Shown one piece after another: positions 1 through 64,000 of a stretch of 64,000 bases of DNA. Source of the stretch: Spirochaetia bacterium (lineage in GTDB: Bacteria; Spirochaetota; Spirochaetia; DSM-2461); contig CAXXIA010000001.1 of assembly GCA_963666985.2 (NCBI GenBank), positions 256,001-320,000 of the forward strand, in the 5' to 3' direction. The position numbers and the translations under genes are program-made. The notes beneath the pieces are model-generated. The model had not been told where the DNA came from, did no database searches, and worked only from the letters and a program-made list of their open reading frames with translations. Position 1 is the stretch's first letter. Every line of letters begins with the position of its first letter.

Positions 1-796
1 GAACAACATGAGGTTTTGTTATATTAATATTGAAGCAATGCGGAGAAAGCCTACGAAGATTTCTTTCAAGGTTCCGCAGTAAGTGCTGATTTTTCTTCAC
101 CTCTTGAATCATTGATGTTATCATAAGGGCATAAATCGCTTCATATTTTTCTTGCTGCGATATATAGGAGAATTCTATTTCGAATATTCTCTTTATTCTA
201 ATGGGTTTGTTTGCGTAGTCATCGTATCATTCACATCAGGGGCAAGTTTCTCAATATTTTTGTGGTAAGAGTATTTACAGGCGAAAAAGATCTTTTCCAA
301 ATTATCCTTTCATTACAAAGAATATGGAGTTTAAATCTTTAGAAGTATCCATGTACCGATTTTTCTCCCCGGGGCGATCTAACCAATAACAAGATAATTG
401 TAAAAATTATTGGTTTTGGTATTCCGGAAAGAGAATTGAATCAATGGTATGGTTTTCTTCTAAGGAGGCTGTTTTAGTTATAACTGAAGGATATTCAATG
501 CTATAATGTTTGAGAAATACTATTTTGGGAGGTTCCTCAGAAATTCCTACAAAAATGAAATTGAAGGAGAGGTTCCCTGAAGCGTGTATTGCGGATATTT
601 TTGAAGAATTTATCGATGAAAAGATACAATGCTGTTAATTCAAAGCGGTTTCTCCGGATTGCTTCTATTCAAATTTAAAACTTTCATGAGGAACGGCTTT
701 TGGATACGTCTATTTTTTTAAGACGCGAAATTCAACTTATCATTTATCTTCCTCAAGGGGGATAAATGTCCACGCCATGTTTTAGGAGTATTCGAA

Positions 797-2656
797 GTGA
801 AGCCCGTTATCGCAGTGATGAGCTATGGTGAATTGACATGTATTGTAGAGAAAAATAAATATAAGTTTTTAGAAAAAGTTGATATAAAAATAATCGATTC
901 TCTGCTTTCGGATGCAATAAAAACAGCTCAGGAGATGGAAGAAAAGCGGGAAGCGGATGTTTTTGTCTGCTCGGGGAATTCCCGTTTATCACGTTTTGTA
1001 AGCAATCCTTTTATTGAAATCAGAGCTACCGGTTATGATTTGCTTATAGCTCTGAAAAAGGCAAGGGAATATTCTGATCGGGTTGTAATCATGGTGCATG
1101 CTGATAATCGCATCTGTTATTTGGATGAGATTTCGGACATGTTTTCCATTTCCATAGTCCCGCTGACTTATAATAACAATGATGAAATCAGAGAAGTCTT
1201 GTCCAAACTGGTCCTTGACGGCATTAATAATGTAATAGGATCCGGTATTGTCGTGGAAATTGGAAGAGAGCTCGGAATCAACTCGACTCTGATTTATTCC
1301 GAGGATTCCGTGAGAACCGCTCTGGATACGGCAACCAATATTGCCCTTTCAAAAAAGGCGGAGACTGAAAAAGCCGAACGTTTTCGGAAGATAATGGATT
1401 TCTCTTATGAAGGTATCATCGCGACGGACGAGAACGGCATGGTTACGGTTATCAATCCTGCGGCCGAGAAGATACTGAAAATTAATAAAGAATCGATAAC
1501 CGGCAATCCCATACAGAATGTATTTTTGAATAACGAGTTTGAAGAAGTTATTAAAGAAGCAAAAAAGATAACCAACAGAATCCAGACGGTTGGAGATATT
1601 GAAATCCTGGGAAATATTGTTCCCTTTCTATTCAAAAATGAAATATCCGGTGCGGTCGCCACTTTTCAGAATTTCAATACGATACAGAAAGCGGAAGAAC
1701 AGATTAGAAAAAAACAGCACGAAAAGGGCCTTTTTGCCAAGTCCACGTTCAAAGATATACTCGGTCACAGTAATCCCGCAACCGAATGTAAAAGCCGGGC
1801 CTTTCTCTTTGCGAAAAGTGATTCGACTTTATTGATAACAGGAGAATCCGGAACAGGAAAAGAACTCTTCGCCCAGAGCATTCACAATGCGGGAAACAGG
1901 GCATTGAAGCCTTTTGTTGCCATAAACTGCCAGGCTCTGACCGATACTTTGCTGGAGAGTGAACTCTTCGGGTATGAAGACGGGGCTTTTACCGGAGCGA
2001 AGAAAGGCGGAAAGCCGGGTTTTTTTGAGCTTGCTCACAACGGTACCATTTTCCTCGATGAAATCGGAGAGATACCCCCCATGCTTCAATCCAGATTGTT
2101 GCGTGTTCTTGAAGAGCGGGAGGTTATGAGGATCGGAGGGAGTAAGATTATCCCCGTCAACATACGGGTTCTTGCGGCGACAAATGTAGACCTTCTTAAA
2201 AGAGTCTATCAGGGGAAATTTCGTCAGGACCTTTTCTACAGGCTGAATGTACTTGAACTTGATATTCCGCCTTTACGTATGAGGAAAAAAGATCTTCCTC
2301 TACTGGTTTCACGATTTCTCTCGGATTTCAGAAAAGATTTGAATGACGATGAGATAGCTGAAATTGCGAATAATCCGATGTTTTATTCTTACGATTGGCC
2401 AGGGAATATCCGAGAACTCAAAAATATTGTAGAGCGATTTGCCGTTTTATATGACACTACGATTTCCGCATCGGATCTGCTGGACAGTATTTTTTCGAAA
2501 CAGCTCCGTCATCGTTCTGTTGTAAGTGATGAATACACTGAAATTGCCCGTGTTCTGGATGAATTTAAGGGGAATAAAACCGAAGCGGCAAAACACCTCG
2601 GCATGAGCAGGACCACCTTGTGGAAAAAACTAAAGGAATATGCGTTCATTTCGTGA
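797..2656 (+). CDS. Sigma-54-dependent transcriptional activator, PrpR-like (N-terminal sensor, PAS, AAA+, Fis-type HTH)
   Basis: Walker A GESGTGKE, intact GAFTGA, Walker B FLDEIGE, WPGNIREL, and C-terminal HTH NKTEAAKHLGMSRTTLWKK. AGGAG lies upstream of the GTG start. Confidence 0.93.
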   Translation: MKPVIAVMSYGELTCIVEKNKYKFLEKVDIKIIDSLLSDAIKTAQEMEEKREADVFVCSGNSRLSRFVSNPFIEIRATGYDLLIALKKAREYSDRVVIMVHADNRICYLDEISDMFSISIVPLTYNNNDEIREVLSKLVLDGINNVIGSGIVVEIGRELGINSTLIYSEDSVRTALDTATNIALSKKAETEKAERFRKIMDFSYEGIIATDENGMVTVINPAAEKILKINKESITGNPIQNVFLNNEFEEVIKEAKKITNRIQTVGDIEILGNIVPFLFKNEISGAVATFQNFNTIQKAEEQIRKKQHEKGLFAKSTFKDILGHSNPATECKSRAFLFAKSDSTLLITGESGTGKELFAQSIHNAGNRALKPFVAINCQALTDTLLESELFGYEDGAFTGAKKGGKPGFFELAHNGTIFLDEIGEIPPMLQSRLLRVLEEREVMRIGGSKIIPVNIRVLAATNVDLLKRVYQGKFRQDLFYRLNVLELDIPPLRMRKKDLPLLVSRFLSDFRKDLNDDEIAEIANNPMFYSYDWPGNIRELKNIVERFAVLYDTTISASDLLDSIFSKQLRHRSVVSDEYTEIARVLDEFKGNKTEAAKHLGMSRTTLWKKLKEYAFIS

Positions 2657-2691
2657 ACGAAAATGAACAATGTCTGAACGATCGATAAACA
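2643..2691. promoter_or_regulatory. Candidate upstream activator sequence for the sigma-54 activator
   Basis: Palindrome CGTTCA-N5-TGAACG (2643-2659), followed by TGAACA/TGAACG/TAAACA at 2664, 2675 and 2686 (10-11 bp phasing). Lies ~160-200 bp upstream of the -24/-12 promoter. Confidence 0.55.
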
Positions 2692-2849
2692 ATAACAAAT
2701 TTTCTTCCGTTCCGGAATCCGAATCCGTTTCTCTTCACTTGTTTGTGAGGGCCTCAATTCATTACATAATGAGTAGAAAACCAAGAAAAAAAGTATTTAT
2801 ATAAGAAAGAAAACTTTTTTTAATGAATTATCCTTTGCTTCCTGTGTGT

Positions 2850-2865
2850 TGGTACGGTTCCTGCT
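2850..2865 (+). promoter_or_regulatory. Sigma-54 (-24/-12) promoter
   Basis: TGGTACGGTTCCTGCT has GG-N10-GC spacing matching the TGGCAC-N5-TTGC consensus. It is preceded by an A/T tract and sits just downstream of a sigma-54 activator gene. Confidence 0.8.
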
Positions 2866-2978
2866 TTATTTCTTAAGTTATTCCAAAATATGATAAACCG
2901 GTATTTGAGATGTGAAGTCATTCCGTCTCAAGGTTATGGTTTCTGCCTATCCAAATGATCAGTTGGGATAAGGGGATT

Positions 2979-3540
2979 ATGAAAGAATTAAACCATGTTA
3001 TGTGTCCAATTTAAAATCGGAAACATAACTGAAAATAGAATCGAACTCACTCCTCTTTGTCCTATGCCGACATTGTTTGGCGGTTTTGTTGCACAGGAGA
3101 TGATAGGGTTTTGCAAAAAAACTCTCAGAGGTATTGTGAGGCTATTAATCATCGGTGAAAGCTTTTTTAATTCCGAGTATGAAAAAGATCATGAGCTTCA
3201 GCAGGCCAGAAGGGTAGAAAAGATAACGGTTCTCAGTGAGCTCAATTCCCAAATCCTATCAATCGAAAGGCAGAGAAAGCATCTGCCTATTCCGGCAGAA
3301 TACGGTGTGTTTTTCATTCCTGAAACGCACATGAAAGAAATCTATAAAAATGGTATCGCGGTAACGAATGCATCTGAACGGAAAATTGCGCTTGCCGTAG
3401 ATTCAATCATCATTTCTATTGGATTCACTTCACGTGAAAAAGCTGTTGAAAAAGCAATTGATAAAGCTTTTAACCTATACCCGGCGGTGACAGTTTTAAA
3501 CGGAAGACTCTATGAGGATAGAGATTCACGGAGGATTTGA
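2979..3540 (+). pseudogene. Decayed NADH:flavin oxidoreductase (Old Yellow Enzyme / 2,4-dienoyl-CoA reductase family)
   Basis: SD AGGGG and ATG at 2979 read MKELNHVMCPI, then a +1 frameshift into KIGNITENRIELTPLCP...GFVAQEMIGF...LLIIGE (OYE N-terminus). This joins almost directly to a C-terminal FAD-domain-like piece (KEIYKNGIAV...AVDSIIISIGF). Most of the protein is missing. Confidence 0.7.
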
Positions 3541-3677
3541 TACGGTTCCTAGAAACTGATGAATAGAGTCGGGATTAAGAAACTTTTCAAAGGAGGTGCT
3601 CCGATTTTAAAGGATGTTTAATGGGTTGTGTAGCTACCTTTAATGATTCTAAACGCATAATGAATAAGGAGATGTAA

Positions 3678-4757
3678 ATGCGAAAAGTCAGTATGGTCCT
3701 AATGGTTTCTTTGTTTATGGCTTTTGCCGTTCTCAGCGGCTGTTCAAAGTCGGAATCGGAGGGTTCGGCTGAAGCTGCCGAAGTGAAGGCAGCGGATACT
3801 GTTGTTCTGAAGTTCAACAATTTCATGCCTGATGCAACACCACCGGCTCTTGCCTGTAAGGAAGCCTGTGAAATGATTGAAAAAAACTCGAACGGTGAAA
3901 TTCGGGTGGAACAATATTACGGAGGAAACCTGCTGTCCTTCGACGATTCCATCCAGGGCATTGCGAATGGTGTCGTTGATATCGGGCTGGTAACCCAGGC
4001 TCTTATCGATACCACATTTACTCTGAACCACGTTTTTACGAGACCGTTGGAAGTTACTCCCCCGGACAATGCCAGAACAACGAAAGCGTATCAGGAGCTT
4101 ATTAAGATTGTTCCCGAACTGAATGAAGAACTGGCGAAACAGGGTGTCAGGTGGCTGTCTATTCAGTCTCTGCCTTCTTACAATCTGCATACCGTAAAAG
4201 ATGTTATTAAAACTCCCGATCAGGTAGCGGGTATGAAGCTCGAAACTCAGGGCGGTGTTGAGTACTGGACAAGTCTTAAAGCTGCGGCAATGGTTTTGAA
4301 TCCGGCAGATAATTACATGTCTTTGGAAAGGGGTCTTGTAAAAGGTCAGGTAAGCCACTGGGCGTTATTAAATATTTACAAAACAGGCGAACTTCTTAAG
4401 ACGCACACCATCTTTGGTGAAGGTGATGGGGGGCTGTACTGCCCCGCTATGGGTTATTTCATCAATCTTGATACCTGGAACAGCCTCTCCTCGGAGCACC
4501 AGGTAATCATCGAAGACGCTTTCATTTTTGCATGTGACAAAACTGTTGAGTATGATGCCGCTCCGATTATCAATGAAAAGAAAGTTGCGGAAGAACGCGG
4601 AGATGACTTTGTCTATCTCACCGGTGATACTTTGCAGCCATGGATTGATGCGATGAAGCCATTGAACAAAGCGTGGATTGACGATCTGGAAAGCCAGGGA
4701 CTGGCGGCCCGGAAAGCTTATGGTGAATTGATGCGGTTACTGGAGAAATACAAGTAG
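3678..4757 (+). CDS. dctP: TRAP transporter substrate-binding lipoprotein (DctP family)
   Basis: Lipobox-like LSGC, EQYYGGNLL, IKTPDQVAGMK, YMSLERGLV. SD AGGAG. Followed by dctQ and dctM. Confidence 0.9.
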   Translation: MRKVSMVLMVSLFMAFAVLSGCSKSESEGSAEAAEVKAADTVVLKFNNFMPDATPPALACKEACEMIEKNSNGEIRVEQYYGGNLLSFDDSIQGIANGVVDIGLVTQALIDTTFTLNHVFTRPLEVTPPDNARTTKAYQELIKIVPELNEELAKQGVRWLSIQSLPSYNLHTVKDVIKTPDQVAGMKLETQGGVEYWTSLKAAAMVLNPADNYMSLERGLVKGQVSHWALLNIYKTGELLKTHTIFGEGDGGLYCPAMGYFINLDTWNSLSSEHQVIIEDAFIFACDKTVEYDAAPIINEKKVAEERGDDFVYLTGDTLQPWIDAMKPLNKAWIDDLESQGLAARKAYGELMRLLEKYK

Positions 4758-4766
4758 TAACAATAT

Positions 4767-4818
4767 GGAGAACGGACAGACGGAAGAGAGCAAAATCGGC
4801 TTTAGTCTGTCCTTCTCC
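4767..4818 (+). other. Intercistronic stem-loop after dctP
   Basis: GGAGAA(c)GGACAGAC pairs with GTCTGTCC-TTCTCC. There is no U-tract, and the position is typical of an mRNA-stabilising hairpin after a binding-protein gene. Confidence 0.55.
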
Positions 4819-4866
4819 AAATAACCGACATGATTGGTTTTGGCCCTTAAAGTATGGAGGATCGAC

Positions 4867-5346
4867 ATGAAAAATGTCGTGAAAGTAATCGATTGGATTG
4901 TTGATAAAAGTATTTATCTTGGATGCACAGCTGTAGTTTTGATGATGATGACTACGGTTGTTGATGTCGTATTACGTTTTTTTAAGCATCCGCTGAAAGG
5001 CAGTATGGAAATAACGACTGCCCTTATGGTGTGCGTGGTTTTTTTTGGAATGGGACGGTGTTCTCTTCTGGATCTGCATATGAAAGTTGATATTTTTAAG
5101 AAATTTCCCTGGCTCGACAAGGTAAACAAGCTTATTACGACAGCCCTCTGTCTTATTATATGTTGGCAGACGATTATTCAGGCGTTTAAAGCGCAGTCTC
5201 TGAATTCAGTCAGCCAATTATTGAGAATACCCAAATATCCTTTTGTTTTTGTCGCCGCGTACGGTTTTCTGATTATCGCCGCGGCTTTGATTTCAGAATT
5301 CATCCATAACATCATAAGTCGCAAACAGCATGGGGGGGATGCGTGA
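4867..5346 (+). CDS. dctQ: TRAP transporter small permease
   Basis: Four hydrophobic segments, VDVVLRFF, HMKVDIF. GGAGG SD supports the ATG at 4867. Confidence 0.88.
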   Translation: MKNVVKVIDWIVDKSIYLGCTAVVLMMMTTVVDVVLRFFKHPLKGSMEITTALMVCVVFFGMGRCSLLDLHMKVDIFKKFPWLDKVNKLITTALCLIICWQTIIQAFKAQSLNSVSQLLRIPKYPFVFVAAYGFLIIAAALISEFIHNIISRKQHGGDA

Positions 5347-6650
5347 GCCCGGAAGTAATCGGAACGATTGGTTTAGTAATTCTTGTAATACTCCTTTTTT
5401 CACGAATGTGGATAGGAGCGACAATGCTGCTGGTAGGATTTCTCGGCTGCATTTTACTCGGAGGCTTCAAGTCCGCGGCAACCCTCATCGGTATGGTGCC
5501 CTACAGCGAAAGTGCCAGTTATACAATGGCATGCCTGCCTTTGTTTGTAATGATGGGACTAATTATATCCGTAACCGGTCTTGGAGGAGATCTCTACAAG
5601 GCCGCCAGTAATTGGATAGGGCATATGAAAGGCGGTCTGGCTATCGCTACCACTCTTGCCTGCGGCGTATTTGCCGCGGTCTGCGGCGACAGCATGACTT
5701 CGGCTGTAACCATGAGCAAAGTTGCCTTTCCCGAGATGAAAAAATATAAGTATGACGATGGTCTGGCGGCGAGTTGTATTACTGCCGGCGGTACGATCGG
5801 CATTCTTATTCCGCCGAGTGTCGGTTTTATTATTTACGGTCTTATCACAGAGCAATCGATTGGCAAACTGTTTATAGCAGGTGTTATTCCCGGAATACTT
5901 CAGGTTGTATTCTATATAGTAACAATCAGTGTCCTTTGTCACATAAATCCAAAGTTGAGTACGACGGCACCGAAAGTCAACATGAAAGAACGGGTCAGTT
6001 CCCTGAAGACGGTCTGGCCGGTGCTTGTTATTTTCATAGTAATTGTCGTTGGTATTTATGGAGGAATCGTTACTCCCACGGAGGCGGCTTCTCTTGGTGC
6101 TTTCACCGCTTTGGTAGTCGGTCTGGTATTGAAAAGATTATCGAAAGATAAATTACTCTATGCAGTGAATGAAGCCGTACAGACAACGGCAATGATTTTC
6201 TTTCTTGTAATCGGTGCCCATGTTTTTACCCGGTTTATGGCATACAGTCATCTCCCCGCATCAATTGGAGAGGGTGTTATTGGGTTAAATACGATTTACC
6301 ATGTGCCCCGTTTCGCAATCATGGCGGGAATCATTCTGATGTATATCCTGCTTGGCTGCATCATGGATGTCATGGCGGCTATTTTTCTGACCTTGCCTAT
6401 TATTTATCCGGTCATTATCGGCTTAGGTTACGACCCGATTTGGTTCGGCGTTATTATGGTCAGAGTAATGGAAATCGGAATGATAACACCGCCTTTTGGA
6501 TTGAATCTTTTTATCGTTACAAGGACGAGCGGTGTTCCTATTAAAACACTCTATAAGGGAATTATGCCGTTTATTACTGCGGATATAATACATGTAATTC
6601 TTCTTCTTATTATTCCTGAGCTATCCTTATTCCTGCCCGGATTAATGTAA
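5343..6650 (+). CDS. dctM: TRAP transporter large permease
   Basis: GGTIGILIPPS, TPTEAA, IGMITPPFGLNLF. GTGA overlap with dctQ. Confidence 0.95.
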   Translation: MSPEVIGTIGLVILVILLFSRMWIGATMLLVGFLGCILLGGFKSAATLIGMVPYSESASYTMACLPLFVMMGLIISVTGLGGDLYKAASNWIGHMKGGLAIATTLACGVFAAVCGDSMTSAVTMSKVAFPEMKKYKYDDGLAASCITAGGTIGILIPPSVGFIIYGLITEQSIGKLFIAGVIPGILQVVFYIVTISVLCHINPKLSTTAPKVNMKERVSSLKTVWPVLVIFIVIVVGIYGGIVTPTEAASLGAFTALVVGLVLKRLSKDKLLYAVNEAVQTTAMIFFLVIGAHVFTRFMAYSHLPASIGEGVIGLNTIYHVPRFAIMAGIILMYILLGCIMDVMAAIFLTLPIIYPVIIGLGYDPIWFGVIMVRVMEIGMITPPFGLNLFIVTRTSGVPIKTLYKGIMPFITADIIHVILLLIIPELSLFLPGLM

Positions 6651-6663
6651 AGATTCTGCAGTT

Positions 6664-6894
6664 ATGAACAATAACGTTTTAGAGGAAAACATATGTAAAT
6701 TAAAGGTGGATTGTACGAGCAAGGATTTTTCCCTTTTCAACGACAATCTTCCTGATAATCCGGTACTAAAAGAAAGAGTAATTCTTTCGAATTCTGGAAG
6801 GCTTCGTTCGGGCGGCATACGGCAGAACATCCGGGATAATTATGGATGGTCATGCATCCATCCTCTGCAATGGATTTCGGTGAAGAAATCCTGA
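6664..6894 (+). CDS. Short hypothetical ORF (possibly a gene remnant)
   Basis: 76-aa ORF filling the dctM to leuC-like gap. No recognisable motif and no clear SD. Confidence 0.25.
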   Translation: MNNNVLEENICKLKVDCTSKDFSLFNDNLPDNPVLKERVILSNSGRLRSGGIRQNIRDNYGWSCIHPLQWISVKKS

Positions 6895-6919
6895 TGAAAG
6901 GGGGAATGAGGTAGAGCTA

Positions 6920-8179
6920 ATGGGTATGACCATGACAGAGAAAATACTCGCCGATCATTCGGGACAGCGGGTTGTAAAGGCCGGAGATACCGTTACATGC
7001 AGAGTAGACCGGGCGGTCCTCCATGACATGTTTTTTTCCGTAGGCGGACAGGCGGACTTGTATGTCATGAAGAAGCTTTTCAATCCCGAAAGATGTGTCG
7101 TTGTAATGGATCATGCTGTTCCGGCACCAACGGTATATGATGCGGAAGCCGGGGTGAAAATTAGAAAATTTGTCGAACGCCATGGCATTAAACACTTTTT
7201 TGATGTTGGAAATCACGGTGTGATTCATCAGATCCTGGCGGAAAAGGGACTCGCCCTGCCGGGACAGCTTATAACCTGCGGAGATTCCCATACCATGGCT
7301 TCCGGAGCTTTTAACTGTGCCTCCCGCGGCATGGGACCGGTCGATATGGTCTATGTTTTTTGTATGGGAGAAACATGGTTCCAGGTCGGACCAACCATTC
7401 TCTATAACCTTACGGGAAAACTTTCCGACATGGTTACGGGAAAGGATATCTTCCTGTACATTGCCGGAACCTATGGCGAAGTAACAAATAAGAATGTCGA
7501 GTTCGGTGGGGCGGGTATTGAAAATCTTCCTTTATCGGAAAGACAGAGCATTACGACGATGTGTGCGGAAATAAACGCCGATTTTGCCGTTTTCCCCTTT
7601 GATCGGCAGGTGGAAGACTATCTGAAGAACCGGGCTGTGGAACCGTTCTCTCCGGTAAAAAGTGATCCGGATGCCGAATATGAAGATATCCGGACTATCG
7701 ATCTCGACAAAATGGAACCGTATGTCGCTCTTCCTCATTTTATTCCGGGAAATTGTAAACCCGTGAACGAAGTTGAAGGAATGAATATCAATCAAGCAAT
7801 CATTGGTTCCTGTTCCAACGGACGCCTTCAGGATCTGAAAACTGCCGCCAGGATTGTAAAGGGAAAAAAGATAGCTCAGGGTGTGAGATTGATTATAACT
7901 CCGGCATCTCAGGCGGTTTACCGTGAAGCAATCCAGGACGGCTGTATTACCACTCTTCTTGATGCGGGAGCTGTAATTACCAACCCGACCTGCGGGGCCT
8001 GTTACGGCGGACATATGGGATTGATCGGTACCGGTGAGCGCTGTTTGGCTACAACAACCAGAAATTTTAAAGGAAGAATGGGCAGCGCCGACAGCGAGGT
8101 TATGCTTGCTTCTCCGGCAACGGTAGCCGCTTCCGCGTTAACCGGCAAAATTACCGATCCCCGTCGGATTGTGCTTTAG
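6920..8179 (+). CDS. Aconitase-family hydratase/isomerase large subunit (LeuC/HacA/DmdA type)
   Basis: MGMTMTEKILA start, DHAVP, GDSHT, and [4Fe-4S] Cys motifs GSCSNGR and CGACYG, plus TTRNFKGRMG. Confidence 0.93.
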   Translation: MGMTMTEKILADHSGQRVVKAGDTVTCRVDRAVLHDMFFSVGGQADLYVMKKLFNPERCVVVMDHAVPAPTVYDAEAGVKIRKFVERHGIKHFFDVGNHGVIHQILAEKGLALPGQLITCGDSHTMASGAFNCASRGMGPVDMVYVFCMGETWFQVGPTILYNLTGKLSDMVTGKDIFLYIAGTYGEVTNKNVEFGGAGIENLPLSERQSITTMCAEINADFAVFPFDRQVEDYLKNRAVEPFSPVKSDPDAEYEDIRTIDLDKMEPYVALPHFIPGNCKPVNEVEGMNINQAIIGSCSNGRLQDLKTAARIVKGKKIAQGVRLIITPASQAVYREAIQDGCITTLLDAGAVITNPTCGACYGGHMGLIGTGERCLATTTRNFKGRMGSADSEVMLASPATVAASALTGKITDPRRIVL

Positions 8180-8191
8180 CGAGGTGATGGA

Positions 8192-8683
8192 ATGGTAATA
8201 AAAGGAAAAGTATGGAAATTCGGAGATGATATCAATACGGATTTGATTTTTCCTCATTCGGCATTCCGGGTTCCAGCGGAGGAACAGATTAAATATGTTT
8301 TCAGCGGCAACCGACCCGGATGGGCGGATGAGGTAAAGCCGACGGACATTATTGTTTCGGGACGTAATTTCGGAACAGGGTCGAGCAGACCCGGCGCGGC
8401 ACTATTTAAACGTCTACAGCTTGGTGCCCTGGTTTCCGAAAGCATCAACGGTCTTTTTTTCCGAAACTGCATCAGCTACGGTCTTCCCGCACTGCAATGT
8501 GAGGGAGTGGCTGAAGCCTTTGAGGAAGGTGATGAAGCCGAGGTGAATTTGGAAGAAGGAACGGTTGAAAATTGCAGAACAGGAAAGGTCCTTCAGGGAA
8601 TGAAACTGTCGGGTTTGATGATTGATATCATCAAGCAGGGCGGAATTGAACAACTTTTACGAAAGAATGGGTCCATTGAGTAG
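8192..8683 (+). CDS. Aconitase-family hydratase small subunit (LeuD/HacB/DmdB type)
   Basis: GKVWKFGDDINTDLIFP, GRNFGTGSSR, FFRNCISYGLP. Confidence 0.93.
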   Translation: MVIKGKVWKFGDDINTDLIFPHSAFRVPAEEQIKYVFSGNRPGWADEVKPTDIIVSGRNFGTGSSRPGAALFKRLQLGALVSESINGLFFRNCISYGLPALQCEGVAEAFEEGDEAEVNLEEGTVENCRTGKVLQGMKLSGLMIDIIKQGGIEQLLRKNGSIE

Positions 8684-8912
8684 GGCATCATCATAAAAAA
8701 AACACCGGAAGGATTGCTCATAAGAAGCGGCTGTGATTATGGCTGCTCGCAGGGTATCCGGCAGCCATATGGTGAGAAAATGAGTAACGGAATCCCGATT
8801 TTTTTCTTGTCGAAAACTGTGGTGGACGCCGGATGATTATAGACGCCTTAGGGCTGATATTACGCGGCAATGAATAATTCAGAGATTTGGATATAAGGAG
8901 ACGTTAAGAGTT

Positions 8913-9722
8913 ATGAAAGGCATAGAATTATATGTTTTACGGAGCGGAATTATTACCGACATGCCGAAGGAAATGCTCATAAGGACCGGTGCGCCTGTAG
9001 ATCCGACGGATGTCGTACAGCTTCCGGTTCAGAGTTATGTGATCAAACATCCTGACGGCGTGATTCTTTATGATGCGGGTCACAGCAGGGAAGAACGTTA
9101 CTTTACTCCAACTCCGGAGAAAGCGAAACCGGCATGGTCCGTACCTGAAGAGGATGAGCTGCCGAACCAGCTTTCCAGGCTCGGAATTAATCCGAAAGAA
9201 GTAAAATGTGTTATCTGTTCCCATCTTCATATTGATCATACCGGCTATCTTGAGTATTTCACCAATGCCGAAATTATTACCAGTGAAGCGGAATTTGCCC
9301 ATATGGCCCAGATGCATGCTTTGGGAACGCTCGGCTATCCCTATGTGAATAAAGATTGGGAAGAATGGCTGAAAGCAAAACTGAACTGGCATCTCGTTGA
9401 AGATAACGAAGATGATATACAGCCTTTTAAGGGATTAAGGATATTCAATTTCGGTTCCGGTCATTCCTTCGGTATGCTCGGTCTTCTGGTGGAACTGGAA
9501 AAATATGGAAATGTTCTCTTGATTTCCGATGCTCTCTACTGCAGTGACAACTTGGGGCCGCCGGTAAAGGTTCCCGGATTTCTTGAAGATTACGACGGAT
9601 TTGTACAGACGGCGGAACGGATTGTAAGGCTGTCGAAACAGTACAACGCCGAAATTTGGTACGGACATGACATGGAGCAGTTTAAAGGTCTGACGCTCAT
9701 GGATGACGGCTTTTACAGCTGA
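8913..9722 (+). CDS. Metallo-beta-lactamase-fold lactonase (AiiA/AttM-like N-acyl homoserine lactonase family)
   Basis: HLHIDH (HxHxDH), GH, DALY and GHD metal/substrate motifs. SD AAGGAG. Confidence 0.88.
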   Translation: MKGIELYVLRSGIITDMPKEMLIRTGAPVDPTDVVQLPVQSYVIKHPDGVILYDAGHSREERYFTPTPEKAKPAWSVPEEDELPNQLSRLGINPKEVKCVICSHLHIDHTGYLEYFTNAEIITSEAEFAHMAQMHALGTLGYPYVNKDWEEWLKAKLNWHLVEDNEDDIQPFKGLRIFNFGSGHSFGMLGLLVELEKYGNVLLISDALYCSDNLGPPVKVPGFLEDYDGFVQTAERIVRLSKQYNAEIWYGHDMEQFKGLTLMDDGFYS

Positions 9723-9776
9723 TTTAGTGAAATTGTATATCTGCTGAAAAATTCAAGTGTGATATCCCGTAAATAG

Positions 9777-9806
9777 CTCCGGATGGATCGATCCATCCAT
9801 CCGGAG
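9777..9806. terminator. Hairpin between the convergent lactonase and MATE genes
   Basis: CTCCGGATGGAT-cgatcc-ATCCATCCGGAG, a perfect 12-bp stem. Confidence 0.65.
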
Positions 9807-9974
9807 TGTTCGAATTATGTCATTAGAACCGACTCTTTCTAAATCAACCATTCACCGGAATATACCTTAGTATTCTATGCTAATAGATGCTGATAAAAAT
9901 CAACGTATTAATTTCGTAGAGCTTGAAGCATAGCCGGAGACGAATCTTTATAAAATGTCCCTGGAATTGAACCC

Positions 9975-11348
9975 TTAGGAATTATCCAGCAGATTCCGAT
10001 TGCGCCATCCTCCGAAGCGGTAGCGGAGGAACATCGCGATGCCGAGTGAGAAAACGAATCCGATGAAGATGGACCACATTGGAATTGGAGCGATTTCAGC
10101 CGCTTTAACGGCGTACCAGGCAATGGGCGCGAAGATCCAGTGAAGACTGACTGAAATGAACATAACATATTTCGTGTCGCCGGCGCCTCTGAGCATCCCT
10201 GAGAAAACGACTTGCATCGCATCGGCAAGGACATAGATGGCCGCCATGCGGAGCATGATTTCAGCCAAAGATCGGGTTGCCTCCGGTACGGGATTCGAAA
10301 GCGGCAGGAACAGAGCGACCAGGGGTTTCGCGGCGGTTGCCAATAGGATAATCATGGATGCCGCATAACCCAAGGCGACAAGAAGCGTTAAACGCAGGGA
10401 TTTTTCGGCGGCCGGAATGTTGCGCGCGCCGACATAGCGGCCGCTTAAGGTTGTGGCCGCCAATCCCAATCCCAGCATGGGAACAAAGATCACCGTGTCG
10501 TAATTAAAGGCGATTGTAACCGCCGTGGCCGTATCGGGACCGTAAGAGTTCATGAGCTGTACGAAAAAGTTGAAGACGGCGACATTCAGAAATGATTCAA
10601 GGCCGGCCGGCGATCCGTATTCCAGCAGCAGCTTCATCAAACGTCCGTCGAAACGGAGTTCCTTATGGGTGGAATATTCGCTTCTGTAGCGGGGCGAGAG
10701 ATAAACCCCGAGCAGAATGAACATGATGGAGCCCGAGCCCACAAGAGTCCCGATGGCGGCGCCGCTCATCCCCAGGGCAGGAAGTCCGAACTTCCCGAAG
10801 ACAAGAATCCAATTGGCCGGGATGTTGATGAACATCCCGATGATGTTCGCACTCATCACCACGCGGGTTCGGCCAAGCCCGATGAAGAACCCGGCCAGAG
10901 CCATCTTCATCAGAGCGAAAACGGAACCGAACATAACAATGCGGAAATATCCGTGTTCCAATCCGATGAGTTCCGGAGTATGGCCCATGGCCTGGAAATA
11001 CAGCTTGATGAGCGGAATGGTGAGAATAACGATGGGCCAGGCGAAAAAGGCCAGCCGGGCGGATTGGGCGGTTGCCCGGGCGCAATTCGGCTTGTTTCCC
11101 GCGCCGTCGTTCTGCGCGACAACGGCGTTTACGTAGCCGATGATTCCGAGAAACAGCGACATCACCGTGTAGCTGGTCAGTCCGCCGCTCATGGCTCCCG
11201 CGATGTGCAGAGGGGTAAGCCTTGAGACGAACAGGCGGTCCACGAACATCATCACGGTTTCCGAGGCCTGGCTCACCACGATCGGCAGGGCGATGGAGAT
11301 GATATCGCCGAGGCGGGGATGGGCGCCGGAATGGGATTCGCCGTTCAT
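9975..11348 (-). CDS. MATE family efflux transporter
   Basis: About 12 TM segments, with ALPIVVSQ, FVDRLFVS, FGKFGLPALGMSGAAIGT and GMLRGAGDTK. Start chosen at ATG 11348 (MNGESH) to avoid overlap with the divergent gene. Confidence 0.92.
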   Translation of the reverse strand: MNGESHSGAHPRLGDIISIALPIVVSQASETVMMFVDRLFVSRLTPLHIAGAMSGGLTSYTVMSLFLGIIGYVNAVVAQNDGAGNKPNCARATAQSARLAFFAWPIVILTIPLIKLYFQAMGHTPELIGLEHGYFRIVMFGSVFALMKMALAGFFIGLGRTRVVMSANIIGMFINIPANWILVFGKFGLPALGMSGAAIGTLVGSGSIMFILLGVYLSPRYRSEYSTHKELRFDGRLMKLLLEYGSPAGLESFLNVAVFNFFVQLMNSYGPDTATAVTIAFNYDTVIFVPMLGLGLAATTLSGRYVGARNIPAAEKSLRLTLLVALGYAASMIILLATAAKPLVALFLPLSNPVPEATRSLAEIMLRMAAIYVLADAMQVVFSGMLRGAGDTKYVMFISVSLHWIFAPIAWYAVKAAEIAPIPMWSIFIGFVFSLGIAMFLRYRFGGWRNRNLLDNS

Positions 11349-11508
11349 GGTCCGGCGATGATAGAGGTTTGAGGAGGCTTTTGGAAGGGGATGATCCCGA
11401 AGGCGGTTTTGAATCGCGTTGAAGAGGCCGCCGCTTGTTGACTGTGTATGGATTATTCGCCGCAATTGGGGAGTGGATTCCCGGCCGATCAATGATATTC
11501 TGATTTCC

Positions 11509-14500
11509 ATGACTCGGCGTATCATCGGCATCCTTCTCTTTTTAGTTTTCGCAGGTGAAGTCCTGATTGCTTTTCACGGGGATTATTCGTTTACCCGAAA
11601 ACCGTCTCTCATTGTTGCTCCCATTTACGCTCCGGGATTGGAAGCACGGGATGTGGATGAAATCCGCTCGGTTTTGGAGAGGCAAATCGCGCTTACCGGA
11701 ACGCACACGATTTATCCGAAATCGCTCATCGAGAATTTTTATTTGGAGAGGGACAACACCGTCGACGCTTTCGACGGTGTTTTTGTCGGTCATGATGAAG
11801 CTTTGGAACTGGGCGAAGCTCTCGGCGTGGAGCGCGTCGCCCTTGTTTCCATCATCAGGTATTCGGATCGGTGGAATGTTTCCATTACCATTTTTGATGT
11901 CGCGACCGATCAGAAGGTCTGTTTCGCCGTTTTGGAAACCTCAGGACTTGATTCTCTTTTGCGCTGGAGGGATCGGGATGATGCGCCGCTTGATCTTCTT
12001 TCGGCCATGGATATTTCGGTTCCCGGTTTCAGCATAAGCGCCAAGCTGTATTTGGGATGGCTGGCGATAGTTCTATGCATCGCCGCTTTTTTTATTTTGG
12101 GAGACACACCGCCGCGTATTCTCCTCGAGTGTTTGATTGCCGTCGGGGTTCTTTTGGCATTGTTCTCGTGGATTTACGCGCTGAACGGGGATATGGATTA
12201 CGTGCAGCGGTTCGTCGCGACCAGCGGACTGCTCCGAATTGAAGATACCTCTCATGAGCGAATCGCGACGGTTCTGCGTTACGCGGCGCCTCTGCTGCTG
12301 CTCGGCGCTTTGTGGGGGCTTGACGCGCGGGAACGGATTAAGCGGCGGCCGGCGGCCGGCGGCGGGGGAGTCGGAACGGGCGGCGGCACAGGTCTCGGCG
12401 GCGGGCTTCCGAGCGGGGAGGCTGCGTCGGACCGACCGGGGAAGCGACGGAACGCGGCCGCGGCTTCCGGGGTCATCCTGGAAACAACGGCGCCTCTCTG
12501 GGCCGCTTTGTCGGCTTTTCTTTATTCCCTCGCGCTTCCGAATTTTCTCGTTTTGGAAGGAATCCCCGTGCTGGCGTGGGTTGCGACGGCGCCGCTTTAT
12601 ATGGCTCTCAGAGAGGTGCGCTTCGGCCGGGGCGTGTTTTTGCTGATGCTGTTTACGGGTTTGCAGTCCCTGATGATCAATTGGTGGCAGGGGACTTTCA
12701 GTTATGTTTCTCTGCCCTTTACCGTAGCCCTGATGTTGGTTCAATACATTCCGTTTGCGCTGCTTCTGGCCATGACCGTGCGGTGTTTTCCCGCATTCGG
12801 CCTGTTGGCGGCTCCTTTGTTCTGGACGATGTTCGACTGGACGCGGTCTTTGGGCTTTCTCGGATATCCCTGGGGTTTATTGGGTGTGAGTCAGTACGCG
12901 CATCCGGCGCTGATTCAGAGCGCGGCGCTGGGCGGGGTATGGATGGTTTCGGTTTTGCCTCATCTGACGGGCGCGGCTTTGGCGGCGGCTTTGGGCCCCG
13001 GAAAGACTTCGCGGGGGACGATTCCGTCCGAGATGAAGAGGGGCATGAGCTTGCGGTCCGTACAGGAAAGAGTGAAGTGCGCTATTAATGGAAGGCCTTT
13101 GTTCCATGCGGTTCATTCGCCCCGCCGAACGGCTGCTTCTGAGGAAACGGCTGCTTTGCCGCGCCGCCATCGGACCGTTCCGGATGAAAAAGGTCTCCTG
13201 CCGCGCCCTCTTATACGGCCGGGCAAGGATGGCCCGTTTCTTCGCCGCCTCATTCTTCCGGGTGCGGCCCTTGTGGTTCTTCTTCTGATCGCTCTGGCCG
13301 GTTCCCTGACCATACGAATCAGAGATGCGCGAAAAGAGGTTCTCGCGGCGCACGGCGGCCGGACGGTCCGTATTTTGGCCGTTCAGCAGAATACCGATCC
13401 GCGCAAGCACGATTATCAGCTCAGTTTTGATGAACTCTCCAGGCTAACCGAAGAAGCCATCGCCGAAGAAGGCCCCTTCGACCTTGTGGCCTGGCCCGAG
13501 AGCGGCTTTACTCCCGATGTGCGGTTCTGGCTGGATGAAAAGCGAAGCCGCTGGAGACGCGGAAAACTCGTCCGCTCTTTTCTTGATTGGCAGGCCGAAA
13601 CGGAAGTGCCGCTTGTTACGGGCACGCAGGATCATTTCTTTGAAAAGGCGGCATCGGATAAGGGGGAACTTCAAACGCCGTCTCGGAACGGATCGGCGGG
13701 GAATCGGAAAGCTTCGACCGATCCGGCGGGATCCGCCGAACCGGAGATCGCCTCGGACAAATCGGCCGCATTGAAGAACGCCGCGGAACCCTCATCGGCC
13801 GATTTGCCGACCGTATCGGACGCCGCCAAAGCCTCGGAGGTTCCTTCCGAAACACCCCCGGCCGGCCTCGTCGATCCCGCCGCGGCAAAGAACGTCTCGG
13901 TCGAAACCGAGCCGCCCGAAGAGATTAAAAGAATCCAGAATTCAGCGATGTATCTCCCGCCGCACCGCAAAAGCGATAACGAGCGGCAGTATTATTATAA
14001 AATCCATCTGGTACCCTTCACCGAGAACTTTCCCTTTCGGGAAGAATTCCCCTGGGTGGCCGAACTGCTGCATAACTTCAGCACCACCCAATGGACCCCG
14101 GGCACCGAACACATCGTTTTTCAGGCGCCCGCGTTCCGGTTTTCCACTCCCATCTGTTTCGAAGACGTTTTCCCCGACCATCTCAGACGTTTCGCGCGTT
14201 CAGGCGCGGAGGTTTTCGTGAACATGAGCAACGACTACTGGGCCAACACGCCGCTTGAAGGATACCAGCATGCCGCTCACGCCGTATTCAGGACCGTGGA
14301 GAATCGCCGCCCGCTCATTCGCGCCACCTGTTCCGGCTGGACCATTTCGGTGGACACCGAAGGCCGAATCGCACCGGACCGGCCGGACTTCTATACGCCG
14401 GGCCGAATTTCAGCGGACTTCCTTCTGCCCTCAGAACCGGAACTCACCCTCTACGGACGCTGGGGCGACTGGTTCCCCATCCTCTGCGGTGTTCTTTGGC

Positions 14501-16458
14501 TTTTTTTGCTGATCTTTGAGGCCCTTCTAAGAGGGGCCAAGCGCCGGGATAAAGCGGGGTCCGTAGGAGTGATTTTCGGGGCCGACCCCGCCGGCGCGGA
14601 TTTCGGCGGCATCCTATCCGGAGGTTCCGATCACTTCCATCCCGAGGTTGATTCCGCTGTCGCGCGGAGCACAACAGTCAGCGGGGAGTCTTCTGAAAAC
14701 TTTCCCGAGACCGGCATCAATCGATCCTCCTCGGGCATCGGCGAAGCTTCCCTCAAAACCGCCGATGAGCGTGATGCCGACCAGAGCGCCGCCCAGACCA
14801 TCGCCCAAACCGCCGATGAGCGCCTCTGGTGGAAACACGGAGTTCTCTACCAAATCTACCCGCGCAGTTTCTCGGATTCCGACGGCGACGGCATCGGCGA
14901 TCTTGCCGGACTGACGGACAAGCTTGATTATCTGCGGAATCTCGGCGTGGACGGCCTTTGGCTTTCGCCGATTTATCCGTCGCCTATGGCCGATTTCGGC
15001 TACGACATCAGCGATTACCGCGGTATCGACCCCGTGTTCGGCGATCTTGAGGATTTCCGAATCCTGGTGGAAGAAGCCCATCGGCGGGGCATCCGGATGA
15101 TTATGGACATGGTCTTCAATCATTCTTCCGACCGTCATCCCTGGTTTCTGGAATCCCGATCTTCAAAGGCATCGCCGAAACGCGATTGGTATGTCTGGCA
15201 TCCGGGCCGGCCCTCACGGAGCAAAGGCGGGCGGCCGCGGCTTCCCAACAACTGGAGGGGCGCTTTCGGCGGGCCGGCCTGGAGCTGGGATGAAAACACC
15301 GGCGAGTATTACCTTCATTCCTTCCTGCCCGAACAGCCCGATTTAAACTGGCATAATCCCGAGGTACGGGAAGAACTCTATAACGTTCTGCGATTCTGGA
15401 TGGAAATCGGCGTCGACGGTTTCCGCTTCGACGTGATCAATTACATCGCCAAAGATCGGCAATTTCGAAACAACCCGTACCGGATTCATAAGGCTCTGCC
15501 CCGGCGCTTTGAACAGCAGGATCATATTTTCGACCGCTGCAGGCCGGAGTCGCATCTGTACCTGAAGGAACTGCGGAAGGTTCTTGATGAGTACCCCGAA
15601 AGGATGAGTATCGGCGAGGTGTTTCCCAACGAAGGGATTATTGATCAGAAAGCGAGCGCGGCTTATCTCGGGAATGCGGAGTCCGATGGTGAGAAAGAGC
15701 TTCACATGGCCTTTGATTTTTCGCCGAATTTCGCACCGTGGAGCGCATCGTATTTCGCCCGCATCCTCGGCAGACAGTACGAAGCGCTGGAGGCAAAAGG
15801 CTGGCCGGTTCATGTTCTTTCCAATCATGATCAATCACGTTCCGCCGCACGTCTGGCCAAAGGAAATCCTGAAAAAATAAAATTGCTTCTGACTTTGCTG
15901 CTCACCCAGCGCGGTACGCCGTTTCTCTACTATGGAGAGGAAATCGGCATGACCGACGTGAAAATTCCTCGTGCCGCGCTTCAGGACCCGGTGGGCATCA
16001 AGTTCTGGCCTTTTCATCCGGGCCGCGACCCGGAGAGGACGCCGATGCAGTGGAACGGAGAGGAACGGGCCGGTTTTACCGATGGGAAACCCTGGCTGCC
16101 GATTCCGGAATCCGCGCGCTGCGTGAACGTTGGCGCACAAGAAAATGATCCGGATTCCATCCTCTCTCATACCCGCTCCCTTATTGCTCTAAGGCGGGAG
16201 AGAGCGTCGCTGAATCGGGGAAGCTGGGAACTCCTTCCCTCTCCGCGGGGCGTTTTGGCCTACCGGAGAAAGCGCGGAGAAGAAGAGACGACTGTTTATT
16301 TGAACTTCTCCCGGAGAACCAGGATTGTTTCCGTTCCCGAAAAAGCGGAAATAATTTTCAGCAGTGCGTCAACATCCTTCAAGTCCGATATATCAGATGG
16401 CATGATGCGCCTGTGTGGTTTTCAAGCGGTCCTTTTAGTATTGAAAAAGCCATCGTAA
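11509..16458 (+). CDS. lnt: Fusion protein: periplasmic CsgG/TolB-N-like domain + apolipoprotein N-acyltransferase (Lnt) + GH13 alpha-glucosidase
   Basis: One uninterrupted ORF. Lnt part: GYPWGLLGVSQ, catalytic WPES / YYKIHLVPF / PICFED, NMSNDYW, RTVENRRPLIRA, TLYGRWGDW. GH13 part: YQIYPRSFSDSDGDGIGDL, DMVFNH, GFRFDV, IGEV, LSNHD, GRDPERTPMQW. Start at ATG 11509 precedes a signal/TM segment. Confidence 0.9.
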   Translation: MTRRIIGILLFLVFAGEVLIAFHGDYSFTRKPSLIVAPIYAPGLEARDVDEIRSVLERQIALTGTHTIYPKSLIENFYLERDNTVDAFDGVFVGHDEALELGEALGVERVALVSIIRYSDRWNVSITIFDVATDQKVCFAVLETSGLDSLLRWRDRDDAPLDLLSAMDISVPGFSISAKLYLGWLAIVLCIAAFFILGDTPPRILLECLIAVGVLLALFSWIYALNGDMDYVQRFVATSGLLRIEDTSHERIATVLRYAAPLLLLGALWGLDARERIKRRPAAGGGGVGTGGGTGLGGGLPSGEAASDRPGKRRNAAAASGVILETTAPLWAALSAFLYSLALPNFLVLEGIPVLAWVATAPLYMALREVRFGRGVFLLMLFTGLQSLMINWWQGTFSYVSLPFTVALMLVQYIPFALLLAMTVRCFPAFGLLAAPLFWTMFDWTRSLGFLGYPWGLLGVSQYAHPALIQSAALGGVWMVSVLPHLTGAALAAALGPGKTSRGTIPSEMKRGMSLRSVQERVKCAINGRPLFHAVHSPRRTAASEETAALPRRHRTVPDEKGLLPRPLIRPGKDGPFLRRLILPGAALVVLLLIALAGSLTIRIRDARKEVLAAHGGRTVRILAVQQNTDPRKHDYQLSFDELSRLTEEAIAEEGPFDLVAWPESGFTPDVRFWLDEKRSRWRRGKLVRSFLDWQAETEVPLVTGTQDHFFEKAASDKGELQTPSRNGSAGNRKASTDPAGSAEPEIASDKSAALKNAAEPSSADLPTVSDAAKASEVPSETPPAGLVDPAAAKNVSVETEPPEEIKRIQNSAMYLPPHRKSDNERQYYYKIHLVPFTENFPFREEFPWVAELLHNFSTTQWTPGTEHIVFQAPAFRFSTPICFEDVFPDHLRRFARSGAEVFVNMSNDYWANTPLEGYQHAAHAVFRTVENRRPLIRATCSGWTISVDTEGRIAPDRPDFYTPGRISADFLLPSEPELTLYGRWGDWFPILCGVLWLFLLIFEALLRGAKRRDKAGSVGVIFGADPAGADFGGILSGGSDHFHPEVDSAVARSTTVSGESSENFPETGINRSSSGIGEASLKTADERDADQSAAQTIAQTADERLWWKHGVLYQIYPRSFSDSDGDGIGDLAGLTDKLDYLRNLGVDGLWLSPIYPSPMADFGYDISDYRGIDPVFGDLEDFRILVEEAHRRGIRMIMDMVFNHSSDRHPWFLESRSSKASPKRDWYVWHPGRPSRSKGGRPRLPNNWRGAFGGPAWSWDENTGEYYLHSFLPEQPDLNWHNPEVREELYNVLRFWMEIGVDGFRFDVINYIAKDRQFRNNPYRIHKALPRRFEQQDHIFDRCRPESHLYLKELRKVLDEYPERMSIGEVFPNEGIIDQKASAAYLGNAESDGEKELHMAFDFSPNFAPWSASYFARILGRQYEALEAKGWPVHVLSNHDQSRSAARLAKGNPEKIKLLLTLLLTQRGTPFLYYGEEIGMTDVKIPRAALQDPVGIKFWPFHPGRDPERTPMQWNGEERAGFTDGKPWLPIPESARCVNVGAQENDPDSILSHTRSLIALRRERASLNRGSWELLPSPRGVLAYRRKRGEEETTVYLNFSRRTRIVSVPEKAEIIFSSASTSFKSDISDGMMRLCGFQAVLLVLKKPS
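14756..14822 (+). repeat. 16-bp direct repeat in the Lnt-GH13 linker
   Basis: AAACCGCCGATGAGCG at 14756-14771 and 14807-14822, 51 nt apart and in frame (encodes TADER twice). Confidence 0.8.
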
Positions 16459-16695
16459 TGTTGTCTTTTGAACGCTTTTCCTTAAGAGATTAGTAATTAT
16501 TTATCCGAATAAGGATTAGACAATTATTCCTTCCAATGAAGGTGTCGCTTTGCATAAAACGATCACCAAAAACACACAATAACTCCAGAACCAGCATTGA
16601 ATTCCATGGAACCCGGACTAAAAATTAATGTGCGGGGAATTCTCTTTCTCGGCCCCATCCCATTTGGCCGCGGAAATTTGAACTGAAGGGACAGC

Positions 16696-19122
16696 ATGGC
16701 GGAAAACACTATTGTCACACGATCTAAAGAACGACAGATTCTCATTACGGTGCTTTTGGGAGTACTTTCCATAGGCTCATCGCTCTATATCGTGTTCTCT
16801 TATTTTAAATCTGTCGATACTCATATCGAGAAAATCGCGGAGAGCTCTCTGATAGGATCGTCTAAGAAAATCGACGATTGGCTTTACTCAAAGCAGAACA
16901 GTATCGATCTTATCGCAAAGAGCATCAGTTTTTTCTCCGACGATCCCGAAAGGCTGCAGCCGCTTCTGCAGATTGTCAGACAGGAAGATAAAGATTTTAT
17001 CGACATTTTCTACGGAACCGCCGCTTCTCCGAAGGATAAGGGATTTGCGGTTTACGCGACAAATTGGGTAATTCCCGAAGACTACGACTGGACGACGAGG
17101 ACATGGTTCAGAGAAGCCGTCCAAAACGGTACTTTAACCGTTATTCCTCCTTATAAGGATCTGCAGACCGGAAAGATCATCATTTCCATTTCAAAACCCG
17201 TAGCGATTAACGGACGGTTCTCCGGCGTTATTTCATCCGATATTTCAACGGATATTGTTTTGGAGATTATCCAGAATCTCTACACGGCGAATGACACATT
17301 TTTCGAATTGGTGGATGCTGAGGGACATTACCTTACAAACAACGGGTACGGAAGCTCGGCCGGATCGGATCTCTTCGATTTCGATCGGCTGGGTGAGAAT
17401 AAGGATCGGATTCTTGCCGGCGGCTTTCACATGAAATCTCGGCCGTTGAAGAACAGTTATACGGCCTATATAGGGCTCGAAAGTCTCGGATGGCTTGTTA
17501 TTGCCGACGGTTCCCTTTCAAGTTTCGAAAACGTTCGGGCAACAATGCTTCGCTTTCTGCTGGTTCTGCTGTTCATAGCGGGTTTGTTTATCTTTATGCT
17601 GCTTAGAACATGGAAAGTTAACGAGCGGCTGATTATCGCAACCGAAGCCATTGAACGGGCGAACCGGGATTTGGAAAAAACGATTGATGAAAGAACGGCC
17701 TCCCTGCGGAACATTCTCGATGCCGCTGAAGAAGGCTTCTTAACTTTCGGCGAATCCTACATTATCGATCCAAGCTATTCTCAAGGATGCCTGGAGATTT
17801 TCGGCAAGGATATCAAAGGACTTTCGGTTCCTGATGTCCTGTTCCCGGGGAGGCAGGATACAATCGAGGAGTTCCGTCAGGGATTTGACTTGTATTTCCA
17901 GGGAAAATCGAAGTCGGACATTATTTTCGACCTGACGGAGAGGCGGACGGTTATCAAAGGCCGTCAAATCAGCATTAAGTACAAAGAAACCGCGAACAAT
18001 CGTATTCTCTGCATACTGGACGACATCACTCTGGAACTGGAAGTGGCGGAAAAAAATTGCAGAGAATCTGAAACACAGATGCGGATTTTACGGGCCATTC
18101 ATAATAAGCATTTTTTCGCCCAGTATTTGGAATCTGCGGACTCCTTATTTGAAAATCTGGAGGTTTACGCGGAGAATCATCCCGTCGATGAAGAAATGAA
18201 AGCGATTATGAGAGAAATCCATACCTTTAAAGGTGACGCGGGTTTCTTCGGTTTTGGGGAAACGCAAAACATTGCCCACGAATCCGAAACGCTGATAAGC
18301 GACAGCGTTCATTTATCTATGGATTTATCCTATAAGGAAATATTAATCCAACTGCGGAAGGCTTATTTAAAAGAATTAAAAACAATTACCGATACCATGG
18401 GAGAAAACTGGCTGGATGAATCAGGCGGAGTTATCCTTCCCCGTGAGGATTTTAAGAAGCTGTCGCTGTACCTTAAGAAAAAAGATCCCGATGATAAAAA
18501 ACTGCTGTTCTATCTCGATTCGTTCCGAAAAATATCGTTGTCGGAACTTTTTTCACGACTTCCGTTCGCCGCGTCGGTGGCTGCCGAACGGTTGGGTAAA
18601 AAAATCAAACCGATGAGCATCATCGGCGGGACGCTGAGGATTGTACCGGATCGATATTTACCGCTGGTCGAAGCATGTCTTCATATCGTCAATAACATGG
18701 TCGATCACGGAATTGAGTATCCCTACGAAAGAGAAGCTCTTCAGAACCCCCCCGAAGGGAACATCGAACTCATCATTACCATTGAGAAATCGTTGCTGGT
18801 TTTGGAATTCAGCGACGACGGAAGAGGACTGAATCCAAGGATTATCGAGCATACCGCAAAACGTAAGGGGCTTATCGACGAGAATAGAAAAATGCAGAAC
18901 GCGGAACTGTTCAATATTATTTTTAAAGACGGTTTTACGACGCGGGATGAAGCGTCGATGACATCAGGGCGGGGCATCGGTCTCGCCGCGGTTAAGAAGG
19001 TTGTGACTTCATTGAACGGAACTATTGAAGTTCGCTCAAAACTGGGGAAAGGCACCACATTCGAAATTGCCATTCCGATGACGACGAATAAGAAATCCAG
19101 TCAGCATAAGGAGAATACATGA
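16696..19122 (+). CDS. Membrane-bound CheA-like histidine kinase (TM-Cache-TM-PAS-like-Hpt-HATPase, no CheW domain)
   Basis: Cache motifs YDWTTRTWF and PPYKDLQTGK. Hpt REIHTFKGDAGFFG. CheA-type HIVNNMVDHGIE, DDGRGL and IFKDGFTT...SGRGIGL. The protein ends right after the ATPase domain. Confidence 0.88.
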   Translation: MAENTIVTRSKERQILITVLLGVLSIGSSLYIVFSYFKSVDTHIEKIAESSLIGSSKKIDDWLYSKQNSIDLIAKSISFFSDDPERLQPLLQIVRQEDKDFIDIFYGTAASPKDKGFAVYATNWVIPEDYDWTTRTWFREAVQNGTLTVIPPYKDLQTGKIIISISKPVAINGRFSGVISSDISTDIVLEIIQNLYTANDTFFELVDAEGHYLTNNGYGSSAGSDLFDFDRLGENKDRILAGGFHMKSRPLKNSYTAYIGLESLGWLVIADGSLSSFENVRATMLRFLLVLLFIAGLFIFMLLRTWKVNERLIIATEAIERANRDLEKTIDERTASLRNILDAAEEGFLTFGESYIIDPSYSQGCLEIFGKDIKGLSVPDVLFPGRQDTIEEFRQGFDLYFQGKSKSDIIFDLTERRTVIKGRQISIKYKETANNRILCILDDITLELEVAEKNCRESETQMRILRAIHNKHFFAQYLESADSLFENLEVYAENHPVDEEMKAIMREIHTFKGDAGFFGFGETQNIAHESETLISDSVHLSMDLSYKEILIQLRKAYLKELKTITDTMGENWLDESGGVILPREDFKKLSLYLKKKDPDDKKLLFYLDSFRKISLSELFSRLPFAASVAAERLGKKIKPMSIIGGTLRIVPDRYLPLVEACLHIVNNMVDHGIEYPYEREALQNPPEGNIELIITIEKSLLVLEFSDDGRGLNPRIIEHTAKRKGLIDENRKMQNAELFNIIFKDGFTTRDEASMTSGRGIGLAAVKKVVTSLNGTIEVRSKLGKGTTFEIAIPMTTNKKSSQHKENT

Positions 19123-19589
19123 AAGCACAATATGCCAATCCGTTTATCACGGCGGCGGTAAAAACGTTTAAACAAGAGCTTGGAGTCGATTTGGCTCGAA
19201 ATTCCATGAATGTGAAGAGTTCTCCGGTTCCTTCGAAGGCTCTTTCCATCATCATCGGTGTAACCGGGCTCGTGAAGGGACAAGTCGTTTATTCCATGGA
19301 TGAGAACGTCGCCCTCTCGGTAGCCAAGGCCATGCTTCCCGATCGATTGCCGGTCGAATTGAAGAAACATACCAACAGCGCGGTTTCGGAATTGGCTAAC
19401 ATCATAACCGGGCAGGCAAGTATCATACTTGCCGGAGAAACCGAACGGATTGATATTACGCCTCCGGCGGTGTTCAGCGGCGGGTCGTCGTTTATTGATT
19501 TTCTAACCATCCAAACGATATGTCTTTCCTTTCTTTCCGAAATCGGTTCGTTTGAAATCAATATCGCGCTCACGGAGGAGACCCTATGA
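19119..19589 (+). CDS. cheX: CheX-family phosphatase
   Basis: YANPFI, IIGVTG..KGQVVYSM, and catalytic ExxN in SELANIITG. ATGA overlap with the kinase. Confidence 0.9.
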   Translation: MKAQYANPFITAAVKTFKQELGVDLARNSMNVKSSPVPSKALSIIIGVTGLVKGQVVYSMDENVALSVAKAMLPDRLPVELKKHTNSAVSELANIITGQASIILAGETERIDITPPAVFSGGSSFIDFLTIQTICLSFLSEIGSFEINIALTEETL

Positions 19590-19942
19590 AAAGAGGATTG
19601 ATTGTCGATGATGCCGCGGTAATGAGAATGCGCTTACGCGACATCCTTTCTTCAAGATATATGATTGTTTCCGAAGCCGAGAACGGACGACAGGCTATAG
19701 AACGTTACAGACAATACAAGCCGGATTTCGTCACAATGGATATCTCAATGGCCGAAATGAACGGCATGGAAGCCCTCAAAGGCCTGCTCGCCGAATTCCC
19801 GGATGCCAAAATCGTCATGGTGAGTGCCGTAGGACAAAAGGCTCAAGTCTTCGAGGCTCTCAGCTGCGGAGCCAAGGACTTTATTATCAAACCTTTCGAG
19901 GTGGAAAGGGTTCTCATAGCGATAGACAGATTGTTCGGATGA
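19586..19942 (+). CDS. cheY: CheY-like single-domain response regulator
   Basis: IVDD, phospho-Asp in TMDISM, MVSA, IIKPF. ATGA overlap with cheX. Confidence 0.9.
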   Translation: MKRGLIVDDAAVMRMRLRDILSSRYMIVSEAENGRQAIERYRQYKPDFVTMDISMAEMNGMEALKGLLAEFPDAKIVMVSAVGQKAQVFEALSCGAKDFIIKPFEVERVLIAIDRLFG

Positions 19943-19962
19943 TTTCCCGACGGAAGGATTCT

Positions 19963-19991
19963 TTGAAGTAAAAAGTCTGCATTGGTATACT
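19963..19991 (+). promoter_or_regulatory. Sigma-70-type promoter for the HD-GYP gene
   Basis: TTGAAG-N17-TATACT with an extended -10 TG. Confidence 0.6.
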
Positions 19992-20060
19992 CTTTTTACA
20001 GTAGCTCTCCGCTTCCGGACTGCAAGAGCGAAGAATTCGAAAAAAGGGGTTGTCCCGGTT

Positions 20061-21278
20061 GTGTGGAAGAATAAGCAGTCGGCTTCCGGCGATTCACTGA
20101 TTAATGTGGATCTCCGCGCATGGCGGGCCAAAATCAGCGACGCTGTTTTCTTTTTCTTTACCACAATAGGTCTTGTTACCGGCATCCCCAGTGTGATTCA
20201 TTCCCTCCGCGAGGGTTTTTACGGCCTTGCTGCCGCGACGGTCGTTATTTACGTAATATGCGTTTTCCTTACCCTGGTTAGGCGTATTCCTTACGCGGTT
20301 CGGGCCGTTTTCGGAGCGCTCATTTTTTTTTCGATCGGCGTGATTCTTCTGGCGCAGGTCGGTCCCCGAGGCGTCGGCTATGTCTGGCTTTTCTCCGCGC
20401 CGATTCTGGTTTCTCTGCTTCTCGGAAATCGCGCCGGAGCGGCGGCGGCCGGGCTGACCGCGGTCATTTTGTCGGTTTTCTATCTGCTCTTGAGAAGAGG
20501 AACTCCGGCTTGGGGGCCGCATTACGGAATCGATGCGGCATCATGGCTGGTGACTTCCATCAACATCGTGCTTCTCGACGCCGTTCTCCTTCTCTGCCTC
20601 GGAATCCTTACCAGGGGATTTCGATCGCTGATTATCCGGTCGATCGAGACACGGAACGCGTCGATTGTCGGACTCGCCAAACTCGCCGAGCACCGCGACA
20701 AAGATACCGGCGACCACCTGATGCGCATTCAGAACTACGTGGTGCTGCTTGCAAGAGCTCTCGCCGAGAAACCCTCATACCGTAAGTACATTACCGAAGA
20801 CTACATCGAGGATCTTAAGATTTCGTCGATACTGCATGATATCGGTAAGGTCGGGATACTCGATGCGATCCTTTTAAAGCCCGGTCCCCTTACGGATACC
20901 GAGTTTTCGGCCATCAAAAAACATCCCGTTATCGGTGTTGATGTAATCAAGGAAATTGAAAAGGGTATTAAGGGTGTTTCCCTTTACACCTTGGGAAAGG
21001 AAATCGCGCTTTCTCATCATGAAAGGTGGGACGGAACCGGATACCCGAACGGACTTGCGGGGAACGAAATTCCCTTATCCGCGAGAATCGCCGCGCTGGC
21101 GGATGTGTATGACGCACTGACGTCGAAGCGGGTTTACAAGGATTCCATCCCGCATCTTGAGGCCGTACGAATGATAGCTGCCGGGCGGGGAACTCAATTC
21201 GATCCGGAAATTGTCGACGTGTTCCTGCGTGTCGCCGATGAATTCTCCGCGGAATCGACTCCGTATTCCGGTCACTGA
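20061..21278 (+). CDS. Membrane-anchored HD-GYP c-di-GMP phosphodiesterase
   Basis: About 5-6 N-terminal TM segments, with RDKDTGDH, LHDIGK, HHERWDGTGYP and ADVYDALTSKRVYK. Confidence 0.92.
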   Translation: MWKNKQSASGDSLINVDLRAWRAKISDAVFFFFTTIGLVTGIPSVIHSLREGFYGLAAATVVIYVICVFLTLVRRIPYAVRAVFGALIFFSIGVILLAQVGPRGVGYVWLFSAPILVSLLLGNRAGAAAAGLTAVILSVFYLLLRRGTPAWGPHYGIDAASWLVTSINIVLLDAVLLLCLGILTRGFRSLIIRSIETRNASIVGLAKLAEHRDKDTGDHLMRIQNYVVLLARALAEKPSYRKYITEDYIEDLKISSILHDIGKVGILDAILLKPGPLTDTEFSAIKKHPVIGVDVIKEIEKGIKGVSLYTLGKEIALSHHERWDGTGYPNGLAGNEIPLSARIAALADVYDALTSKRVYKDSIPHLEAVRMIAAGRGTQFDPEIVDVFLRVADEFSAESTPYSGH

Positions 21279-22312
21279 TCGGCATCAAGCATATCGGTCA
21301 GATTCTCGCCGAGATTATCGATATTCCGTTCGACACTGAGCGCCTTGTCGCCGTAGAGGTCTTTATCGACAAACTTAAGAATCGTATCCGAATCGGTTCC
21401 GCTTCCCACGTGAATGCCGATGCTCAAACCGATTGAGATTGCTGATTTTTCGTTATGTTTATCAAGCCGCCGTCGAATGCGGCCCTTTGCATGCTGAGCG
21501 CCTTCTTCTGAGATTCCGGGCATGATGACGATGAACTCATCACCTCCGTACCGGCACACGACATCGGTTTTTCTCAGTCCTTGCTGAAGAATGGAACCGA
21601 CATCTTTGAGAACCTCATCTCCGGCCACATGGCCGTACGTGTCGTTAATCCCTTTGAATCCGTCAACATCAATCATCATGATCGCCAGATTCTCTCCGCT
21701 GCGTTTCGACCGTTCAATTTCACGATCCAGAAATTGTTGGAACGCTCTCCGGTTGTAAAGGCCGGTAAGGGCATCGATACTCGCTATCCGCTTCAGAGCA
21801 CGGACATAATACGCCTTTTCGATGGCGATCGCGGCGAAGTCGGCTATGGTTCGCAGGATGCTCAATTCGAACATGTCGAACGGCATTCCGTCGAGTTTAT
21901 TAATCAGTTCGATCACACCGAAGACTTTGCTGCCGCTCTTGAGCGGTACGCCGATAATCGATTTGGTTTCAAACTGAGTCAGTTCATCCATGCTGGAATC
22001 GAAACGTTTGTCTTTCGATACGTCTTCGATGATAAGAGCTTCGCCGTTTTCCGCAATCCATCCGGCCACTCCATGCCCTTTCGGAAGAATGCGTCCTTCG
22101 AGTTCTTCCACGCCGCTTCCGATAACGATTGCAAATCGTAATTCTCCGGTTGACGGGATTCGAAGAAGCAGCGACCAGTATGCGGGCGCGAAAACCTCAC
22201 CGATCTGCTTCATAACTTCCGAGAGTGTTTCTTTAAGAGTGGAAGCGGTTGAGATTGCTTTACCAACGTTGGTGAAGAATGAGAGTTTAACCAGTTCTTC
22301 GCTGTCTGACAT
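21272..22312 (-). CDS. GAF-GGDEF diguanylate cyclase
   Basis: GAF (GVAGWIA, SIIGVPL, GVIELINK), DALTGLYNRR, I-site RKTD, GGDEF. Confidence 0.93.
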   Translation of the reverse strand: MSDSEELVKLSFFTNVGKAISTASTLKETLSEVMKQIGEVFAPAYWSLLLRIPSTGELRFAIVIGSGVEELEGRILPKGHGVAGWIAENGEALIIEDVSKDKRFDSSMDELTQFETKSIIGVPLKSGSKVFGVIELINKLDGMPFDMFELSILRTIADFAAIAIEKAYYVRALKRIASIDALTGLYNRRAFQQFLDREIERSKRSGENLAIMMIDVDGFKGINDTYGHVAGDEVLKDVGSILQQGLRKTDVVCRYGGDEFIVIMPGISEEGAQHAKGRIRRRLDKHNEKSAISIGLSIGIHVGSGTDSDTILKFVDKDLYGDKALSVERNIDNLGENLTDMLDADQ

Positions 22313-22729
22313 AAGCTGCCTCTACCGAATATTAATGCTGAAGCGGTCCTTTGGAATGTTATGACGGTTTCCGATTGTTCTCAAACAAATACGCAATTTT
22401 TTTTGTTTCGTCGGCCCCGAAAATCCCATTCTCAAAGGATTCTTTTCAAACCGCCCGCCGCGGCGGCCGCTGATTTCGGGTATTTACCCGGCGGCAAGAG
22501 TAATATGGTATAAAATCTCTTGCAATATCACCTTAATCGAAGAATCGGTTATTCGGCTTTATTCACAGGAATTTTAAAGAGCATGCCGAAGGATGGTCGG
22601 TATAATATCTTGATGAACGATGTGAAAAACGTTCAAGCTCTTTTCCATGAAATTGCTGAGAAGAAGATTTGTTAGGCAGTGAATAAACCAATTGATGCCG
22701 AATGGTATATCTTATCTTCATGAGGTTTC

Positions 22730-23317
22730 TTGCAGAGTATGAACAGCGATGATTTTGTTTCGGAAGAAGAGCTTGTTTCACTGGATTTCTCATCCGACGA
22801 CTTAGTCGGCAGGCAATACGAAAAATGTCGATTTAAATCCTGTACTTTTCAGGAAACGGACCTTCGTTCCACGGTTTTTGATGCCTGTTCCTTTTTACAG
22901 TGTAGTTTTATCTTGCCGAAAGTGAACGGTCTTGTTTTACGTAATGCCGTTTTTAAAGATTCACGGCTTATAGGAATACCGTTCGGAGAATGCAATCAAT
23001 TCGGATTCAACCCTGAGTTCTCAGATTGTCTGATGGACAGCTGCGTATTTGTCGATCTCAAGATGATAAAAAAGAATATGCCGAATAATCATTTTCGAAA
23101 TTCGGACTTTATGAATTGTGATTTTCGGGAGGTCTCTTTCAACGGCTCTCGTTTCGAGAATACCCAGTTTGAGAATTGTGATCTTCGGGATGCCGATTTT
23201 CGAGAGGCCCGGGATTACCGTATCAATCCGGAAGGGAACAGAGTGAAGGGCAGCCGGCATTGTCTGCCGGGTGCTTTATCGTTTCTTCCTTTTCTCGGGA
23301 TTGAATTGGAAATCTAA
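22730..23317 (+). CDS. Pentapeptide repeat protein
   Basis: Regular 5-residue periodicity (CRFKS CTFQE TDLRS TVFDA...). Start is TTG 22730 or ATG 22739. Confidence 0.88.
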   Translation: MQSMNSDDFVSEEELVSLDFSSDDLVGRQYEKCRFKSCTFQETDLRSTVFDACSFLQCSFILPKVNGLVLRNAVFKDSRLIGIPFGECNQFGFNPEFSDCLMDSCVFVDLKMIKKNMPNNHFRNSDFMNCDFREVSFNGSRFENTQFENCDLRDADFREARDYRINPEGNRVKGSRHCLPGALSFLPFLGIELEI

Positions 23318-23376
23318 TCGCCGCCGTATCGGCGGAACAACTGGAAAAAAAGCACTGCTTTCGTCACAATCTGCCA

Positions 23377-24414
23377 ATGACGTCCGCTTTTCCTTTGCAG
23401 TCCCGACCTTATACCAAGCAGCCGATCAGTTTGGCCCCGATGATTGATAAAACCAATAGAGACTGGCGCTGGGTTATGCGGCGTATCACAAAGCGATCTC
23501 TGCTCTACACGGAAATGATTGCGGCCCCGGCGGTATTGAGGGGAGATCGGAAGCGAATTCTTTCTTTCGATTCTTCGGAGAAGCCGCTGGTCCTGCAGCT
23601 CGGCTGGGACGAAGCGGAGGATTTGGCCGAAGTTTGCCGAATCGCGGAGGATTATGGCTACGACGAAATCAATCTGAATTGCGGCTGTCCCAGCGACAAG
23701 GTGCAGCGCCATGACTTCGGCGCCTGCCTGATGGCCAGACCGGATCATGTGGCCCGGCTTATCGAAGCCATGTCGGGTGCCACGAGTCTGCCGATAACGG
23801 TTAAGAACAGAATCGGCATCAGATCGAAAAAAACCGGATTGAGTCTGGAAGCTTACGGGGATTTAAAGAATTTTACGCGAATCGTGGCCGGCGCCGGCTG
23901 CGGAAAATTCATCGTTCATGCGCGTATCGCGGTTTTGGAGGGATTAAGTCCGCGGGAAAATCGAGATGTTCCCCCGCTGAGGTATGACGATGTTTTTCGG
24001 CTGAAACGGGATTTTCCAGACCTTTTCATCGAGATTAACGGAGGTTTCACGGAAGCCGAGGCTGTTGATGAAGCTTTGAAATCCGTGGATGCCGTTATGC
24101 TGGGCCGCATAGCTCTCGATAATCCCTGGATGCTTTCCGGAGCCGACAGCCGGTGGTTCGGAGATTCTTCGCGGCCTCCTTCCCGCCGTGAAGTACTTGA
24201 AGTGATTCTGCCTTATTTGGCCCGGCGAGCTTGTGAGGGAGCGTCCGCGGGAAATCTTATTCAGCCTCTTATGGGATTTTTTGCTGGAAAACGAGGCGCA
24301 AAAGCCTGGAAAAGAGCCTTAACGAAGATTCCGTCCGCCTCCCCGGCGTCGTTCGAGTCCTTGCTTAGGAACGCTCTCGGTATGATGGACGGTGAGGTTC
24401 TGGATATTCGATAA
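23377..24414 (+). CDS. dusA: tRNA-dihydrouridine(20/20a) synthase
   Basis: LAPMID, LYTEM, INLNCGCPSDKVQ, FIVHAR, NRDVPPLRYD, INGG. Confidence 0.9.
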   Translation: MTSAFPLQSRPYTKQPISLAPMIDKTNRDWRWVMRRITKRSLLYTEMIAAPAVLRGDRKRILSFDSSEKPLVLQLGWDEAEDLAEVCRIAEDYGYDEINLNCGCPSDKVQRHDFGACLMARPDHVARLIEAMSGATSLPITVKNRIGIRSKKTGLSLEAYGDLKNFTRIVAGAGCGKFIVHARIAVLEGLSPRENRDVPPLRYDDVFRLKRDFPDLFIEINGGFTEAEAVDEALKSVDAVMLGRIALDNPWMLSGADSRWFGDSSRPPSRREVLEVILPYLARRACEGASAGNLIQPLMGFFAGKRGAKAWKRALTKIPSASPASFESLLRNALGMMDGEVLDIR

Positions 24415-24489
24415 CGGCCGTTCTTATATCCTAAGACATATAATTTGCGCGGATGATTATGAAGACCTAATCTTTATTGAGAGGTGTTC

Positions 24490-25752
24490 ATGAAAATTCT
24501 CCATTTGGAAATGAGTCGTTTTTTCAGCAGAGTCATTCAAAGTGTGGCGGTTTCGGAATGTTTTGAATATAGAAACGAGCGGTCCATTGAGGATGGAATC
24601 GCGGCACTCGGCGAATGGGATTTTGATCTTATCATCACGGCTCATATTCTTGCGGACGGACGGGCCGAAGATTTTTTAAGAAAGCTGGCGGAATCGAAAA
24701 AGCACAAGGATCTTCCCGTTATCGTGGTCTCTTCGGACGATTCCATCGAATATCGAGAGACATTCTTTCGATTGGGAGTTGTGGATTATCTGCAGAAGAG
24801 CGATCTCGTACCGGAAAAAATCAGTCAGTACTTCAAGATTATTGCCCGAAACAGCGAGCTCCTTGAGGAATTGAAGAATTTTAAAATAGCGGTTCTTGAC
24901 GACAGTAATTTCAGCTTAACGGTTATCAGAAATCTTTTTCGTTATTTTGGCTTAGAGAATACGTCTTACTTCAATTCTCCGAGGGCCATGCTCGATTCCG
25001 GAGAATACGATTTATACATCATCGATATGGTTATGCCCGAAATGTCCGGTGACGAATTGATTCTCGCCATTCGAAAATTGGGGAATTCGAGGGGAATCAT
25101 CGTTGTTTCGGGGGTTTCGAATCGATTGTCCATAGCACATGCCCTTACCGTCGGCGCGGATGATTTTATAACCAAACCTTTCGACGGCCGTGATTTCATG
25201 GCTCGAGTGAAGGGTGTTGTAAGAAATATGGTTCTTATGCGGGAATTGGAGGAAAAAAGCAGGCTGATGGAAGAAGCGTCTCTCAGGGACAGCCTGACGA
25301 ATTTGTGGAATCATGGTCATATTCATTTCATACTCGATTCGCATGTTCCTTCCGATGAAGCGAAATTATTGGCGGCGCTTCTCTTTGATTTGGATAATTT
25401 TAAGTCGATCAACGACCGTTTTGGTCATCCCGTCGGAGATAAGGTCCTCCTGGCGGCTACGAGAATTTTGTTGTCCGTCGTTGGTAAGAAAGGAGATGTG
25501 GGACGTTACGGCGGTGAGGAATTTCTCGTTATTCTTCCTTGTATCGGGTCCGAAGAAGGACGAAAAGTGGCGGAGGAAATACTGGAGAATTTTCGTAAGG
25601 AACAATTCGATATTCCCGAATTGAAGATGACCGCGAGCTGCGGAATGGCTCTGTATTCGGAAGTCGATAACGCCGAAGACTTGGTTGAGAAGGCGGACGA
25701 GCGGCTCTATAAAGCTAAAAAAACAGGCAAGGACCGGGTTGTCGACGCATAA
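24490..25752 (+). CDS. REC-REC-GGDEF diguanylate cyclase (PleD-like)
   Basis: First REC is degenerate (no acidic pair or phospho-Asp); second REC has LDD, IIDMVMP and TKPF. GGEEF present. GAGG SD supports ATG 24490. Confidence 0.9.
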   Translation: MKILHLEMSRFFSRVIQSVAVSECFEYRNERSIEDGIAALGEWDFDLIITAHILADGRAEDFLRKLAESKKHKDLPVIVVSSDDSIEYRETFFRLGVVDYLQKSDLVPEKISQYFKIIARNSELLEELKNFKIAVLDDSNFSLTVIRNLFRYFGLENTSYFNSPRAMLDSGEYDLYIIDMVMPEMSGDELILAIRKLGNSRGIIVVSGVSNRLSIAHALTVGADDFITKPFDGRDFMARVKGVVRNMVLMRELEEKSRLMEEASLRDSLTNLWNHGHIHFILDSHVPSDEAKLLAALLFDLDNFKSINDRFGHPVGDKVLLAATRILLSVVGKKGDVGRYGGEEFLVILPCIGSEEGRKVAEEILENFRKEQFDIPELKMTASCGMALYSEVDNAEDLVEKADERLYKAKKTGKDRVVDA

Positions 25753-25807
25753 GATTTGTCCTGAAGTGTTCTTGCCCGTCGATTCTTATGAGGCTATCAT
25801 CTGGCCC

Positions 25808-27373
25808 ATGTCGGGAACTATTCTGCCGGATGATTTAAATGGATATGCGGTTCATCTTATCGGTGTTAAAGGAACGGGAATGTGCGCTTTGGCCGAGTTC
25901 CTTACGGCGGCCGGAGCCGAAGTCTCCGGCTCCGATGTTGAAGAAGAATTCTATACGGATGTCATTCTCGCCGAACTGGGTGTGCCCGTTGTTTCCTTTA
26001 AAAAAGGTGTTCTTTCTCCCGAAACGCGACTGTGCGTCCGTTCCGCGGCATATGACGAATCGAATCCCGTTGTATCCGAAGCGATTGAGCGGGGCTTGCC
26101 GATTGCAACATATCCTGAGGTTTTGGGAGATCTTTCGAAACGCTGTGATTCTTCGGCGGTGGCGGGAGTTCACGGGAAAACGACGACGACCGCTCTGACG
26201 GGAACCCTGCTGCGGTCACTCAATTTGCCCGCGAAGGTGATCGTCGGCAGTGCCGTTTCCGGTTTCGGCGGCCGCTCGTTCTGGAGCGGCGGTGATGATT
26301 ATTTAGTGGCGGAAACCTGCGAATACCGGCGGCATTTTCTGAATTTTCGTCCGCGCCGCATTGTGTTGACCAGCGTGGAAAGCGATCATCAGGATTTTTA
26401 TCCCGATTACAATTCCATCAGAGATGCTTTTATTGATTTTGTTTTATCGCTGCCCGAAGGCGGGGAGCTGATTTATTGCAGCGATGATAAAGGTGCTTGT
26501 GAGGTTGCGGAGTTTGTTGAAGGAAAAAGATCCGATATCCGCTTTATTCCTTATGGTGAAAGCGCTTCCGGGCCGTGGAAAGTAACGTATGAGCCTCCGA
26601 AGGCGGGACGGAACGGATTCGGAGTGGACGGCTATGAGGGGATTTTCGAATTGGCTGTTCCCGGGAAGCATCTCGCTCTGGATGCGGCGGCGGCTTTGGC
26701 TTTGGCCGAATCGATTCGGATCGATTTTGAAGGCCGTCAAATCGAGGCGAATGCAGGCGATGCGGATCGTATGGACTTCAGTTCCGAAGCCGCAGACGGC
26801 GCTATAGAAAAAAAGTTCGAAGATGATGCGGATACTAATGATGTCAATCGGAAAAAACGGTTTCAACTGATCGTCGAAGCATTCGCGGGATTTCGGGGCA
26901 GCAGGCGGCGGAGTGAAATTATCGGCGATGCCGGCGGTGTGCTGGTAATGGATGATTACGCTCATCATCCCACCGCCGTTTCTGCGACTCTGGCGGGTTT
27001 GAAGGCCTTTCATCCGGATCGGCGTCTTATCGTGGATTTCATGCCCCATACATACAGCAGAACCGCGGCCCTTTTAGATGATTTTATATCTTGTTTCGAC
27101 GATGCCGACATTCTGGTTCTGCATCCGATTTACGCATCGGCAAGAGAAGCTTACGGCGGCGGTATTACCGGTAAGGATCTTTTCGAGAGCACAAAAAAAC
27201 GCAGAGGGGAGAAAACGACCGTGTATTGCGAAACACTGGATGAGGCCGAGGTGTTTTGTAGCTCCCGGCTGCGTTCGGGCGATCTTTTCTTAACGCTGGG
27301 AGCCGGAAACAATCGGCCTTTGGGCCGCCGTATTCTGGATGCACTGCGGCAAAAACAAGGTGGAAACTTATGA
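25808..27373 (+). CDS. murC: UDP-N-acetylmuramate--L-alanine ligase
   Basis: HLIGVKGTGM, AGVHGKTTT, AETCEYRRHFL, DDYAHHPT, PHTYSRT, TLGAG. Carries an acidic insertion. Confidence 0.93.
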   Translation: MSGTILPDDLNGYAVHLIGVKGTGMCALAEFLTAAGAEVSGSDVEEEFYTDVILAELGVPVVSFKKGVLSPETRLCVRSAAYDESNPVVSEAIERGLPIATYPEVLGDLSKRCDSSAVAGVHGKTTTTALTGTLLRSLNLPAKVIVGSAVSGFGGRSFWSGGDDYLVAETCEYRRHFLNFRPRRIVLTSVESDHQDFYPDYNSIRDAFIDFVLSLPEGGELIYCSDDKGACEVAEFVEGKRSDIRFIPYGESASGPWKVTYEPPKAGRNGFGVDGYEGIFELAVPGKHLALDAAAALALAESIRIDFEGRQIEANAGDADRMDFSSEAADGAIEKKFEDDADTNDVNRKKRFQLIVEAFAGFRGSRRRSEIIGDAGGVLVMDDYAHHPTAVSATLAGLKAFHPDRRLIVDFMPHTYSRTAALLDDFISCFDDADILVLHPIYASAREAYGGGITGKDLFESTKKRRGEKTTVYCETLDEAEVFCSSRLRSGDLFLTLGAGNNRPLGRRILDALRQKQGGNL

Positions 27374-28239
27374 TGAACAGTATGACCGGTTTCGGGAGCG
27401 CCGAAGGGGATGGAGCCGGGGTGCATTTCGCGGTGGAAATGAAGTCCCTGAATACACGATATTTGGATTTGATTATTTCTCTGCCTTCCTCCCTGACAAG
27501 TTTGGAAGGGCGCGTTCGGGAAGTTCTGCAGCGCATCTTTTCCCGCGGAAGGATTGAAGTGAATGTTCGCGCCCGTGATATCGAAGAACAGCTTTCCGTC
27601 GCGGTGGATGCCGAGGCTGCTGCGGCGTGGAAGGGCGCTTTGGAAGAACTGGCCGGAATCCTGGACGGAACTCAGGGTGTTACTCTGGATATGCTGATGA
27701 AACAGGAAGGTGTTCTCAAAGTAGAGCGGGTACGGGACACCGAAGCTTATTGGAAGGTTTTGGAGCCGCTTTTACTTTTTACCGGCGAACAGGTGAACGC
27801 GGACCGTGCGCGGGAAGGCGCGGAATTGGCTCTGGATATTGAATCGCAGCTGCAAGCAATGGAGCGCAGCCTCTCTTTCGTAGCCGATTCGGCTCCCGAG
27901 ATGAGGCGGGAAATAGAAGAATCGTTTAAATCGAGGTTTGCCGAGATTCTCGGAGACGATGTGGGCGAACAGCGCATCCTTCTGGAAACCGCGGCGTGGA
28001 TTGCCAAGACGGATATTAACGAGGAAATAGTCAGACTTGAAACGCATATCGGTGCGTTTCGAGATGAGGTGTCCTCGGAAGGTTCCAAGGGAAAGAAACT
28101 TGATTTTCTTGCTCAGGAAATGGGACGGGAGATTAATACGATAGGCTCCAAGAGTCCCAGAGCTGATATCAGCCGGGAAGTCGTGGCCATGAAAGATGCC
28201 TTGGAAAAGGTGAGGGAGCAGCTCCGTAATGTCGAATAA
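27370..28239 (+). CDS. yicC: YicC/YloC family endoribonuclease
   Basis: SMTGFG, EMKSLNTRYLD, DINEEIVRL, GKKLDFLAQEMGREINTIGSK, REQLRNVE. Confidence 0.93.
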   Translation: MMNSMTGFGSAEGDGAGVHFAVEMKSLNTRYLDLIISLPSSLTSLEGRVREVLQRIFSRGRIEVNVRARDIEEQLSVAVDAEAAAAWKGALEELAGILDGTQGVTLDMLMKQEGVLKVERVRDTEAYWKVLEPLLLFTGEQVNADRAREGAELALDIESQLQAMERSLSFVADSAPEMRREIEESFKSRFAEILGDDVGEQRILLETAAWIAKTDINEEIVRLETHIGAFRDEVSSEGSKGKKLDFLAQEMGREINTIGSKSPRADISREVVAMKDALEKVREQLRNVE

Positions 28240-28804
28240 TCTCAAAACACGCCGCAGCGGCGCTGACGGGATACGCATCGCCATTTCCGGCAAGAGCGGA
28301 TGCGGGAATACCACGGTGAGCCGTATGCTGGCCGAACGTCTGGGCCTTAATTTCGTGAATTATACCTTCCGCAGCATTGCCGAGGAGGATGGAATCCCCT
28401 TTGAGGATGTATGCCGTCGGGCCGAGATGTCCGATGATGATGATTTGAGGGTGGATCGGGTTCAGGTGGAATTGGCACGCAGGGAGCCCTGTGTTCTGGG
28501 ATCACGATTGGCCGTCTGGATGCTGAAAGAGGCCGATTTGAAGGTTTTTCTTTCGGGTTCTCTTGAAAACCGGTCCGCTCGTATTACCAATCGGGAGGGC
28601 GGCTCCCATGAAGATCAGCTGGCCGCCACGAAAGCGCGGGACAAACGGGATCACGACAGATACGAAAGACTCTATGAAATCGATAATGATGATTTTTCAC
28701 TGGTTGATTTGGTGGTGAATACCGACAGGCTGGACGCCCAGCAGGTAACGGCAATCATCGAGGCGGCGGCACGAAGCGTGATGGAGAAAACGGACGGCGG
28801 CTGA
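28229..28804 (+). CDS. cmk: Cytidylate kinase (archaeal/spirochaetal type)
   Basis: IAISGKSGCGNTT, CVLGSRLA, RDKRDHDRY. Confidence 0.85.
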   Translation: MSNNLKTRRSGADGIRIAISGKSGCGNTTVSRMLAERLGLNFVNYTFRSIAEEDGIPFEDVCRRAEMSDDDDLRVDRVQVELARREPCVLGSRLAVWMLKEADLKVFLSGSLENRSARITNREGGSHEDQLAATKARDKRDHDRYERLYEIDNDDFSLVDLVVNTDRLDAQQVTAIIEAAARSVMEKTDGG

Positions 28805-28878
28805 TTTCTCAGGCTAACGTATGAGCGTCCATATTCCGCTATTTCATCAATCCCGATCGGCGGCGTTGAAAACGATGA

Positions 28879-29544
28879 TCAGTCGGCCAATTCCCATCCG
28901 CGGGCGGCCGCACGGTAGAGATCGCCGGAGGTTATCCTTCCTTCGGGTGTCGGGCCCAAGGACTGAATGCGCATCCCTGAATTTAAAGATCGGTCCGATG
29001 GATTCGGCGGATACATTTGGGCGAAGATAATGCCGCTGATGTAGTCGAAATGAACATATTTGACAAGTCCGTCCTCGTCCACCGATACGGCCATTCCGAT
29101 ATGGGTGAGTTCGTCGTCCGCGACTCCGTTCCCGTTCTTATCATAAGAGTTGTCCCAGAAGAGAATATCGCCGGGAGCCGGTTCCTCGGGGCGATAAAGG
29201 AGTTCTTCGTCTTCCATACATTGATAGATTCTGGCGACTCCGTTCCCGGTGTAGCGCGGATAACAGGACTGGAGGTCGATACCGGCGCGCCAGTAGAGGG
29301 CCGATATAACACCGCTGCAGTCCATTTTGAATTTTTTTCCGTTGTTTGAGACATTCGAACGTCCTTCGGCCCAATGAGCCGCGTCAATCAGTGCCTCTTG
29401 GGTTGATGTTATGCCGAGGGCTTTTTCCGCGCGTTTATCGGAGGATTCGGAGGATTCCTGATACGTGGCGCAGGAAGATATGATCATTAAGAAAGCCGCG
29501 GCGGCGAGAAGGGCCTTGTTCGCTTTCTTCGACCGTTCATTCAT
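28879..29544 (-). CDS. NlpC/P60-like peptidoglycan hydrolase lipoprotein
   Basis: Lipobox ISSC, catalytic DCSG, PGDILFW, THIG. Confidence 0.8.
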   Translation of the reverse strand: MNERSKKANKALLAAAAFLMIISSCATYQESSESSDKRAEKALGITSTQEALIDAAHWAEGRSNVSNNGKKFKMDCSGVISALYWRAGIDLQSCYPRYTGNGVARIYQCMEDEELLYRPEEPAPGDILFWDNSYDKNGNGVADDELTHIGMAVSVDEDGLVKYVHFDYISGIIFAQMYPPNPSDRSLNSGMRIQSLGPTPEGRITSGDLYRAAARGWELAD

Positions 29545-29596
29545 ATTGAAACAGTAGCGCCTGAATCATCCGATCGCAATATAATGGAACATAATA

Positions 29597-29926
29597 ATGG
29601 GACATGATTATTTCGAGAGAAGAATCCTTGATGCTTTAAGATTCGCCGCGCCGGAAATTCTTCAGACGCGCCTTTCCTCCATGGCGGATCGGGATTTGGC
29701 CGTTGCCCTGGATGTTTTGGTTCCGGAAGACAGAGCTGCCGTTCTTTCCCGGCTGCCGGCGGCGAAGGCTGCTCGCGTCGGAGAGGAGCGGGACTATATG
29801 CAACGTCTATTCGTAAGCGATTCTCATCGTCGGATTATGGCCGAACGGCTGGCCGATGTGATGGAAGGTAAAGGGTCGAGAAGGGGCGGAACGTGGATTG
29901 CTCCCGGCGAAGGGCGGGGATCGTAA
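29597..29926 (+). CDS. Small FliG C-terminal-like domain protein
   Basis: LQTRL..MADRDLAVAL...VLSRLPAAKAARVGEE resembles the FliG_C helical motif. Confidence 0.55.
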   Translation: MGHDYFERRILDALRFAAPEILQTRLSSMADRDLAVALDVLVPEDRAAVLSRLPAAKAARVGEERDYMQRLFVSDSHRRIMAERLADVMEGKGSRRGGTWIAPGEGRGS

Positions 29927-29987
29927 GATTCTCCCGGTATCGTCACGAGCTCTCGCGGAGTTCCGGTTGAAATCCATATATATGACC

Positions 29988-30015
29988 GCTGCCGCGGATG
30001 AACCGGTGCGGCAGT
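29988..30015 (+). terminator. Probable terminator hairpin
   Basis: GCTGCCGC...GCGGCAGT followed by GATTTT. Confidence 0.45.
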
Positions 30016-30102
30016 GATTTTAAATTATTCCTTATATAAGCCGAAAACACGGAACGATTTGCATCATAGCCGCTCCATCACCTCTTCGTTATACTTCCCG
30101 AC

Positions 30103-31071
30103 ATGCAGAACATCCTTTTCGGTCTCGTTACGGTAGGACCTATTTTTCTCATCATAGCCATCGGTGTTATCGTCAGGCGGGTCGGACTCGTCGATGCCGA
30201 TCTGGCGGGCCGATTGTCACGGCTTGTTTTTTATCTGTACCTTCCGGCGCTTATCCTCAAAACGATGATAGGAACGGATTTCATCGCTTTAATGTCCTGG
30301 AGGATTTTCGCGGCGACCTTGGGAACCCTTTTGGTCGGCTTTTTTCTGGCCTGGGCTGCGGCATGGGCGGCGGGGGCCGACCGTGATACGCGGGCTTTCT
30401 TTTCTTCAGGTTCCACATGGGGCAACGTGGCGATTATCGGTTTTGCGCTTGGCGAAGCGCTTTACGGAGAAGAAGGATTGGCACGGGCGGCAATTTATGC
30501 GGCGCTGGTTCTTCCCATGCATCTGATTATCGGGATTTTAGCCTTGGAAAAGCGTTCGTCCGAGACGAAAAGAGATATGTCCGGTGAGAAAGCGCCGAAT
30601 GCGGCAATAGTGTTTCTCCGGCGTTTGGTTCGGAATCCCATTATCCTGGCCGCGGTCGGCGGATTCGCCTTAAGTTTTTTATCCTCCGGCATTCCCTCGA
30701 TAGCCATGGATATCCTGGATCTTTTGGGACGGGCCAGTCTTCCTCTGGCTCTGGTTTCCATCGGCGCCAGTCTTGAAATCACAAAGGATACAAGGGGATT
30801 GGCCGAACCTCTGGGAGCGGTATGCGTGAAACTTATCCTCATGCCTCTAACGGCTTTGGCTTTTACGAAACTTCTCGGCATGAGTGATGAATGGGTTGGA
30901 ACGCTTGTTATCGGATTTTCCTGCCCGACGGCGATTGCTTTTTTCGTTGTTTCACGCGGTCTCGGACACGATGCGTCCCGCGGTGCGGCCATTGTAACGG
31001 CCACGACTTTGGGATCGGCGTTTACGGCGGGAATTGCCGCGGTGCTTTTGAGAAGCTTCGGACTGGCTTAG
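30103..31071 (+). CDS. AEC (auxin efflux carrier) family transporter
   Basis: PIFLIIAIG, FYLYLPAL, GNVAIIG, NPII, PLALVSIGASL, KLILMP; about 10 TM segments. Confidence 0.88.
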   Translation: MQNILFGLVTVGPIFLIIAIGVIVRRVGLVDADLAGRLSRLVFYLYLPALILKTMIGTDFIALMSWRIFAATLGTLLVGFFLAWAAAWAAGADRDTRAFFSSGSTWGNVAIIGFALGEALYGEEGLARAAIYAALVLPMHLIIGILALEKRSSETKRDMSGEKAPNAAIVFLRRLVRNPIILAAVGGFALSFLSSGIPSIAMDILDLLGRASLPLALVSIGASLEITKDTRGLAEPLGAVCVKLILMPLTALAFTKLLGMSDEWVGTLVIGFSCPTAIAFFVVSRGLGHDASRGAAIVTATTLGSAFTAGIAAVLLRSFGLA

Positions 31072-31184
31072 GATAGGCAATTGCGGTCGATTCGAAAAAC
31101 TGCCGTTCTGCGGACGCTTAAGATAAGGTACGGTTCGGCCGCTGAGTACCGGGACGCCGGTTGGATCTTGGGTATAATTCTGTT

Positions 31185-32441
31185 ATGAAGCGCTTTCGTT
31201 CTTCCGGATTTTTTCTTTTTGGGGATTCGTCCGGAATGTTCCCGGCCGCAGCGATTGCGGCGGGGCTCGCCGCTGCCGTCCTTTCCTTGGTACCGGGGCC
31301 GTTATTCGCACAAGATGGCATTGTCTTTGATGCGGTACCGCCGGGAGAACGATGGACAGTTACAACGCGCTGGGACTATAGGATTCGTATCGACGGACGG
31401 TATAAAGGCCATGCCGACAGGGAATTTCGCGAAGTATACTTCCGTTCTGAAGAAGTTCCGGGCGGATGGAGGATTAATGGCGAAGTTCGTGTCCTTGGTA
31501 ATGCGAAGAAGGATGGATTACCGATTGCGGCTCGTCTTGACGATCGGGAAAACATTGATTTCGTTCTTACGGACAACGGTTCCGTTATCGAAGCGGATAA
31601 CGGATATCCTTGGCTCAGAGGGTTCCCGACTTTCCCGGACAAAGAACTGGAAGAAGGGGATGAATGGGAAGCTCCTTTGGATATTCTTGTAATCGGCCCC
31701 GAAGGAGAAAAAGCCGTTCTGCCTCAAACGGCCTCCTACCGATTCATGGGAAGAGGTTCCCACATGGGGAAGGATGCTTATTTTATCGAAGCCCAATGGG
31801 CCGTTCGGTATCGGGGGGGAAATCCTGAAATCAACGAATTTCTTGAAGAACTTGAGGGTTCCCATAGGGTGAACCTTATCCTCGATGCGCGGACCCGCTC
31901 CCCCGTAATGGCTCGTGATCTTTTAAGTGAAACTTGGCACTGGGCTGATTCGCGTGTGGAGGAACGCGAAGGATTCGCGCTGATTTTTTGGGATGGTGTA
32001 CCGCCTCTGGAAACCGACCTCATCGTTAAGGAAATTGAAGATCATTTCCCCGGAGATGAGTCCGATGAGAATATCGTTATTGAGAGAACGGCGCGCGGAT
32101 TATCCGTAACTCTGAGAAATTTGCATTTTCAGCCGGATACCGCCGTTATTGTTTCCGAGGATTCCGTGTTGCTGGATGAATTGGCCGGGATTCTTGAGGC
32201 AATACCGGAAAGAACCGTTATGGTCAGGGGACATACGGCTGATGTCGGCAGACCGGGCGAGCAATATTCCCTCTCCGAGAAGCGGGCGAAGCATGTGGCC
32301 GACGAACTCAATCGGCGGGGAGTTGATCCTCGAAGGCTTATCTATGAAGGCGTGGGCGCCGATGAGCCTGTCGGCGACAACGGAACCGAAGAAGGGCGAA
32401 TCCGCAACAGGCGCGTCGAGCTGTTCATTCTCGAAGACTGA
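31185..32441 (+). CDS. OmpA-family peptidoglycan-binding protein
   Basis: Signal-like N-terminus and C-terminal OmpA_C motifs LHFQPD, GHTAD, LSEKRA, NRRVE. Confidence 0.88.
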   Translation: MKRFRSSGFFLFGDSSGMFPAAAIAAGLAAAVLSLVPGPLFAQDGIVFDAVPPGERWTVTTRWDYRIRIDGRYKGHADREFREVYFRSEEVPGGWRINGEVRVLGNAKKDGLPIAARLDDRENIDFVLTDNGSVIEADNGYPWLRGFPTFPDKELEEGDEWEAPLDILVIGPEGEKAVLPQTASYRFMGRGSHMGKDAYFIEAQWAVRYRGGNPEINEFLEELEGSHRVNLILDARTRSPVMARDLLSETWHWADSRVEEREGFALIFWDGVPPLETDLIVKEIEDHFPGDESDENIVIERTARGLSVTLRNLHFQPDTAVIVSEDSVLLDELAGILEAIPERTVMVRGHTADVGRPGEQYSLSEKRAKHVADELNRRGVDPRRLIYEGVGADEPVGDNGTEEGRIRNRRVELFILED

Positions 32442-32489
32442 TTCCTTAAGAATATGAGCTTAAGCGGGGCGATATTGAGTGAAATGATT

Positions 32490-32515
32490 AACAGCGGACC
32501 TTTATGTCCGCTGTT
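32490..32515. terminator. Bidirectional terminator hairpin
   Basis: AACAGCGGAC-ctttat-GTCCGCTGTT between convergent genes. Confidence 0.65.
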
Positions 32516-32557
32516 GCTGTATTAGGATTTGGCCGCGACAGGAAAAACGCGGTTTTA

Positions 32558-32752
32558 TTACTTTTTTAACCGATTGCGGCGGGAGGCCATGGCGATGGCA
32601 CGGTCCATTGCCTGATTCTTGGATCTATAAGCTTTATAGTCTTTATCGTTCAGCGTAATAATGAAATTTTCATTGGGTTTCCCGGTATCGTCGCTGAACC
32701 ATTCCCTGATGACTTTCACACCGTTTTCAAATTCTTTCAGCAAATCTCTCAT
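32558..32752 (-). CDS. Small hypothetical protein (64 aa)
   Basis: AGGAG SD before the ATG, protein-like composition, and a downstream terminator. Confidence 0.65.
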   Translation of the reverse strand: MRDLLKEFENGVKVIREWFSDDTGKPNENFIITLNDKDYKAYRSKNQAMDRAIAMASRRNRLKK

Positions 32753-32863
32753 AGTTTTCTCCTGTATACACTCTATCGGCGATTTCTCTTAAAAAATGAT
32801 TTTACGTTACTTTAGAGGATGTATTTCCGTTTTTTGGGTTAGGTTTAAGCCGATTTTTTCAGA

Positions 32864-34399
32864 TTATGATTTTCGATTCTTCTCTTTATTGTTTCTTCGG
32901 CCGTATATTTCGGTTGTTTTCCTGAGAGAGGCCGCTAAATTCGGATCGAATGAATCTGCGGAAGCTCTCCAGGTCCAGTTTCCGCCCAGCGTTCCGGGCG
33001 TGTTGAATCGCGCTTCACTTCCCAGTCCCAGGATGTCCTGAAACGGTGTAATCGCCACATCGGCTACGGAGGCCAAAGCCGCCCTGATTAGGGCCCGAGC
33101 AACTTCTTTCCCCTTTACTCTTTTTTTGAGGCCAAGGTAGTCCCGTGTTGTCCGCCTATCTGATTCCCGGGCGGAATTAAACCAGCCGACTGAGGTATCG
33201 TTGTCGTGTGTTCCCGTATAAACCAAGCAGTGGTTTCCGTAATTATGCGGTAGATAGTCATTCTCTTCGGATGAATCAAAAGCGAATTGGAGAACTTTCA
33301 TCCCCGGAAAACCGCAGCCGGATATCAGTTCCACAACGTCTTCGGTAATAACGCCCAAATCTTCCGCGATGATAGGGACATCGCCCAACTGTTTTCGGAC
33401 TTCGGCGAAAAGTTCTTTTCCCGGAGCCGGAATCCATTCTCCGTTTACCGCCGTTTTTTCTCCGTAAGGCACCGACCAATAAGCGGAAAAACCGCGAAAA
33501 TGGTCGATTCTGAGGACATCGTAATGTTCCAGTTTGTCACGGAGAACGGAGATCCACCAGGAGAATCGATTTTTCTTCATTACGTTCCAGTTGTAAAGCG
33601 GATTGCCCCAGAGCTGGCCGGTTTCCGAGAAATAATCCGGCGGTACACCGGCAACTCGGAGAGGTTTCCTTTCTTCATCGAGCTGGAATAAATGAGGATT
33701 GGCCCAGCAGTCCGACGAATCGAATGAAATGAAGATCGGAAGATCGCCGATAATGCCTATTCCTTTATCCCCGGCCGCTTTCTTAACGGCTTCCCACTGA
33801 CGGAAAAACAAAAATTGTGAAAATGAGTGGGAATCCGTTTCTTCCGCCGCCTCATTTGCAAGGCGGGCCAGAGCGTCGGAATCACGCAGGCGGTATTCTT
33901 CGTCCCAGAGGTTCCAGGGATTGCCTCCGTGACGGTCCTTGAGCACCATGAACAGAGCAAAATCATTCAGCCATGAAGAGGCGTGCTGTTTAAATTCGGA
34001 ATACTCGGCTTTCAGCTCGGCCGGTCCGCCGCCTTTTTGGAAGCGCTGCCAGGCTTTATCAAGGGCTTTTTTCTTCAAGGGGATGAGAGAACCGAAATCA
34101 ACATGCTTTTTCGGTAAGGCTTCAAAGGGTTTAAGATCGGTTTCATCGAGCAGGCGGAGTTCTTTCAGGTTTTCGAGACTGATGAGGTTCGGATTTCCCG
34201 CGAAGGCACTGAAACCCTGGTAGGGAGAATCACCATATCCTGTTGGAACGAGGGGACAAATTTGCCAATAACTTTGACCGGCATCGGCAAGCCAATCGAG
34301 AAACTTCAAAGCTTCATCGCCCAGTGAGCCGATGCCGTGTTTCCCCGGAAGAGCCGTCGGATGCAGGAGAACCCCGCTGGACCGTTCGAATCGTTTCAT
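32864..34399 (-). CDS. malQ: 4-alpha-glucanotransferase (amylomaltase, GH77)
   Basis: RSSGVLLHPT, WQICPL, DSPYQ, GVPPDYFSETGQLWGNP, RIDHFRG, AEDLG, YTGTHDNDT. Confidence 0.96.
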   Translation of the reverse strand: MKRFERSSGVLLHPTALPGKHGIGSLGDEALKFLDWLADAGQSYWQICPLVPTGYGDSPYQGFSAFAGNPNLISLENLKELRLLDETDLKPFEALPKKHVDFGSLIPLKKKALDKAWQRFQKGGGPAELKAEYSEFKQHASSWLNDFALFMVLKDRHGGNPWNLWDEEYRLRDSDALARLANEAAEETDSHSFSQFLFFRQWEAVKKAAGDKGIGIIGDLPIFISFDSSDCWANPHLFQLDEERKPLRVAGVPPDYFSETGQLWGNPLYNWNVMKKNRFSWWISVLRDKLEHYDVLRIDHFRGFSAYWSVPYGEKTAVNGEWIPAPGKELFAEVRKQLGDVPIIAEDLGVITEDVVELISGCGFPGMKVLQFAFDSSEENDYLPHNYGNHCLVYTGTHDNDTSVGWFNSARESDRRTTRDYLGLKKRVKGKEVARALIRAALASVADVAITPFQDILGLGSEARFNTPGTLGGNWTWRASADSFDPNLAASLRKTTEIYGRRNNKEKNRKS

Positions 34400-34557
34400 T
34401 CGGAAATCCTTTTGATGAGCTGAAGCGATTTTTGAAATGAAACCCTTCTAACTTGATTCTAAAGGGATTTCAGCCATCGGTTCCAAGCAATTTCATGAAT
34501 TATGAAATTGCCTTAGCTCATCATAATTATATAGCTTAAGAGCGTGAAGCGTATGGA

Positions 34558-35568
34558 ATGTTATTCATGAACAAACAAAAAGAGAACTTTCCGGGAAGAT
34601 TTTGGGCGGCTCCGATGGCGGAATTCACGCATGCGGGTTTCAGGTGGTGGTGTGAGGAGTACGGCGGCGCAGATCTTTATTTTTCCGAGATGATCGGGGT
34701 GAGAGCCTTAAATTTCGGGAGTGCGTATCTATCGTGGTATACGGAGTCTCTCCCGGTGCCTGAGAAAACCGTTTTTCAGCTTTGGGGTGTTCATGTTGAC
34801 GATTTTAAAAAGGCCGTAGGAAAGCTTTCCGAATTCCCCATACCCGGAATTGATGTGAACATGGGCTGCGGTGCTCCCCAAATCAGGATGAAAGGCGGCG
34901 GCATTACTCTGATGTCCGATGCCGACAGGGCTGCGAGGATTATTGAAACACTTGCCGAGGGACTTCCCGATAAGAGTGTCTCCGCGAAAATCCGAATTGG
35001 CGAGCATGAGGACGAAACAGCCCTTATTTCTTTCGCTAAAAGGCTGGAGAATGCCGGTGCAAGCTGGATTACCTTGAACCCCCGAACACGCCGGGATAAA
35101 CATCATCGTCCCGCCAGATGGGAGTTTGTCCGTTTGCTCAAGGAAAATCTTCGAATTCCCGTTGTTGGAAACGGAGATATTCATGATTGGGAAAGCTTTC
35201 AAAGACGCCGGGACCAATCCGGTGCCGATGCGTTTATGATCGGCAGGGCCGCCGTGAAAAAACCGTGGATTTTTGAATATCTCCGGAACAAAGAATCAAT
35301 TCCTCCGGGTTGTTCGAACACTCATGTTCGGCATATCAACCTTCCGGCCATGGCTTTCTCGGCATTGGACGGTATCGAAAAATGGCAGCCCCCGGAATTC
35401 CAAATCGGTCGGGCCGGGAAATTCTTTTCGATATGGACCGGGCAGTTGATATTCGGTCATCGGCTTCATTCCGCGCTTTGTTCTCTTAAGTCTCTTGAAT
35501 CGATGAGGAACGAGTTGGACGCCTATTTTCAGAGAAATCCTGAAGAGGCCGTTTTAAAGATTCGGTAG
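34558..35568 (+). CDS. tRNA-dihydrouridine synthase family protein (DusB/C-like)
   Basis: APMAE, FSEM, IDVNMGC, SAKIR, GNGDI, MIGRAA..PWIF. Confidence 0.85.
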   Translation: MLFMNKQKENFPGRFWAAPMAEFTHAGFRWWCEEYGGADLYFSEMIGVRALNFGSAYLSWYTESLPVPEKTVFQLWGVHVDDFKKAVGKLSEFPIPGIDVNMGCGAPQIRMKGGGITLMSDADRAARIIETLAEGLPDKSVSAKIRIGEHEDETALISFAKRLENAGASWITLNPRTRRDKHHRPARWEFVRLLKENLRIPVVGNGDIHDWESFQRRRDQSGADAFMIGRAAVKKPWIFEYLRNKESIPPGCSNTHVRHINLPAMAFSALDGIEKWQPPEFQIGRAGKFFSIWTGQLIFGHRLHSALCSLKSLESMRNELDAYFQRNPEEAVLKIR

Positions 35569-35801
35569 GGCGCTAATCTCGTTCACTCTCCACGCTTAAG
35601 AGATTCGTTTCCTCCGGACGAACAAAAACGTTCGGAGGGTATGACGGAACGGTTCGAAAGCATCGAATCAGGAGTCATAATTCGGATCGTTCCTATCGAT
35701 CCGTATACCCGAATTGCGTCTCGGATCACGCGGTATTTCTCATGTTTCTGCGTCCATTACAAAGATCCGCCCCAAAAGAGGCGTTCGGCTAATTATTAGT
35801 A

Positions 35802-35855
35802 GTAAATATATATTTACATACATATTAAATAAAAAATAATTTTATTATTTAATAT
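35802..35855. promoter_or_regulatory. AT-rich palindromic operator candidates upstream of the sulfur-relay operon
   Basis: Perfect 16-bp palindrome GTAAATATATATTTAC (35802-35817) and ATATTAAATAA-N12-TTATTTAATAT (35822-35855). Confidence 0.45.
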
Positions 35856-35934
35856 CGATAAAATATGATATATATCTAATAATATAAGAAAACGATCAAA
35901 GATCGTGGGAGATTACAGAAAGAGGAGGTGGCGA

Positions 35935-36642
35935 ATGGGAGATCAATCTCAGATGGCGGCCGAAGGCGGTATCCGGCGCAGTACCCGAACTCGGGAGAGG
36001 AAGAAAAAGAAGAATCAGATTCCCTTTGGGATCTTGGCGGTTCTGGTTGTCGTCGCCATCGGTATCATTCTTACGCATACATCCGGAACACGTGTTGCGT
36101 TCTTCTGGATGCTGGGCAATATTTTCGGTTTCGTGCTCCAGCGTTCCCGTTTTTGCTTTACGGCTTCGATGCGCGATCCCTACCTCACGGGAAGCACGAG
36201 TCTGACGAAAGCCGTTTTAACCGCGTTCGCCGTTACCACCATCGGTTTTGCCGCGATTAAGTACGGAGCTTTCGTTAAGGGTTTACCCATTCCCGGACAA
36301 TCCTATGTGGTGCCTTTCGGCGTTCATACAATGGTCGGTGCTTTCATGTTCGGCATCGGCATGGTTATCGCCGGCGGATGCGCGTCGGGAACTCTGATGC
36401 GTGTGGGAGAGGGCTTCGGCATGCAGATTCTCTCGCTGTTTTTCTTCATCGTCGGTTCGCTGCTTGGCGCAGCGACATTCGGCTGGTGGAAGCTGACGTT
36501 CATCGTCAGGAGTCCGAAGGTGTTTCTGCCCGATGTTTTCGGATGGATCGGTGCCGTAGTGATTCAGCTGCTGATTATCGCCTTGCTCTGGATAGCGGCG
36601 GATAAATGGGCAAAACATAAAAATGCTTCGGGTGCGCATTAA
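35935..36642 (+). CDS. YeeE/YedE sulfur-compound transporter, first half
   Basis: GFVLQRSRFCF and FGIGMVIAGGCASG. AGGAGG SD supports ATG 35935. Confidence 0.9.
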   Translation: MGDQSQMAAEGGIRRSTRTRERKKKKNQIPFGILAVLVVVAIGIILTHTSGTRVAFFWMLGNIFGFVLQRSRFCFTASMRDPYLTGSTSLTKAVLTAFAVTTIGFAAIKYGAFVKGLPIPGQSYVVPFGVHTMVGAFMFGIGMVIAGGCASGTLMRVGEGFGMQILSLFFFIVGSLLGAATFGWWKLTFIVRSPKVFLPDVFGWIGAVVIQLLIIALLWIAADKWAKHKNASGAH

Positions 36643-36673
36643 CTGAATAAGTTATTTATATAAGGAGATTTAT

Positions 36674-36904
36674 ATGAGTAAAGAAGTTGAATTGGACTGC
36701 ATGGGCGAAGCCTGTCCCGTTCCTCTGATTAAAGCCGAGAAGGCTCTGGCCGACTTGGATGTCGGAGATATTCTCATCGTTCTGATCGATCACAGCTGTG
36801 CGATGAAGAATGTTCCCGAGTGGGCTCGTGAGCAGGGACACAATGTGGAACTTGAGGAAGTCGACGACGGCGAATGGGAAGTCGTCATTGAAAAGGTGAA
36901 ATAG
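36674..36904 (+). CDS. TusA/YeeD-family sulfur carrier
   Basis: LDCMGEACPVPL (CPxP) and DHSCAMKNVPEW. SD AAGGAG. Confidence 0.92.
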   Translation: MSKEVELDCMGEACPVPLIKAEKALADLDVGDILIVLIDHSCAMKNVPEWAREQGHNVELEEVDDGEWEVVIEKVK

Positions 36905-36923
36905 GTTTCCCCTCAAGTCATCG

Positions 36924-36955
36924 GATGCCGGGGGCGTCTCGGCGGTCCCGGCATC
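36924..36955 (+). other. Intercistronic GC-rich hairpin
   Basis: GATGCCGGG...CCCGGCATC between the tusA-like gene and the second YeeE half. Confidence 0.55.
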
Positions 36956-36989
36956 TCGAAGAATTTCCAACGCGTTCATTGAGGATATT

Positions 36990-37538
36990 ATGAAGAGATT
37001 TTTCGAAAATATAAAAACCAACGATTACTACAAGGCTTGGCTGAAGGACGCTTGGCCTTATTTAACCGGAGCGGTCCTTCTTTCGATTTTCCAGATTGTT
37101 TCATTGGCGGGAACGGGATCTCCTTGGGGGGTATCCGGAACATTGGCCGATTGGGGCGCTTGGCTTTATCAGCTTGTCGGCGGCTCCGTGGAAAAGTGGT
37201 ACTATTTTTCTTCGGAAGCCGTTCAGGCGAAATTGGCGGCCGGTCCCTTATCCGATCCGGGGACTCTGCGCAATCTCGGCATCATAACAGGAGCCTTATC
37301 CGCGACTCTTATCGCCAGCGGCTTTAAATTCAAAAAGATCAAATCCTGGAAACAAGTTGCGGCGGCTGTGCTCGGCGGTCTTCTCATGGGATACGGAGCC
37401 CGTATCGCCTTCGGATGCAACATCGGAGCATTGTTCAGCGGGATTTCTTCCATGTCCGTATCCGGTTGGGTTTACGCGCTTTTTATGTTCCCCGGAGCCG
37501 TCGTAGGCAGCAAATTGCTGGTTAAGTATTTCATGTAA
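36990..37538 (+). CDS. YeeE/YedE sulfur-compound transporter, second half
   Basis: PWGVSG and GGLLMGYGARIAFGCNIGA. Confidence 0.9.
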   Translation: MKRFFENIKTNDYYKAWLKDAWPYLTGAVLLSIFQIVSLAGTGSPWGVSGTLADWGAWLYQLVGGSVEKWYYFSSEAVQAKLAAGPLSDPGTLRNLGIITGALSATLIASGFKFKKIKSWKQVAAAVLGGLLMGYGARIAFGCNIGALFSGISSMSVSGWVYALFMFPGAVVGSKLLVKYFM

Positions 37539-37551
37539 CGGGGAATAGAAT

Positions 37552-38796
37552 ATGAGAGAGAAAACAAGAGAACGATACGACGTTGTTATTATCGGTGGCG
37601 GCGCGGCCGGTCTTACCGCCGGAATTTACTGCGGCAGGGCCCGCCTTAATACTTTGCTTATTGAAAAAGCCCTTATCGGCGGTTTGGCTACGTATACCAG
37701 CGAAATTGAAAATTATTCCGGATTTCCTGGTGGGGCTTCCGGTCTCGATTTGATGAATCTTTTCAAAGATCAAGCTAAGAAATTCAATGTCCGTATTAAA
37801 GGAACGGATGTGAAAGAAGTGAATTTCGAGAGTGAATGGAAAGAAGTTCATACCTTCCGAAACATATTCGAAGCGAGAACAGTCATTATTGCATCCGGTG
37901 GCAGACCTCGGGTGACCGGCGGCATTGATGAAGAAAAATACCTTTTCGATAAAGGCATCAGTTTCTGCGCAACCTGCGACGCCGCAGCCAATGAAGGCAA
38001 GACGGTCATGATTATCGGTTCCGGGGATGCGGCTATAGAAGAGGGAATCTTCTTAACGAAATTTGCCAAGGAAGTGATTGTCAGCGTTATTCACGACGAG
38101 GGCAAGATGGATTGTAACGAGATTGCCCGTGAGCAGGCGCTGAATAATCCGAAAATGAGTTTCGCCTGGAACACCATGGTTCATTCCTTTAAAGGGGATG
38201 GCCATCTGAATACGGTCGTACTGAAAAACTTGAAGACAGGCGAGCTTCAGGATTATCCGGTCGATACATGTTTTGAATTCATCGGCTATATCCCCAATAC
38301 GGAAATCTTTAAAGATATTCTGGATCTTTCAAAGCAGGGCTACATCATCACGAATGAATTGATGGAAACCAAAATCCCCGGAGTATTCGCCGCCGGAGAT
38401 GTCCGGGAAAAATGGCTTAAACAGGTTGCGACCGCCGTGGGCGATGGAGCCATCGCCGGAGTGGGCGCCGAGAAATATATCGCCGATTCCGAAATTTTCG
38501 AGAACCAGATCATGCAGGCCGAAAAGCCCGGATTCATCTACGTTTATTCCGCCATCGACGATCCCAGCCGCGAACTGCTTCCCATGATGACGGAGATTGA
38601 ACAGTCTTACGGAGGCAAAGTGAAGCTCAGCGTTATTGATCTTTATAAGGGCAAGAAACTCTGCGACAGACTGGCCTGCGACGCGGAACCCATGACGATG
38701 TTTTACACGCTGAATGGTGAACTTGCGGCCACTGAGACCGAATGTGACAGACCGCATATTGAGGCCAGGCTCAATAAGCTTTTGGAAGAAGCCTAG
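37552..38796 (+). CDS. trxB: Thioredoxin reductase-like flavoprotein with a C-terminal extension
   Basis: IIGGGAAG, IENYSG, CATCD, GSGDAAIEEG, FAAGD, TAVGDGA, plus ~100 extra C-terminal residues. Confidence 0.88.
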   Translation: MREKTRERYDVVIIGGGAAGLTAGIYCGRARLNTLLIEKALIGGLATYTSEIENYSGFPGGASGLDLMNLFKDQAKKFNVRIKGTDVKEVNFESEWKEVHTFRNIFEARTVIIASGGRPRVTGGIDEEKYLFDKGISFCATCDAAANEGKTVMIIGSGDAAIEEGIFLTKFAKEVIVSVIHDEGKMDCNEIAREQALNNPKMSFAWNTMVHSFKGDGHLNTVVLKNLKTGELQDYPVDTCFEFIGYIPNTEIFKDILDLSKQGYIITNELMETKIPGVFAAGDVREKWLKQVATAVGDGAIAGVGAEKYIADSEIFENQIMQAEKPGFIYVYSAIDDPSRELLPMMTEIEQSYGGKVKLSVIDLYKGKKLCDRLACDAEPMTMFYTLNGELAATETECDRPHIEARLNKLLEEA

Positions 38797-38806
38797 GAGG
38801 TTGGAT

Positions 38807-39709
38807 ATGAAAAAAGCGATCTTTATACTCTCCGCCGCCGCCGTTCTTCTGTTAATGAGCTGCGCTCCCCCTCCCGGGGGCGGGAAAGGGACTGAAATCA
38901 TAAGCGCGCAGCAGGCTCTGACGCTTTTAAAGAGCGGTAATGTCGTTCTTGTAGATGCGGATACGGGAGTGAATTATAAGAAGCGTCACGTGGAGGGTGC
39001 CGTTAATATTCCAAGGCCCGCCATCGTCGTCAATAATCCCGTACCGAATATGCTGGCTCCCGCCGATCAAATTGAGCGTGTTCTGAGTGCCGCGGGAATA
39101 GGCAATGATACGTTGATTCTCGCCTACGACGATAACAAAAATATGGATTCGGCTCGATTATGGTTTACCGTGAAAGTTTACGGACATGACAAGGTTAAGG
39201 TTGTTTCAGGAGGTTTTACAGCGTTAACCGAAGCCGGCGCGGCGGTTACTTCCGCGATTCCGGAAGTCGCTCCCGCGTCTTTTTCAGCCGGCCCTCTTCG
39301 TGAAGATATGCTGATCAGCGGAAAAGAAATTCGGAAGCGAGTGGAAAATCCCCCCGGGAAATATGTCTTAATTGATACACGCAGCCTTCAGGAATACAAC
39401 GAGGGCACCATTCCCGGTGCGCTGCAGCTGGATTTCAGCGGGAATAATTTTTCGGACGGTACTTACAAGCCGGTTAATCAAATTCGAATACGCTATCTCG
39501 AAGAAAAAATCGATTACGACGATGAAATAGACATGTTCTGCAAAACTTCGATTCGCGGAGCCCAGACCTATCTTGCATTGTATAACGCCGGTTATCGAAA
39601 CTTAAAATTGTATGACGGGGCATGGGTTGAATGGGTCTCCAATCCCATGAATCCGGTTTTTATTCCCGAAGGAGCGGCATTGAAATTGGATGCCTCCGAT
39701 CAATCATAG
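38807..39709 (+). CDS. Tandem-domain rhodanese (sulfurtransferase) lipoprotein
   Basis: Lipobox LMSC, ARLWF, GTIPGA, active loop CKTSIRG, LYDGAWVEW. AGGAGG SD. Confidence 0.9.
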   Translation: MKKAIFILSAAAVLLLMSCAPPPGGGKGTEIISAQQALTLLKSGNVVLVDADTGVNYKKRHVEGAVNIPRPAIVVNNPVPNMLAPADQIERVLSAAGIGNDTLILAYDDNKNMDSARLWFTVKVYGHDKVKVVSGGFTALTEAGAAVTSAIPEVAPASFSAGPLREDMLISGKEIRKRVENPPGKYVLIDTRSLQEYNEGTIPGALQLDFSGNNFSDGTYKPVNQIRIRYLEEKIDYDDEIDMFCKTSIRGAQTYLALYNAGYRNLKLYDGAWVEWVSNPMNPVFIPEGAALKLDASDQS

Positions 39710-39729
39710 GAAATTAAAGGAGATTTATC

Positions 39730-40656
39730 ATGAAGAGATTTCTGTTTCTTATCCCGGCACTTGTTGCCATCGCTTCGGTATCATTCGTGTCCTGCTCCAA
39801 AGAACAGCCGGCGGCAGAAGCTCCCAAAGCGGAAGCGGCGCCGTCCGCTCCCTCCGTTGATCCGGTTGAAGACGCCGCAAATGCTTATTTCGCGGATTTC
39901 CCGGGCGCCCGGATTATCAAAGAAGATGCTTTCCTTGAAAAAGTGAAGGCCGGGGAATCTATGACCATTCTGGATATCAGGAGCGCCAAGGATTACGAGA
40001 CATCTCATGTCCGAGGAGCCGTGAATCTTCCCTGGGGGCCGGCCATCGCCGACAAACTTTCCTCGATTCCTCGGAGCGGACAAGTTTATGTCTATTGTTA
40101 TACGGGGCAAACGGCCGGTCAGGCGGTTGCCGTTTTGAATGTCGCCGGAATCCCGGCTCAAAGCGTTCGTTACGGCTTTGTGCGCGGAATCGGCAAGGTC
40201 GAAGGCTATGAAGATGCCCTCACAAGCGATCCCGCCGAACTGACCGGATCATTTTCTGTTGATCCCGCCGTTCAAGCGGCTGTCGATGCCTATTTTGCCG
40301 ATCTCGGAGAACCGCCGTTTAAAAACAACATCATCAGTGCATCCGATGCGGCCGCCGTTCTGGAAGCCGGTGAAGATGTGCAGTTCGTGGATGTTCGCAG
40401 CGCTGAAGATTATGCCGCCGGTCACATCGAAGGAGCCATGAACATTCCCTTTGGGAAAGGAATGCAGGAGTCGTTTGCAAATCTTCCGTCTGATAAGAAA
40501 TTGATTGTTAACTGCTATAGCGGACAGACAGCCGGGCAGACCGTCGCGATTCTTAATCTTCTCGGTTACGATGCGGCCAGCATCAACAGCGGAATGGATA
40601 CCCCCTTAACCGGTGATAAAGGCTGGGCTAATGAGGGATTTCCGCTCGTTAAGTAA
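39730..40656 (+). CDS. Double rhodanese-domain lipoprotein
   Basis: Lipobox FVSC and two internal repeats, each with a catalytic Cys loop (YCYTGQTAGQ, NCYSGQTAGQ). Confidence 0.9.
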   Translation: MKRFLFLIPALVAIASVSFVSCSKEQPAAEAPKAEAAPSAPSVDPVEDAANAYFADFPGARIIKEDAFLEKVKAGESMTILDIRSAKDYETSHVRGAVNLPWGPAIADKLSSIPRSGQVYVYCYTGQTAGQAVAVLNVAGIPAQSVRYGFVRGIGKVEGYEDALTSDPAELTGSFSVDPAVQAAVDAYFADLGEPPFKNNIISASDAAAVLEAGEDVQFVDVRSAEDYAAGHIEGAMNIPFGKGMQESFANLPSDKKLIVNCYSGQTAGQTVAILNLLGYDAASINSGMDTPLTGDKGWANEGFPLVK

Positions 40657-40685
40657 TCATCGATGACCTTTCGTTTTTGAGTTTT

Positions 40686-42408
40686 GGGGCTGTCTCATAA
40701 GAGGCGGCCCTTTTTCATGTCTGGAAGAATTCCCTTCTGAATTCAAGGGTGGTAGAATTCTTCATGGACACTAAAAAGAAGGCTACATTCAAAGATTACG
40801 AAATCAGCCAACAGATGCTCCTGCCTCCAAGTCTCGATGAACTGCTTCCCGCAAACCATATATCCCGCACAATCAACAACTTCATCGACACGATGGATAC
40901 CAGTGAGCTCTTCAACGCCTATCCGGGAGGCGGTGCCAGCAGCTACCACCCGGTGATGATGCTGAAGGTTCTGGTGTTGGCCTACTCGAAACAGCTGTAT
41001 TCCTGTCGTCAAATCGCAGACGCTCTTCGTGAGCAGATATGCTTCATGTGGATCAGTGGTAATAACCGTCCTGATTTCCACACGATAAACAGATTTCGTA
41101 ACGGTCCATTGAAGAAGAGCATCGAGAAAATCTTTGCCTCAATGGCCAACAGCCTCATCGAGAGCGGACATGTCCAGATGGAGAACTACTTTCTCGACGG
41201 CACAAAAATCGAATCAGCAGCTAACAAATACACATGGGTATGGGGCCGGGCGACAGACAAGTTCCAGAAGCGCCTGGCCGGCAATATGGATGAGCTTTTC
41301 GAATACATCGACCGCATCAATGAAGAAGAGGATGAGAAGTACGGCGACCATGACCTTCCCCATGTGGATCCTCAAGGCAGGCCGATGTCGGAGATTCTCG
41401 AAGATGCGGTATCCAAGCTCAATGAAGAGCTGCGCAAGGATCGGGAGGAGCGAGAAAAGAAGGAGATTCAACGGAGATTGAATACCGCTAGCAAGGACTA
41501 TCTCCCTCGTGCCAAAAAGTATGAGCAGCAGAAGAGAATCCTCGGCGACCGAAATAGTTACTCGAAAACAGACTATGATGCGACTTTCATGCGGATGAAA
41601 GAAGACTATATGAAAAATGGTCAGCTCAAGCCCGGGTACAACATCCAAATGGGTACTGAGAACCAGTTCATCCTCGGATATAGCATCCACCAGAGTCCCG
41701 GTGACTCCCTGACATTGCCGCTACATATGGAGAAACTGAAAAAGAATCTGAAACGCTATCCGAAAAGAATCATTGCTGATTCAGGATATGGTAGTGAAGA
41801 GAACTACCAGTGGTGTGAGGATCATGGTGTCGAGAAGTACATCAAGTTCAGCTACTTCCACAGGGAGCGGAAACGGAAGTTCAAGAAGCAGATTCATATG
41901 AAAGAGAACTGGGACTATCGTGCCTCTGATGATACATACCGGTGCCCCAAGGGTCGCCGATTCAAACACGAGGAGACCAGAATCTCGAAAACAGGTTCAG
42001 GATTTCCGACCACTGAAAAAAGGTATACAGGCCCTGGATGCCAAAGGTGTTCTCTCCGAATCCGGTGCTGCAAATACGGAGGCAAAGAGCGCATCCTGAC
42101 GGTTCGTCCAAACCTGGAACGGCATAAGTCTGAAGTGCGCAAGTTGCTGACTTCAGAGGAAGGACTGAGAATGCGCTCTCTCAGGCCGATTGAAGTCGAA
42201 TCTGTATTCGGAGATATCAAGACGAATATGGGATTTCGGAGATTCCGAACCAGGGGATTGAAGATGGTCAGTACTGAATGGGGACTGTTGAGTATGGCTC
42301 ATAACATGAGGAAGCTACAGAAACGATAAGGGGATGGGAGGGAACCTCCCGTCTTCGGAGGTCAACCAAATTTTAAAAGGGGCTGTCTCAAACTAATGAG
42401 ACAGCCCC
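40686..42408. mobile_element. IS1182-family insertion sequence
   Basis: Transposase bounded by the 13-bp inverted repeats GGGGCTGTCTCAT (40686) and ATGAGACAGCCCC (to 42408), flanked by TTTT on both sides. Each end also forms its own hairpin, so the exact boundaries are ambiguous. Confidence 0.85.
40764..42329 (+). CDS. IS1182-family DDE transposase
   Basis: YHPVMMLKV, PDFHTINRFR, DGTKIE, SYSKTDYDATFMRMKED, KPGYN, ADSGYGSE, VESVFG, HNMRK. The frame is intact. Confidence 0.93.
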   Translation: MDTKKKATFKDYEISQQMLLPPSLDELLPANHISRTINNFIDTMDTSELFNAYPGGGASSYHPVMMLKVLVLAYSKQLYSCRQIADALREQICFMWISGNNRPDFHTINRFRNGPLKKSIEKIFASMANSLIESGHVQMENYFLDGTKIESAANKYTWVWGRATDKFQKRLAGNMDELFEYIDRINEEEDEKYGDHDLPHVDPQGRPMSEILEDAVSKLNEELRKDREEREKKEIQRRLNTASKDYLPRAKKYEQQKRILGDRNSYSKTDYDATFMRMKEDYMKNGQLKPGYNIQMGTENQFILGYSIHQSPGDSLTLPLHMEKLKKNLKRYPKRIIADSGYGSEENYQWCEDHGVEKYIKFSYFHRERKRKFKKQIHMKENWDYRASDDTYRCPKGRRFKHEETRISKTGSGFPTTEKRYTGPGCQRCSLRIRCCKYGGKERILTVRPNLERHKSEVRKLLTSEEGLRMRSLRPIEVESVFGDIKTNMGFRRFRTRGLKMVSTEWGLLSMAHNMRKLQKR

Positions 42409-42790
42409 TTTTTTGTTCGGTTTTGTGAAACGGATAGGGGCATCCCAACACTTTCCAAAGCCATGGCAATCCCTATTTTTATCTCTTCCCATGAAATGTC
42501 GAATGCCTTATCCGTATCGACCCGATGGACAATTACAAGATTTTTCTCGGGAAAAATGATGAGGGCGTGGACGCCGAGTCCGGTATGATAATAACCGGGA
42601 CCAATGGGATTATCTGCCGGAATGATTCTCCAGAGATAACCGTAAGGATCTCCGTGCTGATCCGGGAGCGGTGTAACCGAGATGCTTTCCTGAATCCATT
42701 GAGCGGGAACAATGCGATTCCCATCCCATGTTCCTTTGTTCAGATAAAGCTGTCCGAATCGAGCCGGATCCAGGGTCGACATCCGAAAGG
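42393..42790 (-). pseudogene. C-terminal fragment of a beta-lactamase-family serine hydrolase
   Basis: MSTLDPARFGQLYLNKGTWDGNRIVPAQWI, YGYLW, HTGLG. The N-terminal SxxK part is absent, and the stop codon lies inside the IS right-end hairpin. Confidence 0.7.
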
Positions 42791-42944
42791 AATACGTTGG
42801 ATGCCGCGTTTTTTTCGGACTTTCTGATCTAAAACAGGCGGGAATTAAGAACACGATGGATGGAAGAAGAACAAAGAGGAGTGCGGTTGAAATTCTTTTT
42901 TCGATTTTTTCCCTTCTTCATATGATTAACACCAGCGATATTCG

Positions 42945-44645
42945 ATGAAAGCTTCCCGTCCGTATATTATGGAATCGACGATGAAAGATGTCATTGGTAA
43001 AACGCCGTATCGGACCATACTCGCCGCAATCATAATTTTCTTCTATGTGTTTTTACATCTGCTCACTCTTTCCCGCCATCCTTTCGTTCATTCCGACGAG
43101 GCATGGCTGGCCGTGTTGACCAGAGCGATGATTGCGGAACGTTCTCCGGCCGCGACCGAGGAGGTTTTTCGTCTGACACCGCGTTATCCGCATGCTCTGA
43201 AGACACTCTATCATGTCTTGCAGATGCCTTTCTTGGCCGTTTCCTGGTCCGCTTTCGCCGCACGGCTGCCGTCTCTGACGGCCGGAATCGCCGCTTTGTT
43301 TTTTTTATCAAGAATTGCTCAAGAGTGTGGTCTGAGGGGGTGGAGGCGCTTCGTGCCGTCGGCTCTTATGTCCGTCGATCCGCAATTTTGGTACTCGGCG
43401 CATTTCGGCCGGCAGGAAATGATCCTTGTCGCCTTGTTTCTATGGGCATGGAGCCTGAAGGCCCGCAATAAATCGGCGGCACTTACAGCCCTGCCTCCGG
43501 CGGCCGGGATTTTCATTCATCCGAATATTTTTATTATCGCTCTGGCAATCGGGGCGCTGTACGCGGCGGATCTCCTAGGCTGTATCGGAAAGAAAAACGC
43601 TTGGAAGCGGCCGCTTACGAATCTCGCTGTTTTTTCCGGTATTCTTGCCGCCTCGGCCGCAGCCGCCCTCGGGGCGAGTGTTCTCATGGATTCCGGCTTT
43701 TTGAACCATTATACGGACTTCGGAGATCGTGTCGGAGCAGGCGATTCCATAGCAATGAAGATCTTGGGTTTGCCCAGGTTTCTCGGCAAAATGTGGAACC
43801 GCCGCGCGGGCACCTACTACCTGGCGGATGTACGTCCCATGTTTGTTCTCGGTTCGCTGGGATACTTAATAACCGCCGTTCGGGCGATTTTTCAGAAAAA
43901 AGGCCGCGGAAGACTTCTTCTCATTCCGTCTCTTCTTGTCGGAATTATTATTGTGGGAAAATATGCTCCGCCGACGGTCGTTTTCCTTATGCCGTCGCTC
44001 TATCTCGCACTCGGCGAGGCCTTTTTTGGTGAATGGAATGCGAAGGGACTTTATCGCCGCTATGGGAAAAGAATCACTCTCGCCGCGGCGGCTGTATCAT
44101 GGATCCTTCCGGCCGTGATTTCCTTCTCTGAAGTCCGAGAATCGCTGATGAAGCCGAGTTACACCGAATATGTCCGATTTCTTCAGGAATCCGTAGGTCC
44201 TCTGAACGGGGATGAGCGGATTCTTGTTAATTTGAATGCCGCCTTCGCTTTCGGGTACGACACGCTGGTAATTTGGAGGGATTTGACGCCTTTGAGCGGG
44301 AATCATGCCAATGAAGGCCGTGATGGAGAAACAAAGGCCGCTTGGATTGGGAACAATACCGCAGAAAGCCTTACCACCGGCATGTATGGGGATTTGGAAA
44401 CTTTTTTGGATAACCAATGCGTCTCTTGGATTGTTCTCCCGGACGAATTGAACTACATCTACGAACGGCGTCCCGTATGGAACGCTCTTTACGGAACTCC
44501 CGGATGGTATCCTCCGCTGATGGAAATACTGGAACGGCGGGGCGAGGAGATTTCACGGGGGTTTTTCCCGAATTATGCGATGAGGATTGTGCCTCTTATG
44601 AAATCAAATAATTGGAGTGTCGGTGTCTATCGGCTAAAGCAGTAG
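42945..44645 (+). CDS. GT-C superfamily (ArnT/PMT-like) membrane glycosyltransferase
   Basis: TM followed by acidic HSDE motif, ARLPSL, HFGRQE, HPN; many TM segments and a C-terminal soluble domain. Start uncertain (42945-42981). Confidence 0.72.
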   Translation: MKASRPYIMESTMKDVIGKTPYRTILAAIIIFFYVFLHLLTLSRHPFVHSDEAWLAVLTRAMIAERSPAATEEVFRLTPRYPHALKTLYHVLQMPFLAVSWSAFAARLPSLTAGIAALFFLSRIAQECGLRGWRRFVPSALMSVDPQFWYSAHFGRQEMILVALFLWAWSLKARNKSAALTALPPAAGIFIHPNIFIIALAIGALYAADLLGCIGKKNAWKRPLTNLAVFSGILAASAAAALGASVLMDSGFLNHYTDFGDRVGAGDSIAMKILGLPRFLGKMWNRRAGTYYLADVRPMFVLGSLGYLITAVRAIFQKKGRGRLLLIPSLLVGIIIVGKYAPPTVVFLMPSLYLALGEAFFGEWNAKGLYRRYGKRITLAAAAVSWILPAVISFSEVRESLMKPSYTEYVRFLQESVGPLNGDERILVNLNAAFAFGYDTLVIWRDLTPLSGNHANEGRDGETKAAWIGNNTAESLTTGMYGDLETFLDNQCVSWIVLPDELNYIYERRPVWNALYGTPGWYPPLMEILERRGEEISRGFFPNYAMRIVPLMKSNNWSVGVYRLKQ

Positions 44646-45359
44646 TTCATAACGCCGCCGCATACGGATCATTTCCCGGAAGAAATCCGGACTTTCGGAA
44701 TCCCTTTCCGGGCCCAGCGGATTTTTCTCGGGAGGACTCAGCTCTCCTTTTGCGTTCATGTAGACGATACGGTCGGCCAGCACCAGCGCTTCGCCGACAT
44801 CATGAGTCACTAATAATATGGTAAGATCCCTGCCGCTTCGTATTTCCGCGAGAACCCGGTGGAGTCTGCTCCTAATCTCGGCATCCAGAGCGGCGAAAGG
44901 CTCGTCCAGTAGAAGATATCGCGGATTCGCCGCCAGAGCCCGGGCCAGTACGGCCCTTTGGCGCATTCCCCCGGAAAGCTGGACGGGATATAAAGAACCC
45001 GCGTTCGGAAGTCCTACAAGCGACAACAGAAAATCTGCGTCGGCTCCCTCCGATCCGGCCGCGCCCATACGGCGGGGAAAGTCGATGTTGTCCGCAACGT
45101 TGAGCCAGGGAAGAAGCTGATTATCATCCTGCAGAATAAGCTGTCTGTCGGCGGAAGGAGAATAAACCTCGGCTCCGTCGATGAGAATCCGTCCCTGTTC
45201 CGGCGTATCGAGTGAGGCCGCGCATCGAAGAAGGGTGGATTTTCCGCAGCCCGAAGGGCCGAGCAGGCAAGTCAGCGAGCCCGGCTCCACCGTCAAGTTG
45301 AGGCCGGAGAATACGGGCGGTTTCTCCGGCCAGCATCGGGTAAGACCTTCTAATATCAT
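44634..45359 (-). CDS. ABC transporter ATP-binding protein (NitT/TauB/SsuB type)
   Basis: GPSGCGKST, LLPWLNV, LSGGMRQR, LLDEPF, VTHD. Start MILEG overlaps the permease stop. Confidence 0.92.
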   Translation of the reverse strand: MILEGLTRCWPEKPPVFSGLNLTVEPGSLTCLLGPSGCGKSTLLRCAASLDTPEQGRILIDGAEVYSPSADRQLILQDDNQLLPWLNVADNIDFPRRMGAAGSEGADADFLLSLVGLPNAGSLYPVQLSGGMRQRAVLARALAANPRYLLLDEPFAALDAEIRSRLHRVLAEIRSGRDLTILLVTHDVGEALVLADRIVYMNAKGELSPPEKNPLGPERDSESPDFFREMIRMRRRYELLL

Positions 45360-46180
45360 GGAACGATTTCTCCCCATTTTTTTCGTACGCGGGTTTCCCA
45401 TCGTCCCAGTAGAAAATCTTCCATGGCCATGCCCGTGAGCATCACCGTGATTAATGCGGCATAGAGGGCGGGACTGTCCATCATGACGCGGCTTTCGAAA
45501 AGCTGCCATCCGAGGCCTCCCATGGTTCCCACCGCGCCGAAAACCATCTCCGCGGCGATAAAGGCCCTCCAGGCGCGGGCCCAGCCGATGCGTATGCCGG
45601 AAATCAGATGCGGGAAAGCTCCCGGCAGGGAAATATGAACGAACGTCTTCCACCGGCCGAGGGAGAGATTCCGTGCGTAAAGCGTCCATGCGGGAACCAA
45701 GGACCTCATCCCGGATTCCAGATTCACGAAGATGGGCCAAAGAACGGCATGAACAATAATAAAAAGAACCGCGTTGGTGCCGGTACCGAACCAGAGAATT
45801 ACCAGCGGCATAAGCGCCAGTCCGGGCAGGGGATGCATCAGGGAAGAGAACACCGAAAGGATGGACGCGGCCGTTTTGTTGGAACGGGAAAGAAGAACAA
45901 GAGCTAAAGCGCCTGCTAATCCGAAGAGAAGACCGGCCGATACGACGGCCAGTGATAAGAGCCAGCGAATCGGCAGTTCTCCGGAAACCGTATCGTTCCG
46001 GAAGGCCAGGAAAATATCCGATGAGGACGGCATGAGCAGGGGATTCGGCTTTATGATGAACCGGATTATTTCCCACAGAACGGGCAGGGCGAGAAGCCAG
46101 AGCCATCGGCGAGAGGCTGAAAATCGGGAACGGAAAACCGTGTGACGGGGCTTGCAGAGATTTTTTTCCGATTGCTCCAT
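45356..46180 (-). CDS. ABC transporter permease (NitT/TauC/SsuC type)
   Basis: PLPGLALMPLVILWFG, SGIRIGWARAWRAFIAAEM, GGLG. Confidence 0.92.
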   Translation of the reverse strand: MEQSEKNLCKPRHTVFRSRFSASRRWLWLLALPVLWEIIRFIIKPNPLLMPSSSDIFLAFRNDTVSGELPIRWLLSLAVVSAGLLFGLAGALALVLLSRSNKTAASILSVFSSLMHPLPGLALMPLVILWFGTGTNAVLFIIVHAVLWPIFVNLESGMRSLVPAWTLYARNLSLGRWKTFVHISLPGAFPHLISGIRIGWARAWRAFIAAEMVFGAVGTMGGLGWQLFESRVMMDSPALYAALITVMLTGMAMEDFLLGRWETRVRKKWGEIVP

Positions 46181-46204
46181 AACGTTCGCTGGAAACCCCT
46201 TATT

Positions 46205-47320
46205 CTATGGCGTTACGAGAACACTGTCGTCCAAATGGGTTTTGAGATATCCCTCGGCATACATGAAGTCTCGAAACCTCTCCATACCGTATATCTGTTC
46301 TCCGTATTTCAAAATACCGGAGTGAAAAATATCGGAGAGTTCGCCGGGTTCCATTGCGTATTGCTCGGCCAGGAACTCCGCCGCTTTTTCCGGATTCTCT
46401 CCAATCCATTCGGAGGCACGGGCCAGTGCGCGGCGAATCCCTTTCACCGTTTCCGGATAATCCCGAATCAATTCATCCGTGAGGACGGCGATGATAAAAG
46501 TGAATTCTCCGCCGAAGGCTTCTTCTCCGTCCAGAATGAGATGGGCTTTCCCCGAATCCAATTCTTTACGGAGGTAAGGCGGCGATGTGAAATGAGCTTC
46601 CACTTCAGTTCCCGATAGGAGAGCACTCATACCATCCGGATGCTTAAGGGTAATAAGCTGATTATCGAAACGTCCGGCGTCGCCGAAATTCCTTTCGGCC
46701 GCCATCGCCAAGAGAATGTGCTGAATACTGCCGGGCTGCGGCAATGCGATCCTCATATCCGGAGGAATATCCTCCAGGGTAAGGATGCCGGGACGTACGG
46801 CGGCTAGGCCGAGCTCGGCTTCGGCCACGGCCGAAATCGCCGTCCAATTCATTCCTTTGTCTTTACCGATGAGATACGGAGGGATTCCCATGAATCCGCC
46901 GTCCATTCTTCCCGCCAGGATCGCTTCCCTGACGGTTGCCGCATTTCCCGCCTTTTCCCATTCGATTCGGATTCCGGGAAGTTCTTCTTCGAACCAGCCC
47001 ATCCGCCGAGCGACATTCACGGGTGCGTATGCCAGACCGTATTGTTCGGCCAGAATGAGTTTTTCAGGGACGGTGCTGCCGGTCTCATGATTCTTGGGCT
47101 CGCGAGGAGAACAGGAGAGGAACAGAAAAGAGGCAAAAACGCCGAAAACAATGACTGTGAATGGAAGGGAAAAACGTTTGAAGTTATGGGCACATTCGTC
47201 GTTTTTTCTCCATATGGATTTTTCAGCCGATGTTTTTAACGTCGTCTTACGGCGGTCGGCCGTGTGTGTTTTTAAATGATCGCATCGTTCATTCGGCGCG
47301 CACGGAAGTTGAGCTTTCAC
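46205..47320 (-). CDS. ABC transporter substrate-binding lipoprotein (NitT/SsuA type)
   Basis: Hydrophobic stretch + FLSC, QYGLAYAP, IALPQPGSIQH, AHFTSPPY. Start position uncertain. Confidence 0.85.
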   Translation of the reverse strand: MKAQLPCAPNERCDHLKTHTADRRKTTLKTSAEKSIWRKNDECAHNFKRFSLPFTVIVFGVFASFLFLSCSPREPKNHETGSTVPEKLILAEQYGLAYAPVNVARRMGWFEEELPGIRIEWEKAGNAATVREAILAGRMDGGFMGIPPYLIGKDKGMNWTAISAVAEAELGLAAVRPGILTLEDIPPDMRIALPQPGSIQHILLAMAAERNFGDAGRFDNQLITLKHPDGMSALLSGTEVEAHFTSPPYLRKELDSGKAHLILDGEEAFGGEFTFIIAVLTDELIRDYPETVKGIRRALARASEWIGENPEKAAEFLAEQYAMEPGELSDIFHSGILKYGEQIYGMERFRDFMYAEGYLKTHLDDSVLVTP

Positions 47321-47361
47321 AGTGTTTTGGAACTCCTCGGCCCGCAGACGGTACGGGTCTT

Positions 47362-48621
47362 TTATTTGGGGTTCAGAGTATAGCTAAGCGTGTTTCTTAG
47401 CAAGTTTTCACCATTCGGATTCAAAACCTTCATGCGCCGTATCGCTTTTTTTAAGGTACGGTTCACGGCCGCCGTGTTTGGGCCGTGTACAACCATGTAT
47501 GCGGCCCTCTGCACGGAATTCTTAACGGTGCCGACAACCGATCCTATCGGCAGGAGATAATCGAAAGCGCTGACTCCGGGGAGTCCTCGGACGGTATGTT
47601 TCGAACCGAGAGAGGCAATGGCTCCCGTTCCGCAGAACATCAGCGGAACGGCAAAGGCAAAGGAGTTGACGGGAACGGCGAAAGCGGGATTATCGGGATC
47701 GGCGGAACCGTTCGCCGCTCCGTCGATAAGAATATCGAGAAGATCGACTCCGCAGATCGGCGGCAGCGATTCATCTTCGAATGCCCCGCCCAAACGAGCC
47801 GCCGTCTCGTTGACGAGAATCCCCTCGTTTGTTACTAAAAATTGATAATAAATCGGTCCTTCTTCTACACCCAGGGCCGCGGTGCACGATTCAACGAGAT
47901 GTTTTGTTTCTTCCCTCCGGCCGGATGCATAAGCGGAAGGGTAGCGATGCGCCATGCAGATTCCTATATGCGCATGGAAGTCTTTCGTAACTCTGTCCGT
48001 TACCGACCAAATCCGCACACTGCCGCGGTGAACCCAGCCGGAGACGGTTATTTCTCGATTCGAATGATATTCTTCCACAATAATTCTTTTCCGCAGCGAC
48101 CATTCCAGAGCTTCATCCCGCGCGGCCGTAAAGCATTCGGCCGAATCAACGCGGAGAACACCGCGCTGTCCCTGACTGTCTACCGGTTTAACCACGTAAG
48201 GCGGCTTTAATCCTCGGAGAATTTCGATTCCGTCGTTCGAAGAGGCGAACCGAAAGCGAGGAACCGGCAAGCCGGCTGAAGCCAGCGCCGTTTTCATAAC
48301 CTCTTTGTCGGTGACCGTCCGGGCGGTTGTTTCGGAAAGGAAAAACGGACATCCCCGAGCCGATGCCGCCTTGGCCGCGGTCAGTACGGGCTGATCCGTT
48401 CCTGCCGTAAGAACAGTATCTACCCGATATCGTACGGCGGCATCGGCCGCCGCCGATGCATTTCGGGTATCGGCGGCGATGAACTCATCGGCATAAGGCG
48501 CGGCCGCGCAGAGAGGATTTCTATCCTGCAGAACGACTTTAATGCCCCGCTCCTTCATGCGCCGGATTAATCGAAGCTGTCCGCGGCCTCCTCCGATGAC
48601 CAAGTAAACGGAATTTTTCAT
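47362..48621 (-). CDS. ATP-grasp domain protein
   Basis: IGGGRGQ, GTDQP, TDKEVMK, VVKPVDSQGQRGV, VEEY, VNETAARLGG. Confidence 0.88.
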   Translation of the reverse strand: MKNSVYLVIGGGRGQLRLIRRMKERGIKVVLQDRNPLCAAAPYADEFIAADTRNASAAADAAVRYRVDTVLTAGTDQPVLTAAKAASARGCPFFLSETTARTVTDKEVMKTALASAGLPVPRFRFASSNDGIEILRGLKPPYVVKPVDSQGQRGVLRVDSAECFTAARDEALEWSLRKRIIVEEYHSNREITVSGWVHRGSVRIWSVTDRVTKDFHAHIGICMAHRYPSAYASGRREETKHLVESCTAALGVEEGPIYYQFLVTNEGILVNETAARLGGAFEDESLPPICGVDLLDILIDGAANGSADPDNPAFAVPVNSFAFAVPLMFCGTGAIASLGSKHTVRGLPGVSAFDYLLPIGSVVGTVKNSVQRAAYMVVHGPNTAAVNRTLKKAIRRMKVLNPNGENLLRNTLSYTLNPK

Positions 48622-49442
48622 GGCGTTTCCTCGGCAATCAGATCGGCGGCGATGTCGCCGGCCGTCCTTTGATGCTTCAAAAAGCGGCGGATCATTCTGG
48701 GAATCGGACCGTAATACCACGCAAGAGAAAGTTCCAGACCCATGAGAACGCCGAGATTGAATCGTCCTTTATCACCGTATTCCCAAGCGGGTGTCGGCAT
48801 CATTTCCACCTTGGGAGCGGGCCTTAAAGAGAGGATTTGAGCCGAGAGGTAAGGAAAGGGCATTGGAGCATCAAGCAAACGATTCACCAGTTCTCCGGAG
48901 ATGGCGCGATAACTTCCCACTCGGATCGATTTCGGCGAACCGGTCAGCAAAGACATATGGAGTTGATGAAGAGCCGAGGCCGCCCTCCGAATCCCTCGTC
49001 CGGGTCTTTTCGAAGGAAGCGCATAGACCGCGCCGCAGCCGCCGTCCAATGCCTTCAGCAAATCCGGAACGGCCTTAGGCGGATGCGATAAATCGTCGTC
49101 CATGGTGATCACGGAGCGGTTCCCGCAGCGCGTCAGACCGGCAATGAGCGCCGTTTGCTGCCCCCCTCCGCGATGAAGTTTTATCCCTCGGACCGGTATC
49201 GCGTTCCTTCTTTCTTCACGGCTCATTTGAAGAATCGTTTCCCAGGTTTTATCCGTGCTTCCATCGTCGACAAAAAGCAATTCTCCCCGGCCGAATCTCT
49301 CGGTAATATCGAAAAAAACCTCGTTCAGCCGGTTCCGAAGCATATGAAGTCCGTCATTGCCGTTCCTGACCGGCACCAAAACGACATACCCCTTATTGAA
49401 ATCGCTCTTTCGGAGAGCGGGATTTTCCTTTGTGCCGTTCAT
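48618..49442 (-). CDS. Family 2 glycosyltransferase (GtrB/ArnC/DPM-like polyprenyl-phosphate GT)
   Basis: VLVPVRN, FVDDGSTDKT, GQQTALIAGL, ITMDDDLSHPP. Start overlaps the upstream TGA. Confidence 0.85.
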   Translation of the reverse strand: MNGTKENPALRKSDFNKGYVVLVPVRNGNDGLHMLRNRLNEVFFDITERFGRGELLFVDDGSTDKTWETILQMSREERRNAIPVRGIKLHRGGGQQTALIAGLTRCGNRSVITMDDDLSHPPKAVPDLLKALDGGCGAVYALPSKRPGRGIRRAASALHQLHMSLLTGSPKSIRVGSYRAISGELVNRLLDAPMPFPYLSAQILSLRPAPKVEMMPTPAWEYGDKGRFNLGVLMGLELSLAWYYGPIPRMIRRFLKHQRTAGDIAADLIAEETP

Positions 49443-49795
49443 CAGAAGCCCCAGACCGCGATTCCCGCGCAGCATAGAAGAGCCCCCAGCAGTATTCGTC
49501 CGCCGGGACGTTCCCCGAGAAACAGACGTCCTCCGATTTGTACGAAAACACCGGTGAGGGCCGTTACCGCATAAGCCCGCGAAAGCGGGACCGTCTTGAG
49601 TACGTGCCAGTAAATAAACGGTACGCCGAGAACCAGCAGGAGTGCCCAGGGAGCCGGTCCTTTGAAAAAACTCTTGAGAAAGCGGACGAATCCGGCATCC
49701 GTAATCCAAACCGCCGCGCCCTTGCGAAGGAGAATCTGCCCCGCCGCACTGGCAATCACCACAATCAGCAGGAGAAAGAACTCTCCGGTATTCAC
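49442..49795 (-). CDS. SMR/EamA-like small membrane protein (ArnE/ArnF flippase-like)
   Basis: AGQILLRKGA, VPLSRAY, FLGE; 4 TM segments; GTGA-coupled start. Confidence 0.75.
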   Translation of the reverse strand: MNTGEFFLLLIVVIASAAGQILLRKGAAVWITDAGFVRFLKSFFKGPAPWALLLVLGVPFIYWHVLKTVPLSRAYAVTALTGVFVQIGGRLFLGERPGGRILLGALLCCAGIAVWGF

Positions 49796-50196
49796 TCCCG
49801 CCGTCCTTTGTCGGCAATAAGCACCGAACCGGTTGCGATGAGCACCGTTCCGATCAGTTTGCCCGGAGTCATCGATTCCCCGAAGAACAGCATTCCGGAA
49901 ACCAGCACCAGGGGATAAGCCAGGGACAGGAAGGGGTATACCCGGCTGACGGGCCGCCGGCGCAGAAGAAGAGCCCATACGGCTCCGCGGAGAAGGAAAA
50001 GGAAATAAGCGGCCGCGAGAAATCCGTTTAATCCGAACACCCATCGGGACGGGGCTTCGGCGCCGGCTTTCATCAAGGATTGGCTGACAACGATGATGAG
50101 AAGAACGAAAAGAACGGCGGCGGTATCGATACGGCGGATTCTGCGCGGCGAATATGACACGAAATTCAGAATATCCGCCGCTTCTAAGATGAGCAA
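49792..50196 (-). CDS. SMR/EamA-like small membrane protein (ArnE/ArnF flippase-like)
   Basis: SQSLMKAGA, PVSRVYPFLSLAYPLV, FFGESMTPGKLIG. Start uncertain. Confidence 0.75.
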   Translation of the reverse strand: MLILEAADILNFVSYSPRRIRRIDTAAVLFVLLIIVVSQSLMKAGAEAPSRWVFGLNGFLAAAYFLFLLRGAVWALLLRRRPVSRVYPFLSLAYPLVLVSGMLFFGESMTPGKLIGTVLIATGSVLIADKGRRE

Positions 50197-50266
50197 GCCG
50201 AACCGATCGTATCCTTCGGCGTCCGTGAAGAATCGCCGCGCGGACTCTTCGGGCGGATGTGTTCGG

Positions 50267-50635
50267 CTATGAAGATTTTAAACCGAGGAGAATCCGTTTC
50301 ACGATGAAGAAGATCAGGAGAATCCAAACGGCGACGATGACGGGAACGAAGAACCATTTTTTCCGAAGAATCGGCCGTTCGGTTTCCGATGCTGTTCGTG
50401 CTTCCCGAAGAATATCGTCCGGAATGGATTTGAGTGTCAGGAAAATGAGAACCGGAAGAATCACAAGGTCGTCAAGAAGCCCCAGAACAGGAATGAAGTC
50501 CGGAATAAGGTCGATGGGAGAAAGTGCGTAAGCAAGAGTAAGAAAGGCCAGGATTTTCGGCGGAATCCCGAGTTTAGGATGCCGAAAGGCTATGGAAATC
50601 ATAAGGATGTTCCGTTTGATTCCCTTAGCCTTCAT
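50267..50635 (-). CDS. YkvA / DUF1232 membrane protein
   Basis: YALSPIDLIPDFIPVLGLLDD. Confidence 0.9.
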   Translation of the reverse strand: MKAKGIKRNILMISIAFRHPKLGIPPKILAFLTLAYALSPIDLIPDFIPVLGLLDDLVILPVLIFLTLKSIPDDILREARTASETERPILRKKWFFVPVIVAVWILLIFFIVKRILLGLKSS

Positions 50636-50740
50636 GCGAATCCAACTCTTGATTCGCGTAAAGTGTTCTTTCTTCGTTTTATCGTTCAGCGATTGAGCCC
50701 TCTTTCGCTTCGTTGTTCGATGGGTGCGGCGTTTCGCCGT

Positions 50741-51328
50741 TTACTCAACAGAGTATCGCTCCCGGAGAAGGATGCATAGGCGGTTCAGCCGAGGATCTTT
50801 TGGGCCGGAAAGACCGGCATCGTTGATCATGTCCGTTCGTTCTTTTCGGCACCATGCGTACAGCCTGGCCGCTCCGTCGTCGGGATTTCCCGCGGTCTGA
50901 GCGATGCGAACCATGTCTTTCAGTTCACCGAGATTCAGAAAGAGGTGTGCATTGCCCATTACGATATTGAAGTTCTTCGGACTTCCGGCTTGAACTATGT
51001 CGACAACATCGGGCGCTTTTGCGGGCGCTTGGCCGCCTGATGTTGTCGCGGTTCCCTTCTTGGAATTGGCCAGATCGACGGCCGCTTTATTGAGTTCGAC
51101 GACTTTTTTGTTGTACATCATTGTTTTAACTTGAGTGATCAGCCAGGAGATTTCTTCGGCTTCCAGATTTTCGAGAAGACCGATCAGTTCTCCTTTGGGC
51201 CCTTTCGCGGTTTCTTGAGATGACGTTTTTTTCGCGGCGGTCGTCTTCGGAGTCGTTTTCCCGGAAGCCGGTTTTTTTGCCTTAGCCGTTACCGTAATGA
51301 CTTTTTTCGTACCGGTTTGCTTCGCCAT
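50741..51328 (-). CDS. Hypothetical protein with a Lys/Thr/Ala-rich N-terminal tail
   Basis: GGAGG SD and a basic low-complexity N-terminus followed by a helical globular region. Confidence 0.75.
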   Translation of the reverse strand: MAKQTGTKKVITVTAKAKKPASGKTTPKTTAAKKTSSQETAKGPKGELIGLLENLEAEEISWLITQVKTMMYNKKVVELNKAAVDLANSKKGTATTSGGQAPAKAPDVVDIVQAGSPKNFNIVMGNAHLFLNLGELKDMVRIAQTAGNPDDGAARLYAWCRKERTDMINDAGLSGPKDPRLNRLCILLRERYSVE

Positions 51329-51562
51329 GAACGATCCTCCGAATCTTATTTTAACTCATTCGTGAAAAAATCGTTGAAAGATTGTCGGAACCGAGGCGGA
51401 ATTATGGCAAATGCCCAATTTCGGTTGGTTTTAATGGAAAACTGTCGAAAATGAAGGCATCATGAAGCTGATGAGAGCCCTGATTATTACGCTTTCCATA
51501 GCGATTCTTATAGCAAATACGCTGATATTCTGATTCGTCCGGGAACGGCGGCACGGCGGAAT

Positions 51563-52570
51563 CTATGCGGTCGACTGCATTTCTTCCGTAACCATATTCG
51601 GACAAACTTCTCCGCGTTCAAGAGTTTTGAGATTTTCGAAGGTCGTATCCCGTATATTATCCACCGCTTCACGGGTGAAGAAGGCTTGATGGGCGGTAAT
51701 GAGAACATTGGGGAACGTCTGGAGCCGTACGAAAGTATCGTCCTGAATGACTTCATTTGAGAGATCTTCAAAGAACAGATCATCTTCCTCCTCGTAGACA
51801 TCCAGTCCGACGGCCCCGATTTTCCTGGTTTTTAAACCCTCGATAACGGCTTCCGAATCGATAAGAGATCCGCGGGACGTATTTATAAGCATGACTCCCT
51901 GTTTCATGCTTTTGATGGCGTAATGATTGATCAAATGGTACGTCTCATGCGTGAGAGGACAGTGCAGGGAAATGATATCGCTCTGCCTGTACAGCTCCTC
52001 CAAGGAAACATATTCGGCTCCGGCCGCCTCGGCTTTTGTCGAAGGGTATTTGTCATAAGCCAGGATTTTTACGCCGAAACCGGAGAGAATGCTGATAAAG
52101 ACTCTTCCAATTTTACCCGTACCGATAACACCTATGGTTTTGCCGTGCAGATCAAATCCCATAAGACCGTCCAGGGAGAAATTTCCCTCACGGACGCGGG
52201 CGTGCGCGCGATGAAATTTACGGTTCAGACTCAAAATGAGTCCCAGGGCGTGTTCCGCGATGGCATTGGGCGAATAAGAGGGAACCCGACAAACGGAAAT
52301 CCCGTGAGCCTTGGCACTTCTGACATCGACGTTGTTGAATCCCGCGCAGCGCAAGGCGATAAAACGCACACCGAGTTCCGCCAGGACTTTAATTGTCGAT
52401 GCCCCTACCTCGTCGTTAACGAAGATGCAGACGGCTTCGAATCCGGCCGCGAGACGGGCGGTTTCCTCGTTTAAATTCGTTTCGAAGAACGTTATATCGA
52501 TCGAATCGGGAACGTTTTGAGAAAAAGATTCCCGGACCCATTTTTTGGTTCCGAAGACGGCAAGTTTCAT
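51563..52570 (-). CDS. ldhA: D-lactate dehydrogenase (D-2-hydroxyacid dehydrogenase)
   Basis: AVCIFVND, LRCAGFNNVD, RVPSYSP, GTGKIG, SLHCPLT, INTSRG, GLDVYEEE, TAHQAFFT. Confidence 0.93.
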   Translation of the reverse strand: MKLAVFGTKKWVRESFSQNVPDSIDITFFETNLNEETARLAAGFEAVCIFVNDEVGASTIKVLAELGVRFIALRCAGFNNVDVRSAKAHGISVCRVPSYSPNAIAEHALGLILSLNRKFHRAHARVREGNFSLDGLMGFDLHGKTIGVIGTGKIGRVFISILSGFGVKILAYDKYPSTKAEAAGAEYVSLEELYRQSDIISLHCPLTHETYHLINHYAIKSMKQGVMLINTSRGSLIDSEAVIEGLKTRKIGAVGLDVYEEEDDLFFEDLSNEVIQDDTFVRLQTFPNVLITAHQAFFTREAVDNIRDTTFENLKTLERGEVCPNMVTEEMQSTA

Positions 52571-52585
52571 TGTACCGGCTCCTTA

Positions 52586-52641
52586 GTCTTGAAATAGTAC
52601 AAGACCAGTAATAAATTAAAATCATTACTGCCGTAAGTCAA
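52586..52641 (-). promoter_or_regulatory. ldhA promoter with overlapping inverted repeats
   Basis: Minus-strand TTGACT-N17-TAATTT (52641-52613). CAGTAAT-N11-ATTACTG (52606-52630) brackets the -10, and GTCTTG-N8-CAAGAC (52586-52605) lies next to the SD. Confidence 0.55.
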
Positions 52642-52852
52642 GGTTTTCTTCATCGAAATAGATAAAAAAATAGCGAAATCATTTGCGCGGAAAAAGCTCC
52701 GCGCTCGAAAACGGGAATTCAGTCTTTATTGAGGTCCTTTCATCATTCGTGAAATTGTTTCCATCCGATGGCCGAAATCCCTTTGAACACGCTTTTAGAA
52801 AGGTTGTGTTTTAAAGGCCGCTGTTATGTGACATCACTTTTATGAATCCGGA

Positions 52853-53578
52853 TTAAATCCAAGAAGCCTTCATGCGGCAGAGTTCGGTATCGTCGCTTCG
52901 CCGTTTCAGGGAAAAGTCCCGAATACCTTCCTCGCCTCCGGTAAGAACGTCGAGCTCATCTCCAAGAAAGCCTTCGGCCAGGAAATTAATTTCCAGTTCT
53001 GCGAGTGTCTTGTCATCCAGAAATCCCGGATCTACGGCATCCACCATCCATTTGAGGTATCGGACGTTGTTCACGTGGGAGTGGAGATCGATATCGTGGT
53101 ACCCGGCTTTCACCGAACTTTTTCGTTCCAATCCGTCTGCCTGATTCAGGGCCTTCAGATCGTTCTCCCGGACTTTTTCAACACCCGAAAGATCCATATC
53201 GTTTCCAAAAGGAGCGGGTTTCGGTCTTCGACTCTCCCTGTCCATAACGAACCACAGGCTTGTCGCCGCGCCGATTGCACCGCCATTCTCATCAAAAATT
53301 CGGTAATCACGGTTCCATGTAAGGGCGCTTTTGCCCGAGGGCCAGGTTTCGACACGAAGACTCTCATGCCATCGAGGAATGCGATCCATTCGGAGCCATT
53401 GCCGGGAAAGAACCCATTGAAGGCCTTCTTCTTTTAAAAGCGTATAGCCCCATCCGAGATTCTCGGCGTGCATTACGGCGGTTTCCTGAAGGAGGCTGCA
53501 CAGATAGGGGATGGTAATTCTTGCCTTGCGGTCGCATCCGTCGGTTGTAACGGGCCATTCGGCTGAATAAGTCGGCAT
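52853..53578 (-). CDS. Acyl-ACP thioesterase (FatA/B family)
   Basis: LQETAVMHA, WVLSR, VETWP, DIDLHSHVNNVRY. AAGGAG SD supports ATG 53578. Confidence 0.9.
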   Translation of the reverse strand: MPTYSAEWPVTTDGCDRKARITIPYLCSLLQETAVMHAENLGWGYTLLKEEGLQWVLSRQWLRMDRIPRWHESLRVETWPSGKSALTWNRDYRIFDENGGAIGAATSLWFVMDRESRRPKPAPFGNDMDLSGVEKVRENDLKALNQADGLERKSSVKAGYHDIDLHSHVNNVRYLKWMVDAVDPGFLDDKTLAELEINFLAEGFLGDELDVLTGGEEGIRDFSLKRRSDDTELCRMKASWI

Positions 53579-54040
53579 AAAATCGTTCTCCTTAATCGGA
53601 TCGAGGCGAACCGAGTCATATTGTTCAATCAAGAGGTGTTTTCAAAATAGTGAATTCATTTCGTGAGTAAGGCAGCCGGAACACAGAAAGCGCCGTGTCG
53701 TAAAGCTACATGAGCATTTCGAACACCGCCGAACGCCGCTTACGGAATTAAGGTGCATTATGAAAGAGCCTCTCAAGTTCATTCATTATGGCAAGGAAAC
53801 GGCGAAAGGGAGAAGGGCGGGGAATAATTCTAAGATTTGTATTTTCAGAGGCTTTGTCGGAACACCGCGGAAAAACCGGCCGAAGTGTCGGAAAGCGATT
53901 GCGACGGGTGTTTGAGGATTGTAAAAATCAATAAGCGTTCTTGCCCGCCGAGAGGCGTATTCGGGCTTCCTGTATGTTTGCACCTTTTCTCCGGGCAAGA
54001 TAATGAGAACAGTCCATCCCGCCGATCTGTTAAAATCGGC

Positions 54041-55885
54041 ATGTACATGGTTCTTGATTCACGTAAGACAACTATTTTGAATACGCTTCTCCGCAAATCC
54101 GGCTACGTAACCGGAGAGATGCTTTCCATCGCGGCCAAAGCCGCTTTGCGCACCATCAGAACCGATATTCACGATTTGTCTCTGGGACTGGCCGAAGCGG
54201 GAGTTTCTCTGAGGTCCATGCCCGGTCTCGGATATTTCATTGAAAGCGATGATAGGGAACATGTTCGCCGCTGGATGCGTGAGGATTGTGAGCATCAACC
54301 TTCTTCGCCCGCCGAGAGGCGGCTGTTTTTTATCGGAGCTCTGTTTGCAGGTCCCCTCAATCTTCATTTCCTGCCTCCGGGATTCTCTCAAAGTCCTTCG
54401 ACAAGAGAAAAGGATTTGGAATTCGGCAGAAAATGGTTTTCCCGATATGATCTGAAAATTCTCCGCCGTGATGAAATCCTGGTTCTTGAAGGATCCGATG
54501 CGGCGAAAAGGGAGGCTTTCCCTTCATACTGCGCCGAATCTGCGGAACGAACCGGACAGGATGTCTGCTTAATTCTTGAAAATGAATTTCCTGAATTCGG
54601 TAATGCCTCCGCAGCTTTGGAATCTTTTTTAGCCGAATCGAACTTGATTCTCGAGGATGATCTCTTTGAACGAATTCTGGTTTATCTGCTTTCCTGCCTG
54701 CGGTTTCCCCCGGAAGAACACGGCGGAGCGAAGACTTCCGGAGAGACCGAGGATTTCATAAATCGGCTCGCGCGTTTTATGGAGCCGTTTGCGGATCGCC
54801 GTTCCAAGCGGTTCGCGAGAGAACTTTATTCCCGTTTTCCAAACGCCTTAATCCCCGAGCCCCCGAAGCGAGATCAAAAAAAGATTGAGAACACTCTGGA
54901 ACGTTTGCGCCTTAAGGCGCCTTTTGTCGTCGATGAGAAACTTCGTGACGGGCTGACGCGGGTTTATCGGGATGCCGCATCGGCGGCCGAGAGGCTTCAT
55001 CCTCCGCTTATTTCTCTTGAAGAATTGGAGCGATGTTATCCGGGAGCCCTCCGCATGGCTTCCGATTTTGAAGATCTTCTCGCGGAGCCTCCTCCGGTTC
55101 ATTTCGGAGCCGATCGTCTGGTGGATTTCGGACTTTGCTTTGCGGCGAATCTTGAGCGATACGGAGTTCCCGAAAGGCGAAAACGCCTGGCGGCCGTCTG
55201 TTCGGCCGATACGGGAGGGACGCAGCTTTTTTTTGCGAAACTTGAGCGTTATGTCGGTGATGCCGAGATTCTCGGAGTCTTCCCAAAGCATTCGTTGAAA
55301 ACATCTGAAAAATCTTCTCCGGATTTATTCGTCAGTACGGTGCCGCTCGAAACGGATTTTCCGACGTTTTTAATTCCGGATATCTTTGACGACGGCCGTT
55401 TTGAAGAATTGGCCGTGTATCTGGGAGCGTTGAGAGAAGGCCGATCTCCTCTGCTCGAGACCCTGACCGAAAACCTTTATCTTGGAGAATTGAATGCCGA
55501 ATCGGAGGAGGAAGTTCTTTCGATTATGGGCAAACGATTAATCAAATCGGGGAAGGTCGCTGATGATTTTGTCCGGAGGGTTATCCGCAGGGAAAGAATC
55601 ATGAGTACATGTATCGGCAATGGTGTCGCCGTTCCACATGCGATGCCCGCATCGGGCGGTGAGAACGCGGTTTGTACGGCCTTGCTTCGGCGGCCGATTC
55701 TTTGGGGCGGTGAATCCGTACATACGATTTTTCTGCTTTCTCTGGACGGACCGGATTTGGTTCATAGGGAAATCTTTCGCGAGCTCTACGGACTGATTAA
55801 TGATAAAGACACGATAAAGGAATTTCGGCAAAGCGGAGATTTCAGTGTCTTACGGCAAGTAATGGAAAGGAACATGCATGAATGA
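54041..55885 (+). CDS. MtlR/ManR-like PTS-regulated transcription regulator (HTH, degenerate PRD, EIIB, EIIA)
   Basis: N-terminal HTH (LRTIRTDI), EIIB-like VCSADTGG, EIIA RERIMSTCIGNGVAVPH. Confidence 0.8.
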   Translation: MYMVLDSRKTTILNTLLRKSGYVTGEMLSIAAKAALRTIRTDIHDLSLGLAEAGVSLRSMPGLGYFIESDDREHVRRWMREDCEHQPSSPAERRLFFIGALFAGPLNLHFLPPGFSQSPSTREKDLEFGRKWFSRYDLKILRRDEILVLEGSDAAKREAFPSYCAESAERTGQDVCLILENEFPEFGNASAALESFLAESNLILEDDLFERILVYLLSCLRFPPEEHGGAKTSGETEDFINRLARFMEPFADRRSKRFARELYSRFPNALIPEPPKRDQKKIENTLERLRLKAPFVVDEKLRDGLTRVYRDAASAAERLHPPLISLEELERCYPGALRMASDFEDLLAEPPPVHFGADRLVDFGLCFAANLERYGVPERRKRLAAVCSADTGGTQLFFAKLERYVGDAEILGVFPKHSLKTSEKSSPDLFVSTVPLETDFPTFLIPDIFDDGRFEELAVYLGALREGRSPLLETLTENLYLGELNAESEEEVLSIMGKRLIKSGKVADDFVRRVIRRERIMSTCIGNGVAVPHAMPASGGENAVCTALLRRPILWGGESVHTIFLLSLDGPDLVHREIFRELYGLINDKDTIKEFRQSGDFSVLRQVMERNMHE

Positions 55886-56327
55886 ATTATTAAATGGCGA
55901 TCTGATTGATTGTAATTTGAAGAGCCGAGACGGACGCGTGGCTGCCGAAGCTCTTGCGGAGTTACTGCTCAAAAACGGAAGAGTTTCCGACAAAGCCGCC
56001 TTTTTGAAGGATGTCTGGGAAAGGGAGGCCGTTTCCTCCACGGATACCGGAATCGGAGTTGCCATACCTCATGGACGCTCCCAAGCCGTCATTCAAACCT
56101 CGGTCGCCATCGGACGTCATCCCGAGGGGATTTTTTGGGACGACGAAACGGTTCAAGCCGTTGTTCTGCTGGCGGTGAAAGACGATCCGGAAGGATTAAC
56201 CCATTTGGAACTCATTTCCGAGATTTCAACAATGCTGATGGATGATGATTTTCTCGAAGTTCTTTTTCATGCGGAAAAAGATGACTTGCTGAACGAAATA
56301 GACCGAAGGCTGAAGGAGGCAAAATGA
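55878..56327 (+). CDS. PTS fructose-family EIIA
   Basis: WEREAVSSTDTGIGVAIPHG. Confidence 0.92.
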   Translation: MNELLNGDLIDCNLKSRDGRVAAEALAELLLKNGRVSDKAAFLKDVWEREAVSSTDTGIGVAIPHGRSQAVIQTSVAIGRHPEGIFWDDETVQAVVLLAVKDDPEGLTHLELISEISTMLMDDDFLEVLFHAEKDDLLNEIDRRLKEAK

Positions 56328-56638
56328 ATATAATCGCAGTAACATCGTGTCCCATCGGAGCCGCTCATACGTACATGGCGGCCGCGGCTTTGGAGAAGGC
56401 CGCCAAGAAAACAGGACACACGATTAAAGTGGAAACGCAAGGCGGACTGGGATTCAAGAACAAAATCGATTCGGATGATGTCCGTGCGGCCGATGTTCTG
56501 ATTCTGGCGACCGATGTGGCGTGTTTGGAGGCCGAGCGTTTCGATGGTATACCGACACTTGAGGTTTCCACCAAGGAATGCATTAAGGATTCATTATCCG
56601 TGATCAGCCGGGCGCTGGAACTGTCGTCCGCGAAATAG
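56324..56638 (+). CDS. PTS fructose-family EIIB
   Basis: AVTSCPIGAAHTYMAA, KVETQG. Confidence 0.94.
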   Translation: MNIIAVTSCPIGAAHTYMAAAALEKAAKKTGHTIKVETQGGLGFKNKIDSDDVRAADVLILATDVACLEAERFDGIPTLEVSTKECIKDSLSVISRALELSSAK

Positions 56639-56645
56639 GGAGTAA

Positions 56646-57677
56646 ATGATGGCACAATCAAAGGGTTTTTTCGGAGACGTTAAGCGGCATTTAATGACGG
56701 GCGTTTCGTTCATGCTGCCGGCCATTGTGGTCTATGCGCTGTTCATGGTTCTGGGGCAGGTCGGGGGGGCTTTCGGCGAATTCGCCATTTCGTTGAGCAA
56801 CTTCGCCAAGATGCTCATCGTGCCGCTTCTTTCGGCCTATATCGCCTTTTCCATCGCGGGCAAACTGGCTTTGGTTCCGGCGATTATCATCGGTCTCATG
56901 TCCGACCAGATGGGTATGGGCTTTATCGGCGGACTCGTGGTGGGATTGCTGACCGGATATCTGATTAAAATCATTCTTTTATTGGTGGAGAAGGCCAAAG
57001 GCGGACACACTCTGGATTTGATTACCGGTTTTATTCTGGGGCCCATCGTCGGAACGATGATTATGGGTTTGATTGTCTACTTCCTGATTGCCGCGCCCGT
57101 TGCGTCGATGATGAAGTTCCTCAATGCCTGGCTCGTCGGTTTAAGCGGTATCAGCGTTGTACTCATTTCCGTTATTCTTGCGGCGTTTCTGGCCTTCGAC
57201 ATGGGGGGGCCGTTTAATAAGGTCGCATATTCCTTCATGATTCTCGCCAGTACCGAGGGCGCCTTTCATATTGTCGGACCGGCCCTGGTGGCCATTACGG
57301 TGCCGCCTCTGGCTCTGGGAATCTCCACGCTTGTTTCCAAGAAAAAGTATGACGAAGAGGAACGGGCCGCCGGTAAAACGGCTCTTGTTCTTTCCGCATT
57401 CGGACTTACCGAAGGGGCCATTCCCTTCGCCGCGACCGATCCTTTAAGGGGAATCCCTTCCATTATTTTCGGTTCCGTGGTGGGTTCTGTTTCGGCGGCT
57501 CTCTTCGGCGTCGCCAATACCTCCGTGGTTCCCTCCCTCATGGGAATTTTCTTCGGCATGGCGGGGACTTACGGGATTCTTGACATCCTTTTATACATCC
57601 TTTCTCATTGTCTGGGCGCCGCCGCCGTTATTCTGATTTTGCATTTCTGGAAGAAAGACGCGCCGGTAGAGGACTGA
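56646..57677 (+). CDS. PTS fructose-family EIIC
   Basis: RHLMTGVSFMLP, AFDMGGPFNKVAY, TEGAIPFAATDP. Confidence 0.94.
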   Translation: MMAQSKGFFGDVKRHLMTGVSFMLPAIVVYALFMVLGQVGGAFGEFAISLSNFAKMLIVPLLSAYIAFSIAGKLALVPAIIIGLMSDQMGMGFIGGLVVGLLTGYLIKIILLLVEKAKGGHTLDLITGFILGPIVGTMIMGLIVYFLIAAPVASMMKFLNAWLVGLSGISVVLISVILAAFLAFDMGGPFNKVAYSFMILASTEGAFHIVGPALVAITVPPLALGISTLVSKKKYDEEERAAGKTALVLSAFGLTEGAIPFAATDPLRGIPSIIFGSVVGSVSAALFGVANTSVVPSLMGIFFGMAGTYGILDILLYILSHCLGAAAVILILHFWKKDAPVED

Positions 57678-57686
57678 CGATTCCGT

Positions 57687-60326
57687 ATGAAGAAGATCCA
57701 CATCGTCCCCCATACGCATTGGGACAGGGAATGGTACAAACCCTACGGTTTTTTCCGCACGAAGTCCGTGTTCGTCATCGACCGGGCGATAGAGGCCTTG
57801 GAAGAATACCCCGGATTTCGGCATTTCATGCTGGACGGACAAACCTCCGTTGTTGAGGACTACCTGAGAATCCGTCCGTCGATGGAGACTCGGCTGAAGA
57901 AACTGGTTTCCATCGGGAAATTAGCCGTAGGTCCCTGGTATATTCAGCCCGACGAGTTTGCCCCCGACGGCGAGTCGCTGGTGAGAAATCTTCAGATCGG
58001 CATTGCTCAAGCCCGAAAATTCGGGCGGTGCATGATGGTGGGGTATCTTCCCGATTCTTTCGGTCATTCCTCGCAGATGCCGCAGATTCTCAAAGGATTC
58101 GGTATCGAAACGGCCGTTGTGATGCGGGGCGTGGACGCCGAGAGCTTGGGAAACGGTGAATTCCTCTGGGAATCGGTTTCCGGTGATTCGGTATCGGCGA
58201 TTTATTTGGTTCAGGGATATTCGAACGCCATGTTTCTTTCCGATAAAAAGGAAATTAATCTGCAGCGGATGAAAAAGCTGGCCGGAGAACTTTCGCAGTG
58301 GACCCGATCCGATACCGTTTTGGCCATGAACGGCGTGGATCATGCGTTCGCCCAGGAGCAGGCGGCGGATCTTGTTTCGGAAAAAGAAGGCATCTTTCTG
58401 GGATCTTTGGAAGAGTATCTGGAGAAGCTGGACTTGGAGCCGGCATCACTGCCGCGGCTGCGCGGAGAGCTGATTACGCCGGTGCATCATCGGGTTCATA
58501 CCAGCATCGCGTCCACGCGGATGCGTCAAAAAATTGAAAACAGACTTTCTTCCGCTTTTTTGGCCAGAACTTTGGAACCCCTGTGTGCGCAGGCCTGGGT
58601 TGAAGGAGCTCCGTATCCGTCGGATCTTATTGACGATGCCTGGAAACTGCTTCTGCAAAATCAGACTCACGACGGAATCGGCGGCTGCTGCACGGATGAA
58701 GTTCACAGGGAAATGGATCAGCGGTTTGTGTCCCTGCGGCAAACGGGATTAACCCTTGCGAAGAATTACAGCCGGGCCATTGCCGCCGCGGTGCCGAACG
58801 ACGGATTCCATATTACGGTGTTCAATACCAGCCTGCGGGCCGGAAAGGTTGTTGTCCGCGCGAAAATTCTTTACGACAAACCTTTTAAGCTGCTTGACGC
58901 CGAGGGTGAGGAAGTTCCCTATCAGATTCTTGAAAAGCAGAACATCGACGTAACGCGAATGTCCATCTGGACGCTCTATCTGTGCGACCCGCATCCGACT
59001 CCTCAAACGATTATTCTGTTCGAATGCGATTTTAAGGCCGCTTGGGCCCGCAGGAGTTTCCGCATTGTTCCCGGCCGGCCGTCCCGGGTCGAATGGCCCG
59101 AAGAGGATGTTTGCGACATAACCATCAATAAAAACGGGAGTGTTGATATCACGGATACGGCATCCGGGGAAACCTACTTCGGACTGAATGTCTATGAAGA
59201 CGTTGGAGATTGCGGAGACAGCTATAATTACTGCCCTCTGAAGCGGGATCAGCGGATTCTGAGTACGTCTTTTCCGGCGGATATACGCTGTGTGGAGCAG
59301 GGACCCATCCGAATGCGTTTTGAGATTCGGCAGAACATCAGCCTTCCGGCTTCATTCGACGAGAAGGAAGGCTGCCGCTCGGAGCATTTTGTAAAAGGAA
59401 CGGTTACAACATCGGTTTATCAGTACCGGAATTCTCCTTTGGTGGGATTTTCCGTCGATATCGACAATAAAGCGCTGGACCATCGTCTCAGGGCTCTTTT
59501 CCCGCTGAATGATTTCGCGGACGAATCTTTTGCCGAAACGCAATTCGGCATAGTCCGCCGGTCCACGAAGGTTCCGCTCCATAACGAAGGATGGCCGGAA
59601 GTACCGCTTCCCATTTATTCCATGCAGCGATTCTGCGGTTTGGATTCCGGCGGCAGAAAGCTGGCGGTACTGAATCGCGGGCTGACCGAGTATGAGGTTT
59701 ACGGGGACGGTAAGAATTCGACTTTGGCCGTAACTCTTCATCGGGGAATCGGCCGGATGGGAAGAGACAATTTGTCGATTCGTCCCGGACGTCCCTCGGG
59801 ACTTCTGATGCCCGTACCGGATGCTCAAGAAAGGGGACGTTTCAGGAGAGATTATGCCGTGCTGGTCGGAGAAGCGGCGGATGTTTCGGGTCTGAGCGCC
59901 CGGGCCGACCATTACGATGCCGAAATTCTTGCCGTGCAGAATCGGCTCGACTGGGGGGTGCCCACCGAAGGAAATGAAATCTTTTTTCAGGTTATGTCCA
60001 TTGAAAATCTTCAAAGCGGCCTTAAGAATTCATTCGATAAGGAATGCGAAGGCGACAGGAAATATCTCTCTTTGAGCGAGGGACTTTTAAGCATAACATC
60101 GATTAAAAAGGCCCGTATCGGCGATGCTCTGGCCGTGCGGATGTATAATCCCGGTCCCCGGCCGGTCGGTGAGCGGCTTTTCCTGGGATTCAATCACGGA
60201 TCCGTATCCGTCACCGATTTGATGGAAGAAAATCCTCGGGAATTAGCGGGAAGTGATTGGTACGACCTTCCCGAGCTGGCCGCCGGAAAAATCTTAACTT
60301 TGAAAATAGAGAAGGTGGTTTCATGA
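57687..60326 (+). CDS. GH38 alpha-mannosidase (MngB-like)
   Basis: HTHWDREWY, FMLDGQ, GPWYIQPDE, YLPDSFGH, NGVDH, NQTHDGIGGC. Confidence 0.92.
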   Translation: MKKIHIVPHTHWDREWYKPYGFFRTKSVFVIDRAIEALEEYPGFRHFMLDGQTSVVEDYLRIRPSMETRLKKLVSIGKLAVGPWYIQPDEFAPDGESLVRNLQIGIAQARKFGRCMMVGYLPDSFGHSSQMPQILKGFGIETAVVMRGVDAESLGNGEFLWESVSGDSVSAIYLVQGYSNAMFLSDKKEINLQRMKKLAGELSQWTRSDTVLAMNGVDHAFAQEQAADLVSEKEGIFLGSLEEYLEKLDLEPASLPRLRGELITPVHHRVHTSIASTRMRQKIENRLSSAFLARTLEPLCAQAWVEGAPYPSDLIDDAWKLLLQNQTHDGIGGCCTDEVHREMDQRFVSLRQTGLTLAKNYSRAIAAAVPNDGFHITVFNTSLRAGKVVVRAKILYDKPFKLLDAEGEEVPYQILEKQNIDVTRMSIWTLYLCDPHPTPQTIILFECDFKAAWARRSFRIVPGRPSRVEWPEEDVCDITINKNGSVDITDTASGETYFGLNVYEDVGDCGDSYNYCPLKRDQRILSTSFPADIRCVEQGPIRMRFEIRQNISLPASFDEKEGCRSEHFVKGTVTTSVYQYRNSPLVGFSVDIDNKALDHRLRALFPLNDFADESFAETQFGIVRRSTKVPLHNEGWPEVPLPIYSMQRFCGLDSGGRKLAVLNRGLTEYEVYGDGKNSTLAVTLHRGIGRMGRDNLSIRPGRPSGLLMPVPDAQERGRFRRDYAVLVGEAADVSGLSARADHYDAEILAVQNRLDWGVPTEGNEIFFQVMSIENLQSGLKNSFDKECEGDRKYLSLSEGLLSITSIKKARIGDALAVRMYNPGPRPVGERLFLGFNHGSVSVTDLMEENPRELAGSDWYDLPELAAGKILTLKIEKVVS

Positions 60327-60577
60327 AAATCTCCGTTAAGCTGGTTAACCGTTTGGGGCTTCATACCAGGCCTGCCAAGGCGTTCGCCAAAGCCGCGGCC
60401 GCGAGTGAAGGCGATGTGGCCGTTTCTTTCGGAGAGAAAACGGTGAACGGAAAATCCATGATTGCCCTGATGTCCCTCGGCGCGCCGTGCGGCGCCGAAA
60501 TAGACGTGGAAACGGATGAAGATTCAACGGACTTGAGCGATGCGCTGTTGAAGATCCTTGAGACCCACTATGACTGA
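60323..60577 (+). CDS. ptsH: Phosphocarrier HPr
   Basis: GLHTRPA (His15) and NGKSMIALMSLG (Ser46). Confidence 0.92.
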   Translation: MKISVKLVNRLGLHTRPAKAFAKAAAASEGDVAVSFGEKTVNGKSMIALMSLGAPCGAEIDVETDEDSTDLSDALLKILETHYD

Positions 60578-62312
60578 AAACACTTCCGGGAGAACAACGC
60601 TTCGGGGGCTCGGTGTTTCCGATGGTCTGGCCATGGCGCCGATTCGAATGCTCCGTGCGCAATCTTACCAACCGGATTCGGGAACGGATCATCGTATTGA
60701 TTTGGAGCAGTCCCGTTTCGAATCCGCGACCGAAGAGGTTCGGAAGGAAATCGGACGCATCAAGATTTCAGCCGACGGCAGGCATAATGAGTGGACCGTC
60801 GAGATTCTTGAGAGTCATCTTTTTTTTCTGGAAGATCCCGAATTCATCGGCGGCGTAACCCGCCTTTTGGAATTAGGATATCAAGCCGAATTCGCCGTAA
60901 GCCGAGTACGGGATGATCTGATCTCCATGCTTGAGCACAGTAAAAGCGAACTTATGAGGGAGCGCGCCGCCGATGTCCGGGACATTTGCGGCCGAATTAT
61001 CCGATCATTGCGCGGTGAGAAATCCTCGAATCCGCTTGTTTGCGACGGGCCCCTAATTTTGGCGGCGGAGGATCTGCCGCCGCTGGACGCTCTCTCGATG
61101 GACCCCCAATACGTGAAGGCCGTTATTACGGAAAAAGGAGGCCCCAACGGTCACAGCGCCATCGTGGCCCGGAGCCTCGGAATCCCGGCGGTTGCGGCCG
61201 TTCCCGGCCTTCTTTCGGCGGTTTCCGAAGGGGTTACGGCCGTTGTCGACGGCTGCGCGGGATCGGTTGAATTGAATCCGGCCGAATCCAGGTGCCGCGA
61301 AGTCGCCCGAATCATTGCGGCGGCCGAAAAGCGGAGAAATCATCTCAAGCAGTTTCATGATGAGCCGGGTCTCAGCCGCGACGGGCGGCATCTGGTCTTG
61401 TACGCCAACGCCCCTCCCGGAGGGGATACAAAAGCGGCAAAGAAGAACGGAGCCGAAGGCATCGGTCTTTATCGTACGGAATTTCTTTATATGGAAAGCT
61501 CCGTTTCTCCGGATGAAGATACGCAGTGTGAAGTGTATCGTCGGGTTCTTCGGGAAATGGAGGGCCGTCCGGTGATTTTTCGAACTTTGGATGCCGGAGG
61601 GGATAAAGGCATTCCCTACCTTGATTTTCCCAAGGAGGCGAATCCGTTCCTCGGACTCAGGGGAATCCGATATTCTTTGGAGCGGCCGGATCTTTTTCAC
61701 ATTCAGCTCAGAGCACTCTTAAGGGCCGGATTCGGGAGTGAACTTTTTATAATGTTTCCGATGATTTCCGTCCCCGACGAATTGGAAAAGGCCCGATCTT
61801 GTGTCGAAAAAGCCGCTGATGAACTGAAAAGGGAAGGGCTTGATTACAACGGGAAACCTCTTCTCGGTATGATGGTGGAAGTTCCTTCGGCCGCTTTGAA
61901 CGCCGATGCTTTTTCCCGCAGGGCCGATTTTTTCAGCATCGGGACGAACGATTTAATTCAGTATGTTATGGCCGCCGACAGAATGAGTCCTCAATTGGCT
62001 TCATTATACCGCTGTGCGGATCCCGCCGTTCTTAAGCTGATCGACGGAACCGTTCAAGCGGCCCATTCAAGCGGCATCAAGGTTTCCATTTGCGGGGAAG
62101 CGGGAAGCAATCCTCTCTTTCTTCCTCTTCTTCTGGGACTGGGACTCGATGCGATCAGTATGAATCCCCCGCTTATTCCGGCCGCGAAGGAAAGTCTTTC
62201 ACGTTTGGATTTCGAAGAATGCCGTTTGCTGGCGAATGAGTGTCTTCAATGCGGCTGCGCCGATGCGACGGAAAAGCTTCTCGGGGATTTCAACTGTTCT
62301 CTTCCGCGGTAA
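60570..62312 (+). CDS. ptsI: PTS Enzyme I
   Basis: ERAADVRD, GHSAIVARSLGIP, GIGLYRTEF, EANPFLGLRGIR, MVEVPS, SIGTNDL, CGE. Confidence 0.95.
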   Translation: MTENTSGRTTLRGLGVSDGLAMAPIRMLRAQSYQPDSGTDHRIDLEQSRFESATEEVRKEIGRIKISADGRHNEWTVEILESHLFFLEDPEFIGGVTRLLELGYQAEFAVSRVRDDLISMLEHSKSELMRERAADVRDICGRIIRSLRGEKSSNPLVCDGPLILAAEDLPPLDALSMDPQYVKAVITEKGGPNGHSAIVARSLGIPAVAAVPGLLSAVSEGVTAVVDGCAGSVELNPAESRCREVARIIAAAEKRRNHLKQFHDEPGLSRDGRHLVLYANAPPGGDTKAAKKNGAEGIGLYRTEFLYMESSVSPDEDTQCEVYRRVLREMEGRPVIFRTLDAGGDKGIPYLDFPKEANPFLGLRGIRYSLERPDLFHIQLRALLRAGFGSELFIMFPMISVPDELEKARSCVEKAADELKREGLDYNGKPLLGMMVEVPSAALNADAFSRRADFFSIGTNDLIQYVMAADRMSPQLASLYRCADPAVLKLIDGTVQAAHSSGIKVSICGEAGSNPLFLPLLLGLGLDAISMNPPLIPAAKESLSRLDFEECRLLANECLQCGCADATEKLLGDFNCSLPR

Positions 62313-62383
62313 GCGGCGGCGGATGAAAGCACCGGCACGCCTCGAAACGCCAAGCGGCGGCATGCGTCGGAGTCGGCACGCCT
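62311..62383. repeat. Degenerate 41-bp tandem duplication
   Basis: AAGCGGCGGC at 62311 and 62352, and CGGCACGCCT at 62333 and 62374; both offsets are 41 bp. Confidence 0.5.
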
Positions 62384-62412
62384 TGCTGAAGATCTATTCC
62401 GTATGGATTCTG

Positions 62413-62649
62413 TTAGTTTTCAATGGCCGTTACGCTGATGGAATCGCCCTCGGGTGTAATTTCGCTGCTTGGTAATTCTCCCGTATCAAGAAGATAACGA
62501 ATTCTCGCGCAGGATGTTTTCGTATCATGGTTCAGACAATATCTGTGAATCAGTTCTCTGCGTTCAACCTCGTGATTCATACGATTGTTCCAGTAGAAGC
62601 CGCAATATTCGATATAATCGCAAGTACTCTGTGTTTGACCGGACCGCAT
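62413..62649 (-). CDS. Small Cys-rich hypothetical protein (78 aa)
   Basis: GGAG SD before ATG 62649. The C-x4-C...YC-x8-CAR pattern suggests metal binding. Confidence 0.6.
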   Translation of the reverse strand: MRSGQTQSTCDYIEYCGFYWNNRMNHEVERRELIHRYCLNHDTKTSCARIRYLLDTGELPSSEITPEGDSISVTAIEN

Positions 62650-62927
62650 GGAAAACTCCCTGAAATCAATAAGCAAAAATTAAGCCAATCTCTCTTTTCC
62701 GCTTAATTCTTATTATGTGAGGTGATTTCCAAAAATCAGCGATTTGTCTAACAAAGCCCTTCTAAAGCGAATCCGGAGGGTTTTCGGGCATCGGATATCA
62801 GGAATTTCATGAATTATGTAATTGCCGCATGTTATTATTGAAGATTTTTCATGAAGATACTTCACAAATGATCGGCATATGCAATCCGCATAAGCAATGC
62901 ACATCGCATATGAATTGGGATGAGGGC

Positions 62928-63563
62928 TTAAGGTTGGAAGGGGCCGATTCCTTCCCGGATTACCACGGCCGATTCCCCCGTAAGATCCAAGACCGTAGTG
63001 AGGGTTTTCGAGAGGGCACCACCGCCATCGAGAATCAAATCTATTCCGGCGACGGTTTCCAGTTCCCATCCCATTTCGAAAAGATTTTCCTCGGCGAATT
63101 CCGGATTCCACCAGTTCGGATCCTTCATGGTTCGGGCCGCCGTCGTGGAAAAGATCGGCTCGTCCAGCGCCTCGACAATAGCCGGCGAGACAGGATCGGA
63201 AGGAATGCGGATTCCGACTTCATGTCTTTTCATACCGGTGAGTTTTTCGAGCTTCTGCGTAGCTTCCAGGATGAAAACGTAGGGACCGGGGGTGAATCTG
63301 TGGATGAGTTTGTACTGGGACGTGGACATGTTCACCAGCCGGGAAATTCTCGAAATCTCGGAAGTGATCAGAGTGAACGTGTATCCCCGTGCTCCGTCTT
63401 TTAGGTTTTTAAGTTTCGCGATTCCCGCCGCCGAAGAGGAAGCACAGCTGATATGCCAGGATGTATCGGTCGGATGGGCCACAAGTCCTCCCGAACGGAG
63501 AATATCCGCCGCGCGTTTTAGAACTCTATCGTCTATATTGTGAGGGATGATGTATTCGATCAT
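62928..63563 (-). CDS. Sua5/YciO/YrdC family threonylcarbamoyl-AMP synthase-like protein
   Basis: GGLVAHPTDT, PGPYVFIL, VGIRIP, TTVLDLT, IREGIG. Confidence 0.88.
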   Translation of the reverse strand: MIEYIIPHNIDDRVLKRAADILRSGGLVAHPTDTSWHISCASSSAAGIAKLKNLKDGARGYTFTLITSEISRISRLVNMSTSQYKLIHRFTPGPYVFILEATQKLEKLTGMKRHEVGIRIPSDPVSPAIVEALDEPIFSTTAARTMKDPNWWNPEFAEENLFEMGWELETVAGIDLILDGGGALSKTLTTVLDLTGESAVVIREGIGPFQP

Positions 63564-63704
63564 GATTCCGCGGCACTCGGCTCCTTTTTACATTTTTCTT
63601 GGAAGCGGTTCGGAACAGCATAATCTTTCCGCTTGATTAGGGCGAGACGGCAGTGTCTCAGTTCTTCGATTCTCCATGTGTGGAGGTTTCGCTAAAATTA
63701 TCGT

Positions 63705-64000
63705 ATGCGATTTGATCGATTGAAAGTTTTCTTTAAAACGATCGATTCCCTCATTCTTGTTGTTTCCGCCGTATTGATGACGGCCGCAGGGTGCGCGGGA
63801 GATCCTCGGGAAGATACCGGCTTCTCCGTTCCCGGATTTTTTTCTTCGGAGCGTTTCGTTTCGGAAGGAATGTCGGTGATTGAAGGGGCCGGATGGACGG
63901 CCGTGAAAAGCTCTGTTTCTGAAGGCGGCCCGATTCCGGCCGTGAGGGCCGCCATCAACGGGGATGGCGATCTGCTGGGCGATCACGGTTCCTCCGATCT
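63705..64000 (+). CDS. Lipoprotein, partial (runs off the window end)
   Basis: Open frame MRFDRLKVFFKTIDSLILVVSAVLMTAAGCAGDP... with lipobox AAGC. TAAAAT lies 6 nt upstream of the ATG. Confidence 0.65.
   Translation, partial: MRFDRLKVFFKTIDSLILVVSAVLMTAAGCAGDPREDTGFSVPGFFSSERFVSEGMSVIEGAGWTAVKSSVSEGGPIPAVRAAINGDGDLLGDHGSSD

What the first reader, a model, noticed from the sequence alone, without database searches (positions are those of the whole stretch)
35935..40656. Six-gene sulfur-relay operon: split YeeE transporter around TusA, atypical TrxB and two rhodanese lipoproteins
Seen: YeeE half (RFCF, GGCASG), TusA (CPxP), YeeE half (GCNIG), TrxB-like (CATC), rhodanese lipoprotein and double-rhodanese lipoprotein, closely spaced on one strand, most with strong SDs. 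Known: YeeE/YeeD (TsuA/TsuB) import thiosulfate through three conserved cysteines, and all three motifs occur here across two polypeptides. Rhodaneses cleave thiosulfate to protein persulfide, and some fermentative spirochaetes reduce thiosulfate or sulfur to H2S. Inference: a trans-envelope persulfide relay (periplasmic rhodaneses to YeeE heterodimer to TusA to flavin reductase), acting as an electron sink or assimilation route. No cysteine synthase or molybdoenzyme gene is in the operon.
Basis: partly seen in the sequence, partly recalled or inferred. Interest (0 to 1): 0.72.

Follow-up and report, generated by a model that had tools for sequence, protein, structure and literature searches.

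The report
Sulfur relay with sugar-borne thiol arm
These six genes, conserved across many anaerobic bacteria, likely pass sulfur from outside the cell through a two-piece channel to a dedicated reducing enzyme, and the tail of one outer enzyme likely gets its sulfur-carrying thiol from an attached sugar, because relatives that encode cysteine or selenocysteine at that spot lack the sugar-attaching genes.

Summary
The six genes are real and form part of a larger conserved system. The yeeE-half, tusA, yeeE-half, trxB core keeps its order in 72 of 73 homologous loci with room. The scan found this core before on other DNA; my paper searches found no description of it. The TrxB lacks the NADPH arginines, its fused thioredoxin domain has no CxxC, and a complex model docks TusA on family-invariant TrxB residues (0.63, best control 0.00). 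This is a candidate for the unknown electron route of YeeE/YeeD. It tracks the first rhodanese (RhodA) in 41 of 42 and 48 of 49 genomes. RhodA ends in D-x-Ser. In lineages that do not form one clade (AU p 0.014) it ends instead in GGCG or GG-UGA with a SECIS-like hairpin, and the four such genomes tested lack GT-C and the ligase. Inference: the serine carries a thiol-bearing sugar that works as a SoxY-like arm. Selenium as the cargo is unlikely (selD in 19 of 39 carriers). Substrate, direction and glycan are untested.

The parts
35813..35840 (+). sigma-70-like promoter candidate in an AT-rich leader
   Evidence: 10 of 12 consensus match; not validated; no Rex-like box here, best 5 mismatches
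35935..36642 (+). YeeE/YedE half A, 235 aa, Cys74 and Cys149
   Evidence: PF04143 1-157; aligns to 6LEO N-half; both Cys in 81 of 81 homologues
36674..36904 (+). TusA/YeeD-like carrier, 76 aa, Cys9, Cys14 (CPVP), Cys42 (DHSC)
   Evidence: PF01206; Cys in 88, 90 and 90 of 90 homologues
36924..36955 (+). perfect 9-bp inverted repeat between tusA and half B; role unknown
36990..37538 (+). YeeE/YedE half B, 182 aa, Cys143
   Evidence: PF04143 168-309; aligns to 6LEO C-half; Cys in 76 of 76
37552..38796 (+). atypical TrxB-type flavoprotein, 414 aa: CATC, GSGDAA kept, HRRxxxR lost, extra Cys188 and Cys240, C-terminal thioredoxin-like domain without CxxC
   Evidence: TusA docking model
38807..39709 (+). 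RhodA, tandem-rhodanese lipoprotein, 300 aa, active Cys245, flexible tail
   Evidence: PF00581 x2; lipobox Cys 45 of 45, Cys245 44 of 45; PDB tandem sulfurtransferases
39698..39706 (+). RhodA C-terminal D-Q-S, the proposed modification site; replaced by GGCG or GG-UGA in relatives lacking GT-C
39730..40656 (+). RhodB, exported double rhodanese with two active sites (Cys123, Cys262)
   Evidence: both Cys in 37 of 37
40686..42412 (+). IS1182-family element (transposase 40749-42329) separating rhodB from the GT-C gene
   Evidence: NF033551 above cut-off; 14 copies at 99.9-100%; GT-C follows rhodB after 3 nt in L018, L216, L245
42945..44645 (+). GT-C-fold membrane glycosyltransferase (start codon uncertain, no clear SD)
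   Evidence: orthologue L085 hits PMT_2/PMT and ArnT; model pLDDT 89, Foldseek hits ALG12, OST, ArnT, PglB
44634..45359 (-). ABC ATPase
   Evidence: PF00005; start
45356..46180 (-). ABC permease
   Evidence: PF00528
46205..47320 (-). SsuA/TauA/NitT-type binding lipoprotein, ligand unknown
47362..48621 (-). ATP-grasp ligase of the L-amino-acid-ligase / GAR-synthetase type
   Evidence: fused to GT2 in L277 and L279
48618..49478 (-). ArnC/GtrB-like GT2 glycosyltransferase (start uncertain)
   Evidence: PF00535; best NCBIfam hits PgfS and ArnC, below cut-off
49442..49795 (-). small EamA/ArnE-like membrane protein, candidate flippase
   Evidence: PF00892 weak, E 2e-5, below cut-off

Best explanation
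The locus encodes two exported rhodaneses, a two-gene YeeE channel, a three-cysteine TusA and an atypical TrxB that likely form a relay bringing sulfane sulfur into the cell and reducing it to sulfide, with the RhodA terminal serine likely carrying a thiol-bearing sugar as the outer carrier arm. Proposed steps, all inferred unless marked: (1) RhodB and RhodA cleave thiosulfate or polysulfide outside the inner membrane, leaving sulfite outside. (2) The sulfur is loaded on the RhodA tail. Shown: the tail is D-x-Ser where GT-C is present and GG-Cys-G or GG-UGA where it was not found. Inferred: the ATP-grasp ligase joins a thiol acid such as cysteine to a nucleotide amino sugar, GT2 loads it on the lipid carrier, the flippase exports it and GT-C attaches it to the serine. 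(3) The arm delivers sulfur to the A+B heterodimer with its three conserved cysteines. (4) TusA accepts it as a persulfide at Cys14, with Cys42 or Cys9 resolving it. (5) TrxB, predicted to bind TusA directly, re-reduces it, probably with NADH, releasing H2S. The main role is likely disposal of fermentative reductant, with sulfide also available to CysK/MetY.
For: Core order in 72 of 73 loci with room; six-gene order in 24 of 60; GT-C in 53 and ATP-grasp in 52 of 80 loci (these are the best 80 of 557 relatives). Invariant cysteines. Halves occur fused A-B and B-A and split in both orders. TusA-TrxB model: 0.63, best of 3 controls 0.00; the mark was reached by 116 of 157 solved and 2 of 215 mismatched pairs; runs agree in at least 95% of contacts, partner pLDDT at least 86; contacts are TrxB 82-86 and 101-103, where K83, T85, T101, F102, R103 are invariant in 55 rows. 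The YeeD electron route is stated to be unknown (PMC11073785 Discussion). RhodA and GT-C overlap in 41 of 42 and 48 of 49 carrier genomes; the one exception in the second set is the GG-UGA genome G229. All four GGCG or GG-UGA genomes tested lack a GT-C orthologue and the ATP-grasp. GG-ending tails always stop at UGA with a hairpin 11-14 nt downstream (5 of 5 distinct sequences, against 10 of 130 D-x-S genes), and G229 has selA. One clade for these tails is rejected, AU p 0.0139. L064 RhodA has lost its catalytic Cys but keeps GGCG. A sulfite/nitrite-reductase domain was found in 3 of 39 carriers and not in this genome. Rex-like boxes lie upstream of 18 of 57 half-A genes against 11 of 179 unrelated genes.
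Against: No biochemistry, expression or mass spectrometry. G193 (93% complete, 90 contigs) has a D-x-S tail with no GT-C and only a weak ATP-grasp hit. GT-C occurs without a RhodA hit in 2 of 43 and 2 of 50 genomes. The four GG-tail genomes are MAGs of 1.7-2.8 Mb of unstated completeness. Only 1 independent contrast on strongly supported branches (4 on the best tree); sign test not significant. My hairpin rule was written after seeing the hairpins, and the L055 window alone folds no better than shuffles, z -0.26. No catalytic cysteine is among the confident contacts of the TusA-TrxB model. This genome has only distant WecE-like aminotransferases (223 and 188 bits against 388-586 for locus orthologues), no Rex-like box at this promoter, and an IS cutting GT-C from the operon. 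cysK is in 37 of 39 carriers, so assimilation is not excluded. Three CoA-disulfide-reductase/rhodanese fusions elsewhere in the genome could also reduce persulfides.
Confidence: 0.5

Rival explanations
1. Same import relay, but the glycosylation module does not supply a thiol to the RhodA serine. It may make a lipid-linked thiol that the D-x-S tail binds, add a structural glycan, or the ATP-grasp may ligate a thiol amine directly to the C-terminus before export.
For: GT-C folds also act on lipids (ArnT is among the fold hits). ATP-grasp enzymes that extend protein C-termini are known (recalled). G193 keeps D-x-S without the module.
Against: The serine sits at the position of Cys or Sec in the alternative tails. 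GT2 is fused to the ATP-grasp in L277 and L279, tying the ligase to sugar loading. GT-C follows RhodA rather than the split YeeE: 41 of 42 against 34 of 39.
Confidence: 0.2
2. The relay runs outward: TrxB and TusA feed reducing equivalents through the YeeE pair to the RhodA arm, reducing sulfur, polysulfide or oxidised envelope thiols outside the cell, in the manner of DsbD.
For: The same parts and the same TusA-TrxB contact fit; Rex-like boxes fit an electron sink either way; most carriers lack sulfite reductase.
Against: Characterised YeeE-family proteins import sulfur species, and the three YeeE cysteines are about 7 A apart, too far for disulfide exchange (PMC11582611 passages).
Confidence: 0.13
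3. A scavenging route whose main purpose is sulfur supply for cysteine and methionine synthesis under sulfur limitation, as for TsuAB in E. coli.
For: Homology to TsuA/TsuB; cysK in 37 of 39 carriers; cysK-metY pair in this genome; sulfonate-type ABC importer in the locus.
Against: cysK is also in 121 of 162 non-carriers; no cysteine synthase cluster among genes recurring in three or more of the 80 loci; enrichment of Rex-like boxes points to redox control; tusA is amplified in 9 of 80 loci, suggesting high flux.
Confidence: 0.12
4. A selenium uptake or trafficking system related to YedE/YedF (FdhT/FdhU).
For: Both halves score better on the YedE/FdhT model than on TsuA; the LysR in Bacillota loci has LysR_Sec_metab as best hit, below cut-off; this genome has selD.
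Against: selD was not found in 20 of 39 carriers, and is in 58 of 162 non-carriers. This genome has a separate selD-yedF-desulfurase locus, no selA hit and no tRNA-Sec. E. coli YedE falls outside the group on the tree, on a long branch.
Confidence: 0.05

Closest known systems
TsuA/TsuB (YeeE/YeeD) thiosulfate uptake system of E. coli and Spirochaeta thermophila (6LEO, 8J4C; PMC11073785)
   Same: Three channel cysteines, adjacent CPxP TusA-type carrier.
   Different: Channel split in two genes and only about 37% identical over part; TusA has three cysteines; dedicated reductase, two exported rhodaneses and a glycosylation module; far below TsuA and TsuB cut-offs.
PmpA/PmpB half-size YeeE proteins (PMC11582611, passages)
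   Same: Two half-proteins proposed to form a heterodimer, so a split YeeE is not new in itself.
   Different: PmpA/B are about 130 aa with one Cys each; these halves are 235 and 182 aa and carry all three cysteines.
YedE/YedF (FdhT/FdhU)
   Same: Best NCBIfam family for both halves; TusA-type neighbour.
   Different: YedE is a single chain in B-A order; no dependence on selD here.
SoxT1A/B with SoxYZ, DsbA/SoxS and TusA in sulfur oxidisers (PMC11582611, PMC11237559, passages)
   Same: A periplasmic carrier with a C-terminal cysteine swinging arm is proposed to deliver sulfane sulfur to a YeeE-type channel and TusA. The GGCG tails resemble the SoxY arm (GGCGG motif recalled).
   Different: Here the arm is on a rhodanese lipoprotein, most members have Ser instead of Cys, and the hosts are fermenters with a reductase rather than an oxidation pathway.
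RdlA and the rhodaneses of thiosulfate-reducing fermenters (Halanaerobium, S. smaragdinae; PMC5497025 and PMC3035371, passages; Ravot 2005 seen only as a citation)
   Same: Rhodanese-dependent thiosulfate reduction used to dispose of reductant in fermentative anaerobes.
   Different: The published model uses Asr sulfite reductase and the passages read name no transporter or thioredoxin; identity of RdlA with RhodA or RhodB could not be tested.
Three-component transmembrane glycosylation systems (ArnC/EF/T, GtrABC, PgfS/M) and cysteinyl-aminosugar thiols (mycothiol, bacillithiol; recalled)
   Same: GT2, small flippase and GT-C; amino sugar plus ligase chemistry.
   Different: No known case, in my searches or recall, of such a system installing a catalytic thiol on a protein.

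Membership tests
TsuA/YeeE | three conserved cysteines | tested here: met
TsuA/YeeE | single 330-350 aa chain; NF041049 or NF052577 cut-off | tested here: not met
   split; 70.8 and 29.8 bits against 645
TsuA/YeeE | thiosulfate transport | not testable with these tools
   needs liposome or growth assay
PmpA/PmpB | about 130 aa halves, one Cys each | tested here: not met
   235 aa with two Cys and 182 aa with one; definition
YedE/FdhT | single B-A chain above NF033796 cut-off | tested here: not met
   103.9 and 96.9 bits against 350
YedE/FdhT | linkage to selenium use (selD) | tested here: not met
   19 of 39 carriers, 58 of 162 others
TusA family | PF01206 above cut-off with CPxP | tested here: met
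   91.2 bits against 28.6
TsuB/YeeD | NF041048 cut-off | tested here: not met
   55.7 against 147.5; second Cys shifted by two residues relative to E. coli TsuB
NADPH thioredoxin reductase (NTR) | TrxB fold, CxxC and GxGxxA | tested here: met
   motifs from PMC10880999
NADPH thioredoxin reductase (NTR) | HRRxxxR motif and TIGR01292 cut-off | tested here: not met
   motif replaced by VIHDEGKMDC; 307.8 against 343.45; the genome's other TrxB keeps it
TrxB-thioredoxin fusion (NTRC-like) | redox-active CxxC in the fused thioredoxin domain | tested here: not met
   no conserved Cys in residues 313-414 across 72 homologues
tandem-domain rhodanese sulfurtransferases | two rhodanese domains with active-site Cys loop | tested here: met
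RdlA | sequence identity with RdlA of Halanaerobium congolense | not testable with these tools
   paper not held; no hit named RdlA among 120 listed
SoxY-type swinging arm | C-terminal GGC(G) on a flexible tail | tested here: not met
   window RhodA ends D-Q-S; met only in relatives L027, L033, L064, L170, P0256
three-component transmembrane glycosylation system | GT2, flippase and GT-C together | tested here: met
   flippase hit is weak
three-component transmembrane glycosylation system | acceptor and sugar identity | not testable with these tools
   inferred from co-occurrence only
bacterial selenoprotein (GG-UGA relatives only) | UGA aligned with Cys homologues, downstream SECIS-like hairpin, Sec machinery | tested here: inconclusive
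   alignment and hairpin met; selA found for G229, not testable for the metagenome contigs; no direct proof of read-through

The most novel reading that the evidence does not exclude
A new kind of protein prosthetic group: a dedicated pathway builds a thiol-bearing amino sugar and O-links it to the C-terminal serine of an exported sulfurtransferase, creating a glycan-borne sulfur-carrying arm that evolution has repeatedly swapped for an encoded cysteine or a terminal selenocysteine. It would feed a YeeE channel and a TusA-specific flavin reductase, giving fermentative anaerobes a sulfide-forming pathway without molybdoenzymes or sulfite reductase.
Probability: 0.4. Interest if true: 0.92.

Novelty: new variant of a known kind. 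Interest (0 to 1): 0.78.

Why it matters
It names a concrete candidate for the electron route of YeeE/YeeD systems, which the field states is unknown, and the test needs two soluble proteins. It offers a fuller pathway for sulfide formation by non-sulfate-reducing fermenters, relevant to souring and corrosion in oil and shale wells and to sediment sulfur cycling; the half-A orthologue was found in 39 of 201 sampled genomes of this class. If the tail reading holds, glycosylation would supply a catalytic thiol, a function not known for protein glycans, and one mass-spectrometry experiment decides it. The family also shows all four arrangements of a circular permutation (split and fused, both orders) in a membrane channel.

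Tried and rejected
Frameshift or pseudogene as cause of the split: rejected. Sec recoding in the six window genes: none ends in TGA, and no in-frame TGA aligned with a query cysteine in any fetched locus. The 40686-40711 hairpin as the native terminator: rejected, it is an IS end. A PhsA/PsrA-type reductase in this genome: four of six molybdopterin proteins were scanned by way of three distinct sequences, all below the PhsA cut-off; two were not scanned. RdlA and PhsE comparison: paper not held, no paper with PhsE terms, no hit named RdlA. Halanaerobiales order-level survey was not run. Independent-contrast test of tail against GT-C was underpowered; it scored 84 rows and left out D-x-S rows whose short loci gave no GT-C information. 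The rhodanese tree is the quick tree; the careful search did not finish. Paper searches for a description of the system found none: YeeE+YeeD+thiosulfate+rhodanese+thioredoxin reductase, 4 of 5 terms, thioredoxin reductase+TusA+persulfide+YeeE, 0 papers, rhodanese+glycosylation+ATP-grasp+thiol+lipoprotein, 1 unrelated paper, rhodanese+selenoprotein+C-terminal+GGU+YeeE (the table passages read list five rhodanese selenoprotein forms, none with a GGU motif). Subscription papers are not covered. Supplements were not opened; the proteomics table of PMC5497025 and the alignment figure of PMC11582611 may bear on these claims.

Full report
Observation. Pfam assigns Sulf_transp positions 1-157 and 168-309 to the two halves, TusA, a TrxB-type flavoprotein with a weak C-terminal thioredoxin hit, and two rhodanese stretches in each lipoprotein. 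The halves align to the two halves of S. thermophila YeeE and together carry its three cysteines. The host is a 4.86 Mb, 93% complete genome whose closest named relatives are Spirochaetia.

Conservation. Of 73 with at least 1.5 kb of room, 72 show half A, tusA, half B, trxB in order; L067 lacks a trxB hit. The six-gene order holds in 24 of 60 loci with room; in Bacillota the rhodanese pair usually lies about 9 kb upstream on the other strand beyond a LysR gene. In an even sample of 201 genomes of this class, 39 hold a half-A orthologue at E below 1e-110; only 4 of 13 same-genus genomes had the TrxB orthologue, so the distribution is patchy. Earlier notes of this scan report the same core on other DNA; I tested the claims afresh.

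The channel. Among 120 longer homologues of half B, 92 are fused A-B and 28 fused B-A. Other loci carry tusA, B, A, trxB as separate genes or with B-A fused. The tree needs 7 changes among the four arrangements, and one A-B fusion nests inside the split group (quick tree, long branches for the E. coli proteins). This supports a heterodimer and shows circular permutation by fission and fusion. Split YeeE as such is known from PmpA/PmpB (PMC11582611, passages).

The reductase. TrxB keeps CATC and GxGxxA but replaces HRRxxxR, the NAD(P)H motif named in PMC10880999 (passages), with an acidic stretch, suggesting NADH or another donor (inference). It has two further near-invariant cysteines, C188 (71 of 72) and C240 (72 of 72), and a thioredoxin-like C-terminal domain with no conserved cysteine. 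The model has a TrxB fold. The genome holds a separate canonical TrxB and two thioredoxins, and no thioredoxin cluster was recognised among genes recurring in the loci. A complex prediction of the TrxB dimer with TusA scored 0.63 against a best control of 0.00; that mark was reached by 116 of 157 solved complexes and 2 of 215 mismatched pairs, counts that hold only roughly here; runs agreed in at least 95% of contacts and partner pLDDT was at least 86. The contacts, TrxB 82-86 and 101-103 with TusA 48, 57-62, 71, 73, fall on residues invariant or nearly so in the families. The model supports binding and does not show it; no catalytic cysteine is among the confident contacts. PMC11073785 (passages and the whole Discussion) says the electron route for YeeD is unknown and that two-cysteine YeeDs might resolve the adduct internally; TusA here has three conserved cysteines.

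The missed module. After an IS1182 copy (14 in the genome) and a beta-lactamase-like fragment, the window carries a GT-C gene and, converging on it, a flippase-like gene, GT2, an ATP-grasp ligase and a sulfonate-type ABC importer. The GT-C assignment rests on PMT and ArnT hits of an orthologue and on the fold. In the three closest relatives GT-C starts 3 nt after rhodB, so the IS is a recent interruption whose effect on expression is unknown. Across 80 loci GT-C is in 53, ATP-grasp 52, binding protein 40, GT2 36, WecE aminotransferase 29 (many loci are cut by contig ends). GT2 and the ligase are fused in two loci. Genome-wide, GT-C tracks RhodA: 41 of 42 RhodA carriers among 201 genomes and 48 of 49 among 251 genomes of a Bacillota order. 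More distant exported rhodaneses beside fused YeeE and TusA lack both the tail and GT-C.

The tail. RhodA ends in a variable linker and D/E-x-Ser: 103 of 110 rows and 114 of 120 proteins. The exceptions end in GGCG(G) (L027, L033, L064, L170, P0256 and five proteins), in GG followed by UGA (L055, L217, L218, L220, L225, L238), or once in NNS. All 5 distinct GG-ending downstream sequences begin with UGA and have a hairpin 11-14 nt later, with a paired double change between two variants; 10 of 130 D-x-S genes pass the same rule. The rule was set after I saw the hairpins, the five come from two lineages, and the L055 stretch alone is not unusually stable. L225 reads UGA, Ala, stop. G229 has selA. 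I read these as terminal or penultimate selenocysteine (inference). The four GG-tail genomes that could be searched lack a GT-C orthologue and the ATP-grasp; G229 is the single RhodA carrier without GT-C in its sample. On a tree built without the tails, the GG types need 5 changes and one clade is rejected, AU p 0.0139. Against: G193 keeps D-x-S without the module; the GG genomes are incomplete assemblies; only 1 strongly supported independent contrast (4 on the best tree) is available, too few for a test.

Interpretation. A serine that is interchangeable with Cys or Sec, and that needs a glycosylation system where Cys or Sec does not, is most simply a site for a thiol-bearing sugar. The ligase resembles L-amino-acid ligases and GAR synthetase, the latter joining an amino acid to an amino sugar (established knowledge), and Bacillota loci add dTDP amino-sugar genes. 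The arm would work like the SoxY swinging arm (PMC11237559, passages; the GGCGG motif is recalled). L064 RhodA lost its catalytic cysteine but kept GGCG, which fits a carrier role. The thiol donor is unknown; this genome has only distant WecE homologues.

Physiology. Selenium is unlikely as cargo: selD in 19 of 39 carriers against 58 of 162 others; this genome has a separate selD-yedF-desulfurase locus, no selA hit and no tRNA-Sec. A sulfite/nitrite-reductase domain is in 3 of 39 carriers, two of them weak hits, fitting cleavage outside the cytoplasm or a polysulfide substrate. cysK is in 37 of 39 carriers and 121 of 162 others, uninformative. Rex-like boxes (consensus recalled; Crp/Fnr sites have similar geometry) occur upstream of half A in 29 of 91 loci against 2.9 expected from shuffles, and in 18 of 57 against 11 of 179 unrelated promoters, or 7 of 81 AT-rich ones; kin are not independent, and this window has none. 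Published work links rhodaneses to thiosulfate-dependent sulfide formation as a reductant sink in Halanaerobium and S. smaragdinae (PMC5497025 and PMC3035371, passages), and a half-A homologue is named from Sediminispirochaeta bajacaliforniensis. Whether RdlA is RhodA or RhodB could not be tested.

Verdict. Observation confirmed; the relay reading is partly supported and extended. The system works like YeeE/YeeD and SoxT/SoxY but fails the membership tests for TsuA, TsuB, YedE, PmpAB and canonical NTR. I class it as a new variant of a known kind, with a 0.4 chance that the glycan-borne thiol arm is a categorically new modification. Interest 0.78.

Noticed in passing
window 40686-42412: IS1182 element with 14 near-identical copies in the genome; both ends are marked by related GC-rich hairpins followed by T runs, which could act as terminators.
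   Followed up: partly
window 42393-42854 (-): Fragment with a weak beta-lactamase-family hit (E 0.004, below cut-off) between the IS and the GT-C gene; absent between rhodB and GT-C in the three closest relatives.
   Followed up: no
window 36924-36955: Perfect 9-bp inverted repeat in the 85-nt gap after tusA; might stabilise the upstream message or tune TusA excess.
   Followed up: no
window 35797-35890: AT-rich leader with overlapping inverted repeats, including a 16-bp palindrome at 35802-35817; possible operator of an unknown regulator.
   Followed up: partly
L145-L149: A second architecture in relatives: RhodA, RhodB and the GT-C module with a divergent fused YeeE, a 566-aa rhodanese-domain protein and a second ABC importer, without the split core or a TrxB hit in the stretch fetched.
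   Followed up: partly
L158-L164: tusA, B, A (split or fused), trxB loci without rhodaneses: the TusA-TrxB pairing persists across permuted channel forms.
   Followed up: partly
L032 8638-9761; L054 8364-9482: In Bacillota loci a LysR gene lies divergent from the core and converges on a second, more distant TusA gene that also has three cysteines; possible sensor pair.
   Followed up: no
L054 10654-11486: Three tandem tusA copies encoding identical proteins; more than one copy in 9 of 80 loci.
   Followed up: partly
L112 8013-11332: selD, cysteine-desulfurase-family gene and yedF together in a genome with no selA hit and no tRNA-Sec: selenium use of a non-Sec kind.
   Followed up: partly
L113, L115, L116: Three CoA-disulfide-reductase-like proteins fused to rhodanese domains, one also with a TusA domain; candidate cytoplasmic persulfide reductases.
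   Followed up: partly
L120 and L121: A flavoprotein, molybdopterin protein and ferredoxin cluster present twice on contig C2 with the same scores and the same N-terminal sequences.
   Followed up: no
window 37552-38796: Invariant TrxB Cys188 and Cys240 in the nucleotide-binding domain have no assigned role.
   Followed up: partly
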